NCBI GenBank assembly: GCA_027923505.1
Contig: BROI01000002.1
Span: forward strand, 2,604,001 to 2,668,000
Direction: 5' to 3'
Source: Mayamaea pseudoterrestris
Lineage: Eukaryota
DNA length: 64,000 nucleotides
Shown: one piece after another, positions 1-64,000 of the stretch
Numbering within the stretch: the first letter of the stretch is position 1
How the letters are laid out: each line of letters begins with the position of its first letter
Program-made: the position numbers and the translations under genes
The notes under the pieces: generated by a model
Database searches by the model: none
What the model was told of the DNA's origin: nothing
Seen by the model: only the letters and a program-made list of their open reading frames with translations

Positions 1-4
1 GTGC

Positions 5-391
5 ATGGATTACTCATCTGGTGCTGTTCAATCGTCGGAACACACAGCAGCTGTGGAACCGAACCAGCAGCACAATCAACAACAGCTTTTAGCACTTGGC
101 ATACCGTTGTCCTTGTTGGAGACTCTCGTCAAGCCAGATCCACAACAGCAGCGTCGCTCACCAGCTCAACCCGGTGGCCTAATGCTTCAACAGTCGCAGT
201 ATGCCAACTTGCTTCTGGAACGACAGATTCAGATTCTGCAGGAAGAGCAAGTCAAGCATATGCTGCACCTCGTTGGCCGCAAACCAGCCGCCCCGATGAG
301 CCAAGACTTGCTTCGCCTACAGCACAATATGCAAAGCAATGCACAGCGTCACAAACAGTCGCCTACGAATCATCGCGCCAGTGCTGCATAA
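5..391 (+). CDS. 3' end of a Gln-rich low-complexity protein (probably 5'-truncated by the window edge; possibly a transcription regulator)
   Basis: Open frame with Q-rich runs (NQQHNQQQ, PQQQRR) ending ...HRASAA*, followed by an AT-rich 3' region. No domain recognised. Confidence 0.55.
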   Translation: MDYSSGAVQSSEHTAAVEPNQQHNQQQLLALGIPLSLLETLVKPDPQQQRRSPAQPGGLMLQQSQYANLLLERQIQILQEEQVKHMLHLVGRKPAAPMSQDLLRLQHNMQSNAQRHKQSPTNHRASAA

Positions 392-575
392 TAACAAAAT
401 GTTAGGTATCTTACTTTCATTGTACTTGTAGCTGTCTCGACTATGTGCAACAAACACACACTTCAGCAATTGGGTATCGAGAGATAGCTGTCATCCGTCG
501 CGCCGGCAGTCGTGACGTGGGCTTCGACGAATCTCCGATCCGTTTTTTCTTCCTCACAAATCAATCGCGTGGACC

Positions 576-2204
576 ATGGCCCGTCTCTTGCGTTCCATCG
601 GCTGTTGGTTGGCCCTATGGCTGCTGCCATGCCAACATGCTTTTGCCCCAGCCAGAATAATCAGTTGTAAAGGGAGTAGAAATCAGCTGCAGCCTTTTCC
701 AGCGCTTGGATCAGCGCGACAAGAAAGCAGCGCGAAGGAACGACGAATCTCGCCACCGTCGAGCACTCCATCACCGAATTCTATGTTCGCCAATAGTACA
801 TTGGGAGTCTTTGCTGCTTCAGAAAGAACCGCCAATGCAGTTTCAATTGTCCCCAAAGGTCTTTCCGGCAGTACAGTTCAGGCTGGGGCCAGCGATGCGT
901 CAAAGAAAAACACTATGTTTGTCCTTCTCTGGCTAATTGCTTGCCTCTCGGCACTCGATCGCGTCGCCATGTCGGTTGCAATATTGCCCATGTCAATGGA
1001 GCTCGGATGGACAGATACCACCAAGGGAGCGATTAGTAGTCTGTTCAGTGTCGGATATGGTCTCTGCATCATACCGGCAGGTCTCGTCGTGTCAACGAGC
1101 GGACGTCCAATTGTCATTTTGGCCACTGGTGTTTTAATATGGAGCATTGCAACCATGGCGACACCTGCAGCAGCCACCGCGACTGGTACTATGCTAGCCT
1201 TGCTGGCGGCTCGGGCTGCTGTCGGAGCTGGCGAGTCGGTTATAATTCCGTCACTGCAGACGCTTCTTATCCACTGGACAACTTCACAGGAGAAGTCACG
1301 CGCACTGGCAGCGGTGTACTCGGGCTTCCACGTGGGGACAATTTCCGCCTATATTATCAGTCCTCTGATCATGGCTCAAGTTGGATGGAAAGGCCTTTTT
1401 GAAGTTTATGGAGCGATGGGACTTGTCGTTTTGATTCCGTGGTTTATGTATGCGCAGGACAAACCCTTGGCGGGATTTGTTAGTAAACCTGTATTAACAA
1501 GGCAGCCAGCACTTCTGAAACAACCTTTGTTTGAACAGATCTCGACCACTATTCAAGAAGTGCCGTGGAAGGAGTTTTTGCAGTCGCCTGGCGCATGGGC
1601 CATGCTACTCGCTCACTCGGCCAAGAATTGGGGTTTGTACAACTCACTAGCCTGGACGCCCACCTTCTTTGCGGAAAGCTACCATCTGGATGCCCATGAT
1701 TCAGCGCTTTTTTCAGTGTTACCAAGTATACTTGGTGCTGTCGGCGGTGTCGCGGCTGGAACGGCAGCAGATTATTTTCTTGGTCGCGCGTCGACCGATG
1801 AAATTTGCCTGGCCGCACGTCGGACCAATCTGCGTAAAATCTTTCAAGCGATTGCCTTTTTAGGACCAGCTCTTGCTCTGGGTGCTCTCGCATGCAACAT
1901 TCCAGAGGAACCGGGGCTTGCGCAGGCTTTCCTCATGGTGTCGGTGGGCCTACAGGCAGGCAATGTGGCTGGCTTTGAAGCTGGAACGCAGGAAAAAGCG
2001 GGCGAGAAGTGGGCTGGTTTGTTGTACAGCTTGACCAGCCTCCCGGCTGTCATTGTAGGGACGACCGGCGTATACGTAACTGGACGAATTCTCGATGCAA
2101 CTGGCCAGGATTGGAGCATGGTTTTTGCTCTTAACGCATGCATTAATGTCGTCGGTGCCATTGCATTTACTATTCTGTACGATTCCAAACGTGAGTTTGA
2201 TTAA
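576..2204 (+). CDS. Plastid-targeted MFS anion/phosphate transporter (PHT4/ANTR, SLC17-like)
   Basis: Signal peptide followed by QHA-FAP (ASAFAP-type). ACS-family motif LSALDRVAMSVAILPMS, then AAVGAGESV and WTPTFF, with about 12 hydrophobic segments. Confidence 0.88.
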   Translation: MARLLRSIGCWLALWLLPCQHAFAPARIISCKGSRNQLQPFPALGSARQESSAKERRISPPSSTPSPNSMFANSTLGVFAASERTANAVSIVPKGLSGSTVQAGASDASKKNTMFVLLWLIACLSALDRVAMSVAILPMSMELGWTDTTKGAISSLFSVGYGLCIIPAGLVVSTSGRPIVILATGVLIWSIATMATPAAATATGTMLALLAARAAVGAGESVIIPSLQTLLIHWTTSQEKSRALAAVYSGFHVGTISAYIISPLIMAQVGWKGLFEVYGAMGLVVLIPWFMYAQDKPLAGFVSKPVLTRQPALLKQPLFEQISTTIQEVPWKEFLQSPGAWAMLLAHSAKNWGLYNSLAWTPTFFAESYHLDAHDSALFSVLPSILGAVGGVAAGTAADYFLGRASTDEICLAARRTNLRKIFQAIAFLGPALALGALACNIPEEPGLAQAFLMVSVGLQAGNVAGFEAGTQEKAGEKWAGLLYSLTSLPAVIVGTTGVYVTGRILDATGQDWSMVFALNACINVVGAIAFTILYDSKREFD

Positions 2205-2287
2205 TTTTGACAGCCTTGGATGATAAGACAAGCGAGATTCTGCATAACTAGTACATAAGATAATAGACTGCGTCAATACAATAAATT

Positions 2288-4651
2288 TTAGTCATCCTCG
2301 AAGGACGGAGCAGCGCTTAGCGTTTCGTCAGCGTTACTGTCGTTGCTCGCGTTTCGGAATATTCTGAGACTACGTCTCCTTGTGTTTGGTGAGTGTGCCT
2401 CGGCATCTTCTACATGCGTCCCAAGTCGATTGAGAGTTGATGGAAGGCAGTCTGCGACAGAAAGTCGTACTATCTCTTCCCCTCGCATTATGCGTCCATT
2501 AACGCCTCCATTTACTCGAAAGCTCTGTAGAAAATATGCTTTAATAGTTGCCCATGTGTCTTCTCCGTCGCCCTGAGGATCCGTGGTGCAAATATTGTAT
2601 TTTGTTTTGGCGCGCACGGTAATGAGAATAGAGGATGAAGTGCGCTTAGCATAGCCCGCTAATCGACTCTCAACGAGATTTCGATCTAGCCCAATATTAT
2701 CGGCGTGCTGCTTCGTCGATTCCTCTGCTAGTGACAAGATGTCATGCCTTGACGTGGGAAATATAAAACCCCTCTTTTCCGACTTTTGCCGCTGTTGCTT
2801 CCTTGCCGCTTCGGAGCCCGCTTTCAGTTTCATGGTACATTCTAAAGCATAAGTCCAGTCAAGCAATCTCTCGGCGGATGAGAACAGAAGCAGTCGCTCT
2901 TTGCTGCCGTCGCGTGACAATGTCAGTACAAATTGTGCCAATGTCATTGAATCGTCGCGTTCAATGGTGGAAAGTTGCAGCTGAGCATCTTGGAGCAAGA
3001 TTTGTCCCCGCAACCTATGGGGCCGCGGCGCAGCGTATTGGTAGTAACTTAGTGTCCCTTCCGATAATACGAAAAAGAGGCGCCTCCACGACTTCTGAGA
3101 CTTGTTACGAGTTTTGATCCAGCCGGACGTCTCGACAACTCGACTGCACAAGGCAACGTCAGAATCATCTTCCACGACGTCAATAACCACCGGGTCAACT
3201 TGCTCGCCACTGGGCACTACAACAATGAGTTCATTATTCTTGCACAGATTTGACACGCAAAAATATGAGTCTCCGCCGCTTCTTGTTCGATTTCCAGAAA
3301 GCAAGACATCACGAGCATAAGCTAAAGCTCGCGATTCTGGTAGCCCGGCTCGGTGGCTATCGCTTCTTCGACCCACAGTCAAAATATCTCTCGTCAATCC
3401 TCCAACAATTTTCTCCGCTCCATGGCCAGTGTCACCTCGATAAACACGTCCATTAATGCGTACAGTGTCTCGCTGAAGATCTTTCCAGAGTTGATCGACG
3501 GAGAGATTCACTGCCTCTTCTCGAAATGCGACTGCATCTGCGTTCTCTCCTTCCTTCGCGATCCATTTAACAGGGACCTTGAGGGATTTTTCCATGAGCT
3601 GTTGCAACCCGGCAAGGTAGTCATGCCTAGATTCAGCCTTGCGCAGCACATGCTGGAGCTTGTTGTATGAACGAAGGTCGTGGCGAAACGGGTTCCTCGT
3701 GGTCGCACTCGCACTGCTTGGCGTCCTCACGACACCCTTATGATCCATGAGAGTATCCCCTCGCGTCACGCTTCCACCTACCAGCGCTGTCATGATTGAT
3801 TGTATCCAGGCTGATCGATCCTCTCGAGTGTTGGCCATCCACAGGCGCTTCGTGCCATTGACATTCAACTCGAAAATGTATCCACCTGGAGTCAGATTCA
3901 AAGCTTTTGTATGCAGCTTGACGGCCCGACAAGCAACTCCAGCCTTAAGCGGAATATCCGTGCGTAGCAACTCTCCGTGCGAGTTGCCATTGTGCTCGTT
4001 CCGCTCAGCCTTGTTTTCGTAGTAGCTAAACATGCCACGACGAATTTCGACAAACTTGGCGCTCCATAAACCACTCATAATGCTAGAGGCCTTTTTAAGT
4101 GATCCTGACTTTAACACTATAGGATCCATCATACCAAGCTCGGGAGCTTGCACGTCGCGCTCAGTGAGCAAGTCGAGTGCCGCGCGTAGAAAAATGCGGT
4201 GTTCTTGGACAAAGACCAGTGCGTTGTAGTGTGATGACGATCCCGAATTCAAGGGACGAGCATTCCCATTTGAAGCATTAAGTCGTGTGGGCTCTTCAAT
4301 TGGATATAGGTCGATAGACTCGTCAGCTTCGTAGCGACACGTCCATTGTTCGGAAGCGGTGTCATGCTCATCATCAGCAACAGTCTCATCAAAAGAGGAC
4401 GACTGTGGATTGTGCGACATTAGGTCCGCATCAAGGGCTGTCGTCATTCGTCTCCTTCCATCAATCAAGGGATTAGCGTAAACTGAATGAAGGGCTAATG
4501 GGTCGAACATTGCATGTCCTCTAGCAGGGCTGGCGTCAAGACTGTCGACATCTTCAAAAGCCAGTGGATCGGAGACTTTGAAGCTCTTTTTCAAATCTTT
4601 CGGCGTCTTATTTTCAAGCAACTCATCGCTTGACGCGTTAGAGGCCATCAT
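2288..4651 (-). CDS. Protein with two pleckstrin-homology (PH) domains
   Basis: PH-like motifs KSGSLKK..WSAKFVEIRRGMFSYYE..LWMANTREDRSAWIQSI and SGWIKTR..WRRLFFVLSEGTLSYY..LLDWTYALE. First ATG at 4651. Confidence 0.8.
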   Translation of the reverse strand: MMASNASSDELLENKTPKDLKKSFKVSDPLAFEDVDSLDASPARGHAMFDPLALHSVYANPLIDGRRRMTTALDADLMSHNPQSSSFDETVADDEHDTASEQWTCRYEADESIDLYPIEEPTRLNASNGNARPLNSGSSSHYNALVFVQEHRIFLRAALDLLTERDVQAPELGMMDPIVLKSGSLKKASSIMSGLWSAKFVEIRRGMFSYYENKAERNEHNGNSHGELLRTDIPLKAGVACRAVKLHTKALNLTPGGYIFELNVNGTKRLWMANTREDRSAWIQSIMTALVGGSVTRGDTLMDHKGVVRTPSSASATTRNPFRHDLRSYNKLQHVLRKAESRHDYLAGLQQLMEKSLKVPVKWIAKEGENADAVAFREEAVNLSVDQLWKDLQRDTVRINGRVYRGDTGHGAEKIVGGLTRDILTVGRRSDSHRAGLPESRALAYARDVLLSGNRTRSGGDSYFCVSNLCKNNELIVVVPSGEQVDPVVIDVVEDDSDVALCSRVVETSGWIKTRNKSQKSWRRLFFVLSEGTLSYYQYAAPRPHRLRGQILLQDAQLQLSTIERDDSMTLAQFVLTLSRDGSKERLLLFSSAERLLDWTYALECTMKLKAGSEAARKQQRQKSEKRGFIFPTSRHDILSLAEESTKQHADNIGLDRNLVESRLAGYAKRTSSSILITVRAKTKYNICTTDPQGDGEDTWATIKAYFLQSFRVNGGVNGRIMRGEEIVRLSVADCLPSTLNRLGTHVEDAEAHSPNTRRRSLRIFRNASNDSNADETLSAAPSFEDD

Positions 4652-5185
4652 GGTCTTTTGCACATATAGAGATTTGCTTGCTGAACACTCCCATGTTCAA
4701 AATAGCAAAGCATTCGACTGGATCTGGTCGTGCTTCTCGTTCCTTGGGTCACTCGTCCAAGCTTTCATTGCCGGTGTGACACGTACTTTATCACTCTCTC
4801 GGCTGCACGGCACGTTTTGATCGTGCATAGACTTGGCCGTGCATAGACTTGGAAGTTTGCCGTCCTCATAGCATATACGAGACTCTCCTAGTGCAGAGTT
4901 ACTGATCTGAAACTCTGTGTCTGGACATAAAGTCAGCAGTAGAGCGTTGCAGGCGAAACTAAAGCCTGACGCGGGTGCAGAAGTTGACCGCAACGAGAAG
5001 AAAGATAATGTTCCCAATGATTTTGGTTATTAAACAGCGTCTCGCGCTCCATACGAGACACTATGCTAGCGAATATTAATATTTCATATCGTTCATCTGA
5101 CAGCACACTATGAGTCGATTACTCAAAACATACAACCTTCCATCGATCGCGTCCGCTGAAACCTCAAACCTGAGCTCTCCTACTC

Positions 5186-5680
5186 TTACTTCTCCGCTGC
5201 TTCCTCAAAATTTCCTTCCACCAGGTCTGGAACATCATCGTCGTCCTCCTCTTCATCGCCTTCCGGGATTCCTTGGTTAGCCATACCGCCTGCCATGCTT
5301 TGAAGTGCGTTGATGTCATTCATTCCGAGCTGACTAATGATTCCCGGCATGCAATCAGTCAGCGCCTTGGTCTCGTTCGGCCCTTGAATAATGTAGGTAT
5401 TCGCATGCACCGATGCTTGCACCTTGGGGTTCTTGAATTGAGTAACCTTGCCGTCCTCTTTAAAGAAATTCACTTCTTCAATTCCTGGAATGTTCGTTGC
5501 CCCGAGCTTCTTTAGTGTCGACGTCAGTTTTTGGTCAGATTGAGCTGAATTGGAGCGATTCGCAACCTTCTTCTTGCGGCGGACAGAGCCCTTGCCTCCT
5601 GTTGACGTTGTTGCCGCGCCACCGAATCGCTTGGCGATCATCTTGGCGCGGGCCGCTGCAATGTTGTCTGCTTCCGACAT
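5186..5680 (-). CDS. BTF3: Nascent polypeptide-associated complex beta subunit (BTF3/EGD1)
   Basis: GGKGSVRRKKK, LKKLG..NIPGIEEVNFFK, NPKVQAS..ANTY and acidic C-terminus DDVPDLVEGNFE. ATG at 5680 (MSEADNIAA). Confidence 0.95.
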   Translation of the reverse strand: MSEADNIAAARAKMIAKRFGGAATTSTGGKGSVRRKKKVANRSNSAQSDQKLTSTLKKLGATNIPGIEEVNFFKEDGKVTQFKNPKVQASVHANTYIIQGPNETKALTDCMPGIISQLGMNDINALQSMAGGMANQGIPEGDEEEDDDDVPDLVEGNFEEAAEK

Positions 5681-6284
5681 GACAAAAAATGTTCCAACAA
5701 AAAAGATACTGAAGTAACGAGAAACGAGTAGGAAATTCGTCAGATGCAATAATTTCGAGTATGACAAGAGACAACCTAACTCAGATGCACGCACAAGCGA
5801 AAACAGATGAAATCGCGGGACAGTGATGCGCTCAACGTCACACTCTACGAGTCTCCGACAATTTGACTCGGCTTAACATCCAGAAACACTTCTGCCTCTC
5901 AAGTGTCGATCCTAGCGGTAACAATGCCTCCCATGGATCAACTCACCAGCCTCTTTATCCAATTGACGAGGCCTAGCGTCCGTCAATACGAGATGAACTG
6001 CGAGCGGTTCTGCGGCTGCTGTGACAGCTTGTCCATCTGAAATGCGCACCACAGAATCCTCGACGGCCGACGGCCAGGCAAATTGTCACACGGTGTCGTA
6101 GCATGACTCACAACTCTCAAATCGTCATAGTACTCCGGTATACTATCAATACTACAATACCGCAAAGTGCTTTGGAAAATTAACACTCTAGTTGACTTGT
6201 TATGTAAACAGTTTAAAGATAGTATAGCATTTAAAAAGGGATCATTTGGCCGGCGACTGTTACAGCCAGTATTGGCGTCAGGTT

Positions 6285-7357
6285 TCACAGCCTTTTGCTC
6301 ATGTCCTTTAACTTAAGACTAGCGCTGCTCAGGAAAAACTCTCCGACTCGTCTCCAATGACAAGTGACGTCGCATAAATGTTCTGCTCCTTTGAAATAAA
6401 AGTCTACAGAGGCGCTGCCATCGCTCAAGGGTTGGACTCTGACCTCCTGGAAGCCAGCGTATTGCGTCAGGAGCGGATGCATGGCCTTGTAGAGACTCTC
6501 CTTCATGGAGAATCGTAGCAAGACTTCTTCAGAGGCAGAAACGCCCTATATAAACGACATGGTGGCGTGAGTTGAGCAAACAGACAAGTTACTCGAGCGA
6601 GTGTGAATGTTCCGAACGCACTCACCTCGACTTGACCGAGACTACGAATTTCATCTTTCGTTAAAACTCTTTTTGCAATGCTGGCCTTATTCCCTGTAGC
6701 GTATTCCAAGTCGACTCCAATACCCACGTCTAGTTTTGAATTGTCGCGGCGAGCGACGAGGGCAACAGCTGTGGTCTTTTTGTGACTGATGGATCCCAGA
6801 TAACCACTCGGAAGCGTCGGTCGGCCGTGCTCATCCTTTAGTATCGGGCAATCGTCGACGTTAAGGCCAATTAAAGTCCTCATTGCCATTCGACCCAGGA
6901 TAAAGGATTGTTGATACGAAGATGATGCTCCTTGCATGTTGAAAGCATATGCAACTTCGTCTGGATGTAAATGCGCATATAGCCAGTGGTTTGCAGTGGT
7001 TGTTGCACTCGTGTCTTGTAGAATTGGTGCAAGATTATCATATGAAATAGCTAGGCATCGACCTTCGGGGACCTCCAAATCGAAAAGCTCAACGAATGCA
7101 TCGGATCTTGTTCCGTCGAAATTATTAGTTTGTACTATTGGCTGGGCGGAGGAAGCGTATGATGGGTGTTTCTGTGGCCACCCAGAATAAAATTGTAACT
7201 GAGATCGAATCAGTTGCTTCCGTATTGTGAACGCGAAGGTAGTAGTCATGGACGACTTGAGAAGCAACAACAAGAAAAATGAGCGGAGATGAAAGCGAAT
7301 CTGTCGTTTTCTCCAATTCGAATCTTCAGTCACACAGAGCCACGATGTGGCTAGCAT
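6285..7357 (-). CDS. 4'-phosphopantetheinyl transferase, EntD/Sfp type, with N-terminal targeting extension; 2 exons (intron 6546-6625)
   Basis: GRPTLPSGYLGSISHK and GIGVDLE, then after splicing EEVLLRFSMKESLYKA. The GT-AG intron restores frame (330 aa). Start uncertain. Confidence 0.85.
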
Positions 7358-7598
7358 GCTCCGCTACTTAATTTGGTGTAATCAATGACGGTACCTCTCA
7401 TCTGGCGTACAGTACCCATAGACGCATCGTCTATTCGCACATGGACATCGCGTCATGGTGGAACGAGCGTCGATTTCCTTTTCTTCTTTGTCGCACCACG
7501 ACACGATCCTTGTCGCACCTCGATCTTTTCGTTCCACCATGAGAACCTCGCCGACAACGACCGACAGCATCTCTCCCGTTGCTACTAGCTGATTCAAC

Positions 7599-10500
7599 AT
7601 GTCGTATCCTACTTACAGTCAAGTAAAGAGCTTGGCGAGAAGCTTAGCGGAGGGCAAAAATATTAAAGATCGCCGTCGCGATGGAGAAGAGCTCTGCAGA
7701 ATACTCGGCCGCCCCGAGACGCGACAACGTTTGGTCGTCGAAGCAAGCGGACGACCCGAGGGCTTGCGAGAAATGTGGCGATTGCTCACGAACTACGTGA
7801 TTGCTGGACTTCATAGTATTAACAGCAAGAGGAGCAAGCTACTTCCTGATGATGTCCGCATTCTCAGACGATTTATGGAGATATGCATCACTTCTACGGA
7901 AGGGTTTGAAAACGAGTTGTCGACAGGCAAACTTACAAAGAAGGAAGTTCGAGCAGTCATTCAATTTGTTCTTGATTTGTTAGATGAAGTTGATGATGGA
8001 AAATTTGACAATGCAGAAATTGAAGTGGTCTTGCTCGAGCTGCTTTCGCAAATCTGCATTGCTCGAGAGTTTGTCGTCCACTTGCGTCCACAAACCGACA
8101 TGCGAATCATTCTTGAAGTTGCTGAACGTCGGATTGAAGAAGATAAACCCTCTACCACTGTTCTGGTGGCTCAAATTGTTCATCGACTACTGGCTACGGC
8201 GGCGTCGCTGTATATTTCACTCGACAATCTTCTACCAGGTTATGTCAAAGTGGTTGCGAGTTGGTGTCGCTCAAAGCACGGAATGCATGATTGTACGCTT
8301 GCGGAGCTAGAGCACGTGATTGGAGGGCTCGCTGTTCTACTAAAGTCGAATCCTGAACAAGCCATTGGTCCAATGACGCGACATGGAGCCATTGTTTTGA
8401 AATTTGTCAAACGACGCTATGTGCAACCCGCGCTTCGCCGGAACAATAAGGAACGTGAGGCACTCAACGATTACATCGTGTCCCATATGTAAGTATCGAG
8501 ATGCTGTCGTATTTCTGTTGGTGCTTCTCCCCCTTACTCTGGTGATTTGAAGACATGTTAACCAAGTGGCAGGGCGCTTGCAGGGCCTCCATCCGGGCGA
8601 CCTTGGCGATCTCGGTCCTGCTACATTGACGAAGCGTCACCTTGGCGCGATTTTGGACGTCGCCGTGCAGATTTGTACAGTTGAAGAAATTAAGGATACT
8701 TTAAAATCGAGCAGAAACAACAAGACGGACTTTCCGCTGAACAAACCAATTCACAAGCAGCAGCTGCAGGTCACTGCGCGACTTTTAGCATGTTTGCAGC
8801 GGCTCGTCATTGCTGATGCAGAGTGGAACGAAAACGAGCAAAGTGTCGTCCAACATGATGGGGAGCAAACGCCTAGTGATCGCTTGCTCGCAAAATTACC
8901 ACAGCACCGCCGTCCTGATCGTGAATATTTGGATTTGTCGCTATCAAATACGCAAGATTCATATGACATTGATGCCTACGCGAGCTCTCCGTTTTGTGAA
9001 CTCGTTTTAAAGCCCCTGTTTGCCGCTGGCAACAAAGTTTCACAAGATTGTCCTGCAGGGGAAGAATCACTGCGAGATGCAGAGGGTACTCTCTCCCTTC
9101 CAATCATCAGTACTCTAGCGAGTGAACCAGTCACCACCAGTGACAGTGCGATCATCCCGTTGCTTCAGCTTATTTGTGCCGCAGTCGAAATATTTCCTGC
9201 TGGCGACTGCTGGGTCTCAGCATGCGTTCAGGGCCGTTGGCATCGCCATGGGGCTGTCCCTGGCGGTGCAATAGGTCCTATTACTCTTTTAGCTGGTTCT
9301 CCAGATGACTTGGCTGCTATTATATTCGTGGTCGGTGGTATTCTTATAACCCAGGGAACATCTGGTGGCGACGAAGAAATCCAAAAGTGGGCACTAGTGA
9401 CGCTAAAGAAGTTGACGGAAGCAAGCTACATGATGATAAATATGTATAAGGAAAAAGTGGATATGCTTTTCACGTTGGAAGTCGCTTGGCAGAAAGTTTG
9501 GAGTAGCCTATTTCAATCGAATGTCCGATATTGTGTCGCTACTAAAGTTCTGAGAGGAAAAGATGACCGTCCAACAGTCGGCTCACTCGTTCTTGCGCTA
9601 CTGGAAAGTATTATTCGTAACTTTTGCACTTGCCCTGCTCTCCGCTGGTCGGCATTACCCGCTACCACGCAGTCGTCATTCCCTTATCGACAGCAAGACT
9701 CTCTATGGAGCCTGCCAGTTTTTGCGGATGCTTGCGCAAAACTTTCTTCAGAGTGCTTCGAGCTAATTTACACTGCCATTTATGCAACCGGACTTGTCGA
9801 AGGTCATTTGGATCTTGTATGTCAAATCACAGTGGACGCTGTTGGCAAGTTTCATTGCGATGTTGACGCAGGGTGTGTGCGCCGCTGCAAGTTTCTTGAG
9901 TTTTGTGTCCACGCCTTCGATTCGGGCGTGGACGAGTTGGCTATCCCAGCACTCGCTGCCTGCATGGCGATGCTCGTTCATGGCGGTGACACATTGGCCC
10001 CATCTGTGCATAAGTCAGAAATATTGCTTTCGATCGATTCGGTGATTAACAGCCGCGACAATAAGCATTATCATGTGTCAGATTTCCTGGAACGGTGCAC
10101 CGACGGTTCAAGCAAAGGAACAAGCACTTTTGCCTTGTTATGGGACGCTTCGCCGCTATCCAAGTTATCTCAATTTGATATCCTGGCGTCAATCTTGGAC
10201 GAGGTATCCTTGGACTTTGCCGCAGTCAAGAGCATTACATTAAAGCATGGAATTAGTGCTGCAGAGAAAGTGAGAAGTGCCGATTTTGTGTCGATCAAGG
10301 TGGCCAATGCCTTGATCGATTCGCTCACTGCTCATTTTCGTACGCAATTCAATTTCGAGCCGGCTGATGAGCTACACAACGACACAGACTCAGGAGCAAT
10401 TTTTGATGCTACACTTCAGCGAGGGATGCTAGCTACAAAGGTCTTGCTAAGCGTAGTGCTATCATTGTCAGCTGAGCATAACATTCTACATCTCGACGCA

Positions 10501-13500
10501 ATTGGTGCTCACTTGGCCAAATTTGGAAAGCTTCTCAATTTTGGCATGAAGCAGCTCTGCAAGAACAATGCGGATTTTTTGTCTGTATTTCTTTATCTCG
10601 GGCAAATTGCATCTGGGCTTGCGGAATTCATAGCGTCCAGTCACTCTGTCTTGCCCCAAAGTATGAAAACGTTTGCCGACAACTTGTACATGACTGTTCG
10701 AGAGCTAGTAGTATGGGACGATATGTCTGTGGACGACAACGCCGCGATGGTGACGGATAGGACGGAACCACGTCGCATAGAGGCATATCCATCAGGCGAT
10801 TTCTTAGAAATTGACGAAACTGAAAGCCTTCCTGGGAAGCGGTCCGCGCCAAACAAAGAAGTTTTCCGCCGCAAGCGTCGCAAGATTTTAGGCTCGGATA
10901 ACACTCGCCAATTAGTGGTACCGAGCCGCCAGGCACTCTTTCTGTCGTCGTCGCTTCTTTTGACTTTAAATCCGACGATCAAGACTTGCGAACAGGTGGG
11001 GCGTAAGCTCCTACGAGTACGAGAACTATCCTTGATAGATCATGCTGACTCAAGTGTGGATGCTTTTGGTGGCGTTGTTGCTTCTTTCCTGATTATTCGC
11101 CCATCCGTATTCCTGCATCAAGCAGCACTGAACACACCATGCAATACCAGGGATGCTTCGATGTCTGTTGCGAGTTTGCTGTGTAAAATCATAGACGGAA
11201 CAAGATCGGTGGTGCCGCCCGATTCATGCTTTTTTCCTTTTGGTTATGATGCTTGTGCTAGTATCGTTCAGATGTGTGAATCCCCGCTTCGCAAGTGTCC
11301 ACTGACGACTGACGAAGCGAGTCAGATTACTCGTTTGTTGAAGGGACTGGAAGACGACAGCGAGCGACGGCATTTCGGTGTGCGTCCTACCATGAGAGCA
11401 CTTCGGCTACGTGCAGCCACAGCAAGTTTCCTATCTGGAGGCGAGAAACTTCACGACGAGCTTGATAGCGCATTTCCTGGGACATTTGTTTTGCCTTCCT
11501 TGTCCGATGCAGATGGATTAGTTCGTCGACAAGCGTCTTTTGCAGTAGCAGCCGCTCTCGAAATGATGGGTGACGAAGATCGCGTTGTCGAATCTGTCCG
11601 TAAATATATCCTACCGCTAACGCGCAACCCAGAATTTGTAGATGAAGAATACAAGGTTTGGTGTGCTGTCAAGGATGTCTCTTACAACTCAGATCCTACC
11701 CGTATTCAATTTTGGCAAGATGCGAAATTGGCGGTGGCATGGGATGCCTTGAATTGCTTGTCGACTATTGCTATTGCGTGTTGCTTAACAAACGAAGAAC
11801 ATTCCAGGCGAATAATGTTTGAACTGATTGAGCTGAGTGCGAGTCGGCCCGAGTTACGCTGTGTTTGCTTCCAGTGGTTCGACACAATGGCTAATGGTCT
11901 TGGATTCACAAGTGCCGAACAGCTAGTCGAAAGCCTAACAGAAGACATCTTGCACAGATGGATTGGAACGCAAGAGTACAAACTTGCGGATATCCCAATG
12001 CTCTTGGCAGCGCCTGGATTGATGCGTTATTGTTTGGATTCTGGACGTTCCTTGGCTTCTCACGTAGATGAGCATTGTGCTATTGATTGCGCCGAGATCC
12101 AGACGCAAATTGTCGCCAATTTTATACGACGATGGAATAGATCGATCATTCCCCGCGTAATGGCCTGTATCCTGTCGCATATGGTGATGGATTCAGTAAC
12201 AAGAGACGGAAGGCGCAGCTTTCTTGGACACCCGTACACACAAGAGATTTGCTGCGTGTATGACAATGCTTTTAATGACGAACTTGTCAAGTCTATACTC
12301 AAAAAATACCTCCCCGATATCCTCGCATTTCAAATGGTTCTATCATGCGGGAATGACTTTCACCAACAAGTCGCCAACGAGATTGCTATGTTGCTGAATG
12401 GTTTGCTCATGGAACATACAGTCCGCGAGGAAGGTCAAAAGCGAGCGACTGCTGCTCTTCGTCGGTTTCTTGAAACGATCGGGAGTAGTAAATTGATTGA
12501 TGGCCATCAAGATGTGTTTAAGAAAATGCACGGCGCCATGAGTAAATTCGTGGCGACATATGGAGCTGACGGCGAAAACATATTCCTCAGAGTGGGAACG
12601 AACACACCAGAGCTCCTGTTAGTTTCGCTTTATCACCTTTCGTGCGCACACGCTCCGTCGCACTTGCAAAAGAAATATGAGGCTGTCGATTTTGTTTGTG
12701 GAGTACTTTCAAATACGTTGAATGATTGCAAGGGCACCGAAAATGTCGACTTCGTCTTTTGTATTCAATTATTGTCGATCCTATTGTTTCAAGCGAAGTT
12801 CGAAAGCATTCATTGCCGCATCCTTAGCACGATACGTGAAATCGTTACAGTGGCGCTCTTCAAGTCGAAAACTTCACATCTTGTTGCTGCAGCGATAAAG
12901 CGAGTGGCGAAGGAGCTTCTTGCCGTTTCTATGCACCTCCACGAAACGAGCCAGATGATTGTCCTTGCCCAATGGGATGATATATCGAAAACGGCCAATA
13001 GAGCTTATCGACTGAGTCTTGGTTTGTATGTTGGTCTAACTAGTCTCCCGTCTGACGATGCGTGGGACTGGGTTGACAGATCCGGATCTGAGGCAGCCAC
13101 CTACTCGCTGAGTGAGGTGCTGGCCAAAGATTCTCATCAAGTAGACGCGGATCACTTATTGAAGCTACGTGAGACGTACGAAATTATCAAGTTACTCATT
13201 GAAGGCGAAAGTGAGCGATCACTTTTTCTCGACCAAAATGATTTCATTGGAGCGGCTTCACCGTACAAGGTTGACCAACGACAAATTAACACATTGGCCG
13301 CAGTTAAGACCTATTATGCAGCTCAGGTGCTTGTCCAGGAATTTTTGCAACGCAATGCTTTGGACACAATATCGAACTGGACCTGGTTGAACGATGCGAG
13401 CGACGAAGGCAGTATGTCCACGACCCCAGTATCGCCGATTAGGCAGCGCATTCTTATTGCCGAACTAGATAAGCTGAAAGACTGGTTAAAGCTTGGATTA

Positions 13501-16500
13501 GGAGACGGGGAAGCATCCCATTTTGTCAAGGAGGATCTGGTAAGGCGACTAGGTAGTTACTGCGAGACGCGGTATCCGGACATTATTCGGCTTGCTGCCG
13601 GCCGCTGCTTGGGAGAGTTGGCCCTTGACCGAATAGTACTACAAACTCCTGGATCGGAATTGAGAGCTAGCTCGGACGTATCAACTGCTCCGCAAGGTAT
13701 ATGGGATGGCAATGAGTATTCAAAGGCGCGCTGCGTTGTAGCTGCTCTCCGCTCGTTACACTCCACTGACCAAAGAACCGCAATGATTGCTCTCGACACG
13801 GTGAAGCTACTTCTTGCCCAGCTCGACCTCGGGCTATACGAGCGTCACGTAAAAAACGCTCAATCCCTAGCTCTACTACGGTCGTTTCCGACGAAGACTA
13901 GTCGCGAATTGGCCAATTCTTTTTTGCTGTCACGGTTTGAGCAGCAACGAGTTTTTGATGCTGCTTGCAAGATAGCTCAGTCGAGTCTTTCAAAAGACCT
14001 GGAATGGTGTTGGGATACGAATCTTTGGACAAACGTTGCTGATGTTTCGTTCGAAGAGTGGATTTGCTGCATTGTTCCGGCAATCATAATTTGCTGTCAC
14101 GATAAACTGACTTTGTCCAACTCAAGTGCCTCATTTTTCTCTTTGCTGGTACGACTCTGTGCGACGGTGGCCGAAGTTGCGGAAATGGCATTTCATGCTT
14201 TATTACTCGAACTACTTATAAACGATGATTTCGATTTACAACAAACGTCAACTCCTGTACAACGAGATACATGGATCGGCAGCCCGAACGGACACTTCAA
14301 CATGAAGATTTCCTCTGCATTTACGGTGGTTTTTGCAGCGGCAGTCGGAACCGACGCCTCGGACAAACTCCGCGACAAACGGACGCTTATTCTTCTCCTC
14401 GATCTGATTGACTTCCTCCGCCAACTAACACTGCACCGCTTCAAAGAATCAAAGTCACACGCCCGCAACAAGATGAAAAAGATAAAAGACGGGAACGAAC
14501 GCCCGACCCATCCGTCCGGATGGCATGGCATACCATATGGAACAGTTCTTCGCATCGACGGTCTTCTTGCCGCAGGTGCATGTCTGTGCGCAAACCGATT
14601 GGTTTCGGCTATGTTTTACGCTGAATTGTACGCAGACAATCGACTGGGTGGGCCTTCAAGGGCGTTCGCGTTTTTGTCTTCAGAAAGTCAAACGCCATCT
14701 TTCAACAACAGCTCATCGAGTGAAATTAGTGGATTTGGCCGGACTCTGACGGAAGGTACGAGGAACAAACGTGTCGAAGAGATCGTATCTGATGAAGAAA
14801 TTATGAGATATATGACGGTATTGAAGGATGGAATGGCAGGGCTTTTGGAGAAGGAAAGCGCGAGAGCGATTTCTAGCCTGCAGTCAAATTTCCTCATAAG
14901 GCAAGGCCATGCTTTTTCTCTCATTGGGCTCAACACTGTTACTGAAGAAAATGCGCTAATTCAGCTGCAGCAATTGGAATACATTCAGGTTGGTCGGCCA
15001 GGATGGGGTGAATCCTCGACCGTCTCGGCGGCTCGGTGCCTCGACGCCTTAGGACTAGCAGGCACCGTGCAGCACTATATTCAAGGTATTTCGGTTGATA
15101 GATCGCACGAACTTCATTCGTCATCGTCTGACGTAAGCCAGTTGAGGGAGAAATGGTTTGAAAATGCAATTTATCGGATGAGTTGGGATGATACGATTTT
15201 CAACGCGGACGTAGACGCCATGATGCCGCAGAGAACTCCTCCGCCCGAGTTCAGCGGTCACAACTCGACTGATGTAGGCTTCCACGAGAGTTTGGTGCAA
15301 GCAATCGACTTTTTCAGTCAAGACGATGTCGGACAAACTCAGGCGTCCTTGAGTCGAAGTCAAAAGCTAATCATTGACCTTCTTCCTGCGATATCAAACC
15401 GGGAAGTGCGAATAGAAAAGCTCGGCTGGTCGCTCGAACGCCTTGGCTCTTTGTGCAAGATCATGGACATTCTTGATTGCTCCGGGGATTTAGAAAACAA
15501 TCTCAAAATGCTCGACCAGAAAGTGCGCCATCTGGAGGCGAGCCCGGATCATGAATCATCAACCTTGAACGTGGCGCCATGTGGGACAAGATTTATGGAT
15601 AGCATAACGGAACTTTTATTGCGATCTCTTTATAGACGTGAGCTGAGCAAAGGAAACGATCAGAATGCCCAGGTTGTTTTGAAGCAACTCGCTCATCATC
15701 TGTGGAAACAGTGCTCATTCGAGTATCGCAATCCTTTACAAGAAATGGCCTCAGTCGCCCTTCAACGCTTGTTTATTGTCGTCAGGGCCTCTCCATCACA
15801 TGATTACGATATCACGAAGCTAAGGCTGCAGGAATCACGCATTCTTGAGGCGAAAGGGGACATCACTGGAGCCATTCGGCACGCAACACAGGTCGTAAGG
15901 CTTCTTAAAGAGGTTTCTTCACAGTGTGACGAAATCTATGGAGAGGCCTTGATCACTTGCGGCGAATGGATGGCTAAGTATAAAGTTAAGCCGGGAAATG
16001 CAATTCTTGAAAATTTCTTTGAACCAGGAAGCGTGGTCGCTCAAAAAGCGTACGAGAAGGCGCAGGACGAGAAAACGTTGCATCGCCTGACAGCGTCTTA
16101 CCTTGCTCTCGGACGACTGACATGCGATTTGTTCGAGGCTGTGCGGGTTCGAATGAACAGTGCTGAATGGCGGGACCAAGAACAGAGGCTAGACTATCAA
16201 GAGAACGAGCTCAAAGAATGTGAAAATCTGTTGAAGGAGGCTGAAAAAAATTTGAAAGAAAAGTCGTCAAAAAAAGACAAAGCGCTGCTTGACAATGAGA
16301 TAACCAACAACAAGATATACAAGGCAAAGTTACGAAAAGAGGTAGACAAATTGAAGGCGGAGCGCATGGTGATTGAAATCTCGAAAGAGCGGTATCGCAA
16401 AATTGCCCTAAAATCTATATCGAACGCACTTCAGGTGGCGTGCGTCCGAGACTCTTCACCAATGGAAAAGTACGTCTACATGCTTTTCTCCCTCTGGTTT

Positions 16501-18503
16501 TCCACAAGCAATGTCGACAGTTCCGTCACAATTGATGATGTTCTTCCTGACTTTGAACGGATTCCGTCGTTTCGCTTCGTACCTCTTGCCAATCAGTTCG
16601 TTGCGCGTATCGGTTGCGTGGATCTTTCATCGACAAGTGACGCATCTAACGATTCCCTTACAAACCTGATTTCAAGGATGTGCCTCGAGCATCCGTATCA
16701 CTGCCTTCAGTATATTGTTTACTTGTCGCATGCTGACGAGAATGGAAGCCCTAAGAGTAATGCAGCCAAGTATTTCCAAGCACAGCTGAGAAACGACGCG
16801 AAGACATTTCGTCTCTTAGGAAACTACGAACTCCTTGTACACGCTTACATACATCTTGCAGAAGCTGCGGTCGACAAGACAAAGAACTTTCGAGGGGCTA
16901 ACGTTCCGTTCTCAAAAATTGGCAAGCCCATGGAGCGTCTCGATTCTTGCTTGGAGGGTGCCCCCGTTGAGGATCGACCATGTATTCTCACGAAACTACC
17001 CATATTGCGCCCAGTGGCTAAGTACGGAGATTTAAGAGAGGACTCATCGACCGATTTAATTCTTGGTTTTGAACGCGAATTCACCATTGCTGAGGGAGGA
17101 ATGAATGTTCCAAAAATTGTGAAATGCGTAGGTACTAGACAGGAACGATATAAACAGCTCGTCAAGGGAAAGGACGAGATCCGCCAGGATGCTGTCATGC
17201 AGCAAATGTTTTGTTATATCAATCAGTTGCTGCAGCGACGCCAGGAGCTTCCGGAAGTACAACGCGAAGGCGACGACGGCGTTCTTCGCAAACCCCTTAA
17301 GCTCGTTACATACAACATTGTCCCCTTAAGCCCTCTGTGCGGAGTAAGTTTATTTTTTGTATTTTGCGAATTCGATTGCAATTGTTAGCTCTGACATGAT
17401 GGTTTCTCTGTTTGTGTAGGTGCTCGAGTGGGTGGACAAGACCGTAGCGTTTAACGATTTCATTGTCGACTCAGCGAAGAGCAAGACCCCAGGCGCCCAC
17501 TCTAGGTAAGACGATGACAATCTTAAGCTGTCAGAAAAGGTAATACTGACTGAATGCTCGCCGCTAGATATTACCCAGGCGAATGGCCGAGTCAGTATTG
17601 TCGAGGTTATCTTGAGAAAGAGACTGAAAACAAATTGAAAGCATTCACAGAGATACTTCGACATCACTCGCCATGCTTTCGTTACTTTTTCGTTGAGAAA
17701 TTTGGCCATCGCATGGACGAGTGGCATTCAGCCCGGCTTAGATACGCTCGTTCGGTTGCAGTTAATTCTATTGTTGGCCATGTACTTGGTATTGGTGATC
17801 GTCACAGTAGCAACATCCTAGTTCATCAGACGACTGCCGAACTGGTTCACATCGACTTTGGAATTGTCTTCGAGCAAGGGCGATTACTGAGAACCCCGGA
17901 GAAAGGTACGAAAAGAGATAGCTTTGCGGTCAAAATCGTGGCTTTAAAGTCTTTTCTCACTGAGAAGCGTTTCGTCTAGTCCCATTTCGCCTGACTCAGA
18001 ATATCGTGGACGGCTTGGGACCGACTGGTGTCGACGGCGTCTTCACGGACACGGCTGAAACAACCATGCTTGTATTAAAACACAACTCGACCGCACTGCT
18101 GACTATTCTGACCTCAATCGCAGCGGATCCTCTCTACATGTGGACTTTAAGTCCAGTCAAAGCTCGAGCAAAGCAGCTTGTCAGAGAGAAGTCGGACGAC
18201 GACGAGCCATTTGAAGACGACGACAACCCTGACGATTTCAATTGCAAAAGCACTGAACCTACGGTTGATGTGCTGAAAGCAAAACATGACAAGGAAATGA
18301 CGGATGAAGCCATGAATGATGCGAAGCGGAATGACCAAGCGACGCACATCATTGCCAAAGTTCAACAAAAGTTGCAAGGTTACGAAGATGGTACCTCCGG
18401 CGAGCAACAGGGTGTCAAAGGACAGATCCAACTCCTTATCAACCAGGCTCGTGAAATTGACAACCTGGCTAACATGTATTCAGGTTGGGCTCCTTGGCTT
18501 TGA
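7599..18503 (+). CDS. ATM: ATM/Tel1 PIKK-family Ser/Thr kinase, ~3542 aa; 5 exons (introns 8489-8552, 17344-17419, 17506-17567, 17906-17979)
   Basis: N-terminal TAN-like motif (LAEGKNIKDRRRDGEEL) and FAT region. Kinase motifs KQLVKGKDEIRQDAVMQQ, GIGDRHSSNIL, HIDFG and VPFRLTQN. FATC end LANMYSGWAPWL*. All four GT-AG introns keep frame. Confidence 0.92.
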
Positions 18504-18609
18504 AAGGAGATGCGATAGAACTTTAGTATTACTGTACTCATATAGATAGTATTTGCAGACTCGCACTATCTACGGTAGGAATCTTACATAAATTTTAATT
18601 AGAAAGTAT

Positions 18610-20382
18610 TTATTCGCGATTTGTTAATAGCGCTTGGTCCATGGTCAGCAAAATCGGTGAACCGAGCGCCTTCCAGCACGTCACATGAACAAGCACGAGC
18701 GACGTTTGTTCCTCTGCTGCCTCGTCATTCTCAACTGGCTTCTCGCAGCAATTCCGATACATATACATGCCATTTTCATTGTCAAAAAACATCTTAAAGT
18801 TGATCCCGCAGATGACGCATCGGCTACGCGCTTCGTCGGCAGGGTAGACATCATCAGGTTGCTCCGTGTTCTGACCACTATCAAAGTCTACTCCACTTAA
18901 AGTCGACGCCGCTGTTTGCGCTGGCGATTCTGACTCAGACCGCGTCCAGATTGAGTCAGCCATTGTCCAACCGCGCTCTTCGGTGCGCGCCATGGACTTT
19001 TCCAGCTGGTTTCGCTTAAAGAGCGCGTCTAAATGTTGTGAAAGTTCGAGTTGTGTCGCAAACCGACGTCCATCGGAGGAACTAACAAAAGGTAGCCCAA
19101 CTTGGTACAAGTAGCCAATAGCCATATCGTTTCTTTGCTTGACACCAGCGTTGGTGAAGAGTGACTTGTCCGTGTATGCGCGGAATTGATGTTGATGCGA
19201 GTTAGCAGGTATTGCCGCCGCGCCGCCACCAGATGATTTTTGCATCGTTCGACACTCCTCATTCTGTTGTACGCGTTCCAGCGTCGTTTGCAGAACCGTC
19301 GATAGGGCTTGCGCCACGCCCAAGTATATTGTCATTTGCTGTGCTTCCTGCTGCGTGTATAAAACATCAACGTCTGGCGATGGCTGATAGCGCAGCTTGT
19401 GAATGACTGGCGTAGCTTTAGTAACATCCCAAGAAAGGTCAGCCCATTCTTTTTCAAGTTGCAATGCAGCTGGAGAGCGTGTATCGAACTGCAAGTACGC
19501 CGGCTTCATCCTGGCACCATCAAAATGCTCGTGTCCATAGTTGCCCCCATTTTGACTGGTTGCTGCCGCGTTCATGTTATCCTGCGCTGTTGTTTTTATA
19601 TTAGCAAGTATTTCTGGACCAATGTCAGCCAGTCTTTCCAGCGATACCTTTTCCAGTTCGTTCGTCTTGTCGCTCTGCATGGCATCCAAAACTGCTTGCA
19701 TTTCTCGTCGAAGCGGCGCTGGCAAGACCAAGGTTCCATCCGCCGTGACTGGTATTCCAGCCACAATTCTCGTCGAACCTAGTGGATTGTTGGAAGTGAT
19801 GCTGAAGCATCGCCCAATGACTTTGAGTGACTGTGGCGTAAATATTTGCGAGTCCTGCCATGTCTTGTAGACGCGTTGTAGTTTCTGCTGCATGGGAGGA
19901 GTGAGTTTGCCGTACACCATTGGCATCCACTCTTGCGCGTCCTCTTGTATGATTTCAATAAACTTTCCACCCTTATTCTTCAAAACCGAGTCAATAACAT
20001 AGACAATGGGTATTAAACTGTCGCGTGAAGCAGACATGAGACGCTCTCGAATGACATTGTACAAGGCTTTGGCCGACGCGAGTGAATCGGCAAAGTCCTC
20101 GGCTATCACTGATAGAGCGGTGATTTCTGCCTTGTCCTAAGCACAATGATTAGTAAAGTGAGTTATGAGTTAACAACTTTAGAGCTCAAACTCTGGCCTC
20201 TAGCCAGTTTGTACAAAAGCAAATACTACAGTACCCGACGACCCAGTCCGACGCACCAATTTGTTGCCAAGCTGCTCTAGAGCATCTCGGTACTCATCCA
20301 GTTGCTCCTGATCCACTGAACCTTCGTCTTCGTCATCATCGTCAATAACCTCGACTGGATTTTCTATCGAGGTTTTTGACAT
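18610..20382 (-). CDS. PCF11: PCF11 pre-mRNA cleavage/termination factor (CID domain + C-terminal zinc fingers); intron 20137-20256
   Basis: YRDALEQL..DKAEITALSVIAED and IPIVYVIDSVLKN (CID domain), GRRF..LSQHLDALF, CVICG..F..FFD and VHVTC. Confidence 0.85.
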
Positions 20383-20574
20383 GGCGAATGGCGACGAAAG
20401 GCGAATGGTCGATGACGGCTTGTTCACTGTCTGCAAGATGAACCGCGCCGCGAGGCGCGACAATTAATGTCGCACCGCAACACGTCGGATCGAACGGACG
20501 ACGGCAAGACGTCTCGCTGCGACAACCAAGCAAAAACATTCCGTCTCATTTTTCTTTCGTTCCCTCCTTCGACC

Positions 20575-22083
20575 ATGAGCGACACCAACGCCATGGACAA
20601 TCTAAAAGTCACAATTGCCGCCGGAACCTACGATGGCGTTCTTGCCGGGTGGGAGCTCTCGGGCCGCACTAGAAAATTGAAACTCATGTTTGCATCGCCC
20701 GTCCACCAAGGATCAATTCGCGGACTCGCATTGGCGGCGGCATCGGCATCGAAAGACTCCAAAAATAAGCAGTTGCAGCAACATTCCGTATTGGTCTCGT
20801 GCGGTTATGATGAATCCTTGCAGCTGCACGATTTTACCAAGCGCGTCACTTCGTCCGGCCAATTACGAACACCGGCAGAGTTTGGCACGCCGGAATGTCT
20901 TCAACTGGCACCGCCGCCACCTAGCTACATGGTGTCGTCACAGTCAACAGCAACAACAGCATCAACTCACTGTCTCGTTGGATTTTCGTCTGGAAAGCTA
21001 GTCTTGTATCAAAAGAAGGACTGGAGTTTGGTTCATGTCATGGCGCCGGGTCATGTTGATGGGGTGGCGAGCGTGGCGGTTCATCCGTCAGGCAAGCTTG
21101 CCATTTCCGGCGGACGAATCGATGGCAAGCTTCAATTATGGGATTTGCAGACAGGTAAGCTGGCGTTTGTACACAAGGTCAAGTCGACCTTGTCAAACGG
21201 TAGTGGAAAACGAAAGAGTAGCAGTAGTCAACGACACGATGCGATTGAAACCATCGTTTGGAGTCCACCGCAAGGTTCAGTTGCTTCAGATGAAACTGCT
21301 GCAGCTGCAGGAAGTGCATACGCATATTGCCATGGCCAACATGTGACTGTACGAGACGTGGCATCCGGCAAGGACCTGCTTGATGTAGAGCTTTCAACCC
21401 GTGTCAATCAACTGTGTTTTCTGCAAGGCGAATCCCTCTTTGTTGTTGCGGCTGGCAACGATGGCTCACTAGCGGTGTTAAAAGTCGGCAGTCCACAAGA
21501 CAAGAGCATTGAGCGACGAGCCATCATGGCGATTGAACCAGTGGAGACTGACACTGGAGCAGCAGTGGCTGGCGAGGAGCGCTTCAAGTGCTTGCAGCAT
21601 GTTACTGGCAACATTGTTGCGACTGCTAATAGTGCGGGCGTCGTGAGTCTAATGGATCTGACGGGAGCCGTAAACATGATTCTTGACCAGCCAGAAAATG
21701 ATGATTCAGACTTAGATGAGGAGGCAGTTGTGGAAGAGGAGAGTGACGAGGAGGACAAGGACGACGATGGCAGCGTCGAACTGGCAGTGGATTTAATCGA
21801 TAGTATTCAACTTGGTACAGGCGCCCGAATAACCTGCTTGACAGCATGGGCAGAAGAGGCGGACGACGCGGAAGACGTGGAAGCATTGGAGCCGACTAAT
21901 GCAACAACAATTGAGGAAACAGAAGGTTTTTCCGGGGGACTTAAGCGACGACGCGACGCTTCAACGGCTAACGAGGTCGTGCTCGACAAAGAAGACTTGC
22001 TCAAGGCACGGGAGCTGGTTTCGAAGGCTAAGAAGATTCAAGAGCGAACAGAAAAGAAACGACACAAGAAGAGGAATATATAG
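20575..22083 (+). CDS. WD40 ribosome-biogenesis protein MAK11/PAK1IP1-like
   Basis: N-terminal AGTYDGVLAGW, then VAVHPSGKLAISGG..LWDL, RFKCL and GARITCL, with a basic C-terminal tail. Confidence 0.8.
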   Translation: MSDTNAMDNLKVTIAAGTYDGVLAGWELSGRTRKLKLMFASPVHQGSIRGLALAAASASKDSKNKQLQQHSVLVSCGYDESLQLHDFTKRVTSSGQLRTPAEFGTPECLQLAPPPPSYMVSSQSTATTASTHCLVGFSSGKLVLYQKKDWSLVHVMAPGHVDGVASVAVHPSGKLAISGGRIDGKLQLWDLQTGKLAFVHKVKSTLSNGSGKRKSSSSQRHDAIETIVWSPPQGSVASDETAAAAGSAYAYCHGQHVTVRDVASGKDLLDVELSTRVNQLCFLQGESLFVVAAGNDGSLAVLKVGSPQDKSIERRAIMAIEPVETDTGAAVAGEERFKCLQHVTGNIVATANSAGVVSLMDLTGAVNMILDQPENDDSDLDEEAVVEEESDEEDKDDDGSVELAVDLIDSIQLGTGARITCLTAWAEEADDAEDVEALEPTNATTIEETEGFSGGLKRRRDASTANEVVLDKEDLLKARELVSKAKKIQERTEKKRHKKRNI

Positions 22084-22178
22084 GACTAACAAAGTTTTAT
22101 GTAAATGGTGTCTGGAAACCCGACGAACGAGTGTAAAACTGTCAAAAGTGCGGGGCGCGCGGCAAAGACTCATCCGGC

Positions 22179-22748
22179 CTACTTTTGTTTACGTTCGCGG
22201 CAATAAACCTTGCCATCCTCATCTTTTAGTATAATAAAAGCTTTCGCAATCTTCTCAGCATCAGACTTGGTAGAAGTAAGGGTTAGACCAGAAACAATAG
22301 CCTGCATACCCTTTCGTTTCAATGCGGGTCCCGGCCGTCCAGAACGCATGCTATAAGTTGTACTGCATGTCGGACAAGCAAGTCGCGGTAAATCTTCCCA
22401 TGCTTGGTCATCGACAATCAAATCGCCTTTCCATAAATCAAAGGCGCATCGAGGACAATTGCCTTGTAGTGCATAGTACTTGCCGCCGACGTTGCCGCAA
22501 ACCATGCGGACGGATTCACCAAACTCCCAGCCTTTAAGTTGATTCAAAGCTGGTAGAGTCACTCCAGTAATTTCCTGACCAAGGCCTCCTTCCAACTCTT
22601 CCTTCAACTCGTCCGCAAGGCTTCTGGTTCTTTTCTTAGCTCCTTGCTTTGGTGCCATCAATATGAAGTGAAAGGACGATGCACACTGGACGAAAAGCAT
22701 CAAGCCAAAGATGGCGACGAAGCCTCTTTCTGATCTCGCTATTCTCAT
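22179..22748 (-). CDS. Plastid-targeted Rieske-ferredoxin-fold protein with CPRC/CPTC in place of the CxH/CxxH ligands
   Basis: Signal peptide + ASS-F. GNVGGKYYALQGNCPRCAFDLWKG...RLACPTCSTTYSMRSG aligns by eye with the NirD/Rieske ferredoxin pattern. Confidence 0.7.
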   Translation of the reverse strand: MRIARSERGFVAIFGLMLFVQCASSFHFILMAPKQGAKKRTRSLADELKEELEGGLGQEITGVTLPALNQLKGWEFGESVRMVCGNVGGKYYALQGNCPRCAFDLWKGDLIVDDQAWEDLPRLACPTCSTTYSMRSGRPGPALKRKGMQAIVSGLTLTSTKSDAEKIAKAFIILKDEDGKVYCRERKQK

Positions 22749-22913
22749 TGCGTATGTCTTTTATCTAGTGTCTATTGTAGACAATTGCTGATAGCTACCT
22801 ATTTACGCTATATACCACACTAGGACGGGAACAGAATGAGCCAAATCACAAAGTTGAACTTGCTCCGACTCCGATCGAGTGAGGCACAAGGAGTCGCAGC
22901 GGCAAAAGTCTCG

Positions 22914-23092
22914 TGACGTAATTGACACTGGCTCTCGTTTCATATAATTGCCTTGTGACGTAATTGACACTGGCACTCGTTTTGTATTATGACCTTGTGA
23001 CGTAATTGACACTGGCACTCGTTTCATACTATTGCCTTGTGACGTAATTGACACTGGCACTCGTTTCGTACTATTGCCTTATGACGTAATCA
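22914..23092 (+). repeat. 42-bp minisatellite array A (4 full units + 11-bp partial)
   Basis: Units start at 22914, 22956, 22998, 23040 and 23082. Consensus tgacgtaattgacactggcactcgtttcatactattgccttg. Confidence 0.97.
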
Positions 23093-23250
23093 TTCATTAC
23101 GCACTCAGTACACAAATCCGATCGCCCTTTGTACCCTTCGTCAAAACAGTCCTGGCGTCGCTACATAGCTTGCCATCACCTCGGACCTCAGCGCTGTAAA
23201 TGCATGAACAGTTATGCATTGGACTCTGTAACAGATAGCTTATTAGCGGA

Positions 23251-26200
23251 ATGGCAAAAATTTGCAAGAAATCATCCTCCTCCAAGCCCAGCCGGAAGCG
23301 GCCGTCACCCTTTCGCATCAAGGTCGGATCAGTCGTAGCGCTCCGCATGCAATCGACCGGAAATTCAATATCCATCTGTTCCGAAAGAAATTCTACACTA
23401 CAGGCCATTAAGTTTCTCAACTATTCATACGTTTGGGCGGCTCCGGTTCCAGGACGCGATGAAGGACTCGCACTGCTCGGCAAGTGCGTTCGCCTTTTTC
23501 TCCCAAAGAAGGCTGTGCCCGATCCATCACGACGCGTTCTGGAAGGACAAGTCGTTGGAGTTCATCATTTAAAACCAAACAAGATTCATTTGCTCGTTGA
23601 TCAAGCGACAGCCGACGCCTTTCCATTTATAACTAAAGTACCTGAATCACTGTCAGTGTCTGCACCTGACGCAAGCCGCAGCAAGTCGGCGCGGAAGCAT
23701 GCCGCACTCGAGGAGCGAATCAGAGGCGCCAACAAGGTACTACTGCAAATAAAATTGAGTGCTCCTGGGCCGGCATTTAAGATAAAAAGCGATCAAGCAA
23801 AATCGATACAATGGGCCGTCCTCAAACTGGTACCGAACAAGCTATTTCGCGAATCGACTGACTCTGCAGCTGATCCAAGAGCATCTCTTAATAACGACAC
23901 TTCATCAATCACAGCGTCAAAACAGTCTATCTTACATAAACAACTAAAAGCCTCAGTCAAGCATGTCGGTGATGGTCGCGACTCTACCGAGCAGCAGGTA
24001 AATAACTGGAGGTGGCTGACAAGTCGATACCATGACTCTCTCTTTCGTAACGTTTGTTGGACTATTCCACCAATGCCCCTGAATGGTAAAAACGATATGA
24101 CTACTTTATGTTCAAATGACATAACAATTTACTCTCAGATACTGTCGGCTGGATTTATTGGAGTTGTCAAGCAAATCAATGTTGTTGGCGCAAGCACTGG
24201 GTCATTGGCGTCGGTGACAATCGAGCGACTTATACTGCCGCAGCATACAGCGGCAATGACAAAACAAAACGTTCAACTTGTATATAAAGATTATGATCAT
24301 CATAATTTACTACTGCATGTGCCGATTGAGCAATTGGTGGTTATTGCCAACTCATTGGAGCTACAGGCAACAGTCACGATGGAAGATTCACTGCAGTCGT
24401 CACCTCCCGACGACCCACACATGCTCAACCGGATGCTTTGTTCACATGCATATTCCTTGCAACATGATACATATTTTCCTTTCAATATCGAAACTCCGAA
24501 AGAAGCACCAATTAAGCATCCATGCCATCGCTGCCGAAGGGTTTCGAACGATCCCATCGAGTGCAAGTCTTCCATCTGTCCCTTGCTGGGTCCACATGGA
24601 CAATGCACAAGAGCTTGGTGCAATACATGTCTTATGGAACTTGAACAACAAGAAGCCACTAGCGAACGATTTCCCTGCTGTCATTTACGTTGCGACTGCC
24701 ATCGGTGCATGTCATTCCTTGGGTCAACGTTGCAGGATGACCTTTTTGCAGCAGTGGCGGCTGCGAGCAAGAAAAATGCTGTCAAAATACCCAAGCTCAA
24801 CGAAAGCACACTCCTGTTTCCGCTAGCCACTGTAAACACGATTGATAATGTTGATTTTAATCTTCCGCGCTTCTTGCTCGATTCTGTCGATCATCCCATA
24901 CCCAGGGCGCAATCCAGTCGGACCAAGCCGTCGAGTTCAAGGCGAATAATGCGAATCTACGACAAAGCCATTCGCAAGCCAAAAGCTATGAGCAAATCGT
25001 CGAAGAGACAATCTAATGAGAAGCGCAAAGTTCTTATTGTTGAGGACTATACCTGCTTTAAGCCGACGTGCGCGCGGCACGTTGGATTTGATGATGCTTC
25101 TCAACTTTGCAAGCATATAAACCAATCGCAGCTAAATCCCAGTTCTGTTTGTGTTTATTCGGATCGATCTCGGAACATGCGCGAAGTGCTGAAAGAGCAG
25201 CGACGAGAATTTCCTTCCGAAAAGGAGGACAAACCAAATACAGGCAACCGGGCAGCGAGAGCAAATCAACGACGTTTTATGAAAAATGTGTCTCTTCTTG
25301 GTTCAAGCGCTTTAACTGTCGATACTCTTGCAACTCGGGAGCCACAGATTCGGTTCGACCGAAGCAGCATACATGCTTGGGGCGTGTTTGCCGACGAGGA
25401 CATTGCCGCTGAAGAAATGATTATTGAGTACAAAGGCGTACTGATATCCAACACCGTAGCCGAGAAACGAGAGAAGCTGTATGAAGTTGAAAAGATTGGC
25501 AGTGATTATATGTTTCGCATTGACTCCCATAGTGTTTGCGATGCAACTAAGGAGGGCAATGTTGCTCGCTTCATCAACGCAAGCTGCGATCCAAAGTACG
25601 TAGAGGGAGCTACACCATTTGCATTCACCCATCAACCCCTCATCTAACTCACCTTCAATCTGTTTATCGACAGCTGCTACACTAAAATCATCACTATTGA
25701 CGGAACGAAACGCATCGTTATCTATTCAAAGCGAGCTGTCGTGGCAGGCGAGGAGCTTGCGTACGATTACAAATTTCCTTTGGAGTACGATCCGAGCAAA
25801 CGAATCTCATGTCATTGCGGAGCAAAGGATTGCCGTGGCTATATGAACTGGGACAAGAAATTTGTCGTCGTGCCGGATGAAGAAAAACTTGTTGCAGATG
25901 ATGACGGCAACGCGAAAGCGGACCATTGTTTTGACGATATCAGCCCTGCCGACGCTTCGCGACCTGGCGACGACGACAGCGTTTCCGAGATGGCTTCTTT
26001 TGCGTCGGACGGCTGCACTTTTACAGATAAGAACGAGACGAATGGGGCACTTATTAGTGGATCGCCCGTGTCAGCCAGTGTGACCACCATGGCGAGTGAA
26101 AAAGTCGTTGGAGAAGATGGAGTTGAGAGCTACAAGGACAAGGGAAATGCACTTTTGACACCCGTTGAAATCAGCCGCATCAAGCGCACTCAAGACGACT

Positions 26201-26343
26201 CGGAGGAGTTTACCAACAATATGAAGGTAATTTTACCTTCTTTATCTGCGGCGAGTACGCAAAGCAAGGAACTTGCGAACTATGCTCCATCTTGCAAACG
26301 CTTAAAAATGGTTGTGGAAGCGCCAAGGCCAGATCGCGGTTGA
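23251..26343 (+). CDS. SET1/COMPASS-type histone H3K4 methyltransferase; intron 25596-25673 (~1004 aa)
   Basis: n-SET-like RAARANQRR, SET motifs SSIHAWGVFA, IEYKG, GSDYMFRID, GNVARFINASCDPNCY and GEELAYDYKF, post-SET CHCGAKDCRGYMN, and an upstream Cys-rich segment. Confidence 0.88.
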
Positions 26344-26620
26344 TTGGTCCAATTGATAAGAATTCATAGAGCTAGCTATTGACCACCATTTGCAAAAAGG
26401 TAACTGTAGGTTAGATATATATCGTGGGTGGAAACGTATGTTTATTTAACGGAATCAAGTGAAATTCAACTCATCTCCCGCCACTTGTGGAACTTCACGA
26501 CGCAGATCGGGTGATGATTGGTGATTAATGAGCTGTTAACATTGAGTGAAATGGATGCAGACGACATGTAGATTCATAATGCGACATACCACACCCGACT
26601 GGTGTTGCACTTGTTGTCGT

Positions 26621-27103
26621 TTAAATCATGATCACCTGAAGTTTGTCGGTCGACTCCTTGACCAATTTAACGACCTGCTCCACTCGTTCCGCATATTCAG
26701 CGGTTCGCTCAGTCTTCAAAACGAGACTGTTGCGAGTCGCTTGGCTCTTCTTCATGCTCTCCCGCAACTTTCGGCTCGTAACTTGGAGGCGGTCGAAGAA
26801 GGATCCAGTCAGATCCTCGTCGATGCTGTCATCGCTCGAGGAGGTGGACGAAGAACTTGAATAGGCCAAGCCCGGAAGCAAGTCACCATGTTCGTTGTAT
26901 CCCAGTAGATCCAGTGATGGAAGATCACAAAAATCCATGAGAATCTCGTCGGTACTTGAGAAGGATGCGGTTGGTAGGCCTTGGGCGACGTGCATGCCAT
27001 TGTCCTCCGTCATGTCCTCGTCGCACCAGTCGCCAAGCATCATCTCGTCATCATCCGAATGCACCAACTCGTAGAGTTCGTCGTCGATTGCCATGGCTGC
27101 CAT
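26621..27103 (-). CDS. Hypothetical acidic protein with C-terminal coiled coil
   Basis: 160-aa ORF from MAAMAIDDELYE with D/E-rich N-half and helical C-half (RKLRESMKKSQATRNSL). Confidence 0.55.
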   Translation of the reverse strand: MAAMAIDDELYELVHSDDDEMMLGDWCDEDMTEDNGMHVAQGLPTASFSSTDEILMDFCDLPSLDLLGYNEHGDLLPGLAYSSSSSTSSSDDSIDEDLTGSFFDRLQVTSRKLRESMKKSQATRNSLVLKTERTAEYAERVEQVVKLVKESTDKLQVIMI

Positions 27104-27799
27104 TATTGTAGTGGATGAAAGGTGCTTCTGTTTTGCAGATCTCGAGATTGTGGCATGTAGGATTGGACCCGACCAAAAGTCAGATCGGCAAGTCGGTCGA
27201 ACTTTGTTTGCCCGCAAGATTCAACACAGGACTTTGAAAACTTACGCCTTGTGACCATGCCACTACTGATAAACCGAATTGACGTTTCTCGATGGATGAA
27301 TCGGCAGCGTCATTTTGTGGGGTCACGAATACCATTGCCCAATTAGTCATTTCAAATTTCTGCAAACGTGAAACGACGGAGTTTTGCTTGTCCCGTCTAC
27401 CAAATGACCAAAAAGAACAAGCGTCACACAAAGGCCCACGGAGTTTGCGATCGGAGAAAGCAAGGGCCTCTTATGATGCCAGTTTGTCTCCAACTGGTTG
27501 CGAAACAGGTTCGAGCCACTTCTTGCGCTATAGTGCATAAATCGACTCCGCGGGTCTTCGGGTTTACGTTGCAGTTTGAGCTATCCGGAACCGGAGGAAC
27601 CTCAATCCCGAACAGCTGACAGCTATTCGCGCGGATGACTGGATACCGGTAAGCTTGACAGCGCAACTTCAATGGCCACCCTGAAAGCGGGCCTCTTTCT
27701 AGCGGAGACCGGAGGGTGGTTTTGGCTTCCACACAAGTCCATCGTCTCGCAAACAAAATAAGCCGACTCCACTATAACTAACAAGCTTGTACACGTCGT

Positions 27800-28252
27800 A
27801 TGAGTTCGCCTCCCAAGAGTATTCTCAAGCAGGACGACTCGCAAAAGTCATTGTCAAAGCATGTGCAATTTAGTGACCTAACAATCTTCGAATTTCATTC
27901 CATCTTGGGCGATAATCCAGCCGTCTCGGATGGCAGTCCATTGACCCTTGACTGGATGCATGAATCACAGACGACCCTGCCCATCCACATTCATGAGTTT
28001 GCCAAGAAGTCAAGGCCACGTCGCAAGAGAAAGGAGATGCGTCTGAGCTCTGCTGCGCGGGATATGTATTTGCTTTCCGAGGGCTATACATTGGAGCAAC
28101 TGCTTAAAGCCGCTGAAGCTACCAAGCATGCTCAGGAGCAGCGCCGTGCCAGCATGAAGGGCACGAGCTGGGACCGTTTTCGGAAGGCGGTCGACGGATT
28201 TAAGGTGGACGGATTTAAGCTTCAGAAGAAGGTGGCCGGAACTGCCGCTTAA
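27800..28252 (+). CDS. Small protein with SILK and RVxF-type motifs and a GDNPxV motif (possible PP1 regulator)
   Basis: KSILK, KHVQF and ILGDNPAVSDGSPLTLDW in a clean 150-aa ORF. Confidence 0.7.
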   Translation: MSSPPKSILKQDDSQKSLSKHVQFSDLTIFEFHSILGDNPAVSDGSPLTLDWMHESQTTLPIHIHEFAKKSRPRRKRKEMRLSSAARDMYLLSEGYTLEQLLKAAEATKHAQEQRRASMKGTSWDRFRKAVDGFKVDGFKLQKKVAGTAA

Positions 28253-28440
28253 GTGTCGTTGCACTGAACCTTCGCGCATACAATCTTATAATTTCATAAC
28301 CGATAGTCAAGATTATCGCAACGCTAAAGTACCTTTATATACTATTTTGCAGTTGTGGGTTTATGCTGCCTTAACTTGAGGTGATTGCAGCGGATGCTGG
28401 GAGCAGAATCAACGCATGCGATAAGCAGGTAAACCTTCCT

Positions 28441-30360
28441 TTACACTTGATCTTCAGCTTTATCTCCATTTCGAACCACACTGGTATCAACCTGAAAATT
28501 ATGCTGATAGAAATCTTTGCGCTCATTGAAAGCGCTCGCGCGTAGCTGTTCCCTTTGAGCGTTAGCGCGCTCAGCCAACAATGCTTCGGTTGCTTGCACA
28601 AGTATTCTGTATTCGTCGAGGAGCGGTCCAAGATCAATGACTCGCAAATCATCGGGTCGCGCAGTCAAGTATGCGTAGGAACGATTGAATCCAGGAGGCA
28701 GAATCTCATCCAGCCCGACAATATCAGAATGATTCTTTCTCCTGCCAACGTTCATTCTAATATCGATGCATTCGCCGTCAGAGTTGTATGCCTGACCACT
28801 TTCCTGTAATTCGTGCCATCGACGAGCCCATTTCAGATCAACAGTTTCTCCTTGCTCCCTCGCTCGTCGAATTGCAACGGGTGGAATGGGCGCCATGGCG
28901 GGCAAGTGTAAATCACCCATAATGTCCGGAAGTTCAACAACGTTGCTATTCGAAAGACGTTCCTGCATCTTAGCAGCACACAGCGCCATGCCTTGCTTCC
29001 ATTCGGTCGGTGACATATTAAGAGGCTGTTCCAAGTCTAACTCAAGGAGAAATTGGACGGCACCATACAAGTTCGTAAATGCATATCCTGCCTCACCTCG
29101 CAGATACTCTTTTTCAGCAAGCTCTTCCACCAGTTTTAGATTAGACATGATATTTCTTGGTCGAGCTTGGATGACGACGAACACGAATGTTGGCAACACG
29201 TCATCGGCGCTTGGACCTTTGCCATTTCCATCGGCTTGCATTGCGGCGCGAAGAGCGACATTAACGCTGTGGTAGAGTGCCAGAACTTGCTGCAATTTGT
29301 CATACACAGAATAGTACCTGTCAATTGATTGTAACGCTATAATGGATTGCGAAGCATCAACGGATTCAACGTTCGCATCCAAGTGTTTCAACGTTAGAAA
29401 CTGTAAAGTCCCTAACCGGGTCTGAAAGTCCGCTTCAGCTTGCTGTGAACCATGCGACTTATACAAAGCCGCAATTTGGTGGTAGCATTGTCCATAAAAC
29501 AAAGCTTCTAAACAGCGTTTGAGTTGCTTATGGTTTTGCAGCGAAGTCTGCTGCTGCACTTGCGAGAACATCGAAGTGATCGTCGACTTCAGTTGCGACG
29601 GCGCAGTCTCTTTACTCAGATTTAGCAGTCGCAACGTCTTCCGCATGGATTCGACGAGCATACTGCAAGATGGCTCATGCAATGCTTTCCAAAATTGTGA
29701 ATATGCGACCAGATAATCATCGTTTGACGAGGACAGCTCAGTGTCCAATATCTCCTGACCTGTCGGATATATGGCGTTGCTCTCAAGTCCATTGACAACG
29801 CTTTGAATGTGCTTCTGTACGTGTGCATAATCCTGAGTACTGTTGATATGGTATAGATCCTTCAACAATGCAGCAGCAGTTGGGAGCTTGCTGAGAGCGT
29901 AAGTCCGCTCAAGAGCTTGCAACGAACTATCAGTGTAAAGCTCGTCTCTGTCGCTAGTCTCATAAGGCGTAGGAACTAGACCAAGCCATTTCTTTCTTGA
30001 TTCTCTTGCTTCCAGAATTAACTGCTGTTTTCGCTCAGCAGTCACAGCTTTGCTGGAAGCGATTGACTGCGGGTCGTGTACGAGTACATCATCGGCACTA
30101 GCGTTGTGAGCGAGTGGTGTCGAGTCTTGCGCCGACGAGGAACCAGGAGAATCAGTGCTTTTAAGGTGGTTATTTGTAAAAGCCAATGTGATATTACCAG
30201 AATTTGTATCGTTGTCATCAGTGATACTAGTAGTAGAAGGTGTGGGACGAGCGATTGAGGACCCACCGAACGTCGTCGCTGCCTGTGTTCCCTCGTCGTT
30301 CGAAAATACTGTGTCCTCCACCGTTTTGAAGTCGACATTTTCCACCTCTTCCTTTTCCAT
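28441..30360 (-). CDS. VPS9-domain Rab5 guanine nucleotide exchange factor
   Basis: VPS9 signature SADDVLPTFVFVVIQARP..MSNL..GEAGYAFTNLYGAVQFL. First plausible ATG at 30360. Confidence 0.88.
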   Translation of the reverse strand: MEKEEVENVDFKTVEDTVFSNDEGTQAATTFGGSSIARPTPSTTSITDDNDTNSGNITLAFTNNHLKSTDSPGSSSAQDSTPLAHNASADDVLVHDPQSIASSKAVTAERKQQLILEARESRKKWLGLVPTPYETSDRDELYTDSSLQALERTYALSKLPTAAALLKDLYHINSTQDYAHVQKHIQSVVNGLESNAIYPTGQEILDTELSSSNDDYLVAYSQFWKALHEPSCSMLVESMRKTLRLLNLSKETAPSQLKSTITSMFSQVQQQTSLQNHKQLKRCLEALFYGQCYHQIAALYKSHGSQQAEADFQTRLGTLQFLTLKHLDANVESVDASQSIIALQSIDRYYSVYDKLQQVLALYHSVNVALRAAMQADGNGKGPSADDVLPTFVFVVIQARPRNIMSNLKLVEELAEKEYLRGEAGYAFTNLYGAVQFLLELDLEQPLNMSPTEWKQGMALCAAKMQERLSNSNVVELPDIMGDLHLPAMAPIPPVAIRRAREQGETVDLKWARRWHELQESGQAYNSDGECIDIRMNVGRRKNHSDIVGLDEILPPGFNRSYAYLTARPDDLRVIDLGPLLDEYRILVQATEALLAERANAQREQLRASAFNERKDFYQHNFQVDTSVVRNGDKAEDQV

Positions 30361-30813
30361 GTTGAAGACAAGTAACTGCCAATAGTCTACCGGTAGCTCC
30401 CGCAACTTGCGTAATGTTTTGACCGTTCGTTGATCGTGAGTGAGTTCCGTCGTCGTCTCCACTGCCGCTGCGATATGCGTTTCGGTTTCACTCGTGACCT
30501 GACTGTGTTTAGCAGCGCATGCGCCATTGATCGACCAATTCAAACCGTGCTTGGCGGGAGTGATTTCGAACCTTCTCTAGCGACCACTAAACACCATCCC
30601 AACGCACCATTGCTCTATGTAACTCTCCAAATCCCGGAAGTATGGGCGACCCTCACTTCTAAATACACCTTCATGGTTGTATATCGCACATTTCGGCGAC
30701 GCGTGGCTGCTAACGCTCCACAGGTTTTTTGCGAGGAACGCGGTCGGCGGCTCAACAAAATCACAACTTCCACGGTCGCAGTCACCATCACCGCATCAAC
30801 GAGTATCATCATC

Positions 30814-31264
30814 ATGGTTTTTAAGAAGCTTCGTCAAACTCTCAGCCGAAAGAAGGTTGACAAGAAGGCTGCGGATTCCAAGGTTGAATCGGTATGTAGT
30901 AGTTTCATAGCAGCGCTAACTGCAAGATGCAAGTTGTCCCTCTTCTAGCGAAGAATGTTCGCGCGGCTTGTCGACTTTGAACTATGATCATCTATCCTAA
31001 CTCAATCCTTGTAAAATACCACAGCAACCCGAACAGGCACCGCCCAAGGAAGAGGAAAAGGTTGAGGACTCTCCTGCTGATTCGAGAGAGGAAGGAAGCA
31101 AGTCTCCAACACCCGAAGAGCAATCGCAAAGCGCGCCCGTCGCCGAGGACTCTCCGGTCCAGCCAATTGAGGAGGAAGTGCCTGAGTCGACGACTCAAAC
31201 TGAGGATGACAAGGCACAGAAAGAGGCATTAAACTGCTGCGGAGTATCCATCGCGGTGGAGTAA
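30814..31264 (+). CDS. Small two-exon protein (105 aa): basic N-terminus, acidic middle, C-terminal di-Cys; intron 30892-31024
   Basis: MVFKKLRQTLSRKKVDKKAADSKVES|QPEQAPPKEEEKVEDSP...KEALNCCGVSIAVE*. The gtatgt...acag intron joins the exons in frame. Confidence 0.65.
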
Positions 31265-31719
31265 GGGAGCAAGGAACTCATGGTTTTCGGGTCGGTCGGC
31301 AATTGAAAACTGTATTTGGCGATTGATGGGAAGGTGAATCAGCGTTACTCGATGTGGAAGAAGATGACGCGAGGAGCACAACATCAGTCGTTAGTATATG
31401 TTTATCTGAATTGCTTCAACATCTATAAAAATTTGTCGTTTAATAAAATAAATCTACTTGTGGTTTATAAACGCGTAGTCTTTCGCACCTATACTGGTTT
31501 GGGTTGCACGGCTGCGCGATGCGTCTCGACAAGCGATGAACATTATTTGCTCATCTCGCACTTATTTGCAAGGTCACTTTGCCAGAACGCTGAACAATGT
31601 TCGATGAATGCCGGCAACCTATGAGATGCTAACTGCCCATTGGCATAACACCATTTGTGCTAGATTTACTAACTGCTCTTGTTAATTATAGTGCTTGGTT
31701 AGTGCTTGGTTACATTAAG

Positions 31720-32577
31720 GATGTGTACCCCTGATAAAGTGCAACGATACCACTCGTAGCTCGTCTCTTCCATGCCTGCCTGTTGCATGCGAAGTCGTAG
31801 CACGTCTTGGTTGGGCATTTGTCTAATACTTTCCACAAGATATTGGTAAGATGCCCTATTTTTAGCCACTAATTCTCCCAAGGTTGGCAATAGATGGAAT
31901 GAGTAGATGTCATATACTTGTCGCAGTAGTGGATTCGGAATGTTGGGAGTAAACTCGAGACAGAAGAAGTACTCAATTTGCTTCGCGCAAGGCTGCATCC
32001 ATGTCTGTCACGTTGCGAAGTTTAAAAGCAATTGTATAAAGGTCAAAAGAGTCATCAGCAAACTGGTGACATTCCTGTGCATTCCTTGAACAAACTGCAG
32101 CTTTTGACTGTCTTGAATGGCGCTTCCATACTTATCAATCGCGCGGCTTTGTCCAAACGAAGCAATCCTTCTTAATGTCGCAGACTACAATCTGAACATT
32201 TGCAGTTGGATCCTTATCAAGGTTAGTTGCTTGCAGGAATCGAAAGGCAATGTCGCCAGTTCCTCCGGCAACGTCGAGGATTCTGTAGTCGTCATTTTGT
32301 TCTCTGGACCTGAAAAGGACTGCGGCAATATCCTTGAGATGCGTAGCATCTAAAAGATAGTTTTTCCACAGCGATGGATTCCACCTGATATGACATCGTT
32401 CATGAGATCATAATTGTCAGCAACCTTTTCGAAAACGTCGCAAACGCGCTCCTGCTTTTCGTGGATCGGTACTTGCTCAAAACCGAAGTGTGTCGTAGTG
32501 TTGGCCGTCGAGAGGCAGAGATTGACGACGTGTTTGCGCTATACTCTTAAAATGGTTGATCACGCTACTTGCATCAT
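31720..32577 (-). pseudogene. COQ5: COQ5/UbiE C-methyltransferase pseudogene
   Basis: Motifs [59 protein letters not shown] and SYQYLVESIR are spread over different frames. In-frame stops, at least 3 frameshifts, and the KPGG segment is missing. Confidence 0.85.
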
Positions 32578-32684
32578 GGCAGCGGATAAGTTGTGGAGGT
32601 GTGCCAAACTGCAGCGCATGTATGATCGGCTTTGATTTTGATTCGTTCGCCTTCGTTCAATCAGTGCCACATAAGAACTCTTCA

Positions 32685-32863
32685 TGACGTAATTGACACT
32701 GGCATTCGTTTCGTATTATTGCCTTGTGACGTAATTGACACTAGCACTCGTTTCATACTACTGCCTTATGACGTAGTTTTCACTGGCACTCGTTTCATAC
32801 TATTGCCTTACGACGTAATTGACACTGGCACTCGTTTCATACTATTGCCTGGTGGCGTAATCA
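32685..32863 (+). repeat. 42-bp minisatellite array B (4 full units + 11-bp partial), same family as array A
   Basis: Units start at 32685, 32727, 32769, 32811 and 32853. Same consensus as 22914-23092. Confidence 0.97.
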
Positions 32864-32949
32864 CGTGGCTTGGGCGCCAAAGGCTATCGCTCCAAGCAAC
32901 CATGGCCCGAAGTGCATAACTTCTTTTTCTACTCCGCCATGCTTGTATC

Positions 32950-34494
32950 ATGCCAGCCGATCAGAGTCCCTTACTTGCACCAGAGAATGAGTCTTCGCGA
33001 CCATGGCTGTCGAATGGCCCTTTGATACCGGAAGATTCAAGTTTTTCGCGGCTCATTTCGCAAACAAATCCATCAAGTGCTCTCAACTTTGCTTCTCTTC
33101 GGCAGCCCGCATCGTCCGCAGCGATTGTTGAACCTTCATACTGCGCCATGACTGCGTCTACTTCATTATACACTATATTTGTTGGTTTTCTGCTTGCATC
33201 ATTCGTGACGACGGATGCATGGCAAGAGACCGTCTTGCAAGTCACAGTCGGGTCCTTTAAACCAGCGAACATTGTCCTACAGTCGCGATCACTCGCAACG
33301 CTCCTACAAGACTCGAACAATTTCACAGCAATGCTTATAATGTGGATGTCATATTTTGTGATTCCATTGTTATTCATGGTCGTCATGCCGCTTTGGATGG
33401 TGCATGATTTTTCAAGAACGTGGCTGGCATCTGACGTGCAATCAAGGGCTCGACTGCGCATCGAGCAGCTCGCCAAGGCTGCACTAATAATGATTTGGAT
33501 ACAAGCGGTACAGAATGTTGCACTGACTGGAATAACGATACAAACGTCGACTGGAGAATTGCTGGTACGCAATCGCTCGGGTGCAGGGTGGACAACCTTT
33601 TGCGTTGGCATGAGCTGCTGCCTTGCGGCCCTTTGTGTGCTGCGATATATACAGCACCGGAAAAGTGATGGTTTTGTTGCATGGAACGAGAACTTGCATC
33701 AGTACGCTCCAGTCGCATCACAGGCGCCGACGTCCATGGCTGTGCGATCGCCTCCACCCGAAGCTTTCGTACGTTTTCCATTCCGACATGGAGTAGTGGC
33801 CGATGAAGAGATCAGCATGACTGTTTTGGAGGATACACCATCAACGCCTCGTCACTGCAATCCGAAAATAAGTGATTTGGCGACACCTGAAGTGATGGAC
33901 GAAGTGGAGGTCAGCATGACGAATAGTCCCAAAGTTTCATCCTGGCAACGTGTGTTGGTCTTTCAGCTAGCATTACTTTCGACTATCTTGTGGATACCAA
34001 GTTTGTATATTCCCATCTTTTCGGTGCAATATCATGGACTGGCCTCTGTATTCGTGGTGGAGCCACAAAAGGCATTCTTTCTTTGGAACTTGGCAAGTTT
34101 CCATCAAGAGTTGCCAAGCGATGATCGCTTCTACAATAACATTCTGCTTAACATCGTTGCACTCTCATTTCTCATTACCATACCTTTGAAGTGCACCTGT
34201 TTGAGTATTGTGGCATGGCTTGGCGAGGGAACGTGGAGCACTTCAAGCCGGCGGATTATATACTCTCTGCAGCCTGCGCAAGGGAGTGGCATCGTGCTGC
34301 TGGCGGCCTTGATGATTGGCTTGACGACTTTGAATGTGGGCGACTCGACCCAATTCTGTAGACACTTGTTTATAGAGACGGAATGTTTCAGCGTAACTGG
34401 TCAGGTGGAAGTGGGTGCCTGGCTATACGCCTTGCACACGATTGTCTTGGAGTTGCTTGTGCAATGCACACTGAGATGGAGCTGTGCCAGCTAA
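32950..34494 (+). CDS. Multi-pass membrane protein of unknown function (two hydrophobic blocks separated by a soluble loop)
   Basis: 514-aa ORF with about 8 TM-like segments and an N-terminal QSPLL dileucine-like motif. Confidence 0.7.
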   Translation: MPADQSPLLAPENESSRPWLSNGPLIPEDSSFSRLISQTNPSSALNFASLRQPASSAAIVEPSYCAMTASTSLYTIFVGFLLASFVTTDAWQETVLQVTVGSFKPANIVLQSRSLATLLQDSNNFTAMLIMWMSYFVIPLLFMVVMPLWMVHDFSRTWLASDVQSRARLRIEQLAKAALIMIWIQAVQNVALTGITIQTSTGELLVRNRSGAGWTTFCVGMSCCLAALCVLRYIQHRKSDGFVAWNENLHQYAPVASQAPTSMAVRSPPPEAFVRFPFRHGVVADEEISMTVLEDTPSTPRHCNPKISDLATPEVMDEVEVSMTNSPKVSSWQRVLVFQLALLSTILWIPSLYIPIFSVQYHGLASVFVVEPQKAFFLWNLASFHQELPSDDRFYNNILLNIVALSFLITIPLKCTCLSIVAWLGEGTWSTSSRRIIYSLQPAQGSGIVLLAALMIGLTTLNVGDSTQFCRHLFIETECFSVTGQVEVGAWLYALHTIVLELLVQCTLRWSCAS

Positions 34495-34801
34495 TTCGTA
34501 TGGACGTCTTTGCATAAAAACTGCTACAATATGAAGTAAATGCGTAACGTATAAAATAATACATCACACAAGCTGCACATCTTCTCGTATGACACGAGGA
34601 TACTTTGCACGTATCCTTCTCACCTTTTATGAATCGCTCCGGTACTATATTGGGTCGTACTACGAGTCGTATTGCCACAAGGATCGCGGCGATGATGCGC
34701 CGCCCACCATGAAGCCGATAATGCTCTGTCAACAATGAGAGGAAACTATTGAGAGCGCCGAAAAATGAGAATATAGCACAGAAGCTCAATAATAATTCAT
34801 A

Positions 34802-37800
34802 ATGAGCGTCCTTTTTCGTACGCAAGCGTCGCTAGTTCCGTCGCGCAGGTTACAAAACGTGAGACATGTTCGATGGACCATGTCACTGCTCCTTTCGGCA
34901 AGAGTTCTTGGCTGCCATGCCTTTTCTATCGCTAATAATGCACAATGCCGACTTGACTCGAGATGTTACGCTGAGTCTGCATCGGATATATCAACGGATC
35001 GTTTGGTGCAGATTGGACGTGCCTCGTTCCAATCGCATTTTAGCCATCCACTCGACGATTGGCAGTGCGAGGCTGGAGGTGCCATAAGTGAAGGGTCCAA
35101 CGTCATTGTTTGCGCTCCCACTGGAGCCGGAAAGGTGGGTGGTAGATATGATGATGGATACATTGCTTTAAGTATGCCGTAGCTTCGTCTTGCTCACACA
35201 TATTCTGCACCCACCAGACAGTCGTTGGTGAAATGGCACTGATACATGCCACTCAGCTCAAGCGAAGGGGAATTTACACGACGCCACTAAAGGCTTTATC
35301 AAATCAGAAATACACGGAACTTATATCACGATTCAGTGGCGTTGGACTATCGACTGGCGACATCTCCATCAACAAGGGAGCTGCTGTCACCGTTATGACG
35401 ACTGAAGTTTTCCGCAACCAGGCATCGCGGTTTGGATCGTCAACGAACAATGACAATTCACTAGAAGATACTAGCGTCGTGGTATTGGACGAGTTTCACT
35501 ACATGGGACTGCCTGGCCGAGGAAGCGTTTGGGAAGAATCTGTAATCACTAGTCCAGACTTTGTTCAACTCATTGCCCTCTCGGCTACATTGTCAAACGC
35601 CCGTCAATTGGCCGAGTGGATTGAACACGTCACGCAACGACCAACTATATTGGTACAAGTGCCCGACTCGCAGCGGCCCGTGCCATTGCGGTACCTGTTT
35701 GCGACCCGGGATGGTTTATTTTCCTTGTTCCAGGATCCAGATGCGGGACCTGGTGCACCGCATGGGATGTTGGGATGGAAAGCGGATGGCTATGAACTAG
35801 AAATACTAGAGTCAGAGTCAGAATCGAATGACAAGAAAGGGTTTGGATTATCAAAGCAGGCACCAAAGAAGAAAAAGCTACCAAGAGGGCTTCAGATTAA
35901 TCCAGCTTTGAAAGCAGCAGCAGAAAAGCGAATGCAACGAGTCAACCGAGCGTTTGAACGTGCCAAGTTTGAAGCTAGTCTCGGAGTGGGACGTGGCCGC
36001 CGTCGGTTTGAAGATAATGATGAATTCTTTAACAAACTTAAAGGCGCTGGTGTGCGGAAATTGTCTGCCAAGGACGAACAGAAAGAGCGAGAGCGCTTGT
36101 TGAAGAAGGAAATGCGACGGTCCGTCCCATCACTATCAGCACTGGTGCAGCGGCTGGACCAGAAGGAACTGCTACCAGCTATTTTCTTTCTTTTCTCCCG
36201 AGCAGGATGTGACGAAGCTGCTCGTGGGATATCTCAGTCGATGAGGGGACCGAGAGATCCAAACAATCTGCTTGTAGGCGAGGAGCAAGTTGACTGGAAA
36301 CCTAAGCGAAAGAATACAAAACCACAAAAAAGTGGAGCGAAACGAGCCTCGGGCCTTCTAGAAGACTCGAATGGCCGCGTCTTTCGCTCGGGAAGCAATT
36401 ATATCGACGAAGATTTTGTGTCGGCGATATACGAAAGCGAGGTTCGAGCCCGGATCAATGGTGACGAGTACGAGGAGTCCTCACCGCTTTCGCCACGTAG
36501 CTACAACTTTTTTGCATCAGCTGGTTTATTAAAGCTCAGCCAAGTCGAGGAAGTTGCTAATCGGGTCGCGCAATTCAATAAAAACAATCCTGAGATATCA
36601 TTCGAAGAGGACGTTATTGAGCAATTCTTATGCGGTGTTGGCTCGCACCACGCCGGTCAGCTTCCTGCCCACAAGTCGTTTGTCGAATCATTATTTCAAA
36701 GGCAACTCATGAAGGCGGTTTTTGCCACGGAGACACTTGCTGCTGGTATTAACATGCCCGCTCGGACAACTGTTATCTGTGCGTTGGCAAAGCGAGGAGA
36801 TGGTAGTTCCATGAACTTGTTGGAAACCTCGAACCTGCTACAAATGGCAGGCAGAGCGGGTCGTCGAGGAATGGATACATCTGGAACTTGTGTCATTCTT
36901 GCGACACCGTTCGAAAGTGAAAATGACGCTGGGAAAATATTAACGGACGACATCAAACCCATCATGTCCCAATTTACTCCGTCGTATACATTGGCTGTCA
37001 ATTTGATCGCCCGCGGCGAAGGGTCGCTTGATGTCGCGAAAACTCTGGTCCAGAAGTCCTTTGCGATGTGGCAGAAGAGATTATACGAAGAGACAACTCC
37101 AAGCATAGATGATGATTTGGAATTGGATGTTTGTGTGTCGTCGGGAGCTAATTTCTTCGATGAGCTTGTTAAATCTCTTCAGCTACAGGTGAACAAGCGG
37201 AGTGCAAAGCATGACACAGCTAGGATTGAGTCAATGCTTGATTTGCTGAACAACCCAGAGCACCTCAAGAAAGTTTCCAAGTCCTTCACTGGACTTGTGT
37301 CGTTGATTGAGGTTGAGCGTGCCACAGTAGGATATCTGGAACAAGAGCTGCAAGAACTTCAAACCTCATCGTTTGATACGTCGGATGACTTTTTAAGCAG
37401 CATTCTGCACGAAGACGAGAAAGAGTTAATGAATCAGATCCTGTTGCAACGGGATAGGGTATCAATTTCAGACAAGGACCTGAAAAAGCATCCGTTCTCA
37501 ACGATCACCAACGTCGCCAACGATATTATGGCCGACGAAGCAGTGGAAGGGCTGACACTCAGAAACGCTTTGAATACTGCAAGAAGAGATCTGACGGACG
37601 AAGCGAGCAAGTCGAGAGGGACGTTGCCTTTGACGGGATTGGAGTTATCGTCGTATGCCAAACATTCCATCGTTATGCGCAGGAGAACGCGGAAGACAAT
37701 GTCTCGGATGAAAAGTGGAGGCACAGACGCTGCTATGCAACACATTAAAGCTCTGCCTGCTGACGATGCTTGGAGTGATCTACTAGCTATTACGCGGACC

Positions 37801-38772
37801 CTTATAGCCTATGGATGCCTCAAAGTAGATCCGGCTCTCTCATCGGACTCAAACCTTGAACAAAGTCGCTTTAAGTTGACTGATGCTGGAATTAATGTCG
37901 GCATGCTTGGCTTTGAAAACTCGCTCTGGTGCCTTGTCGCTATGGGAGGCGCCTGGGATGTAGCGGCAGCCTCACACAAACTTGATGCTTCCCGAAAACC
38001 TGGGTTAGAGTTCACCAGTGATGCGGAGACTGGGCAAGACGATGTCGAGACGTTTGACATATCACTTTATTCGCAACGGGAGGCTGCAGATCTGACCGAT
38101 AAACTCCGAACAATGTCTATCAGCGAACTTGCGGGGTACGTCTCCTGTCTTGTCTCTGATTTTGAAGCAAAGGGAGACGGGTCGATCACGATCGTTGATC
38201 GATTTCAGCGCTTGACTAAGAAGCAACAGAAGTCGATTCAAAGCTCATTAGTGGTACTCGAGAGATTTATGGAGGTGCAAAAGGTGTTTTCCGTTGATGA
38301 GAAACCCCGCAGATGTACATTGTAAGATCGCCTCGCGTCGAATCGCCTTGCATCACAATCAAACTCACGCGAATTGTCTCTCTTCTGTAGCGATATTTCG
38401 AACTGCGAGGTTGTGACAGAATGGGCAGCTGGTTGTAGCTGGAATGAAGCACTCGCACTGGCGGACGTGCCACCAGGCGACCTGGTCCGCACACTCAGTC
38501 GCGCACTCGATGGCCTCCGACAGCTCGGGAACCTCCCTTTCACCCCATTAAGAAAAGGCGACCTTGACGAATCAAGTTCAGCAGACCTTTTATCGCCTCG
38601 TGGTCTGCATCCAGAGGTTCGAAAACTTTGCCGTGACGCGGCCAAGGCAATTAATCGATATCCTGTGAAGGATTTCTTGACGTTCGACACCGGCGAGCAG
38701 GAAGATGATGATGATATGGACATGGAAGACACTATCGACGACGTTCGAGTACCAATCGAAGATTCTAATTAG
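34802..38772 (+). CDS. Ski2-like DExH RNA helicase, ISE2-like, plastid-targeted; introns 35135-35217 and 38322-38390
   Basis: APTGAGK|T, YTTPLKALSNQK, DEFH, LSATL, HHAG, ATETLAAGINMPART, QMAGRAGRRGMD and DSHCT-like PPGDLVRTLSRALDGLRQ. Presequence CHA-FS. Confidence 0.88.
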
Positions 38773-38837
38773 CAGCTTTACATATGGAGGCCGACATCAT
38801 GTTAGAATAAAAGCGCTACCCGGCACTAATCTATACA

Positions 38838-39746
38838 TTAATGCACATCGTCAGCAATTAATCGCCCATGAAGATAAGCGAACATGCACAATACGAGCGT
38901 AAGCAAAATAAAGGTTTCTCGCGGATGCTCCTGCATCAACATGGCCACGACTTGTAACCATCCAGGCGATGCAGATTTTAGCGAATTCAATTCGGCGAGT
39001 TCATCGGCTTGTAGAATGGAGCTGGAAACGACCACATTTATGTTGTCATCTTGCTCCACTCGTTTGTCATTGCGTTTCTTTCGCGCCAGTGGTGCCATTT
39101 CAGCGCTCGTGACATGCTGCGGCAACCTCCGCCCCATCAAGTCAAAAATCCAAGACTTCGCAGATCCGCCAGCATCGATTCTCTGCGCCTGCAACAAATC
39201 CATGCTCTCACCACTAACCATGACTGGCAATGGCGTATTCTCTTTCGACATGCGATCTTCCAGATCATCCATAAACCTATTTCGTTTTTTCGTTTTGCTT
39301 CGTCCAGATGTGTGCTGCAGATCAAGATCACCATCGTCCGACTCTTGTCCACAAATGGCGCCGGTCGTAAGTCCCTCCTCCTCGTCATATCTTGATAGTT
39401 CATGATTCGAAGACTTGATCATGGCATCTTCGGCAAAAGGCAAGACGGGCGCACTCGTGTTGCTGTCACGTCCCGACGGTATGTAGTCTATAGCGTGTTG
39501 TCGAACAGAAGATGCTACATCGGTTACCAAAACTGGAAATGACCACTTGCTGCCTTTCGCAGGCTCACGAAGAAACTTTGCTTGACTCTGCCCGTGTTGT
39601 TTCCTCTTCACATTCAACGAATCGCTGTGAATATAGTCGTCCTGAGCAGCCATGTCGTCGAAGCTCAAGCCTTTAAAGTTCTTCGCCGCGACTGCGACTT
39701 TCTCGGCTTGCTGTTGCATTCGTTTGGTAATGTCGGCAAGATTCAT
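38838..39746 (-). CDS. Hypothetical tail-anchored protein
   Basis: 302-aa hydrophilic ORF from MNLADITKRM with a single C-terminal TM segment (FILLTLVLCMFAYL). Confidence 0.6.
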   Translation of the reverse strand: MNLADITKRMQQQAEKVAVAAKNFKGLSFDDMAAQDDYIHSDSLNVKRKQHGQSQAKFLREPAKGSKWSFPVLVTDVASSVRQHAIDYIPSGRDSNTSAPVLPFAEDAMIKSSNHELSRYDEEEGLTTGAICGQESDDGDLDLQHTSGRSKTKKRNRFMDDLEDRMSKENTPLPVMVSGESMDLLQAQRIDAGGSAKSWIFDLMGRRLPQHVTSAEMAPLARKKRNDKRVEQDDNINVVVSSSILQADELAELNSLKSASPGWLQVVAMLMQEHPRETFILLTLVLCMFAYLHGRLIADDVH

Positions 39747-39963
39747 TTTTAGCCAACAGTTGCAGGTAACAAACAGTATGAAAGAAGTTGGAAAGAAACG
39801 CGACAATTGTAGAGCGTGCAGTATGCAGTTGAGTTGTGAAAACTGCTGCCCCGCGCCGTCGCGCCAAAACGGAAGTAGTTGTCGCTCCGGTTTTGAGTGT
39901 TTAACGCGTTGAAACGCTATCACGCACAAAAATGCCAGTAGTGCGCTACTAAACGCCTTAACA

Positions 39964-41253
39964 TCAAAAATGAAAGCTAGAGCCCTCCCGTTCACCATAA
40001 TCGTATATTATCTCGAAACAGCAGCAACTAGATTCTCTCGACAGGAACGAAGGCAAACATGCACAATTATAAAGCGAATGAATTGCTTCTAAAACCGCAT
40101 GCTGCACATCGTCTACCAGCTCTTTCGACGTGAATCCATCCAAAGCACTTCGGGCTATTGTGATTATGAATGGTGGGTGACATTGTAGCCGAATTCGCTG
40201 ACACATGCGATCGGTCATATGTAGCAACTCGTTGGATGTCAAAAGGGTCTTACTGTGAGGCATGGTCCAGTATGGCATGGCTTCTGTGGCAGCAGATATT
40301 AACTTTTGCTTATCCCCTCGAAAATTTTCAAGACTCTGCTGTAGCTCCGATACAAGTTGCTGGGCTTGTACAGCAGTTTCAAAGAAGCCACACAGGTGAA
40401 TGTAGGCCGCCGATGACGACCACATATCCTGCGGCGACTGTTGAAAGAAACACCTTAAGAGCTCCGTCATGGCTGTCTGAAAGGCACGCGGTACTCCAGC
40501 ACTGTGTTGGGAGGTCGATAAGATGCTCATGCGAAACAACTCATCCAATGCAGTTGTAAAGTCGTTGCTCATGTTATGCAAATCCGAAATAAACGGGTTT
40601 AATGGGCAAAAATAGTCGAGACAAATGTCGAGAATCCAATGGTCCGACACCCTCGGTGGATGTGATGTCGTCAGATCAGCCACTCGCAAATTAAATTCCT
40701 GCTTTAGGACCAAATCCTCAGTCGCCACACAAGCATCGCCACCCGCATCATCGCGATAGTAAGGTACATTCCAATCAACCCGCAGCCTGGCGGAGTCAGG
40801 AAGGTTCTGGAATGTGATTAGCGAATCAGGCCTGTCCAACTCCGGTATGTATATACCAATATGGAAGGAATGGTCTCCTATAGGAAGTTGCTCGAACATG
40901 CTAGGCTGTCGAATCCAGTCGACAGATCGAAGATTCGCTGCGAGAGCCAAAGGTAGAATCCACTCGGCAATTCCAGTGGACGAAAGGTCCAGTCGTTCAT
41001 ACAAATCCTTGCCATCATCATCGTCGTCTGTCACACATCGGGGCTGGAAGCATAGTTTAGCTGGTATATTCATGGGACAAGCCAAATCGGCATGAGCATC
41101 GAAATGCAGCATGTACAATGGTTTGCTCAGCAAATTCTTTCGACGCAGTACGTGGTGAATGTGCTCAAGTACATGCTGATGAGACTCAACTACAACGACA
41201 GGAATCGCTGAAGATAGTTTTCTGTGTTTCTTGGTGCTGCGCGATGTTTCCAT
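39964..41253 (-). CDS. UPF0489 (C5orf22-like) protein
   Basis: VVESHQHVL, LHFDAHADL, IAEWILPL, LDICLDYF..NPF and ITIARS..DGFT. Confidence 0.85.
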   Translation of the reverse strand: METSRSTKKHRKLSSAIPVVVVESHQHVLEHIHHVLRRKNLLSKPLYMLHFDAHADLACPMNIPAKLCFQPRCVTDDDDDGKDLYERLDLSSTGIAEWILPLALAANLRSVDWIRQPSMFEQLPIGDHSFHIGIYIPELDRPDSLITFQNLPDSARLRVDWNVPYYRDDAGGDACVATEDLVLKQEFNLRVADLTTSHPPRVSDHWILDICLDYFCPLNPFISDLHNMSNDFTTALDELFRMSILSTSQHSAGVPRAFQTAMTELLRCFFQQSPQDMWSSSAAYIHLCGFFETAVQAQQLVSELQQSLENFRGDKQKLISAATEAMPYWTMPHSKTLLTSNELLHMTDRMCQRIRLQCHPPFIITIARSALDGFTSKELVDDVQHAVLEAIHSLYNCACLPSFLSRESSCCCFEIIYDYGEREGSSFHF

Positions 41254-41441
41254 AGTTTGTTATCACTGGCGTTATTGCCGCACGACGAGAAGCGACGAAT
41301 GTCGGTCGTGCCATGAAAGAAAAATTGATCGCCATTGTCGCACCGGTCTTATCACGTAGGCTGCACGTTTCGGCGGTACCTAGCTGAAGCAATGCACAAC
41401 ACAAGCAAGTACAATAATTGTTAAGCTATTGGTGGTTATTA

Positions 41442-42734
41442 TCATATCAAATCTTCTTCCAGCTGCTCACAAATGAATTCCTGAAAGGATTCTGATTGAT
41501 GGAGGGCCGTCGCACTCTCCGCTTCCTGCAGCAGCTGCATCAAATGATGGAGGTTATGAATCATGAGCAGCATGGTCGCCAACATTTCCTTGGCACACAC
41601 CAGGTGGTACATGTAGGACCGACTGTGTGTTCTGCAAACATAGCAGGAACATCCGTGGACCATTGGCGCCTTGTCGGAGAACCAAGAATGAGTGTTGACA
41701 CTTTTGTTCGTTGGCTCAAGGTTGACGCAACCATCTCTTTCCATGCGGCAGTCTCCTGAAGCGGTAATGCGGCGGCGCTTACTTTCATTAGTGTCGCCAT
41801 TGTTTGCATGTTTCCAGCCAGAGAGATTGACGATTAGGGCCTTCTGCGATTCGGCCAACTTGGCTGCCAAGTTGCATCCAACCACGTTGCATCCATTGCA
41901 CGCAGCAGTTACAAATTGCTTCAAAGAATCAACAGAAAGCACCACCATATCAAGGTGCAGACTCTGAAGCTTGTTTCTTGTCGAAAAGAGTACTTGCCGC
42001 GCAAGACTTTCGTCTTGGATATGCTTCCATCCAATTAGCGCCACCCCTTGCACCTTCCGCTCTACAGCGGCAGCTCGTATAAACTCGAGCTGGTGTTCAA
42101 ATTCGATGCCTGTACCAGGATCCACCAAGAGAGGAACCCAAGCAGCTGAGTCATTGTCATTGTTATTTTCAATCCAATGCTGAAACCATTCTCTGGTGCG
42201 AGTAATCGCTGCTCGACTGCGAGAGTTACAGTTGGTATCCCCTGCACCAGTTGTTGGTGGAATCATGTCGTAGAGAGGAAGCGTGATTTGTGATGCAAGC
42301 CCTTGAGAAGCTTCCGCGTATGATTGCGGCGTGAGTGCGAGTCTTCCGTTTGGCGTCCAGGTCATGACATGATTGTCATTTACCGTGAAATTTGAATCTT
42401 TCTTGTCGGCTTCATCGTCAATGAGGTCAAAGGATGGGACTGCTACTCGAGTATAGTCATGTAGCCATGAGTCAATCGTAACAGACCCAGAAAATGTGTA
42501 GCCTCGCGGTCGAGTATTGCCTTGCGGATAGACTGGAACGACGCAGGTGTCACGCACCGCCAATCCAACAAGGAATTGATCACAGGCGGAGGCTGGAAAA
42601 AACTTTCGGAAGCTTTCCGGCGTCAAATGAGGAATCACTCCATCAACAGTGTGGATCAATAGACGAATGCTATGTCGTGAAGGTTGCTGCTGCGCCTCAT
42701 TAGAAGCACCTTCCAGCGCTTTCCTCTTCGCCAT
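41442..42734 (-). CDS. QTRT2: Queuine tRNA-ribosyltransferase accessory subunit
   Basis: N-terminal GVIPHLTP and TGT Zn site GCSCYVCRTHSRSYMYHL..EML..LLMIHNLHH. The catalytic-subunit DSGG motif is absent. Confidence 0.8.
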   Translation of the reverse strand: MAKRKALEGASNEAQQQPSRHSIRLLIHTVDGVIPHLTPESFRKFFPASACDQFLVGLAVRDTCVVPVYPQGNTRPRGYTFSGSVTIDSWLHDYTRVAVPSFDLIDDEADKKDSNFTVNDNHVMTWTPNGRLALTPQSYAEASQGLASQITLPLYDMIPPTTGAGDTNCNSRSRAAITRTREWFQHWIENNNDNDSAAWVPLLVDPGTGIEFEHQLEFIRAAAVERKVQGVALIGWKHIQDESLARQVLFSTRNKLQSLHLDMVVLSVDSLKQFVTAACNGCNVVGCNLAAKLAESQKALIVNLSGWKHANNGDTNESKRRRITASGDCRMERDGCVNLEPTNKSVNTHSWFSDKAPMVHGCSCYVCRTHSRSYMYHLVCAKEMLATMLLMIHNLHHLMQLLQEAESATALHQSESFQEFICEQLEEDLI

Positions 42735-42878
42735 GGTGGATTTCTGTGTGGTGCAGTCTCATGCGTCGGAATTGCAGTCCCAGTCCGACGCGCGACGCAC
42801 TGGTATTAACCAAGTTTTCGCACGACTACACGCGTCGCTCCTTCCGCCGCTCATTTATTTTCCTTTGTCCGATTCATC

Positions 42879-45029
42879 ATGAGCTTTTCCTCGGCCGCTC
42901 GTGCCTCCACAAGGCTTGCTGTTCGACGAACAAGCCAATCACTGCGAACATCAAGATTGATACAAGCCAGTCGTCCAATCTTGACTTCGCATGGTCTTCG
43001 ATTCCTTTCTGAATCCATTGCTGCGCCGCAGGAGGAAAAGAAGGTGGAACAACTCGAGTTTCAGGCTGAAACGCGACAGCTTCTGGACATTGTCACCAAC
43101 TCCCTTTACACTGAAAAGAGTCTGTTTCTCAGAGAGTTAATTAGCAACGCATCCGATGCTTTGGAAAAGCTTCGTCACATTCAAGCGACCAACGAACAAA
43201 CTCTGGCGGCCGACTCGACGCCGCTGGAAATTCGCATAGACTTGGATGAGGTTACAAGTACCATTACTATTACCGACACGGGGATTGGAATGACTCGCGA
43301 TGAAATGATTAGCAACATTGGAACGATTGCAAGCTCGGGATCCAAAAAGTTTTTGCAGCAAATGGGACAACAGCAAGCGACCGATGGCTCATCTTTTGCC
43401 TCAACGGACCCAAGCAAAGGGATTATTGGCCGCTTTGGAGTTGGATTTTATAGCGCATTCATGATTGGAGAGAAGGTGGAAGTCCGATCTCGTTCAGCTT
43501 TGGACGAAAACAAGGATTTGACGCCCAAACTGTGGTCATCGGATGGTGCTGGTTCCTACGAAATTTCCAACCTGCCAGAGGAGGTACGCCAGGAACGCGG
43601 CAGCTCCATCGTCATTCACCTCAAGGACGAGTATTGGGACTATTGCGACGAAATTCGCATTGAGAAGATTCTCAAAAGATATTCAAACTTTGTAAACTTT
43701 CCTATCTACTTGAACGGCAGACGCGTCAATACGCTTGAAGCAATCTGGGCCAAGGACCCAAAGGAAGTGTCGGATGAAGACTATTCTGCCTTTTACAAGT
43801 ACATTGCAAATGCAGTGGACGAACCACTGGATGTTTACCATTTCAGGGTTGATGCTCCGCTCGACATGAAGGCGCTGCTTTTCATCCCATCCTTCCACTC
43901 TGAAAAGTATGGCATGGGACGGATGGAACCAGGCGTGTCAGTCTACAGCCGCAAGGTTCTTATAGAATCGAAAAGCCCAGACATATTGCCAGATTGGATG
44001 CGTTTCGTTAAAGGAGTCGTCGACTCGGAAGACTTGCCGCTAGCTGTATCGCGAGAAAAGGCGCAAGACTCGGCGCTGGTTGCAAAACTGCGCAAGGCGC
44101 TGACGCGCAAGTTCATTTCACACTTGACGAAAATGGTCAAGGATGACCGATCCAAGTATATTGATGAATTTTTCAAGGAGTATTCCTTCTTCTTGAAGGA
44201 GGGCCTTTGCCAAGACTACGAGTGGCAGTCGCAGTTGGCCAAGCTCTTATACTTTGAAACGTCCAAGGGTTCCACCACCGAGCTCCGGTCTCTTGACGAG
44301 TACATATCCTCCATGAGACCCGAGCAAAAGGATATTTACTACCTGGTCGCGCCCACGCGCGACGCAGCTATAAACAGTCCATATCTTGAAGCATTTGAAA
44401 AGGCTGGCGTTGAAGTTTTGTTCCTCTTTACTGCCATTGATGATTTCGTCATGGCGAATCTGGAGCAGTTTGAAGGTCGCAAACTGGTTTCGGTTGAAAA
44501 GGGAGACATTGACCTGTCCGATCTTTCGCGCACGGAAAAGAATGAGACTGATGATAATGTGTATAAAGCATCGCGAGAGCTAACGAGCATCGAGTGTCTC
44601 GAATTTTGCGACTGGTTTCGCAAGGAACTTGGCGACAAGAGAGTAGCATCTTGTACCGTCACCAATCGACTAACTTCCTCGCCAGCCATTGTCACGGACA
44701 ATGAGAGTGGAGCTATGCGACGCATGATGCGTTTGGTGGACACAAGTGAAGGCAGTCGCGATGGCATCCCCTTGCCCAAACAGAATGTTGAGATTAACCC
44801 AAAGCACGCCGTCATTGTTGGAATTTACGAGCTAAAGGCAACCGAACCAACGCTTGCCAAAGTTCTCGCCGAGCAGGTGTACGACAATTGCTTGGTGGCA
44901 GCAGGATTGTTGGATGACAGTCGTTCCATGTTGCCTCGTTTGAATGATTTGCTATTGTGTGTAGTAAACGGAGCCAAAGCTACGGCGGAGAACGACGATG
45001 CAAAATTGACAAATAAAACAAGTGAATAG
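42879..45029 (+). CDS. TRAP1: Mitochondrial HSP90 (TRAP1/HSP75)
   Basis: Arg/Ser-rich mitochondrial presequence, then FQAETRQLLDIV, FLRELISNASDALEK, DTGIGM, IIGRFGVGFYSAF and VSVYSRKVLI. No MEEVD or KDEL tail. Confidence 0.93.
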   Translation: MSFSSAARASTRLAVRRTSQSLRTSRLIQASRPILTSHGLRFLSESIAAPQEEKKVEQLEFQAETRQLLDIVTNSLYTEKSLFLRELISNASDALEKLRHIQATNEQTLAADSTPLEIRIDLDEVTSTITITDTGIGMTRDEMISNIGTIASSGSKKFLQQMGQQQATDGSSFASTDPSKGIIGRFGVGFYSAFMIGEKVEVRSRSALDENKDLTPKLWSSDGAGSYEISNLPEEVRQERGSSIVIHLKDEYWDYCDEIRIEKILKRYSNFVNFPIYLNGRRVNTLEAIWAKDPKEVSDEDYSAFYKYIANAVDEPLDVYHFRVDAPLDMKALLFIPSFHSEKYGMGRMEPGVSVYSRKVLIESKSPDILPDWMRFVKGVVDSEDLPLAVSREKAQDSALVAKLRKALTRKFISHLTKMVKDDRSKYIDEFFKEYSFFLKEGLCQDYEWQSQLAKLLYFETSKGSTTELRSLDEYISSMRPEQKDIYYLVAPTRDAAINSPYLEAFEKAGVEVLFLFTAIDDFVMANLEQFEGRKLVSVEKGDIDLSDLSRTEKNETDDNVYKASRELTSIECLEFCDWFRKELGDKRVASCTVTNRLTSSPAIVTDNESGAMRRMMRLVDTSEGSRDGIPLPKQNVEINPKHAVIVGIYELKATEPTLAKVLAEQVYDNCLVAAGLLDDSRSMLPRLNDLLLCVVNGAKATAENDDAKLTNKTSE

Positions 45030-45910
45030 ACAAGTAAAAGTTAAGTAGACAGTAACGTTTGTTACACAAAGGCAAAACTACTATACAAAAGTGTTCATTA
45101 AAATGTTTAAAGAGCTCAGCTTCCTCGGCCACCTTCTCACAAGGGGTTCAGCGCTAAAAATAGGTCGATTGAGAAGGTCTTTCGACAACTGATCGCGGAG
45201 ACGTACATGCCCGACTGTGTTGAAAGTCGTCAGTGGTACTTGTATCATGTTGAGCGTGCCGTATACGTTGGTTTCGTGGTGTTGGAGGAACACGAAATTC
45301 GTCGTGAGATTGGACAGCATCTTTACTGGTATCAATGCGCGATGGAGCAAGGTCTCGAAACTTCATTCTTTGACCCTTTTGTTCATTCACGGCGTATGTT
45401 GAGGCTGACCTTGTTGCGACGACTGCGGCATGAAGCGCTCCATGCGCGACAATGGCTGTGCCATCACCTGTCTCAGGAAGCGCCATCGTACACGTCCAAG
45501 TTCGCGTTAAAAAATGACATGCAGTTGAATTCATATATACTTAGATGTGGATGACTTGACGATGCATGACTCAACGCTTCCGTTCCAATGGAGGGGACGG
45601 ATTACATGCATAGTTGCCTTCGCTAAGCTCGTCGTTGGAGCATTGCTTGGAGCAGCGTCGTCATGGCGCGCGCATCCGTTTCGGTTTCAACCGCTGCGAT
45701 TCACACTGCGACATGATGACGTTTCATTCTTGACGACTGACGCATCGCCTTTTTGTGTTGGCTCATCGCTCGCCGTCGTTTCTTTCACCATGACTCTCTG
45801 GATGCTTCGTGGCGAAACCAGGAATTGTTGATCTTACTTAATAGAATCAGCTCGTAAAGTAAGGAGCATTGTCGAGAGCTAAAAAGAGAACGGCCTCCAA
45901 CTCTGCTACA

Positions 45911-47023
45911 ATGAGTCAAATACGAATGCCAATCATAATCATGCTCTCATTCGTTGCGACAGGCTTTGCTTGGCTGCCACTGACACCCATAAAAAGCAAA
46001 GCAGGTTTACAAACGCAATCAAGGCTATACAACGTACCACCTCCAGCCGAAGCCGACATTGATTCGTTCCAGGAATACGCATCCCGACAGTCACCCCCGG
46101 CATCCTTCTTTGAGCTCCAGCAGGATTGCATTCGATCGGCCCGTCTCGCCCGTCGTGACGGTCATAAACTGATCGAGGTGGAATTTCCTCCGCTCCCTGC
46201 GAATGTATTGGAAATGGACGACGTGAGTGCTTATGATGTGGCCGAGGCCAATCTAAATTTGGCACTTGAATTTGCCAAGGGTATGCTTGTGGCGGAGCAA
46301 GGTGCGATCAACAAGGTTGCAATCTTGCTGCCTGATGATGCCGAGGCAGACTTTGCGATTGGCAAGGCGGGTTCTGCCAATCCACAACCAGGCGTTGAAA
46401 TTAGCTCACTGAGACGAAGTGATCCAAATGATGATCGTATCTTTAAACCAGAGCAACTTTTACTTAACTTGTTTGGGACCAAGAACGGAATTGTTCAGCC
46501 TCTGCCTGGAGTCGACATGTACATTATTCTTGTTGCGTCTGCTCAAGAACTTCCTGATATTGAAGAACTCCATTTGAACGACCCGGACAAAACCATTGTT
46601 TTCTACAATCTCAAGCTGGATATATTGCGCGGCGACCTCGGCAACCCTGCTTTTCCCGGTAAAGACTTGCAGGATCGCTTTCTATCGCGGGTCAAACCTA
46701 TATACTACTTGCGCACACGCCAGTATAGTCGATCGACGACAAGGCCTCCGTTCATGGTAAACTTTCAGGGCTGCCTCTTCCGAGCCTACCCCGGCCAGTT
46801 CCAGACTCTGTTAGACACTGGCAATGGACGTTACCGACGCGTCCTGGCCAGTTCTACGCGACCACCGCTAGGAACATTCAAGCAGCAATTGATTGACGAT
46901 TTGAAGAAGCAAGGCGTCATTGAAGAGGAGGGATCAACACTAAATTTTCTGCGGACCGGGTACAAGACTTCAACTTGGTGGGAGGATGAGCGACCCGAGG
47001 CAAGCGATGGTTGGATGACTTAA
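45911..47023 (+). CDS. LPA3: Plastid DUF1995 protein, LPA3-like
   Basis: Presequence GFA-WLP, then IEVEFPPLP, NLKLDILRGDLG.PAFP.KDL..RFL, YLRTRQYS, LFRAYPG and FLRTGYKTSTWWE. Confidence 0.8.
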   Translation: MSQIRMPIIIMLSFVATGFAWLPLTPIKSKAGLQTQSRLYNVPPPAEADIDSFQEYASRQSPPASFFELQQDCIRSARLARRDGHKLIEVEFPPLPANVLEMDDVSAYDVAEANLNLALEFAKGMLVAEQGAINKVAILLPDDAEADFAIGKAGSANPQPGVEISSLRRSDPNDDRIFKPEQLLLNLFGTKNGIVQPLPGVDMYIILVASAQELPDIEELHLNDPDKTIVFYNLKLDILRGDLGNPAFPGKDLQDRFLSRVKPIYYLRTRQYSRSTTRPPFMVNFQGCLFRAYPGQFQTLLDTGNGRYRRVLASSTRPPLGTFKQQLIDDLKKQGVIEEEGSTLNFLRTGYKTSTWWEDERPEASDGWMT

Positions 47024-47080
47024 CCTGTAGCCAGATGTACCACAGACTACAGTGCTAAAACGATATACTGCTTTAGCTTG

Positions 47081-47854
47081 CTACTTTCTTCTTTTACGAT
47101 AAGATAAGTCGGCCGTATCTTGGCCCACGCCATGTCCTGTAAAGGTGCCAACAATCAGTCGACGCCCCTTCCATCCTCGGCTCGCCGTATCAATCACAAC
47201 TCCTCTTCTTAGTCGAGGCTGTGATCCAAAAGCATTCAAGTGAAGATCAGCATGAAAAAGAAGCGTCGAGTTGAGTTGACACGTCAAGCCAGTTGGCGTT
47301 AATTGCCAATGTCCGATTGAAAAATGTCTACTGCTCTTGGCGGACGTCGCGCGAAAATAGCCATTTTCCGCAAAGTCAATGTAAAGGTTTGGTGGTAAAT
47401 GCATTGTATCGTTTCGCCATTCAATTTTAAGTTCCCATTGGTCAGTCCGAAGAGGATGAGGTGAAGACAGTTGCTGGTTGCTGCTGTCTCTATGTTCCGA
47501 TGGTATTCCTTTAACCTTGTTTCTTGGAGGCCCAAAGAGCCAAACAAGATCCCGTCGTTTTCGACTGTTAAACTGCGCATCGTCTTGGGAACAATTTTCT
47601 GCTTCTTGTTCATCCTTCTCTTCCCAGACAATATTTGGCGCCTTGTTGGATCGAAATGGCCATGGCGTCGTTCTGCGAAGTATCAGAGCCAGAACGAGAA
47701 ATATCAATTGCTTTTGGAAAGAAACCTTCCGGCTGTGATTTCTATAAAATACATTGTTGGTCATTTGGCTGCACAATGGGCTGTGAATGGCGCTTGCGAC
47801 GAGGACGCGAAATTGATGATGTCGCGTCAGAATCGCATAGGTACTCATATCCAA
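47081..47854 (-). CDS. Hypothetical protein (start uncertain, possibly 47764)
   Basis: 257-aa ORF with a hydrophobic stretch (LIFLVLALIL) and a beta-rich C-terminal region. Confidence 0.5.
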   Translation of the reverse strand: MDMSTYAILTRHHQFRVLVASAIHSPLCSQMTNNVFYRNHSRKVSFQKQLIFLVLALILRRTTPWPFRSNKAPNIVWEEKDEQEAENCSQDDAQFNSRKRRDLVWLFGPPRNKVKGIPSEHRDSSNQQLSSPHPLRTDQWELKIEWRNDTMHLPPNLYIDFAENGYFRATSAKSSRHFSIGHWQLTPTGLTCQLNSTLLFHADLHLNAFGSQPRLRRGVVIDTASRGWKGRRLIVGTFTGHGVGQDTADLSYRKRRK

Positions 47855-47963
47855 CGCCGCGCCGTCTCGCGCTCGCCCATCCCATGATCACACAAACGTC
47901 CGTCAAACATTCACCCTTGTCTTTGCCAACCTTTGCATATTCACCATATCGAGACTACCAAAC

Positions 47964-49767
47964 ATGAATCAAGCTCTATTGGATGCCATCGATGCTATGA
48001 ACTCTGGTAGAAACGCCTTTGATGTCACCATCATCTGCACAACGGACGATCATCAAGCGGCTTACTGGATGGACCGCCTTCGATCCGGTCTTTTGGCTCC
48101 AAAGGATAGTTCCTCCTTGTTTCCCATGGTACTTGCTGTATCGGAGGATTGGAACTCTGCTGGAGGCGCTGGGAACGGTCTTGGAACTCTCTACGCCTTT
48201 CAAAAGGCTAGTGCGTTGGCGAAGAAGGATTTCAATGTTGACCTTTGGGATTGTTTGCTCAAGGGCGAAATCTCGGCGGCCTTGTACCATACGGCAGGCA
48301 AGGGAACGCGCATGGCGCCGCTTCCAGCGTCGGAGAACAACAACAAGCCTGGAGTGGTATGTACATGATTGATATTGTAGTTATTGTAGATGAAAAAGGC
48401 GTCTATCTCACGCGCATCTTTTAATTTCCTTAGAAACTTCCATTTCCTCTACTTACAAGCAGTTGCAGCTCTGAAACCAATGCTCTGCGACTTACCAGCG
48501 TATTGGAGGCAGTTGTCAAGCAGACTGGAATCTATGCTACGGTTCGCAAGGGTCGGTAAGTATTTACACTTTGCATTGTTCTTATCTTGATGTCCAAACC
48601 TTCGCAAAGATTTGCTTAATCCACTCTACCTTTTGTCTGCACATCTACGGCAGATTGTCGGTATTCTGGGGTGATCAAGTGTTTTTGCCGTCCGCTCCAT
48701 TCGACGCGGATCCGACGCACCACGTGGACATTTTGTGCACATTGACTGGAGATGACTTTCCATCTCCGCAGGAGTGGAAGGAGAAGGGTCTTGACAAGTA
48801 TGGGTGCATCGCATGCGTCGACAAGGGCAACGGTGGCAGACTTGAGGCTGCTCAGGTTGAAAAGGTGTCACACGAGACTGCTGTTCAAATGCTCTCAGGG
48901 TTGGGGACATTGAAGCAGGTTGGACCTTCACTCGGAAGTTTTTCTGTTAGTGCCCAGTTTCTCCTGGCTTTGTCCAAGGAGTTTAAAATGGAATTAACGG
49001 AAAAGACGGAAAAGTTTGACACGGATCCGCATTTCTGGATGCCACTCACTTTGAAACTTGACTCCTACGTCTCCATCATGGGTCAAAAAGGAATGAGTGC
49101 AGCGGAAGCTACTAGTCATCACGAGCGCGTTGGCAAAATGAAGGAATCTTTTGATTTGGGATCAATGGGGCTGTTTGGAGCCGTTGACGTTGGAAGCGAG
49201 GCTTGCTGGTGGGATTATGGCATGCTCAAGCTTTATTCCCAAAACTCGCTGCTTTTGTTGGAGGATACACCGTCTGCAGACTTGCTGCGCAAATTCCTGA
49301 ACGTTTTGAGCAAGCAGCTGCAAGCTAATGTCGGCTCGGTTCAAGTGGATGACGCAAGTTACCTCTTTGGTGTAAATGCTAAGTCTGGTTCGGTGACCAA
49401 GTCGATTGTTGCCAACGTGACGGCCGAGGATGTGGAAATTGATGGTGCGATTGTCGTCAATTGTGCAGCCAAGAAGATTAAGGCTGGTCCCGGTGCTATC
49501 TTGTACAACATGATTGCAGGCGAGTCGGGCGAAATTACTGCTGGTGACGGCGAGATTCAAGTGTCTGTGACTGACGAAGCAGGAACGTCCACGACGCTTA
49601 AGAGCCGCATGGATATTGACGGTGGTAATGCTTGGAAGGAGAAACTAGATATGAATGAATTTTCGTTTGAAGACATTCACAAGCGAAACAGAAATGCCGC
49701 AATTACGGAGATTTCCAAGAAACGCGACGAACAATTTGCAAAAGTGGCTAAAACTCTTGGTTATTAA
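47964..49767 (+). CDS. Uncharacterised nucleotidyltransferase-like protein (~542 aa); introns 48357-48433 and 48556-48653
   Basis: GAGNGLGTLYA and HTAGKGTRMAPL (resembles the GxGTRxxP motif of sugar-phosphate nucleotidyltransferases), SVFWGDQ and WWDYG. Both GT-AG introns keep frame. Confidence 0.7.
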
Positions 49768-49898
49768 ATAAAATATGAGCAGGCATAGTACGTTGATGGC
49801 AAAGATAACAACCGTTTTTAACTGTGTATGTATTGTTTTTCGCGACCGGAAGACATTGATGTTCCGGTAATCTTAATGGTCGAATATCGCACGTACGG

Positions 49899-51326
49899 TT
49901 AGTAAGCACCATCAATTCCGGCCATACTCTTGATAATCAGCTTGTAGCCATCGTCCAACTTCACCGACTTATCCATGATTGACGCAATGATATTGGGCAT
50001 GTCCGATTTAATGTCAAGGAAATCGGCCAAATAGATGAGCAAGTTGAAGTCGGCAAGTCGATCCGTAAAGGTCCAACCTGCAGAGCCTGACTTGCTCAGT
50101 GTCTTTTTCATTTCGTCGTGAGATGGATGCCGAGTATCAACCTCGCGGTTGAGGCGAGGAAAGTCGCATATAACCTTATCCGACGTGTGCTGCACAATGG
50201 GCACGACTGTAAGAAAGAAGTTGTTATCAACCGTCGGACTGGGCTTTCCTTCCTGAATCGCCGTAAACGTTTCATTCACAACACAGCATTTCGAATTAGG
50301 CCCGACTTGCAGAGCTTCCTCCGCCACCATGGCCATGCACTGCTGGCTAACTTGAAAGGCTTCCACCGAGACGTTACCATCCTGTCCCTTGGCAACCTTG
50401 ACGGTGACAAAGGGAGTCTCATTGACTCCATCAGCAGCTTCTAGTTGATACTCTGCCGCCATGATTACTTCCGATGAGGAAAGCACATGGCCTTCGTCTC
50501 GAACATCATTCTGACCAAAGATCCAACCTACTCGACGCCAGCCCAGCATTTCGGCAATGCGTTTAACAGTTTCTTCCTTTGGATCATCCAGTGGAATGAC
50601 ACCTTCAACAGAATCTGGATCAAACTCTTGCGGTGGCTCGTAAATTGCTTCGACGCGAACCTTGTTGGGTGTTGGCTCATCTGGATCGTCAGAGAAAAAT
50701 GTTCCATACAGAAATCCCATATGCTTGCGCTTAAACTGCAGCGTCTGCAAATATCCCTGAAATTCAGTCAATGAGGGCACTTCGACAGAAACTTGCTTGC
50801 AGATTGCATTCTCTTGTCGCTGTATCTTGAACTCAAACTGAGCGTCAAGCGCCATGAAATCATTGAGTGTCCATTGCATCTTCATGTCACGCAATGGCAT
50901 CATGCCTTTGCGAAAGCCGCGCTCTTTCTCCGAAGGCGTTTCATTAGATGGAACAAGCTTGATACGTCCATCCTTGTCAATGACGCGTCGCATATTGGTT
51001 GCCGTCGGTGCAGTTGCTAACGGTGTAGTTCCGTTTGCGAAAGCTTCCTGCATGGCATTGCTACCCGTTGCCCCGGAAATATCAAGGCAGGTTTCAGGAT
51101 CGACTCGGCAATGCACCATGGCTCCATGCGTTAGTCCTTGCTCCGACAGAGGTCGATCGGAAGCTAAATGTTGCTTGCAAGCTGGATCAAAGGAGAGCGG
51201 CTCAAGAAAGACAACGTGTGGCCGAGTCGTTTGCACGGCGCCCATTACGTCTGCAACGGTCGCCGTTCGATCGTCGAGATTCTCGATGCGCCAAATGCCA
51301 ACGTTGGAGCGGATTCGAAGAAGCAT
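49899..51326 (-). CDS. NPL4: NPL4 (p97/Cdc48 cofactor), plant-like form with N-terminal UBL and MPN-like domain
   Basis: MLLRIRS..G.WRI, GLTHGAMVH, GFLYG, VEAIYEPPQ, VGWIF, VEAFQVSQQC and RLADFNLLIYL. Confidence 0.9.
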   Translation of the reverse strand: MLLRIRSNVGIWRIENLDDRTATVADVMGAVQTTRPHVVFLEPLSFDPACKQHLASDRPLSEQGLTHGAMVHCRVDPETCLDISGATGSNAMQEAFANGTTPLATAPTATNMRRVIDKDGRIKLVPSNETPSEKERGFRKGMMPLRDMKMQWTLNDFMALDAQFEFKIQRQENAICKQVSVEVPSLTEFQGYLQTLQFKRKHMGFLYGTFFSDDPDEPTPNKVRVEAIYEPPQEFDPDSVEGVIPLDDPKEETVKRIAEMLGWRRVGWIFGQNDVRDEGHVLSSSEVIMAAEYQLEAADGVNETPFVTVKVAKGQDGNVSVEAFQVSQQCMAMVAEEALQVGPNSKCCVVNETFTAIQEGKPSPTVDNNFFLTVVPIVQHTSDKVICDFPRLNREVDTRHPSHDEMKKTLSKSGSAGWTFTDRLADFNLLIYLADFLDIKSDMPNIIASIMDKSVKLDDGYKLIIKSMAGIDGAY

Positions 51327-51672
51327 CTTTACAAGCAAGCGTTGCTACTATCGTAGGCAAGGAGTCCAGTGGATGGAATTTACGGAAGATGAGATTGAAC
51401 GCGAATGCGACGACTGCCATGGCGGTCGATGAGCGTCGCAGCTTTTTTGTCGTACTGGTTCTTACTACTTAAGCCCCAAATGGTTGGTGGATGCCGCTGC
51501 GCATTGACTGACGTTTCACGCCGCTGCTTTCTTCATCTGCCACCATGAAGATCCTGTCACATCATTCGTTCCGGCCAAAATCCAGGCTCATTCTTGACAC
51601 CATCAGCGCTTCTGAGTAGAAAGTCTATTCAGTACCATATAACAGAGTCGAATCTTATAGCCTGCTGCAAAA

Positions 51673-54600
51673 ATGAGGCTTTTGGAATCGAGGAGCGCGC
51701 TTGTGCTATTGGCGCTTGTCTTGCCGACGGCGACGGCCTTCCTTCCACCATCACTTGTTAATACAAACTCGCATCGACAAATATTTTCACCATCGGCTCT
51801 CGCAGAGCAAAAGCAGAGTAGTCCAGCATTTTCACTCGGCAATCTTTTTGGGGGAAGTGCAGCAAACCCGACGGCTCCAGGTTTGCGAGGAACATTGGAA
51901 CCTCATCCATCTGTCCGTCCGCATATTTCACCATTAAATCGATTGTCAAAAGATAAGCGACATACACACATCACATCCGAAGCGCTACCAGTACATCCAG
52001 ATGTTATTTCGGGTGTCTTGCCGAATGGACTTTCTTACGTGATTCTTCCAAACAAGTCGCCGCCTGGCAGGTTTGAAGCACATTTGCAAGTCTTTTCCGG
52101 ATCGGCCGACGAATTGGAGTCACAGCAAGGCATTGCTCACTTGACGGAGCATGTCGCATACATGGGAAGTCGCAAGAGAGAACGCTTGTTTGGAACTGGA
52201 AGTCAGGTATGTTGCGCCAACAGTGAAGGACTTACCAGCGCACATCATTTTGTGTCGTGCTTGATTCTGTAATGTGAGCTCACCTCAACTCCTTTCCACT
52301 CGATAGACGAATGCGTACACTGACTTTCAACATACTGTATTTTATGCTGCATGCCCTGTACAAACCCCGCGCGAAGGGACACCCATGCTTCCCATGGCAC
52401 TGGACGCTTTGGTTGACGTGATGGAAGCCCGCGTCGAAAAGGGTCGGTTGGAGAAAGAGAGGGCGGCCGTTCTCAGCGAGATGACAATGGTTAATACGAT
52501 TGAGTACAGAGTTGAATGCCAAATTTTGTCGACATTGCACCGTGAGAATCGACTAGCGAAACGTTTTCCTATTGGAAAGGAGGTTCTGATCCGCAACTGG
52601 CAATGTGAGGATGTGCGAACCTGGCATCGAACACATTACAGACCCGACAATGTGCTTTTGTATCTTGTCGGTGACATTGACCCTGCACAAGCAGAAAAGA
52701 CGATCGCTGAAAAGTTTGGACATGTTACTGCGGACAAGCAAGCAGTCGATATCAAAATACCGGAACTGAAAAAGCAAGCGAGTGCTTTAGCGGATGGAGT
52801 AGTTGCAAACAGTGTCAAGGCAGCTCAAAGCTGGCACTACCCTCCTGTGCGACATGATTGGAGTCTTGTAAAGAACAAAGATGTTGATCCCAATTTGTTG
52901 ATACCACCAAACTCGATCGATTACGACCTTCACCTGCAGAAACCTTACGACATGGATGAAAAGGTGGAGCTGTTAAATCAGGTTGAGTTGACGCCCGGAA
53001 AGTCGATTCGACCGCACATCTTCCGGCACGAGTTGCTCCAGGCATTCTCATTCCACTTATTCGCAAAGAGACCAGTCGAACAAATTGTTGATCTGGATTC
53101 GTTCCGCCGCTCGTTGGCGCGGCGAGTCGCACTCGCAGCCTTACAGATTCGCTTGAACGTCGGTGGCCGAAGCGATGATCCCGCGTTTACATTTGTGGAG
53201 TTCAATCAACTTGATTCGGCGAGAGAAGGCTGTGCTGTTTGTAGTCTCGACATGACTGCCGAACCAAAGCGATGGAAGGATGCCATTGGCAAGTCCCTGT
53301 CGGAAATCCGTAAGCTCGGTTTATATGGTGTCACGTTGGGAGAAATGGAGCGATATGCGTCGTCCCTCATGACGGACGCTGAACAACTTGCCGCCCAAGG
53401 GGATAGAATTGGCCACGGAGATCAATTGTCGTACCTCATGGAAACTGTTGCGAATGGTCACACTTTCATGTCGCCTATGCAATCATACCAAATGACTGTC
53501 AAAGCACTTTCTACCATGACACTAGAACAAGTGAACGAAGCCGCGTCAGAACTTTGCTCGCACATAACTTGTTTCAATAAGAACGAGGAAGCTATAAGTG
53601 GCCCTGCCATTGCTATTGCGTGTATGCCAAAAGGAATTGCCGCGGATGATGAAGGGTACTGTGACGCAGACTCATTAGTTCAAACGATCTATGATGCTTG
53701 CCAGATTGAAGTCGAACCCGAAAAAGACATTGTCGTTCCTTTTTCACTTATTCCCGAGGAAGAACTAGCTGAAGCTTTCGAGAAAAAAGAACCCGTTTGG
53801 AATTCTGGTACGTTCACGGACGGCACGCCAGATACAGCTCCTGATTCATTGACGCGGCCATTCACGCTAAGACGACTTGACAATGGTATCAGAATAGGAG
53901 TCGCCCAGAACCAAGCCGAATCGCAGCGTGGTCACCTGCGTTTGGTTGCTCCCGGCGGTCGAGATGCGGAGAGAAAATTGGGATTCCCGAATGGCAGTAT
54001 GTCAATCGGAGCGCGAACGATGCAAGAAGGTGGAGCTTTTGGTCCATGGACACGAGAACAGGTCGAACTCTTTTGCGTCGATCATTTAATCATGGTTGAG
54101 ATAGTCTGCAGCGAGGAAGCTTTAACATTCGACTTCGTGTTCCCAACTACGAATGTTGGCAATGTTGGTTTCGGCGACAATGTACAGCTGGGCATTACAG
54201 GAACTGAATCCGTTATGCAAATTGTTCGCGAAATCTTGGTCGGTTTCAAATGGGAGCAGGATGCACTTGGTCGCAGCAAGCAAAGCTTCCGCAGCGCTCA
54301 CGAGAGTCTCGATAAGAACCTCGAGGATCTGAGCAAGGAACTTGTTGCAGAGGCTATGACCCAACACGACAGTCGATTTCTCTCCATCGACGTTGACGCG
54401 GTGAACAGTATCACTCTGGACGAAGCCAAGAAAGCAGTCATGTCTCAATTACAACCCGAAAACCTGGAAATCTCAGTGTCCGGGGACTTTGATGTTGTTG
54501 AAGTTTTGGAAATGATTTACAAATTTCTGGGAACTATACCTGCGGAAACGAACGCGGAATTCAAAGTTGATCCTAGCGAAGTGCCTCCTTGGACGGGTCG

Positions 54601-55372
54601 TGTTCCACAACCGCCTAGTCCTGGTCGGCATTTAGATTTGGAGCTGCCCGACTCGGACCCACGAGCCGTCGCTTACGTTGCTGGTTCGGCCCCAAACGCC
54701 TGGGGTTATCTGTCGGACGGAACAACGGTTACCGAAAAGATTATTGAGACGGAGAAGCGAATGTCAGATTACGACAAAAAGCGTCGATCGCACCCTTTGT
54801 TTGCGCACGCATGTCTGGCGCTCGTGGGCGAAATTATTAATCGGCGGTTGTTTTCAAACGTCCGTGAGCGAAAACAACTCACGTACGATGCCAACTTTTC
54901 CTTTTCAAACTTTGAACGCTTAATGGGAGGCTGGTTCTTGGTAGTGGTGACCGCTTCCAAGGAAAAGGCGCAGCAGGCACTCGAAGCTTGCAAGGAGACG
55001 CTGCATGCATTGCCTAAGTCGCAACCCATCACACCCGACAATGTTGAGTCTGCCAAGCGTGTCGTATTAAACCGACACGAGGGCGAACTACGAACAACAT
55101 CCTACTGGACGCAGATCATGTCTGGTATCCAAGAAGAATCAATTCCATTAAAGGGCCCACTTTCCGTGACTGACTTTCACGCAGTGGTCGAGTCAATTAC
55201 TGCTCGCGATCTGCAGCTCACCATCAACTGTCTCGGACTCGCCGATGACAAGCTCTTCACTTGCATTGGAAAGACAGTGTTGCCCAAGGGTTCTGAACTA
55301 AAGGAAGAAGATCTGGTCCGAGCTGATGCGCCAGTGATTGGAATGCGACGAGGTGGTGCACTAAAAAATTAG
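51673..55372 (+). CDS. SPP: Stromal processing peptidase (M16 family), plastid-targeted; intron 52207-52306 (1199 aa)
   Basis: Presequence ATA-FLP, HLTEH inverted zincin motif, LFGTGSQ|TNAYTDFQHT, MVNTIEYRVECQ and NRLAKRFPIG. Confidence 0.92.
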
Positions 55373-55424
55373 GACGCTTTAAAATAATGTATTCCTTTAC
55401 CATTTAATTAAATCTCCCATCACT

Positions 55425-56015
55425 TTAGAAAAACATAGTAATGGTACCAAGTCCAGCGGATGCTCCAATTAATTGCCATGATGACTTTTCGGCAATTGTA
55501 TTCGTTAGATTCTCTGGGTAGTAGTCCCATATGAAATGACGCACACCAGCTCCGTAATGATACGAGGCTGTAAAAGTGACAGCAAACTTGGCTGCCGCCG
55601 TCATAAGCATGCCATGCGACGCAGTCCACTCCATGAGAGCAAGCCCATTGCCCGAGCCAAGCAACTCTGCCGCTCCAATTCCAAAACAGCCAACCGAGAG
55701 CAAGCAACCGGTAACGCGGTTGACAATACTAGTTAAAGCAGCCATGGGAAACGCGTAAACAGTCACGTGCGGACTGACTGGCATGCCCTTGTCCTTCATT
55801 CGTTCACTGTAGTTCTGTCGAAAGAATGTGAAAACAAGCTGTTAAATCTTTCCTCCACTTTTGCTCGAGAATGGCGACAGAAATATCCGTACCTGTTTCT
55901 TGAAATCTTCTCCGCTATCTTTGGAAATGATCGTCATGGATCTTCCGACGTTTAAGCGAACGGACCGCTGCGCGTAGGAGCGCAATGAGGGCGCTAGAGA
56001 CATGAGGGACGCCAT
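55425..56015 (-). CDS. SDH3: Succinate dehydrogenase cytochrome b560 subunit; intron 55815-55892
   Basis: Mitochondrial presequence, PVSPHVTVYAFP..ALTSIVNRVTG and YHYGAGVRHFIWD. Confidence 0.92.
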
Positions 56016-57268
56016 GGTGGTGGAGCGATCTTTTTGTGTGGGCGGCCGATGAACGCGAACGAGAATCCATTCGAAGAAAGTTAGCGTTCGGGACAAACTC
56101 AGTGTGGGTGAAAGAGTACGAAGGAATGACCCGGAGAGGTGCGACGCATCACCGCCACCATGACGATCACAACGCTGCAAATCGGCCTCGTTGCTTGGTA
56201 CAGGCTGTATTGATTCAGAGTGAGTATTTCTTGTATGAGTATAGCGCGCTTGTTTGAAAATCTGTGAAGCTCTTGGCCGCATCAATTGAATGAAAGGCAA
56301 CGTCAGCGCGTTGTCGCTTGTTGGTTGTTCCTTCGAGTTGCTGCCACCCTCCCACCATTCCCTGTCCCTTCTCACAATCTATGTCATCAATTGCAGAACA
56401 TGACCGATAGAATTATTAATCGCAATCCCTACTTGTACGGGCCAGGACCCATCAAACGAATCCCTTCGCGTCCGTTCTTTGGATACTTTGGCCGACTCCC
56501 ACCCATGGCAGGCTTCTCCCAGGAGTCGAAACAATTAAGGTTCAGGCCCTGCCAGTGTCCGTTTGTTTCGGTTGATCCTCATGGCTGGATATCTGTTAAT
56601 ATCCAGTATCTGTGAATACTCAAGTTACTTAAGCTACAGAAGCAAGCCGACGTTACTAACACGTCGGCAACGGTCCCCTTAAAGTAGCGGTAACAACTAA
56701 ATCAAATCATTCTATTGCAAAGTACACGCAATCGTCTCGTTCCCCTCTTCTTACCAAGTTAGCAGACTGATCATCTCCTACTTGACCAAGTACTCAAGGT
56801 AACTCGACACAAGTTGTTGTCAAGAGGTTGATGACCATCAAGTTCCGAGTTGATGTAATTGAGAGTGGGAAGAACTTCAACAGCATCGTGGACTATAATA
56901 AGTTTAACTAAAGTGAAGAAAACGCTAGCTTGTATGCTGCTGTACATTGTCGGTAGCCTATCTGAATGCCTCCATGCCGCAGGCTTTCCTCGTTCAGCTA
57001 CGTACCTTTCGTGAAGCGTCTGTCCCTCGCACGTTCGTTGTCCTCGACCGCGAAAGCGCGCCCTAAATTCCATCGCTCGTTCTCACGTCATGGCGATTTG
57101 CTTTTGCCGTCAGCAAAGACAATCATTGGTGCTGCAGTTGGTTGTTACATTAACTCTACAATGAGACGGTGAAACTACTAAAAAAGGCAGAAAAGAACAG
57201 TCGGCTACATTACACACATCACACCTCATTACGTACCTCTTGAGCCAAAGCATCCACTTGACAGAACA

Positions 57269-57850
57269 ATGACGTCGCCGCAATCCTACGGACAAACGTC
57301 TTCCACTCTATGGGGTCCTCATCTTTTAAATGACGGCGACGGAAACAACATTGAAGTATCGGTGCACACGCTACCCAAGCCACTCCAGCGAGAGTTTAAC
57401 CACGTGTTTCACGAGTCGAACATGAATCTCGACGGAATGTCGGACAATGAAGATGCCGTCTTTTTAGCCATACCAACAAACCAGCAAGCCCGCGTCGATC
57501 TGGTGGCTGTCGGAGATCATATAGAACAAGAAAAGGATAGACTGTTGAATGTCTTTATGGATTTCGCAAGAGTTGTTTGCCACAAGTTAAAAGGTGCTGG
57601 GTACTGGAGCGATTTCATCGACCCTTGCAGTGGTTTGCCCATGCTCACCTTGGACTGCTCCAAGGTTTACTCGGAGGTTGATGGAATGGAATGCTGCCTC
57701 GGCTACAAGAGTTACAATGCTGGGTTTTGCAAAATTCTTACGCATCCTCGGTGGGGAAGCAGTGTGTATCCGGCGACAATATTTTGCTATGCACCCAAGG
57801 CCGTGGTCATTGAAATTATTACGAAGACATATCCACTAGATACTAAGTAG
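57269..57850 (+). CDS. MMADHC: Cobalamin trafficking protein CblD/MMADHC-like (C-terminal domain)
   Basis: EQEKDRLL..FMDFA..VC..L..AGYWSDFIDPCSGLP, LGY....G.CKILTHPRWGSSVYPATIF..AP. Confidence 0.88.
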   Translation: MTSPQSYGQTSSTLWGPHLLNDGDGNNIEVSVHTLPKPLQREFNHVFHESNMNLDGMSDNEDAVFLAIPTNQQARVDLVAVGDHIEQEKDRLLNVFMDFARVVCHKLKGAGYWSDFIDPCSGLPMLTLDCSKVYSEVDGMECCLGYKSYNAGFCKILTHPRWGSSVYPATIFCYAPKAVVIEIITKTYPLDTK

Positions 57851-57892
57851 CTTTGGCGATACATATAATAAGTAGGTATTAATACGCGCCAT

Positions 57893-58375
57893 TTACGAAA
57901 ACAACTTTTTGGTCATGATTGAAACAAACTCGTCAAAAGTGACGTGATCCCCGCCTGATTGCGAGGCTCTGCTGATCATTTCCTCAAGCTCTTCGTTCGT
58001 CATGCTTTCTCCCAAATCTGTTGAGACTGCGCGGAGGTCATTCACACCAAGATATCCCTTGCCATTTGTGTCGAACATGTCAAAGATTCTACGATGCTCA
58101 TCTCGATTGTCGTCTGGTCCTCCGCGCTGAACGACGAGTTGAACAAATTCATCCATGGACATCAAGTGATCGTCAGGGAGTGCCTGAAGAGCCACTAAAG
58201 CTCCTTCAACTGGCGCGTTACCATCATTGGAAATTTGCCGCAGTACATCATGTAGGTCTCGAGCAAGAATCTTCCCTTTCTTTTCTGTATCGAAAAGTTC
58301 AAAAGCTCGGCGAATGTCCTGGAGCTCAAACCGACTGAGCTGCGTATCTAAAGCGTCTTGTTCCAAAGTTTCCAT
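57893..58375 (-). CDS. Centrin/calmodulin-like EF-hand protein
   Basis: IRRAFELFDTEKKGKI, IFDMFDTNGKGYL, DLRAVSTDLGESMTNEELEEMI and VTFDEFVSIMTKK. ATG at 58375. Confidence 0.85.
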   Translation of the reverse strand: METLEQDALDTQLSRFELQDIRRAFELFDTEKKGKILARDLHDVLRQISNDGNAPVEGALVALQALPDDHLMSMDEFVQLVVQRGGPDDNRDEHRRIFDMFDTNGKGYLGVNDLRAVSTDLGESMTNEELEEMISRASQSGGDHVTFDEFVSIMTKKLFS

Positions 58376-58529
58376 GTTAATATACTTATATAAGATATTG
58401 TTGCGGTATTCTATACGAAAAATGGCGATGTTGTACTGCATCTACCAACGTAAAGCCAGCAAAAAGGCGTCGAAAGCACATACCGACGCAGCGGTTTTAG
58501 CTGCGACAGCGCGGTTTGCATGGGCTCCC

Positions 58530-61500
58530 GGCCTGCAAACTTCGTGGCCCCAGGCTTGTCCACAGTAGCTGACTGCCACAACCCAGTCCAACAGCCAGAG
58601 AGGTGTCAATTGATAGCTGGCAGTTGACAGGCATAGTTTCATAATGTCAAAAGTGCAATGAATTCATCATTAGCCCATGTAGTCTCCAAGTTCTGTGACA
58701 GGGACTGCCAGAATTTCATGTCCCCAGGCTTGTCCTCAGTATCTGGCTGCCATAACCCAGTCCAACAGCCAGAGAGGGGTCAATTGATAGCTGGCAGTTG
58801 ACAAGCATTGTTTCATCATGTCAAAAGTGCAATGCATTCATCACTAGCCCATGTAGTCTCCTAATCTGTGACAGGGACTGCCAGCATTTCATGTCCCCAG
58901 GCTTGTCCTCAGTAGCTGGCTGCCATAACCCACTCCAACAGCCAGAGAGGTGTCAATTGATAGCTGGCAGTTGACAGGCATTGTTTCATCATGTCAAAAG
59001 TGCAATGCATTCATCACTAGCCCATGTAGTCTCCAAGTTCCATGACAGGGACTGCCAGAATTTCATGTCCCCAGGCTTGTCCTCAGTAGCTGGCCACCAT
59101 AACCCACTCCAACAGCCAGAGACGTGTCAATTGATAGCTGGCAGTTGACAGGCATTGTTTCATGATGTCAAAAATGCAATGCATTCATCAATAGCCCATG
59201 CAGTCTCCAAGTTCTGTGACAGGGACTGCCGGAATTTCATGTCCCCAGGCTTGTCCTCAGTAGCTGGCCGCCATAACCCACTCCAACAGCCAGAGTGGTG
59301 TCAATTGATAGCTGGCAATTGACAGGCATTGTTTTATGATGTCAGTAGTGCAATGCATTCATCAATAGCCCATGTAGTCTCCAAGTTCTGTGACAGGGAC
59401 TGCCAGACATGTCCCCAGGCTTGTCCACAGCAGCTCGCTGCCATAACCCAGTCCAACAGCCAGAGAGGTGTTAATTGTGAGCTGGCAGTTCAAAGGCATC
59501 CTTTGTTGATATCAAAATTGCAATGCATTCATCACTAGCTCATGTAGTCTCCAAGTTCCATGACAGGGACTGCCAGCATTTCATGTCCCCAGGCTTGTCC
59601 TCAGTAGCTGGCCGCCATAACCCACTCCAACAGCCAGAGTGGTATCAATTGATAGCTGGCAGTTGACAGGCATTGTTTCATCATGTCAAAAGTGCAATGC
59701 ATTCATCACTAGCCCATGTAGTCTCCAAGTTCTGTGACAGGGACTGCCAGCATTTCATGTCCCAAGGCTTGTCCACAGTAGCTGGCTGCCATAACCCACT
59801 CCAACAGCCAGAGAGGTGTCAATTGATAGCTGGCAGTTGACAAGCATTGTTTCATGATGTCAAAAGTGCAATGCATTCATCACTAGCCCATGTAGTCTCC
59901 AAGTTCCATGACAGGGACTGCCATCATTTCGTGTCCCAAGGCTTGTCCTCAGTAGCTGGCTGCCATAACCCACTCCAACAGCCAGAGAGGTGTCAATTGA
60001 TAGCTGGCAGTTGACAGGCATTGTTTCATGATGTTAAAAGTGCAATGCATTCATCACTAGCCCATGTAGTCTCCAAGTTCCATGACAGGGACTGCCAGCA
60101 TTTCATGTCCCCAGGCTTGTCCTCAGTAGCTGGCCACCATAACCCACTCCAACAGCCAGAGTTATATCAATTGATAGCTGACAGTTGACAGACATTGTTT
60201 CATCATGTCAAAAGTGCAATGCATTCATCATTAGCCCATGCAGTCTCCAAGTTCTGTGACAGGGACTGCCAGCATTTCATGTCCCAAGGCTTGTCCCCCC
60301 AGTAGCTGGCTGCCATGAACCACTCCAACAGGCAGAGAGGACTGGCATTGAGTACAAGCATTGTCTTCATGATGTCAAAAGTGCAATGCATTCATCACTA
60401 GCCCATGTAGTCTCCAACGACAGGGACTGCCAGCATTTCATGTCCCCAGGCTTGTCCTCGTAGCTGGCCGCCATAACCCACTCCAACAGCCAGAGTGAGT
60501 CAATTGATGCTGGCAGTTGACAGGCATTGTTTCATCATGTCAAAAGTGCAATGCATTCATCACTAGCTCATGTAGTCTCCAAGTTCCATGACAGGGACTG
60601 CCAGCATTTCATGTCCCCAGGCTTGTCCTGTTGGCTGCCCTCCCCACAACTGGTAGCTGGCAGTTGACAGGCATTGTTTCATCATGTCAAAAGTGCAATG
60701 CATTCCTCACTAGCCCATGTAGTCTCCAAGTTCTGTGACAGGGACTGCCAGAATTGCATGTCTCAAGGCTTGTCCCCAGTAGCTGGCTGCCATGAACCAC
60801 TCCAACAGCCAGAGTGGTATCAATTGATAGCTGGCAGTTGACAGGCATTGTTTCATGATGTCAAAAGTGCAATGCATTCATCACTAGCCCATGTAGTCTC
60901 CAAGTTCCATGACAGGGACTGCCAGCATTTCATGTCCCCAGGCTTGTCCTCAGTAGCTGGCTGCCATGACCCACTCCAACAGCCAGAGTGGTGTCAACTG
61001 GTAGCTGGAAGTTGACAGGCATTGTTTCATCATGTCAAAAGTGCAATGCATTCATCACTAGCCCATGTAGTCTCCAAGTTCTGTGACAGGGACTGCCAGC
61101 ATTTCATGTCCCCAGGCTTGTCCTCAGTAGCTGGCTGCCATGACCCACTCCAACAGCCAGAGTGGTGTCAATTGATAGCTGGCAGTTGACAGGCATTGTT
61201 TCATCATGTCAAAAGTGCAATGCATTCATCATTAGCCCATGCAGTCTCCTAGTTCTGTGACAGGGACTGCCAGCATTTCATGTCCCAAGGCTTGTCCCCA
61301 GTAGCTGGCTGCCATAACCCACTCCAACAGCCAGAGAGGTGTCAATTGATAGCTGGCAGTTGACAGGCATTGTTTCATGATGTCAAAAGTGCAATGCATT
61401 CATCACGCCATGTAGTCTCCAAGTTCCATGACAGGGACTGCCAGCATTTCATGTCCCCAGGCTTGTCCTCAGTAGCTGGCTGCCATGACCCACTCCAACA

Positions 61501-61541
61501 GCCAGAGTGGTATCAATTGATAGCTGGCAGTTGACAGGCAT
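58530..61541. repeat. 174-bp tandem satellite, block 1 (~17 monomers)
   Basis: caggcttgtc recurs at 58551, 58725, 58898, 59072 and 59246 (period 173-174). Monomers are highly similar. Confidence 0.98.
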
Positions 61542-62470
61542 TCCTCATCTTTTGCGGTGACGGCGACGAAACAACATTGGTATCGGTGCACACGCTACCC
61601 AAGCCACTCCCGGCGAGTTTTCAACGTGTTTCACGGAGTCGAACATGAATCTCGACCGGATGTCGGACAGCAGAAGATGCCGTCACTTTGGCCATACCAG
61701 CAAGCCAACGAATACGTCGATCTGGTGGCTGTCGGAGATCATATAGAACAAGAAAGGATAGACTGTTGAATGTCTTTATGGATTTCGCAAGAGTTGTTTG
61801 CCACAAGTTAAAAGGTGCTGGGTACTGGAGCCGATTTCATGACCCTTGCAGTGGTTTGCTGTATACCTTGTTCACTCCAAGGTTTACTCCGGAGGTTGAT
61901 GGAATGGAATGCTGCCTCGGCTACAAGAGTTACAATGCTGGGTTTTACTAGATTCTTACGCATCCTCGGTGGGAAGCAGTGTATCCGGCGACAATATTTG
62001 CTATGCGGCGTGGTCATTAAAAATTATTACGAGAACATCCACTAGATACTAAAGTAGCTTTGGCGATACATATAATAAGTAGGTGATATTACTTGCCATT
62101 TGAAAACAACTTTGGTCATGATTGACAAACTCGTCAAAGTGACATGAGTCCCGCCTGGACCACGCAGATATTGATCAGCTCTCCAGCCGCTGACCGATCA
62201 TGGCATATGAATCCTGTTGGAGACTGCGAGGTCATGCATTCATCACTAGCCCATGTAGTCTCCAAGTGGCCTCTCTGTGACAGGGACTGCCAGCATTTCA
62301 TGTCCCCAGGCTTGTCCTCAGTAGTGGCTGCCATGACCCACTCGACAACAGCCAAGTGGGAATTGCAGCTGGTACATCAGTTTGCCGAGGCAAGACTTCT
62401 TTCTTTCATCATGTCAAAAGTTCAAATGTGTCCTGACCCGACTGCAGCTTGTCTAAAGCGCTTGTCCTCC
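61542..62470 (+). pseudogene. Indel-ridden copy of 57316-~58365 (MMADHC + centrin) embedded in and partly blended with the satellite; pseudogene or assembly artefact
   Basis: 61542-62057 matches 57316-57850 with many 1-2 bp indels. 62100-62232 matches the centrin 3' end. 62357-62470 mixes centrin and satellite words. Confidence 0.8.
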
Positions 62471-64000
62471 AGTGACTGGCTCCTCTCCAACAGGCAGAGA
62501 GGTGTCAATTGATAGCTGGCAGTTGACAGACATTGTTTCATGATGTCAGAAGTGCAATGCATTCCTCACTAGCCCATGTAGTCTCCAAGTTCTGTGACAG
62601 GGACTGCCAGAATTGCATGTCTCAAGGCTTGTCCCCAGTAGCTGGCTGCCATGAACCACTCCAACAGGCAGAGAGGTGTCAATTGATAGCTGGCAGTTGA
62701 CAGGCATTGTTTCATGATGTCAAAAGTGCAATGCATTCATCACTAGCCCATGTAGTCTCCAAGTTCTGTGACAGGGACTGCCAGCATTTCATGTCCCCAG
62801 GCTTGTCCTCAGTAGCTGGCTGCCATGACCCACTCCAACAGCCAGAGTGGTGTCAACTGGTAGCTGGCAGTTGACAGGCATTGTTTCATCATGTCAAAAG
62901 TGCAATGCATTCATCACTAGCCCATGTAGTCTCCAAGTTCTGTGACAGGGACTGCCAGAATTGCATGTCTCCAGGCTTGTCCACAGTAGCTGACTGCCAT
63001 AAACCACTCCAACAGCCAGAGAGGTGTCAATTGACAGCTGACAGTTGACAAGCATTGTTTCATGATATTACAAGTGCAATGCATTCATCACTAGCCCATG
63101 TAGTCTCCAAGTTCTGTGACAGGGACTGCCAGCATTTCATGTCCCCAGGCTTGTCCTCAGTAGCTGGCTGCCATAACCCACTCCAACAGCCAGAGTTATA
63201 TCAATTGATAGCTGGCAGTTGACAGACATTGTTTCATGATGTCAGAAGTGCAATGCATTCATCAATAGCCCATGCAGTCTCCAAGTTCTGTGACAGGGAC
63301 TGCCAGCATTTCATGTCCCAAGGCTTGTCCCCAGTAGCTGGCTGCCATGAACCACTCCAACAGCCAGAGAGGTGTCAATTGATAGCTGGCAGTTGCCAGG
63401 CATTGAACTGTGATGTTAAAAGTGCAATGCATTCATCACTAGCTCATGTATTCTCCAAGTTCCATGACAGGGACTGCCAGCATTTCATGTCCCCAGGCTT
63501 GTCCTCAGTAGCTGGCCGCCATAACCCACTCCAACAGCCAGAGTGGTGTCAATTGATAGCTGGCAGTTGACAGGCATTGTTTCATCATGTCAAAAGTGCA
63601 ATGCATTCATCACTAGCCCATGTAGTCTCCAAGTTCCATGACAGGGACTGCCAGCATTTCATGTCCCCAGGCTTGTCCTCAGTAGCTGGCCGCCATAACC
63701 CACTCCAACAGCCAGAGAGGTGTCAATTGATAGCTGGCAGTTGACAGGCATTGTTTCATGATGTCAAAAATGCAATGCATTCATCAATAGCCCATGCAGT
63801 CGCCAAGTTCTGTGACAGGGACTGCCTGAATTTCATGTCCCCAGACTTGTCCGTCCTCAGTAGCTGGCCGCCATAACCCACTCCAACAGCCAGAGTGGTG
63901 TCAATTGATAGCTGGCAGTTGGCAGGCATTGTTTCATCATGTCAAAAGTGCAATGCATTCATCACTAGCCCATATAGTCTCCAAGTTCCATGACAGGGAC
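62471..64000. repeat. 174-bp tandem satellite, block 2 (~9 monomers, runs off the window)
   Basis: Same monomer as block 1, continuing to the last base. Confidence 0.98.

Follow-up and report, generated by a model that had tools for sequence, protein, structure and literature searches.

What are two short arrays of one 42-bp repeat doing between genes in the genome of the diatom Mayamaea pseudoterrestris? They lie in a stretch of 64,000 nucleotides (contig BROI01000002.1, positions 2,604,001 to 2,668,000), which is referred to here as the window. An earlier note, made from the letters alone, took them to be copies of a dispersed, fixed-length, nucleosome-sized cassette that delivers helically phased bZIP sites to bidirectional promoters.

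Arrays A and B and Their Neighboring Genes

Array A (22914-23092, forward strand) consists of four 42-bp A-type units and an 11-bp tail, with TGACG at both its start and its end, and array B (32685-32863, forward strand) consists of four 42-bp units of types A, A, B and A, also with an 11-bp tail. The note described this layout correctly: two same-strand arrays of 179 bp whose starts are 9771 bp apart in unrelated flanks, with TGACGT at most unit starts (eight of ten). The arrays are identical in register at 158 of 179 positions, their flanks cannot be aligned, and their TRF scores are 286 and 265. Elsewhere in the window there is no further copy of the unit, even when 12 mismatches are allowed. 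Positions in the unit are numbered from the first base of the third unit of array A (22998-23039, forward strand).

Arrays A and B are not sister copies, as neither is the nearest relative of the other (they rank 13 and 5 of 146). The architecture that seemed identical also does not hold as a family trait, because the order of A and B unit types changes from array to array. The four-unit form running from TGACG to TGACG is found in seven of 151 independent arrays, and so the match between A and B is a modest coincidence. Both are ordinary representatives of a family that comprises about 190 arrays.

On its left, array A is separated by 166 bp from the ATG of an open reading frame read leftward (22179-22748, reverse strand), whose Rieske-like match is weak (E 0.005, under the Pfam threshold). 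On its right, after 159 bp, follows the ATG of a SET-domain gene with two coding exons, read rightward (23251-26343, forward strand). A contig of run X4 omits 25596-25673 inside the SET-domain gene region. Contigs of runs X4 and X5, which belong to one single study of unrecorded kind, end at 22775 and 22827 and another begins at 23156; such contigs cannot mark transcript starts. To the left of array B, and directed away from it, is a ubiE/COQ5 methyltransferase gene (31699-32487, reverse strand) whose reading frame is split into three pieces and whose start codon is not fixed. The note called it a COQ5 pseudogene; the leftward ubiE/COQ5 fragments are indeed there, but the label is doubtful because contigs of runs X1 and X2 contain one additional base at each of two positions, 32165 (at full depth) and 32083 (at part depth). 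The breaks may be assembly errors or belong to a single haplotype. To the right is an open reading frame of 524 codons without a Pfam family (32950-34494, forward strand), the first ATG of which is 87 bp from the array.

A Dispersed Family of Variable Length

We mapped 179 arrays on 30 contigs, which fall into 151 independent flank groups and contain 858 of the 931 core units counted genome-wide. The whole family is estimated at 190 to 200 arrays, or 0.17% of the genome. Its units are arranged head to tail, and its short arrays are spread over many unlinked loci, which makes it a dispersed euchromatic minisatellite or satellite, as the note had supposed in calling it dispersed.

The fixed 179-bp cassette is rejected on variable length, unit order and the unequal unit counts of paralogous arrays. 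Arrays have from 1.3 to 24.5 units, the longest found is about 1 kb and only 20 of the 179 are 170-190 bp long. Lengths nevertheless gather around two modes, of about 200 and 360 bp, and just nine of 151 arrays fall below 166 bp. The nucleosome repeat length is generally about 170-200 bp, and the modes are close to one and two nucleosome-sized blocks, which bears out the size suggested by the note; the matches listed by a literature search gave no value for diatoms. A nucleosome-positioning periodicity of the unit is rejected, as A/T dinucleotides have just a weak 10.5-bp harmonic in it. Nor are long arrays built as dimers of a four- to five-unit module, since the distance between units does not drop at lag 4-5. 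A structured non-coding RNA is also rejected: there were no Rfam matches at E values up to 1, and folding is weak (monomer z scores of -0.06 to -1.67, with -2.76 for one dimer strand).

Placement at Divergent Gene Starts

The arrays are in non-coding DNA at the 5' ends of genes, mostly midway in divergent gaps. Among 132 arrays that could be called, 96 are divergent, 35 tandem and one convergent (19 more could not be called), while the controls are 25% divergent, 61% tandem and 14% convergent. The divergent share is 59-73% at four score thresholds; array A is miscalled at the lowest exon threshold due to a false exon, and array B is not callable at the strict one. The promoter link proposed for A and B therefore holds genome-wide. 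In all, the family reaches about 300 gene starts and almost never gene ends.

Median distances from an array to its two flanking ATGs are 149 and 174 bp. With its array subtracted, a divergent gap measures 466 bp, much as the 31 control gaps do (505 bp; p 0.75), and since the host gap has a normal length without the array, the native promoters seem to be intact. Control divergent gaps have 2.2 times as much native TGACGT as coding DNA, and its level in the flanks of arrays is lower. The divergent bias goes beyond even what a null model of insertion at native TGACGY would give (p 6e-6 with the strict threshold and 0.049 with the looser one).

The 112 annotated flanking genes are functionally mixed and have no common theme. 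Light or CO2 functions were assigned to five of them versus none of 42 controls (p 0.32, from hand-sorted Pfam matches to at most the first 300 codons), and no carbonic anhydrase is among them, so that a light or CO2 regulon has no clear support.

Conservation Within the Unit

Some positions of the unit are nearly invariant and others are saturated, a conservation pattern that resembles a protein footprint. TGACGT or TGACGC opens 760 of 901 units (505 and 255, respectively; 84%). As far as the available parts of these papers go, both hexamers are among the CCREs of Phaeodactylum (PMC7378808) and TGACGT is the aureo box (PMC4937327), in agreement with the aureochrome/CCRE-type core that the note had named. 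However, TGACGT is not the key conserved feature, because positions 10, 13, 14, 19 and 24-27 vary less. Nor is the helical phasing strict, as it is broken at 177 of 950 junctions.

Frequent junction alleles are TG, CA and TA, and about 30% of the junction alleles are of transversion type, while adjacent core bases vary by less than 1%. The CpG at positions 23-24 decays on one side (136 C>T versus 6 G>A of 901 units). The heterogeneity among positions remains after units matching the search cores are removed.

Exchange, Clustering and Array Borders

Units are exchanged, gained or lost faster than flanks mutate. In ten paralog pairs, in which duplicated promoters have kept their arrays, unit numbers have changed and shared variants have been swapped; divergence is 6.1% in the arrays, 3.2% in the flanks, 25% at the junction bases and 0.8% in a core set chosen on data that included one member of every pair. 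Conversion from an invariant pool would yield the same low core rate. For both reasons, constraint on the core is inferred rather than measured. Adjacent units differ nearly as much as units taken from different arrays do (at 5.3 versus 6.1 of 42 positions).

The family is strongly clustered, with no array in 179 of 268 100-kb bins versus 144 expected (p 1e-15), and arrays up to 30 kb apart are more alike than others (p 6e-4). Contig C2 has three clusters, several contigs have none, and contigs C1 from 0 to 2.24 Mb and C2 from 0 to 1.02 Mb have no unit even by a loose pattern. The clusters are not strand-polar (50 of 84 neighbors are on the same strand).

The 5' border is phased at TGACG in 81 of 151 arrays versus 14.5% of 400 arrays simulated with random phase. 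The phase at which an array starts is independent of that at which it ends (p 0.51), and integration of a circle at a single TGACG is rejected on that ground. Some arrays are preceded on the 5' side by a head similar to the 3' end of the unit in inverted orientation. This head is upstream of 16 of 151 arrays versus 0.5% in the background, and it has 19 genome matches versus one for a control, 18 of the 19 at arrays; with a spacer one base shorter there are none. The exact inverted match is 14 and 11 bases long in two cases and 4-7 in 19 of 21. The head is clear in only about one tenth of the arrays, and array ends mostly extend beyond the arm that matches it. Some arrays have been copied with a short flank to unrelated sites. 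Insertion itself has not been caught in the act, because no empty orthologous site was seen: the contigs of runs X1 and X2 contain array borders.

Explanations for the Family

The best explanation, which we think about equally likely to be right or wrong, is a lineage-restricted, self-spreading dispersed minisatellite that settles in promoters, exchanges its units and is constrained by a putative DNA-binding protein. The unit would descend from a small inverted-repeat element, the body and right arm of which were duplicated in tandem. Blocks of four to five or eight to nine units would then be copied, either by re-integration of circles or by template-switch repair, and presumably land in accessible promoter DNA with few nucleosomes, in many cases at TGACG microhomology and at short range along one contig. 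Units would afterwards be reshuffled as arrays undergo gene conversion with each other. The putative sequence-specific protein may have its core contacts at positions 10-27, with a bZIP at TGACGY possibly adding to the binding, and binding would be needed either for spread or for tolerance of the array in the promoter. Any regulatory benefit would be secondary and gene-by-gene rather than that of a regulon. Several of the observations above count against this explanation: no empty orthologous site was seen, the independence of start and end phases is not predicted by simple circle integration at TGACG, long arrays are not dimers of a four- to five-unit module, the head is clear in a small minority of arrays and has a short exact inverted match in most cases, and the low core rate could also come from conversion.

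A second possibility, tentative at best, is that the arrays are co-opted promoter modules, i.e., multi-site docking platforms that activate or modulate the genes on both sides and are maintained by selection on the host, with a bZIP at TGACGT or TGACGC and a second factor at the core. This is the idea of the earlier note minus the fixed length. It would account for the divergent bias beyond the insertion null, the CCRE hexamers in most units, the short distances to the ATGs, the retention of arrays in duplicated promoters and the scarcity of arrays below 166 bp even though unit numbers change between paralogs. Against it are the lack of a theme among flanking genes, the seemingly intact native promoters in gaps of normal length and the whole megabase stretches without arrays. 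In addition, no homolog was found beyond this genome and near relatives (exact-pattern scans of metagenome contigs gave no unit).

About as tentative is a self-propagating promoter platform, in which one putative protein complex would sit on the invariant core of each unit and bring some 190 promoters into contact in discrete chromosomal hubs. Within bidirectional promoters, the arrays would be kept to a size of roughly one or two nucleosomes, and the protein-mediated contacts between promoters would spread them to neighboring ones.

A neutral minisatellite, one that inserts anywhere and survives only where it is harmless, in the middle of divergent gaps, is improbable. The conserved positions would then be due to a small number of old haplotypes that spread recently, and to CpG decay. 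The junction alleles TG, CA and TA do fit decay of an ancestral CG, conversion could erase new mutations without selection, and harmless sites are few in a compact genome (the coding share is about 0.5-0.9 in most controls). However, transversion-type alleles beside nearly fixed core bases, the one-sided decay at positions 23-24 and the heterogeneity that survives removal of the search-core units do not fit, and plentiful non-coding convergent and tandem space is under-used.

We consider it slightly more improbable that the family is a non-autonomous Helentron/HINE-like rolling-circle or MITE-like transposon, with the array as its central repeats and the mover encoded elsewhere. The inverted head at the 5' border, the short flanks copied with arrays and four Helitron-like Rep matches in the genome would agree with this. 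These matches are at C5:431 kb, C8:402 kb, C12:212 kb and C25:90 kb. A target-site duplication, as expected of a MITE, is rejected (4- to 9-mers common to both flanks are no commoner than in 200 shuffles), and its absence is shared with HINEs in the available parts of PMC4067079 and PMC7492417. Most arrays, though, have no conserved left or right box, the downstream logo of 76 arrays is flat past about 10 bases, with no common 3' module or palindrome, and none of the mapped arrays is near the four Rep loci. A T-rich target is not clear either: the upstream logo of 78 arrays has no T run, although the true element ends are undefined.

Finally, it is very unlikely that the arrays mark chromosome domains of a few hundred kb (for pairing, anchoring or a centromere-proximal role) and use promoters only for accessibility, since the strong clustering, the long unit-free stretches and the similar GC of array-rich and array-free samples (0.489 versus 0.495), which would suit such marks, are set against the irregular number of clusters per contig, the absence of strand polarity, a ready explanation of clusters by local hopping and contig ends not tied to telomeres (a telomere pattern had no matches, and no telomere was visible by eye at 12 ends).

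Comparison with Known Systems

Promoters and repeats of diatoms are little charted, and a literature search found no description of the 42-bp repeat; in a term search, the main text of PMC9724779 had no mention of tandem, satellite, TGACG, promoter or motif. The family is a testable case of a selfish repeat entering, and perhaps rewiring, promoters, with paralog pairs and arrays of unequal length as natural controls. Even inert arrays would show that insertion or retention follows a strong rule, and active ones would serve as a portable part for bidirectional promoters and give access to a putative diatom DNA-binding factor. Were the platform of promoter contacts real, a minisatellite would have turned into a general platform for promoters, new to this diatom lineage.

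The comparisons below draw on the available parts of the papers cited. The aureo box and CCRE1-3 of Phaeodactylum (PMC4937327, PMC7378808) include the hexamers that open most Mayamaea units, but they are a few short motifs in single light or CO2 promoters and not a repeat family, and in the Mayamaea unit other bases are more conserved than these hexamers. The m1m2 promoters of Caenorhabditis, derived from the MITEs CERP2 and CELE2, are bound by HIM-17 and have function shown by reporters (PMC9757741). They are likewise a repeat-derived motif set at hundreds of promoters and thus a model for co-option. Their targets share a tissue program and most copies are outside promoters, whereas nearly all callable diatom copies are at gene 5' ends, their targets are mixed and their function is putative.

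HINE/DINE-1 Helentrons (PMC4067079, PMC7492417) also have short repeat arrays, a 5' inverted motif and no target-site duplication, but in the diatom arrays neither a conserved right module nor a 3' palindrome was found, nor was a T-rich target. The 1.688 and Rsp-like satellites of the Drosophila X form short clusters at many loci, too, with junction microhomology, and interlocus conversion and eccDNA are candidate routes there, as proposed here (PMC7403614). They are X-linked and in some species tied to large heterochromatic blocks, unlike the diatom arrays, which are on 30 contigs and reach only about 1 kb. Cast1-Cast9 of Tribolium castaneum are tandem arrays scattered in gene-rich DNA with exchange within and between chromosomes, for which spread by eccDNA, transposition or conversion was proposed (PMC11610590). 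The available part of that paper reports no bias to divergent gaps such as the diatom arrays have, and the latter also differ in their 42-bp unit, short arrays with two length modes and phased 5' border.

The 42-bp family

The 42-bp unit defines a real dispersed minisatellite, which is apparently undescribed. Within the window it forms two arrays, A (22914-23092) and B (32685-32863), which lie 9771 bp apart on the same (+) strand, and no third copy of the array was found there. Each consists of four 42-bp units plus 11 bp; they are identical at 158 of 179 positions, their flanks are unrelated, and TGACGT begins eight of their ten unit starts. Both lie between divergent reading frames, array A between an ORF with weak similarity to Rieske proteins and a SET-domain gene, array B between COQ5 pieces and an ORF without a Pfam hit. 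The earlier note described the structure of the pair correctly.

The borders of array A are present in assembled contigs of two other sequencing runs, X1 and X2 (two studies, X1 possibly being the source), and the right border of array B is present in X2; no empty array site was seen at these borders among the X1 and X2 contigs. Contigs of X1, X2 and another run, X5, lack the frame breaks in COQ5 at 32083 and 32165 or show them only in part; COQ5 may therefore be intact, and the breaks may be assembly errors or belong to one haplotype. A separate 174-bp satellite, unrelated to the 42-bp unit, occupies 58541-64000 in three blocks (about 89-94% alike) and runs off the window end.

The window is C2:2604001-2668000 of genome assembly G000 (30.6 Mb, 41 contigs), in which exact cores of two unit types have 336 and 418 matches and reversed controls have none. 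The 175 sites compiled from the core matches and fetched gave 179 delimited arrays, four sites being head-to-head pairs (the L numbers below label these and other fetched stretches). These arrays contain 858 of the 931 genome matches of a loose core pattern; therefore, about 8% of the units are outside the mapped arrays, and three further arrays exist beyond the mapped set. The family is indeed dispersed, as had been proposed: its arrays add up to 52.7 kb, or 0.17% of the genome, and are spread over 30 contigs. Once those that share flanks are counted as one, 151 independent arrays remain, to which the statistics refer unless stated.

The same proposal held that the cassette has a fixed length, and this is not the case. 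The arrays have 1.3 to 24.5 units, 20 of the 179 are 170-190 bp long, and seven of 151 have the four-unit TGACG-to-TGACG form seen in A and B. Lengths are bimodal, with 47 arrays at 166-228 bp, 18 at 250-312 bp, 43 at 334-396 bp and nine below 166 bp. For arrays of 100-700 bp, a model with two log-normal components, at 199 and 364 bp, fits better than one with a single component (BIC 113.7 versus 121.4; none of 200 bootstraps gave a ratio as high as that observed). The two modes resemble one and two nucleosome repeats, taking the general repeat length of 170-200 bp rather than a value for this species. Of 950 junctions between units, 773 have the 42-bp spacing and 93 are one base longer, at 43 bp. 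The idea that long arrays are dimers of short ones was rejected.

Position relative to genes

A dicodon model, for which long ORFs were the training set, called the coding segments. The calls are supported by Pfam hits in 112 of the 227 array-flanking segments but are not an annotation. With the strict threshold, divergent gaps contain 96 arrays, tandem gaps 35 and convergent gaps one; none is inside coding DNA, and 19 are not callable. In a small control set, made up of the window and 20 stretches of 8 kb, the non-coding bases are 25% divergent, 61% tandem and 14% convergent. The divergent excess persists across four thresholds, and so the preference for divergent promoters, claimed from two arrays, extends to the genome. 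In tandem gaps the arrays are closer to the 5' gene end (314 versus 892 bp). Divergent gaps, less the array, measure 466 bp versus 505 bp in controls, and the median distances from the array to the two ATGs are 149 and 174 bp; consequently, the arrays seem to have been added to bidirectional promoters that are otherwise normal.

Coding DNA and the flanks of arrays have a lower density of native TGACGT than control divergent gaps, where it occurs 18 times in 15.1 kb. Against a null of insertion at native TGACGT-type sites, the divergent bias has p values of 0.049 and 6e-6 at two thresholds, and insertion at such sites would account for part of the bias but not all of it.

The flanking genes have mixed functions. 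By hand sorting, light- or carbon-related genes number 5/112 versus 0/42 in controls, and RNA-related genes 25/112 versus 6-8/42. Gene content therefore does not support a light or CO2 bZIP regulon. TGACGT (505) and TGACGC (255) start 84% of the units; in Phaeodactylum both are CCREs (PMC7378808), and TGACGT is the aureo box (PMC4937327). Binding of a bZIP protein to the units is plausible.

Distribution along the genome

The arrays cluster. Their median nearest-neighbour distance is 23 kb versus 46 kb (15 contigs), and of 268 100-kb bins, 179 are empty where 144 would be expected. The bin count covers the 32 contigs whose length is known, includes duplicates, and omits nine contigs on which no array was mapped. 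No unit occurs in C1 0-2.24 Mb or C2 0-1.02 Mb, the match listing being complete for both contigs. Arrays within 30 kb are slightly more similar to each other (46 pairs), and thus local hopping fits.

Several arrays were copied to unrelated sites, with short flanks or with the downstream promoter and gene start. In L036/L097, L110/L153, L019/L163 and L020/L120, the array, downstream promoter and coding start were copied to another contig, and one of these pairs shares a signal-peptide-like start and then diverges; donation of promoters and targeting signals is possible. Adjacent duplicates at L064, L071/L072, L084-L086, L114/L115 and L178, 99.9-100% identical over kilobases, either arose by tandem duplication very recently or are duplicates made in assembly.

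Some fetched sites have other features. L185 (C4 start) and L190 (C20 start) open their contigs with one shared tandem repeat, distinct from the 174-bp satellite. L209 (C27:195001-203000), in an array-rich region, has scarcely any called coding DNA and a CpG observed/expected ratio of 0.32, and is likely methylated repeat DNA. In L206 (C23:240001-248000), bacterial-like globin domains occur in three segments next to each other.

Unit evolution

Variation was scored on 901 clean units out of 966, with positions counted from the first base of TGACG. It is 1% or less at positions 10, 13, 14, 19, 25, 26 and 27, 1.3% at 16, 20 and 24, and 2-5% in TGACG; positions 29, 32, 41 and 42 are saturated, and at 32, 41 and 42 all four bases occur. 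This contrast remains after units matching the search cores are dropped. Adjacent units are nearly as unlike as units from different arrays (identical adjacent pairs, 1.8%), which indicates that the arrays are mosaics and not fresh local expansions.

Ten paralog pairs differ at 163/2672 sites in the arrays and 87/2711 in the flanks, and at 30/119 junction bases versus 5/648 in the ten-position core; unit number is often unequal between paralogous arrays. Rapid unit exchange together with a constrained core would fit best. Since the core was picked on data overlapping these pairs, and conversion may mimic constraint, we only infer that a protein binds it.

Borders and mobility

The first base of the array lies no more than a few bases from TGACG in 81 of 151 cases, versus 14.5% in simulated random-phase arrays, and ends at positions 5-14 are favoured more weakly (63/151 versus 30%); start and end phases are independent (p 0.51). 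A head motif, GGC eleven bases ahead of the first TGACG, is present at 19 of the 78 arrays that start at TGACG. Genome-wide the head pattern has 19 matches, of which 18 are at arrays and one stands by itself; the control has a single match. Because the head resembles the inverted 3' end of the unit, it suggests that the arrays may descend from a small inverted-repeat element; however, a long exact inverted match in only 2 of 21 cases and the missing conserved right module count against this ancestor. The missing target-site duplication (none above shuffles at the arrays) speaks against a MITE, and the missing right module against a HINE. The genome has four Helitron-like Rep matches (C5:431186, C25:90197, C12:211543 and C8:402308), in open frames that span 790-2373 codons; no mapped array lies near any of them.

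A few sites have unusual arrangements. L212 (C21:206509) has a solo head motif plus TGACGTAA, without units, near an ATG. It also has short stretches that resemble the two flanks of arrays L111 and L154, with their order swapped, and might be an array that has collapsed, an empty site or the junction of a circle. L002 and L028 have a head-like segment of 36-37 bases within the array, as if two elements had been joined in tandem. Two arrays in opposite orientation lie 0-30 bases apart at L017, L057 and L139 (divergent) and L136 (convergent).

Comparison with known satellites

The promoter bias and the size modes lift this family above an ordinary minisatellite. It works as euchromatic satellites do in Tribolium and Drosophila, and we class it with them. 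Unlike those satellites, it is found almost exclusively at gene 5' ends, its arrays start in phase and have two length modes, and its unit has a core that resembles a footprint.
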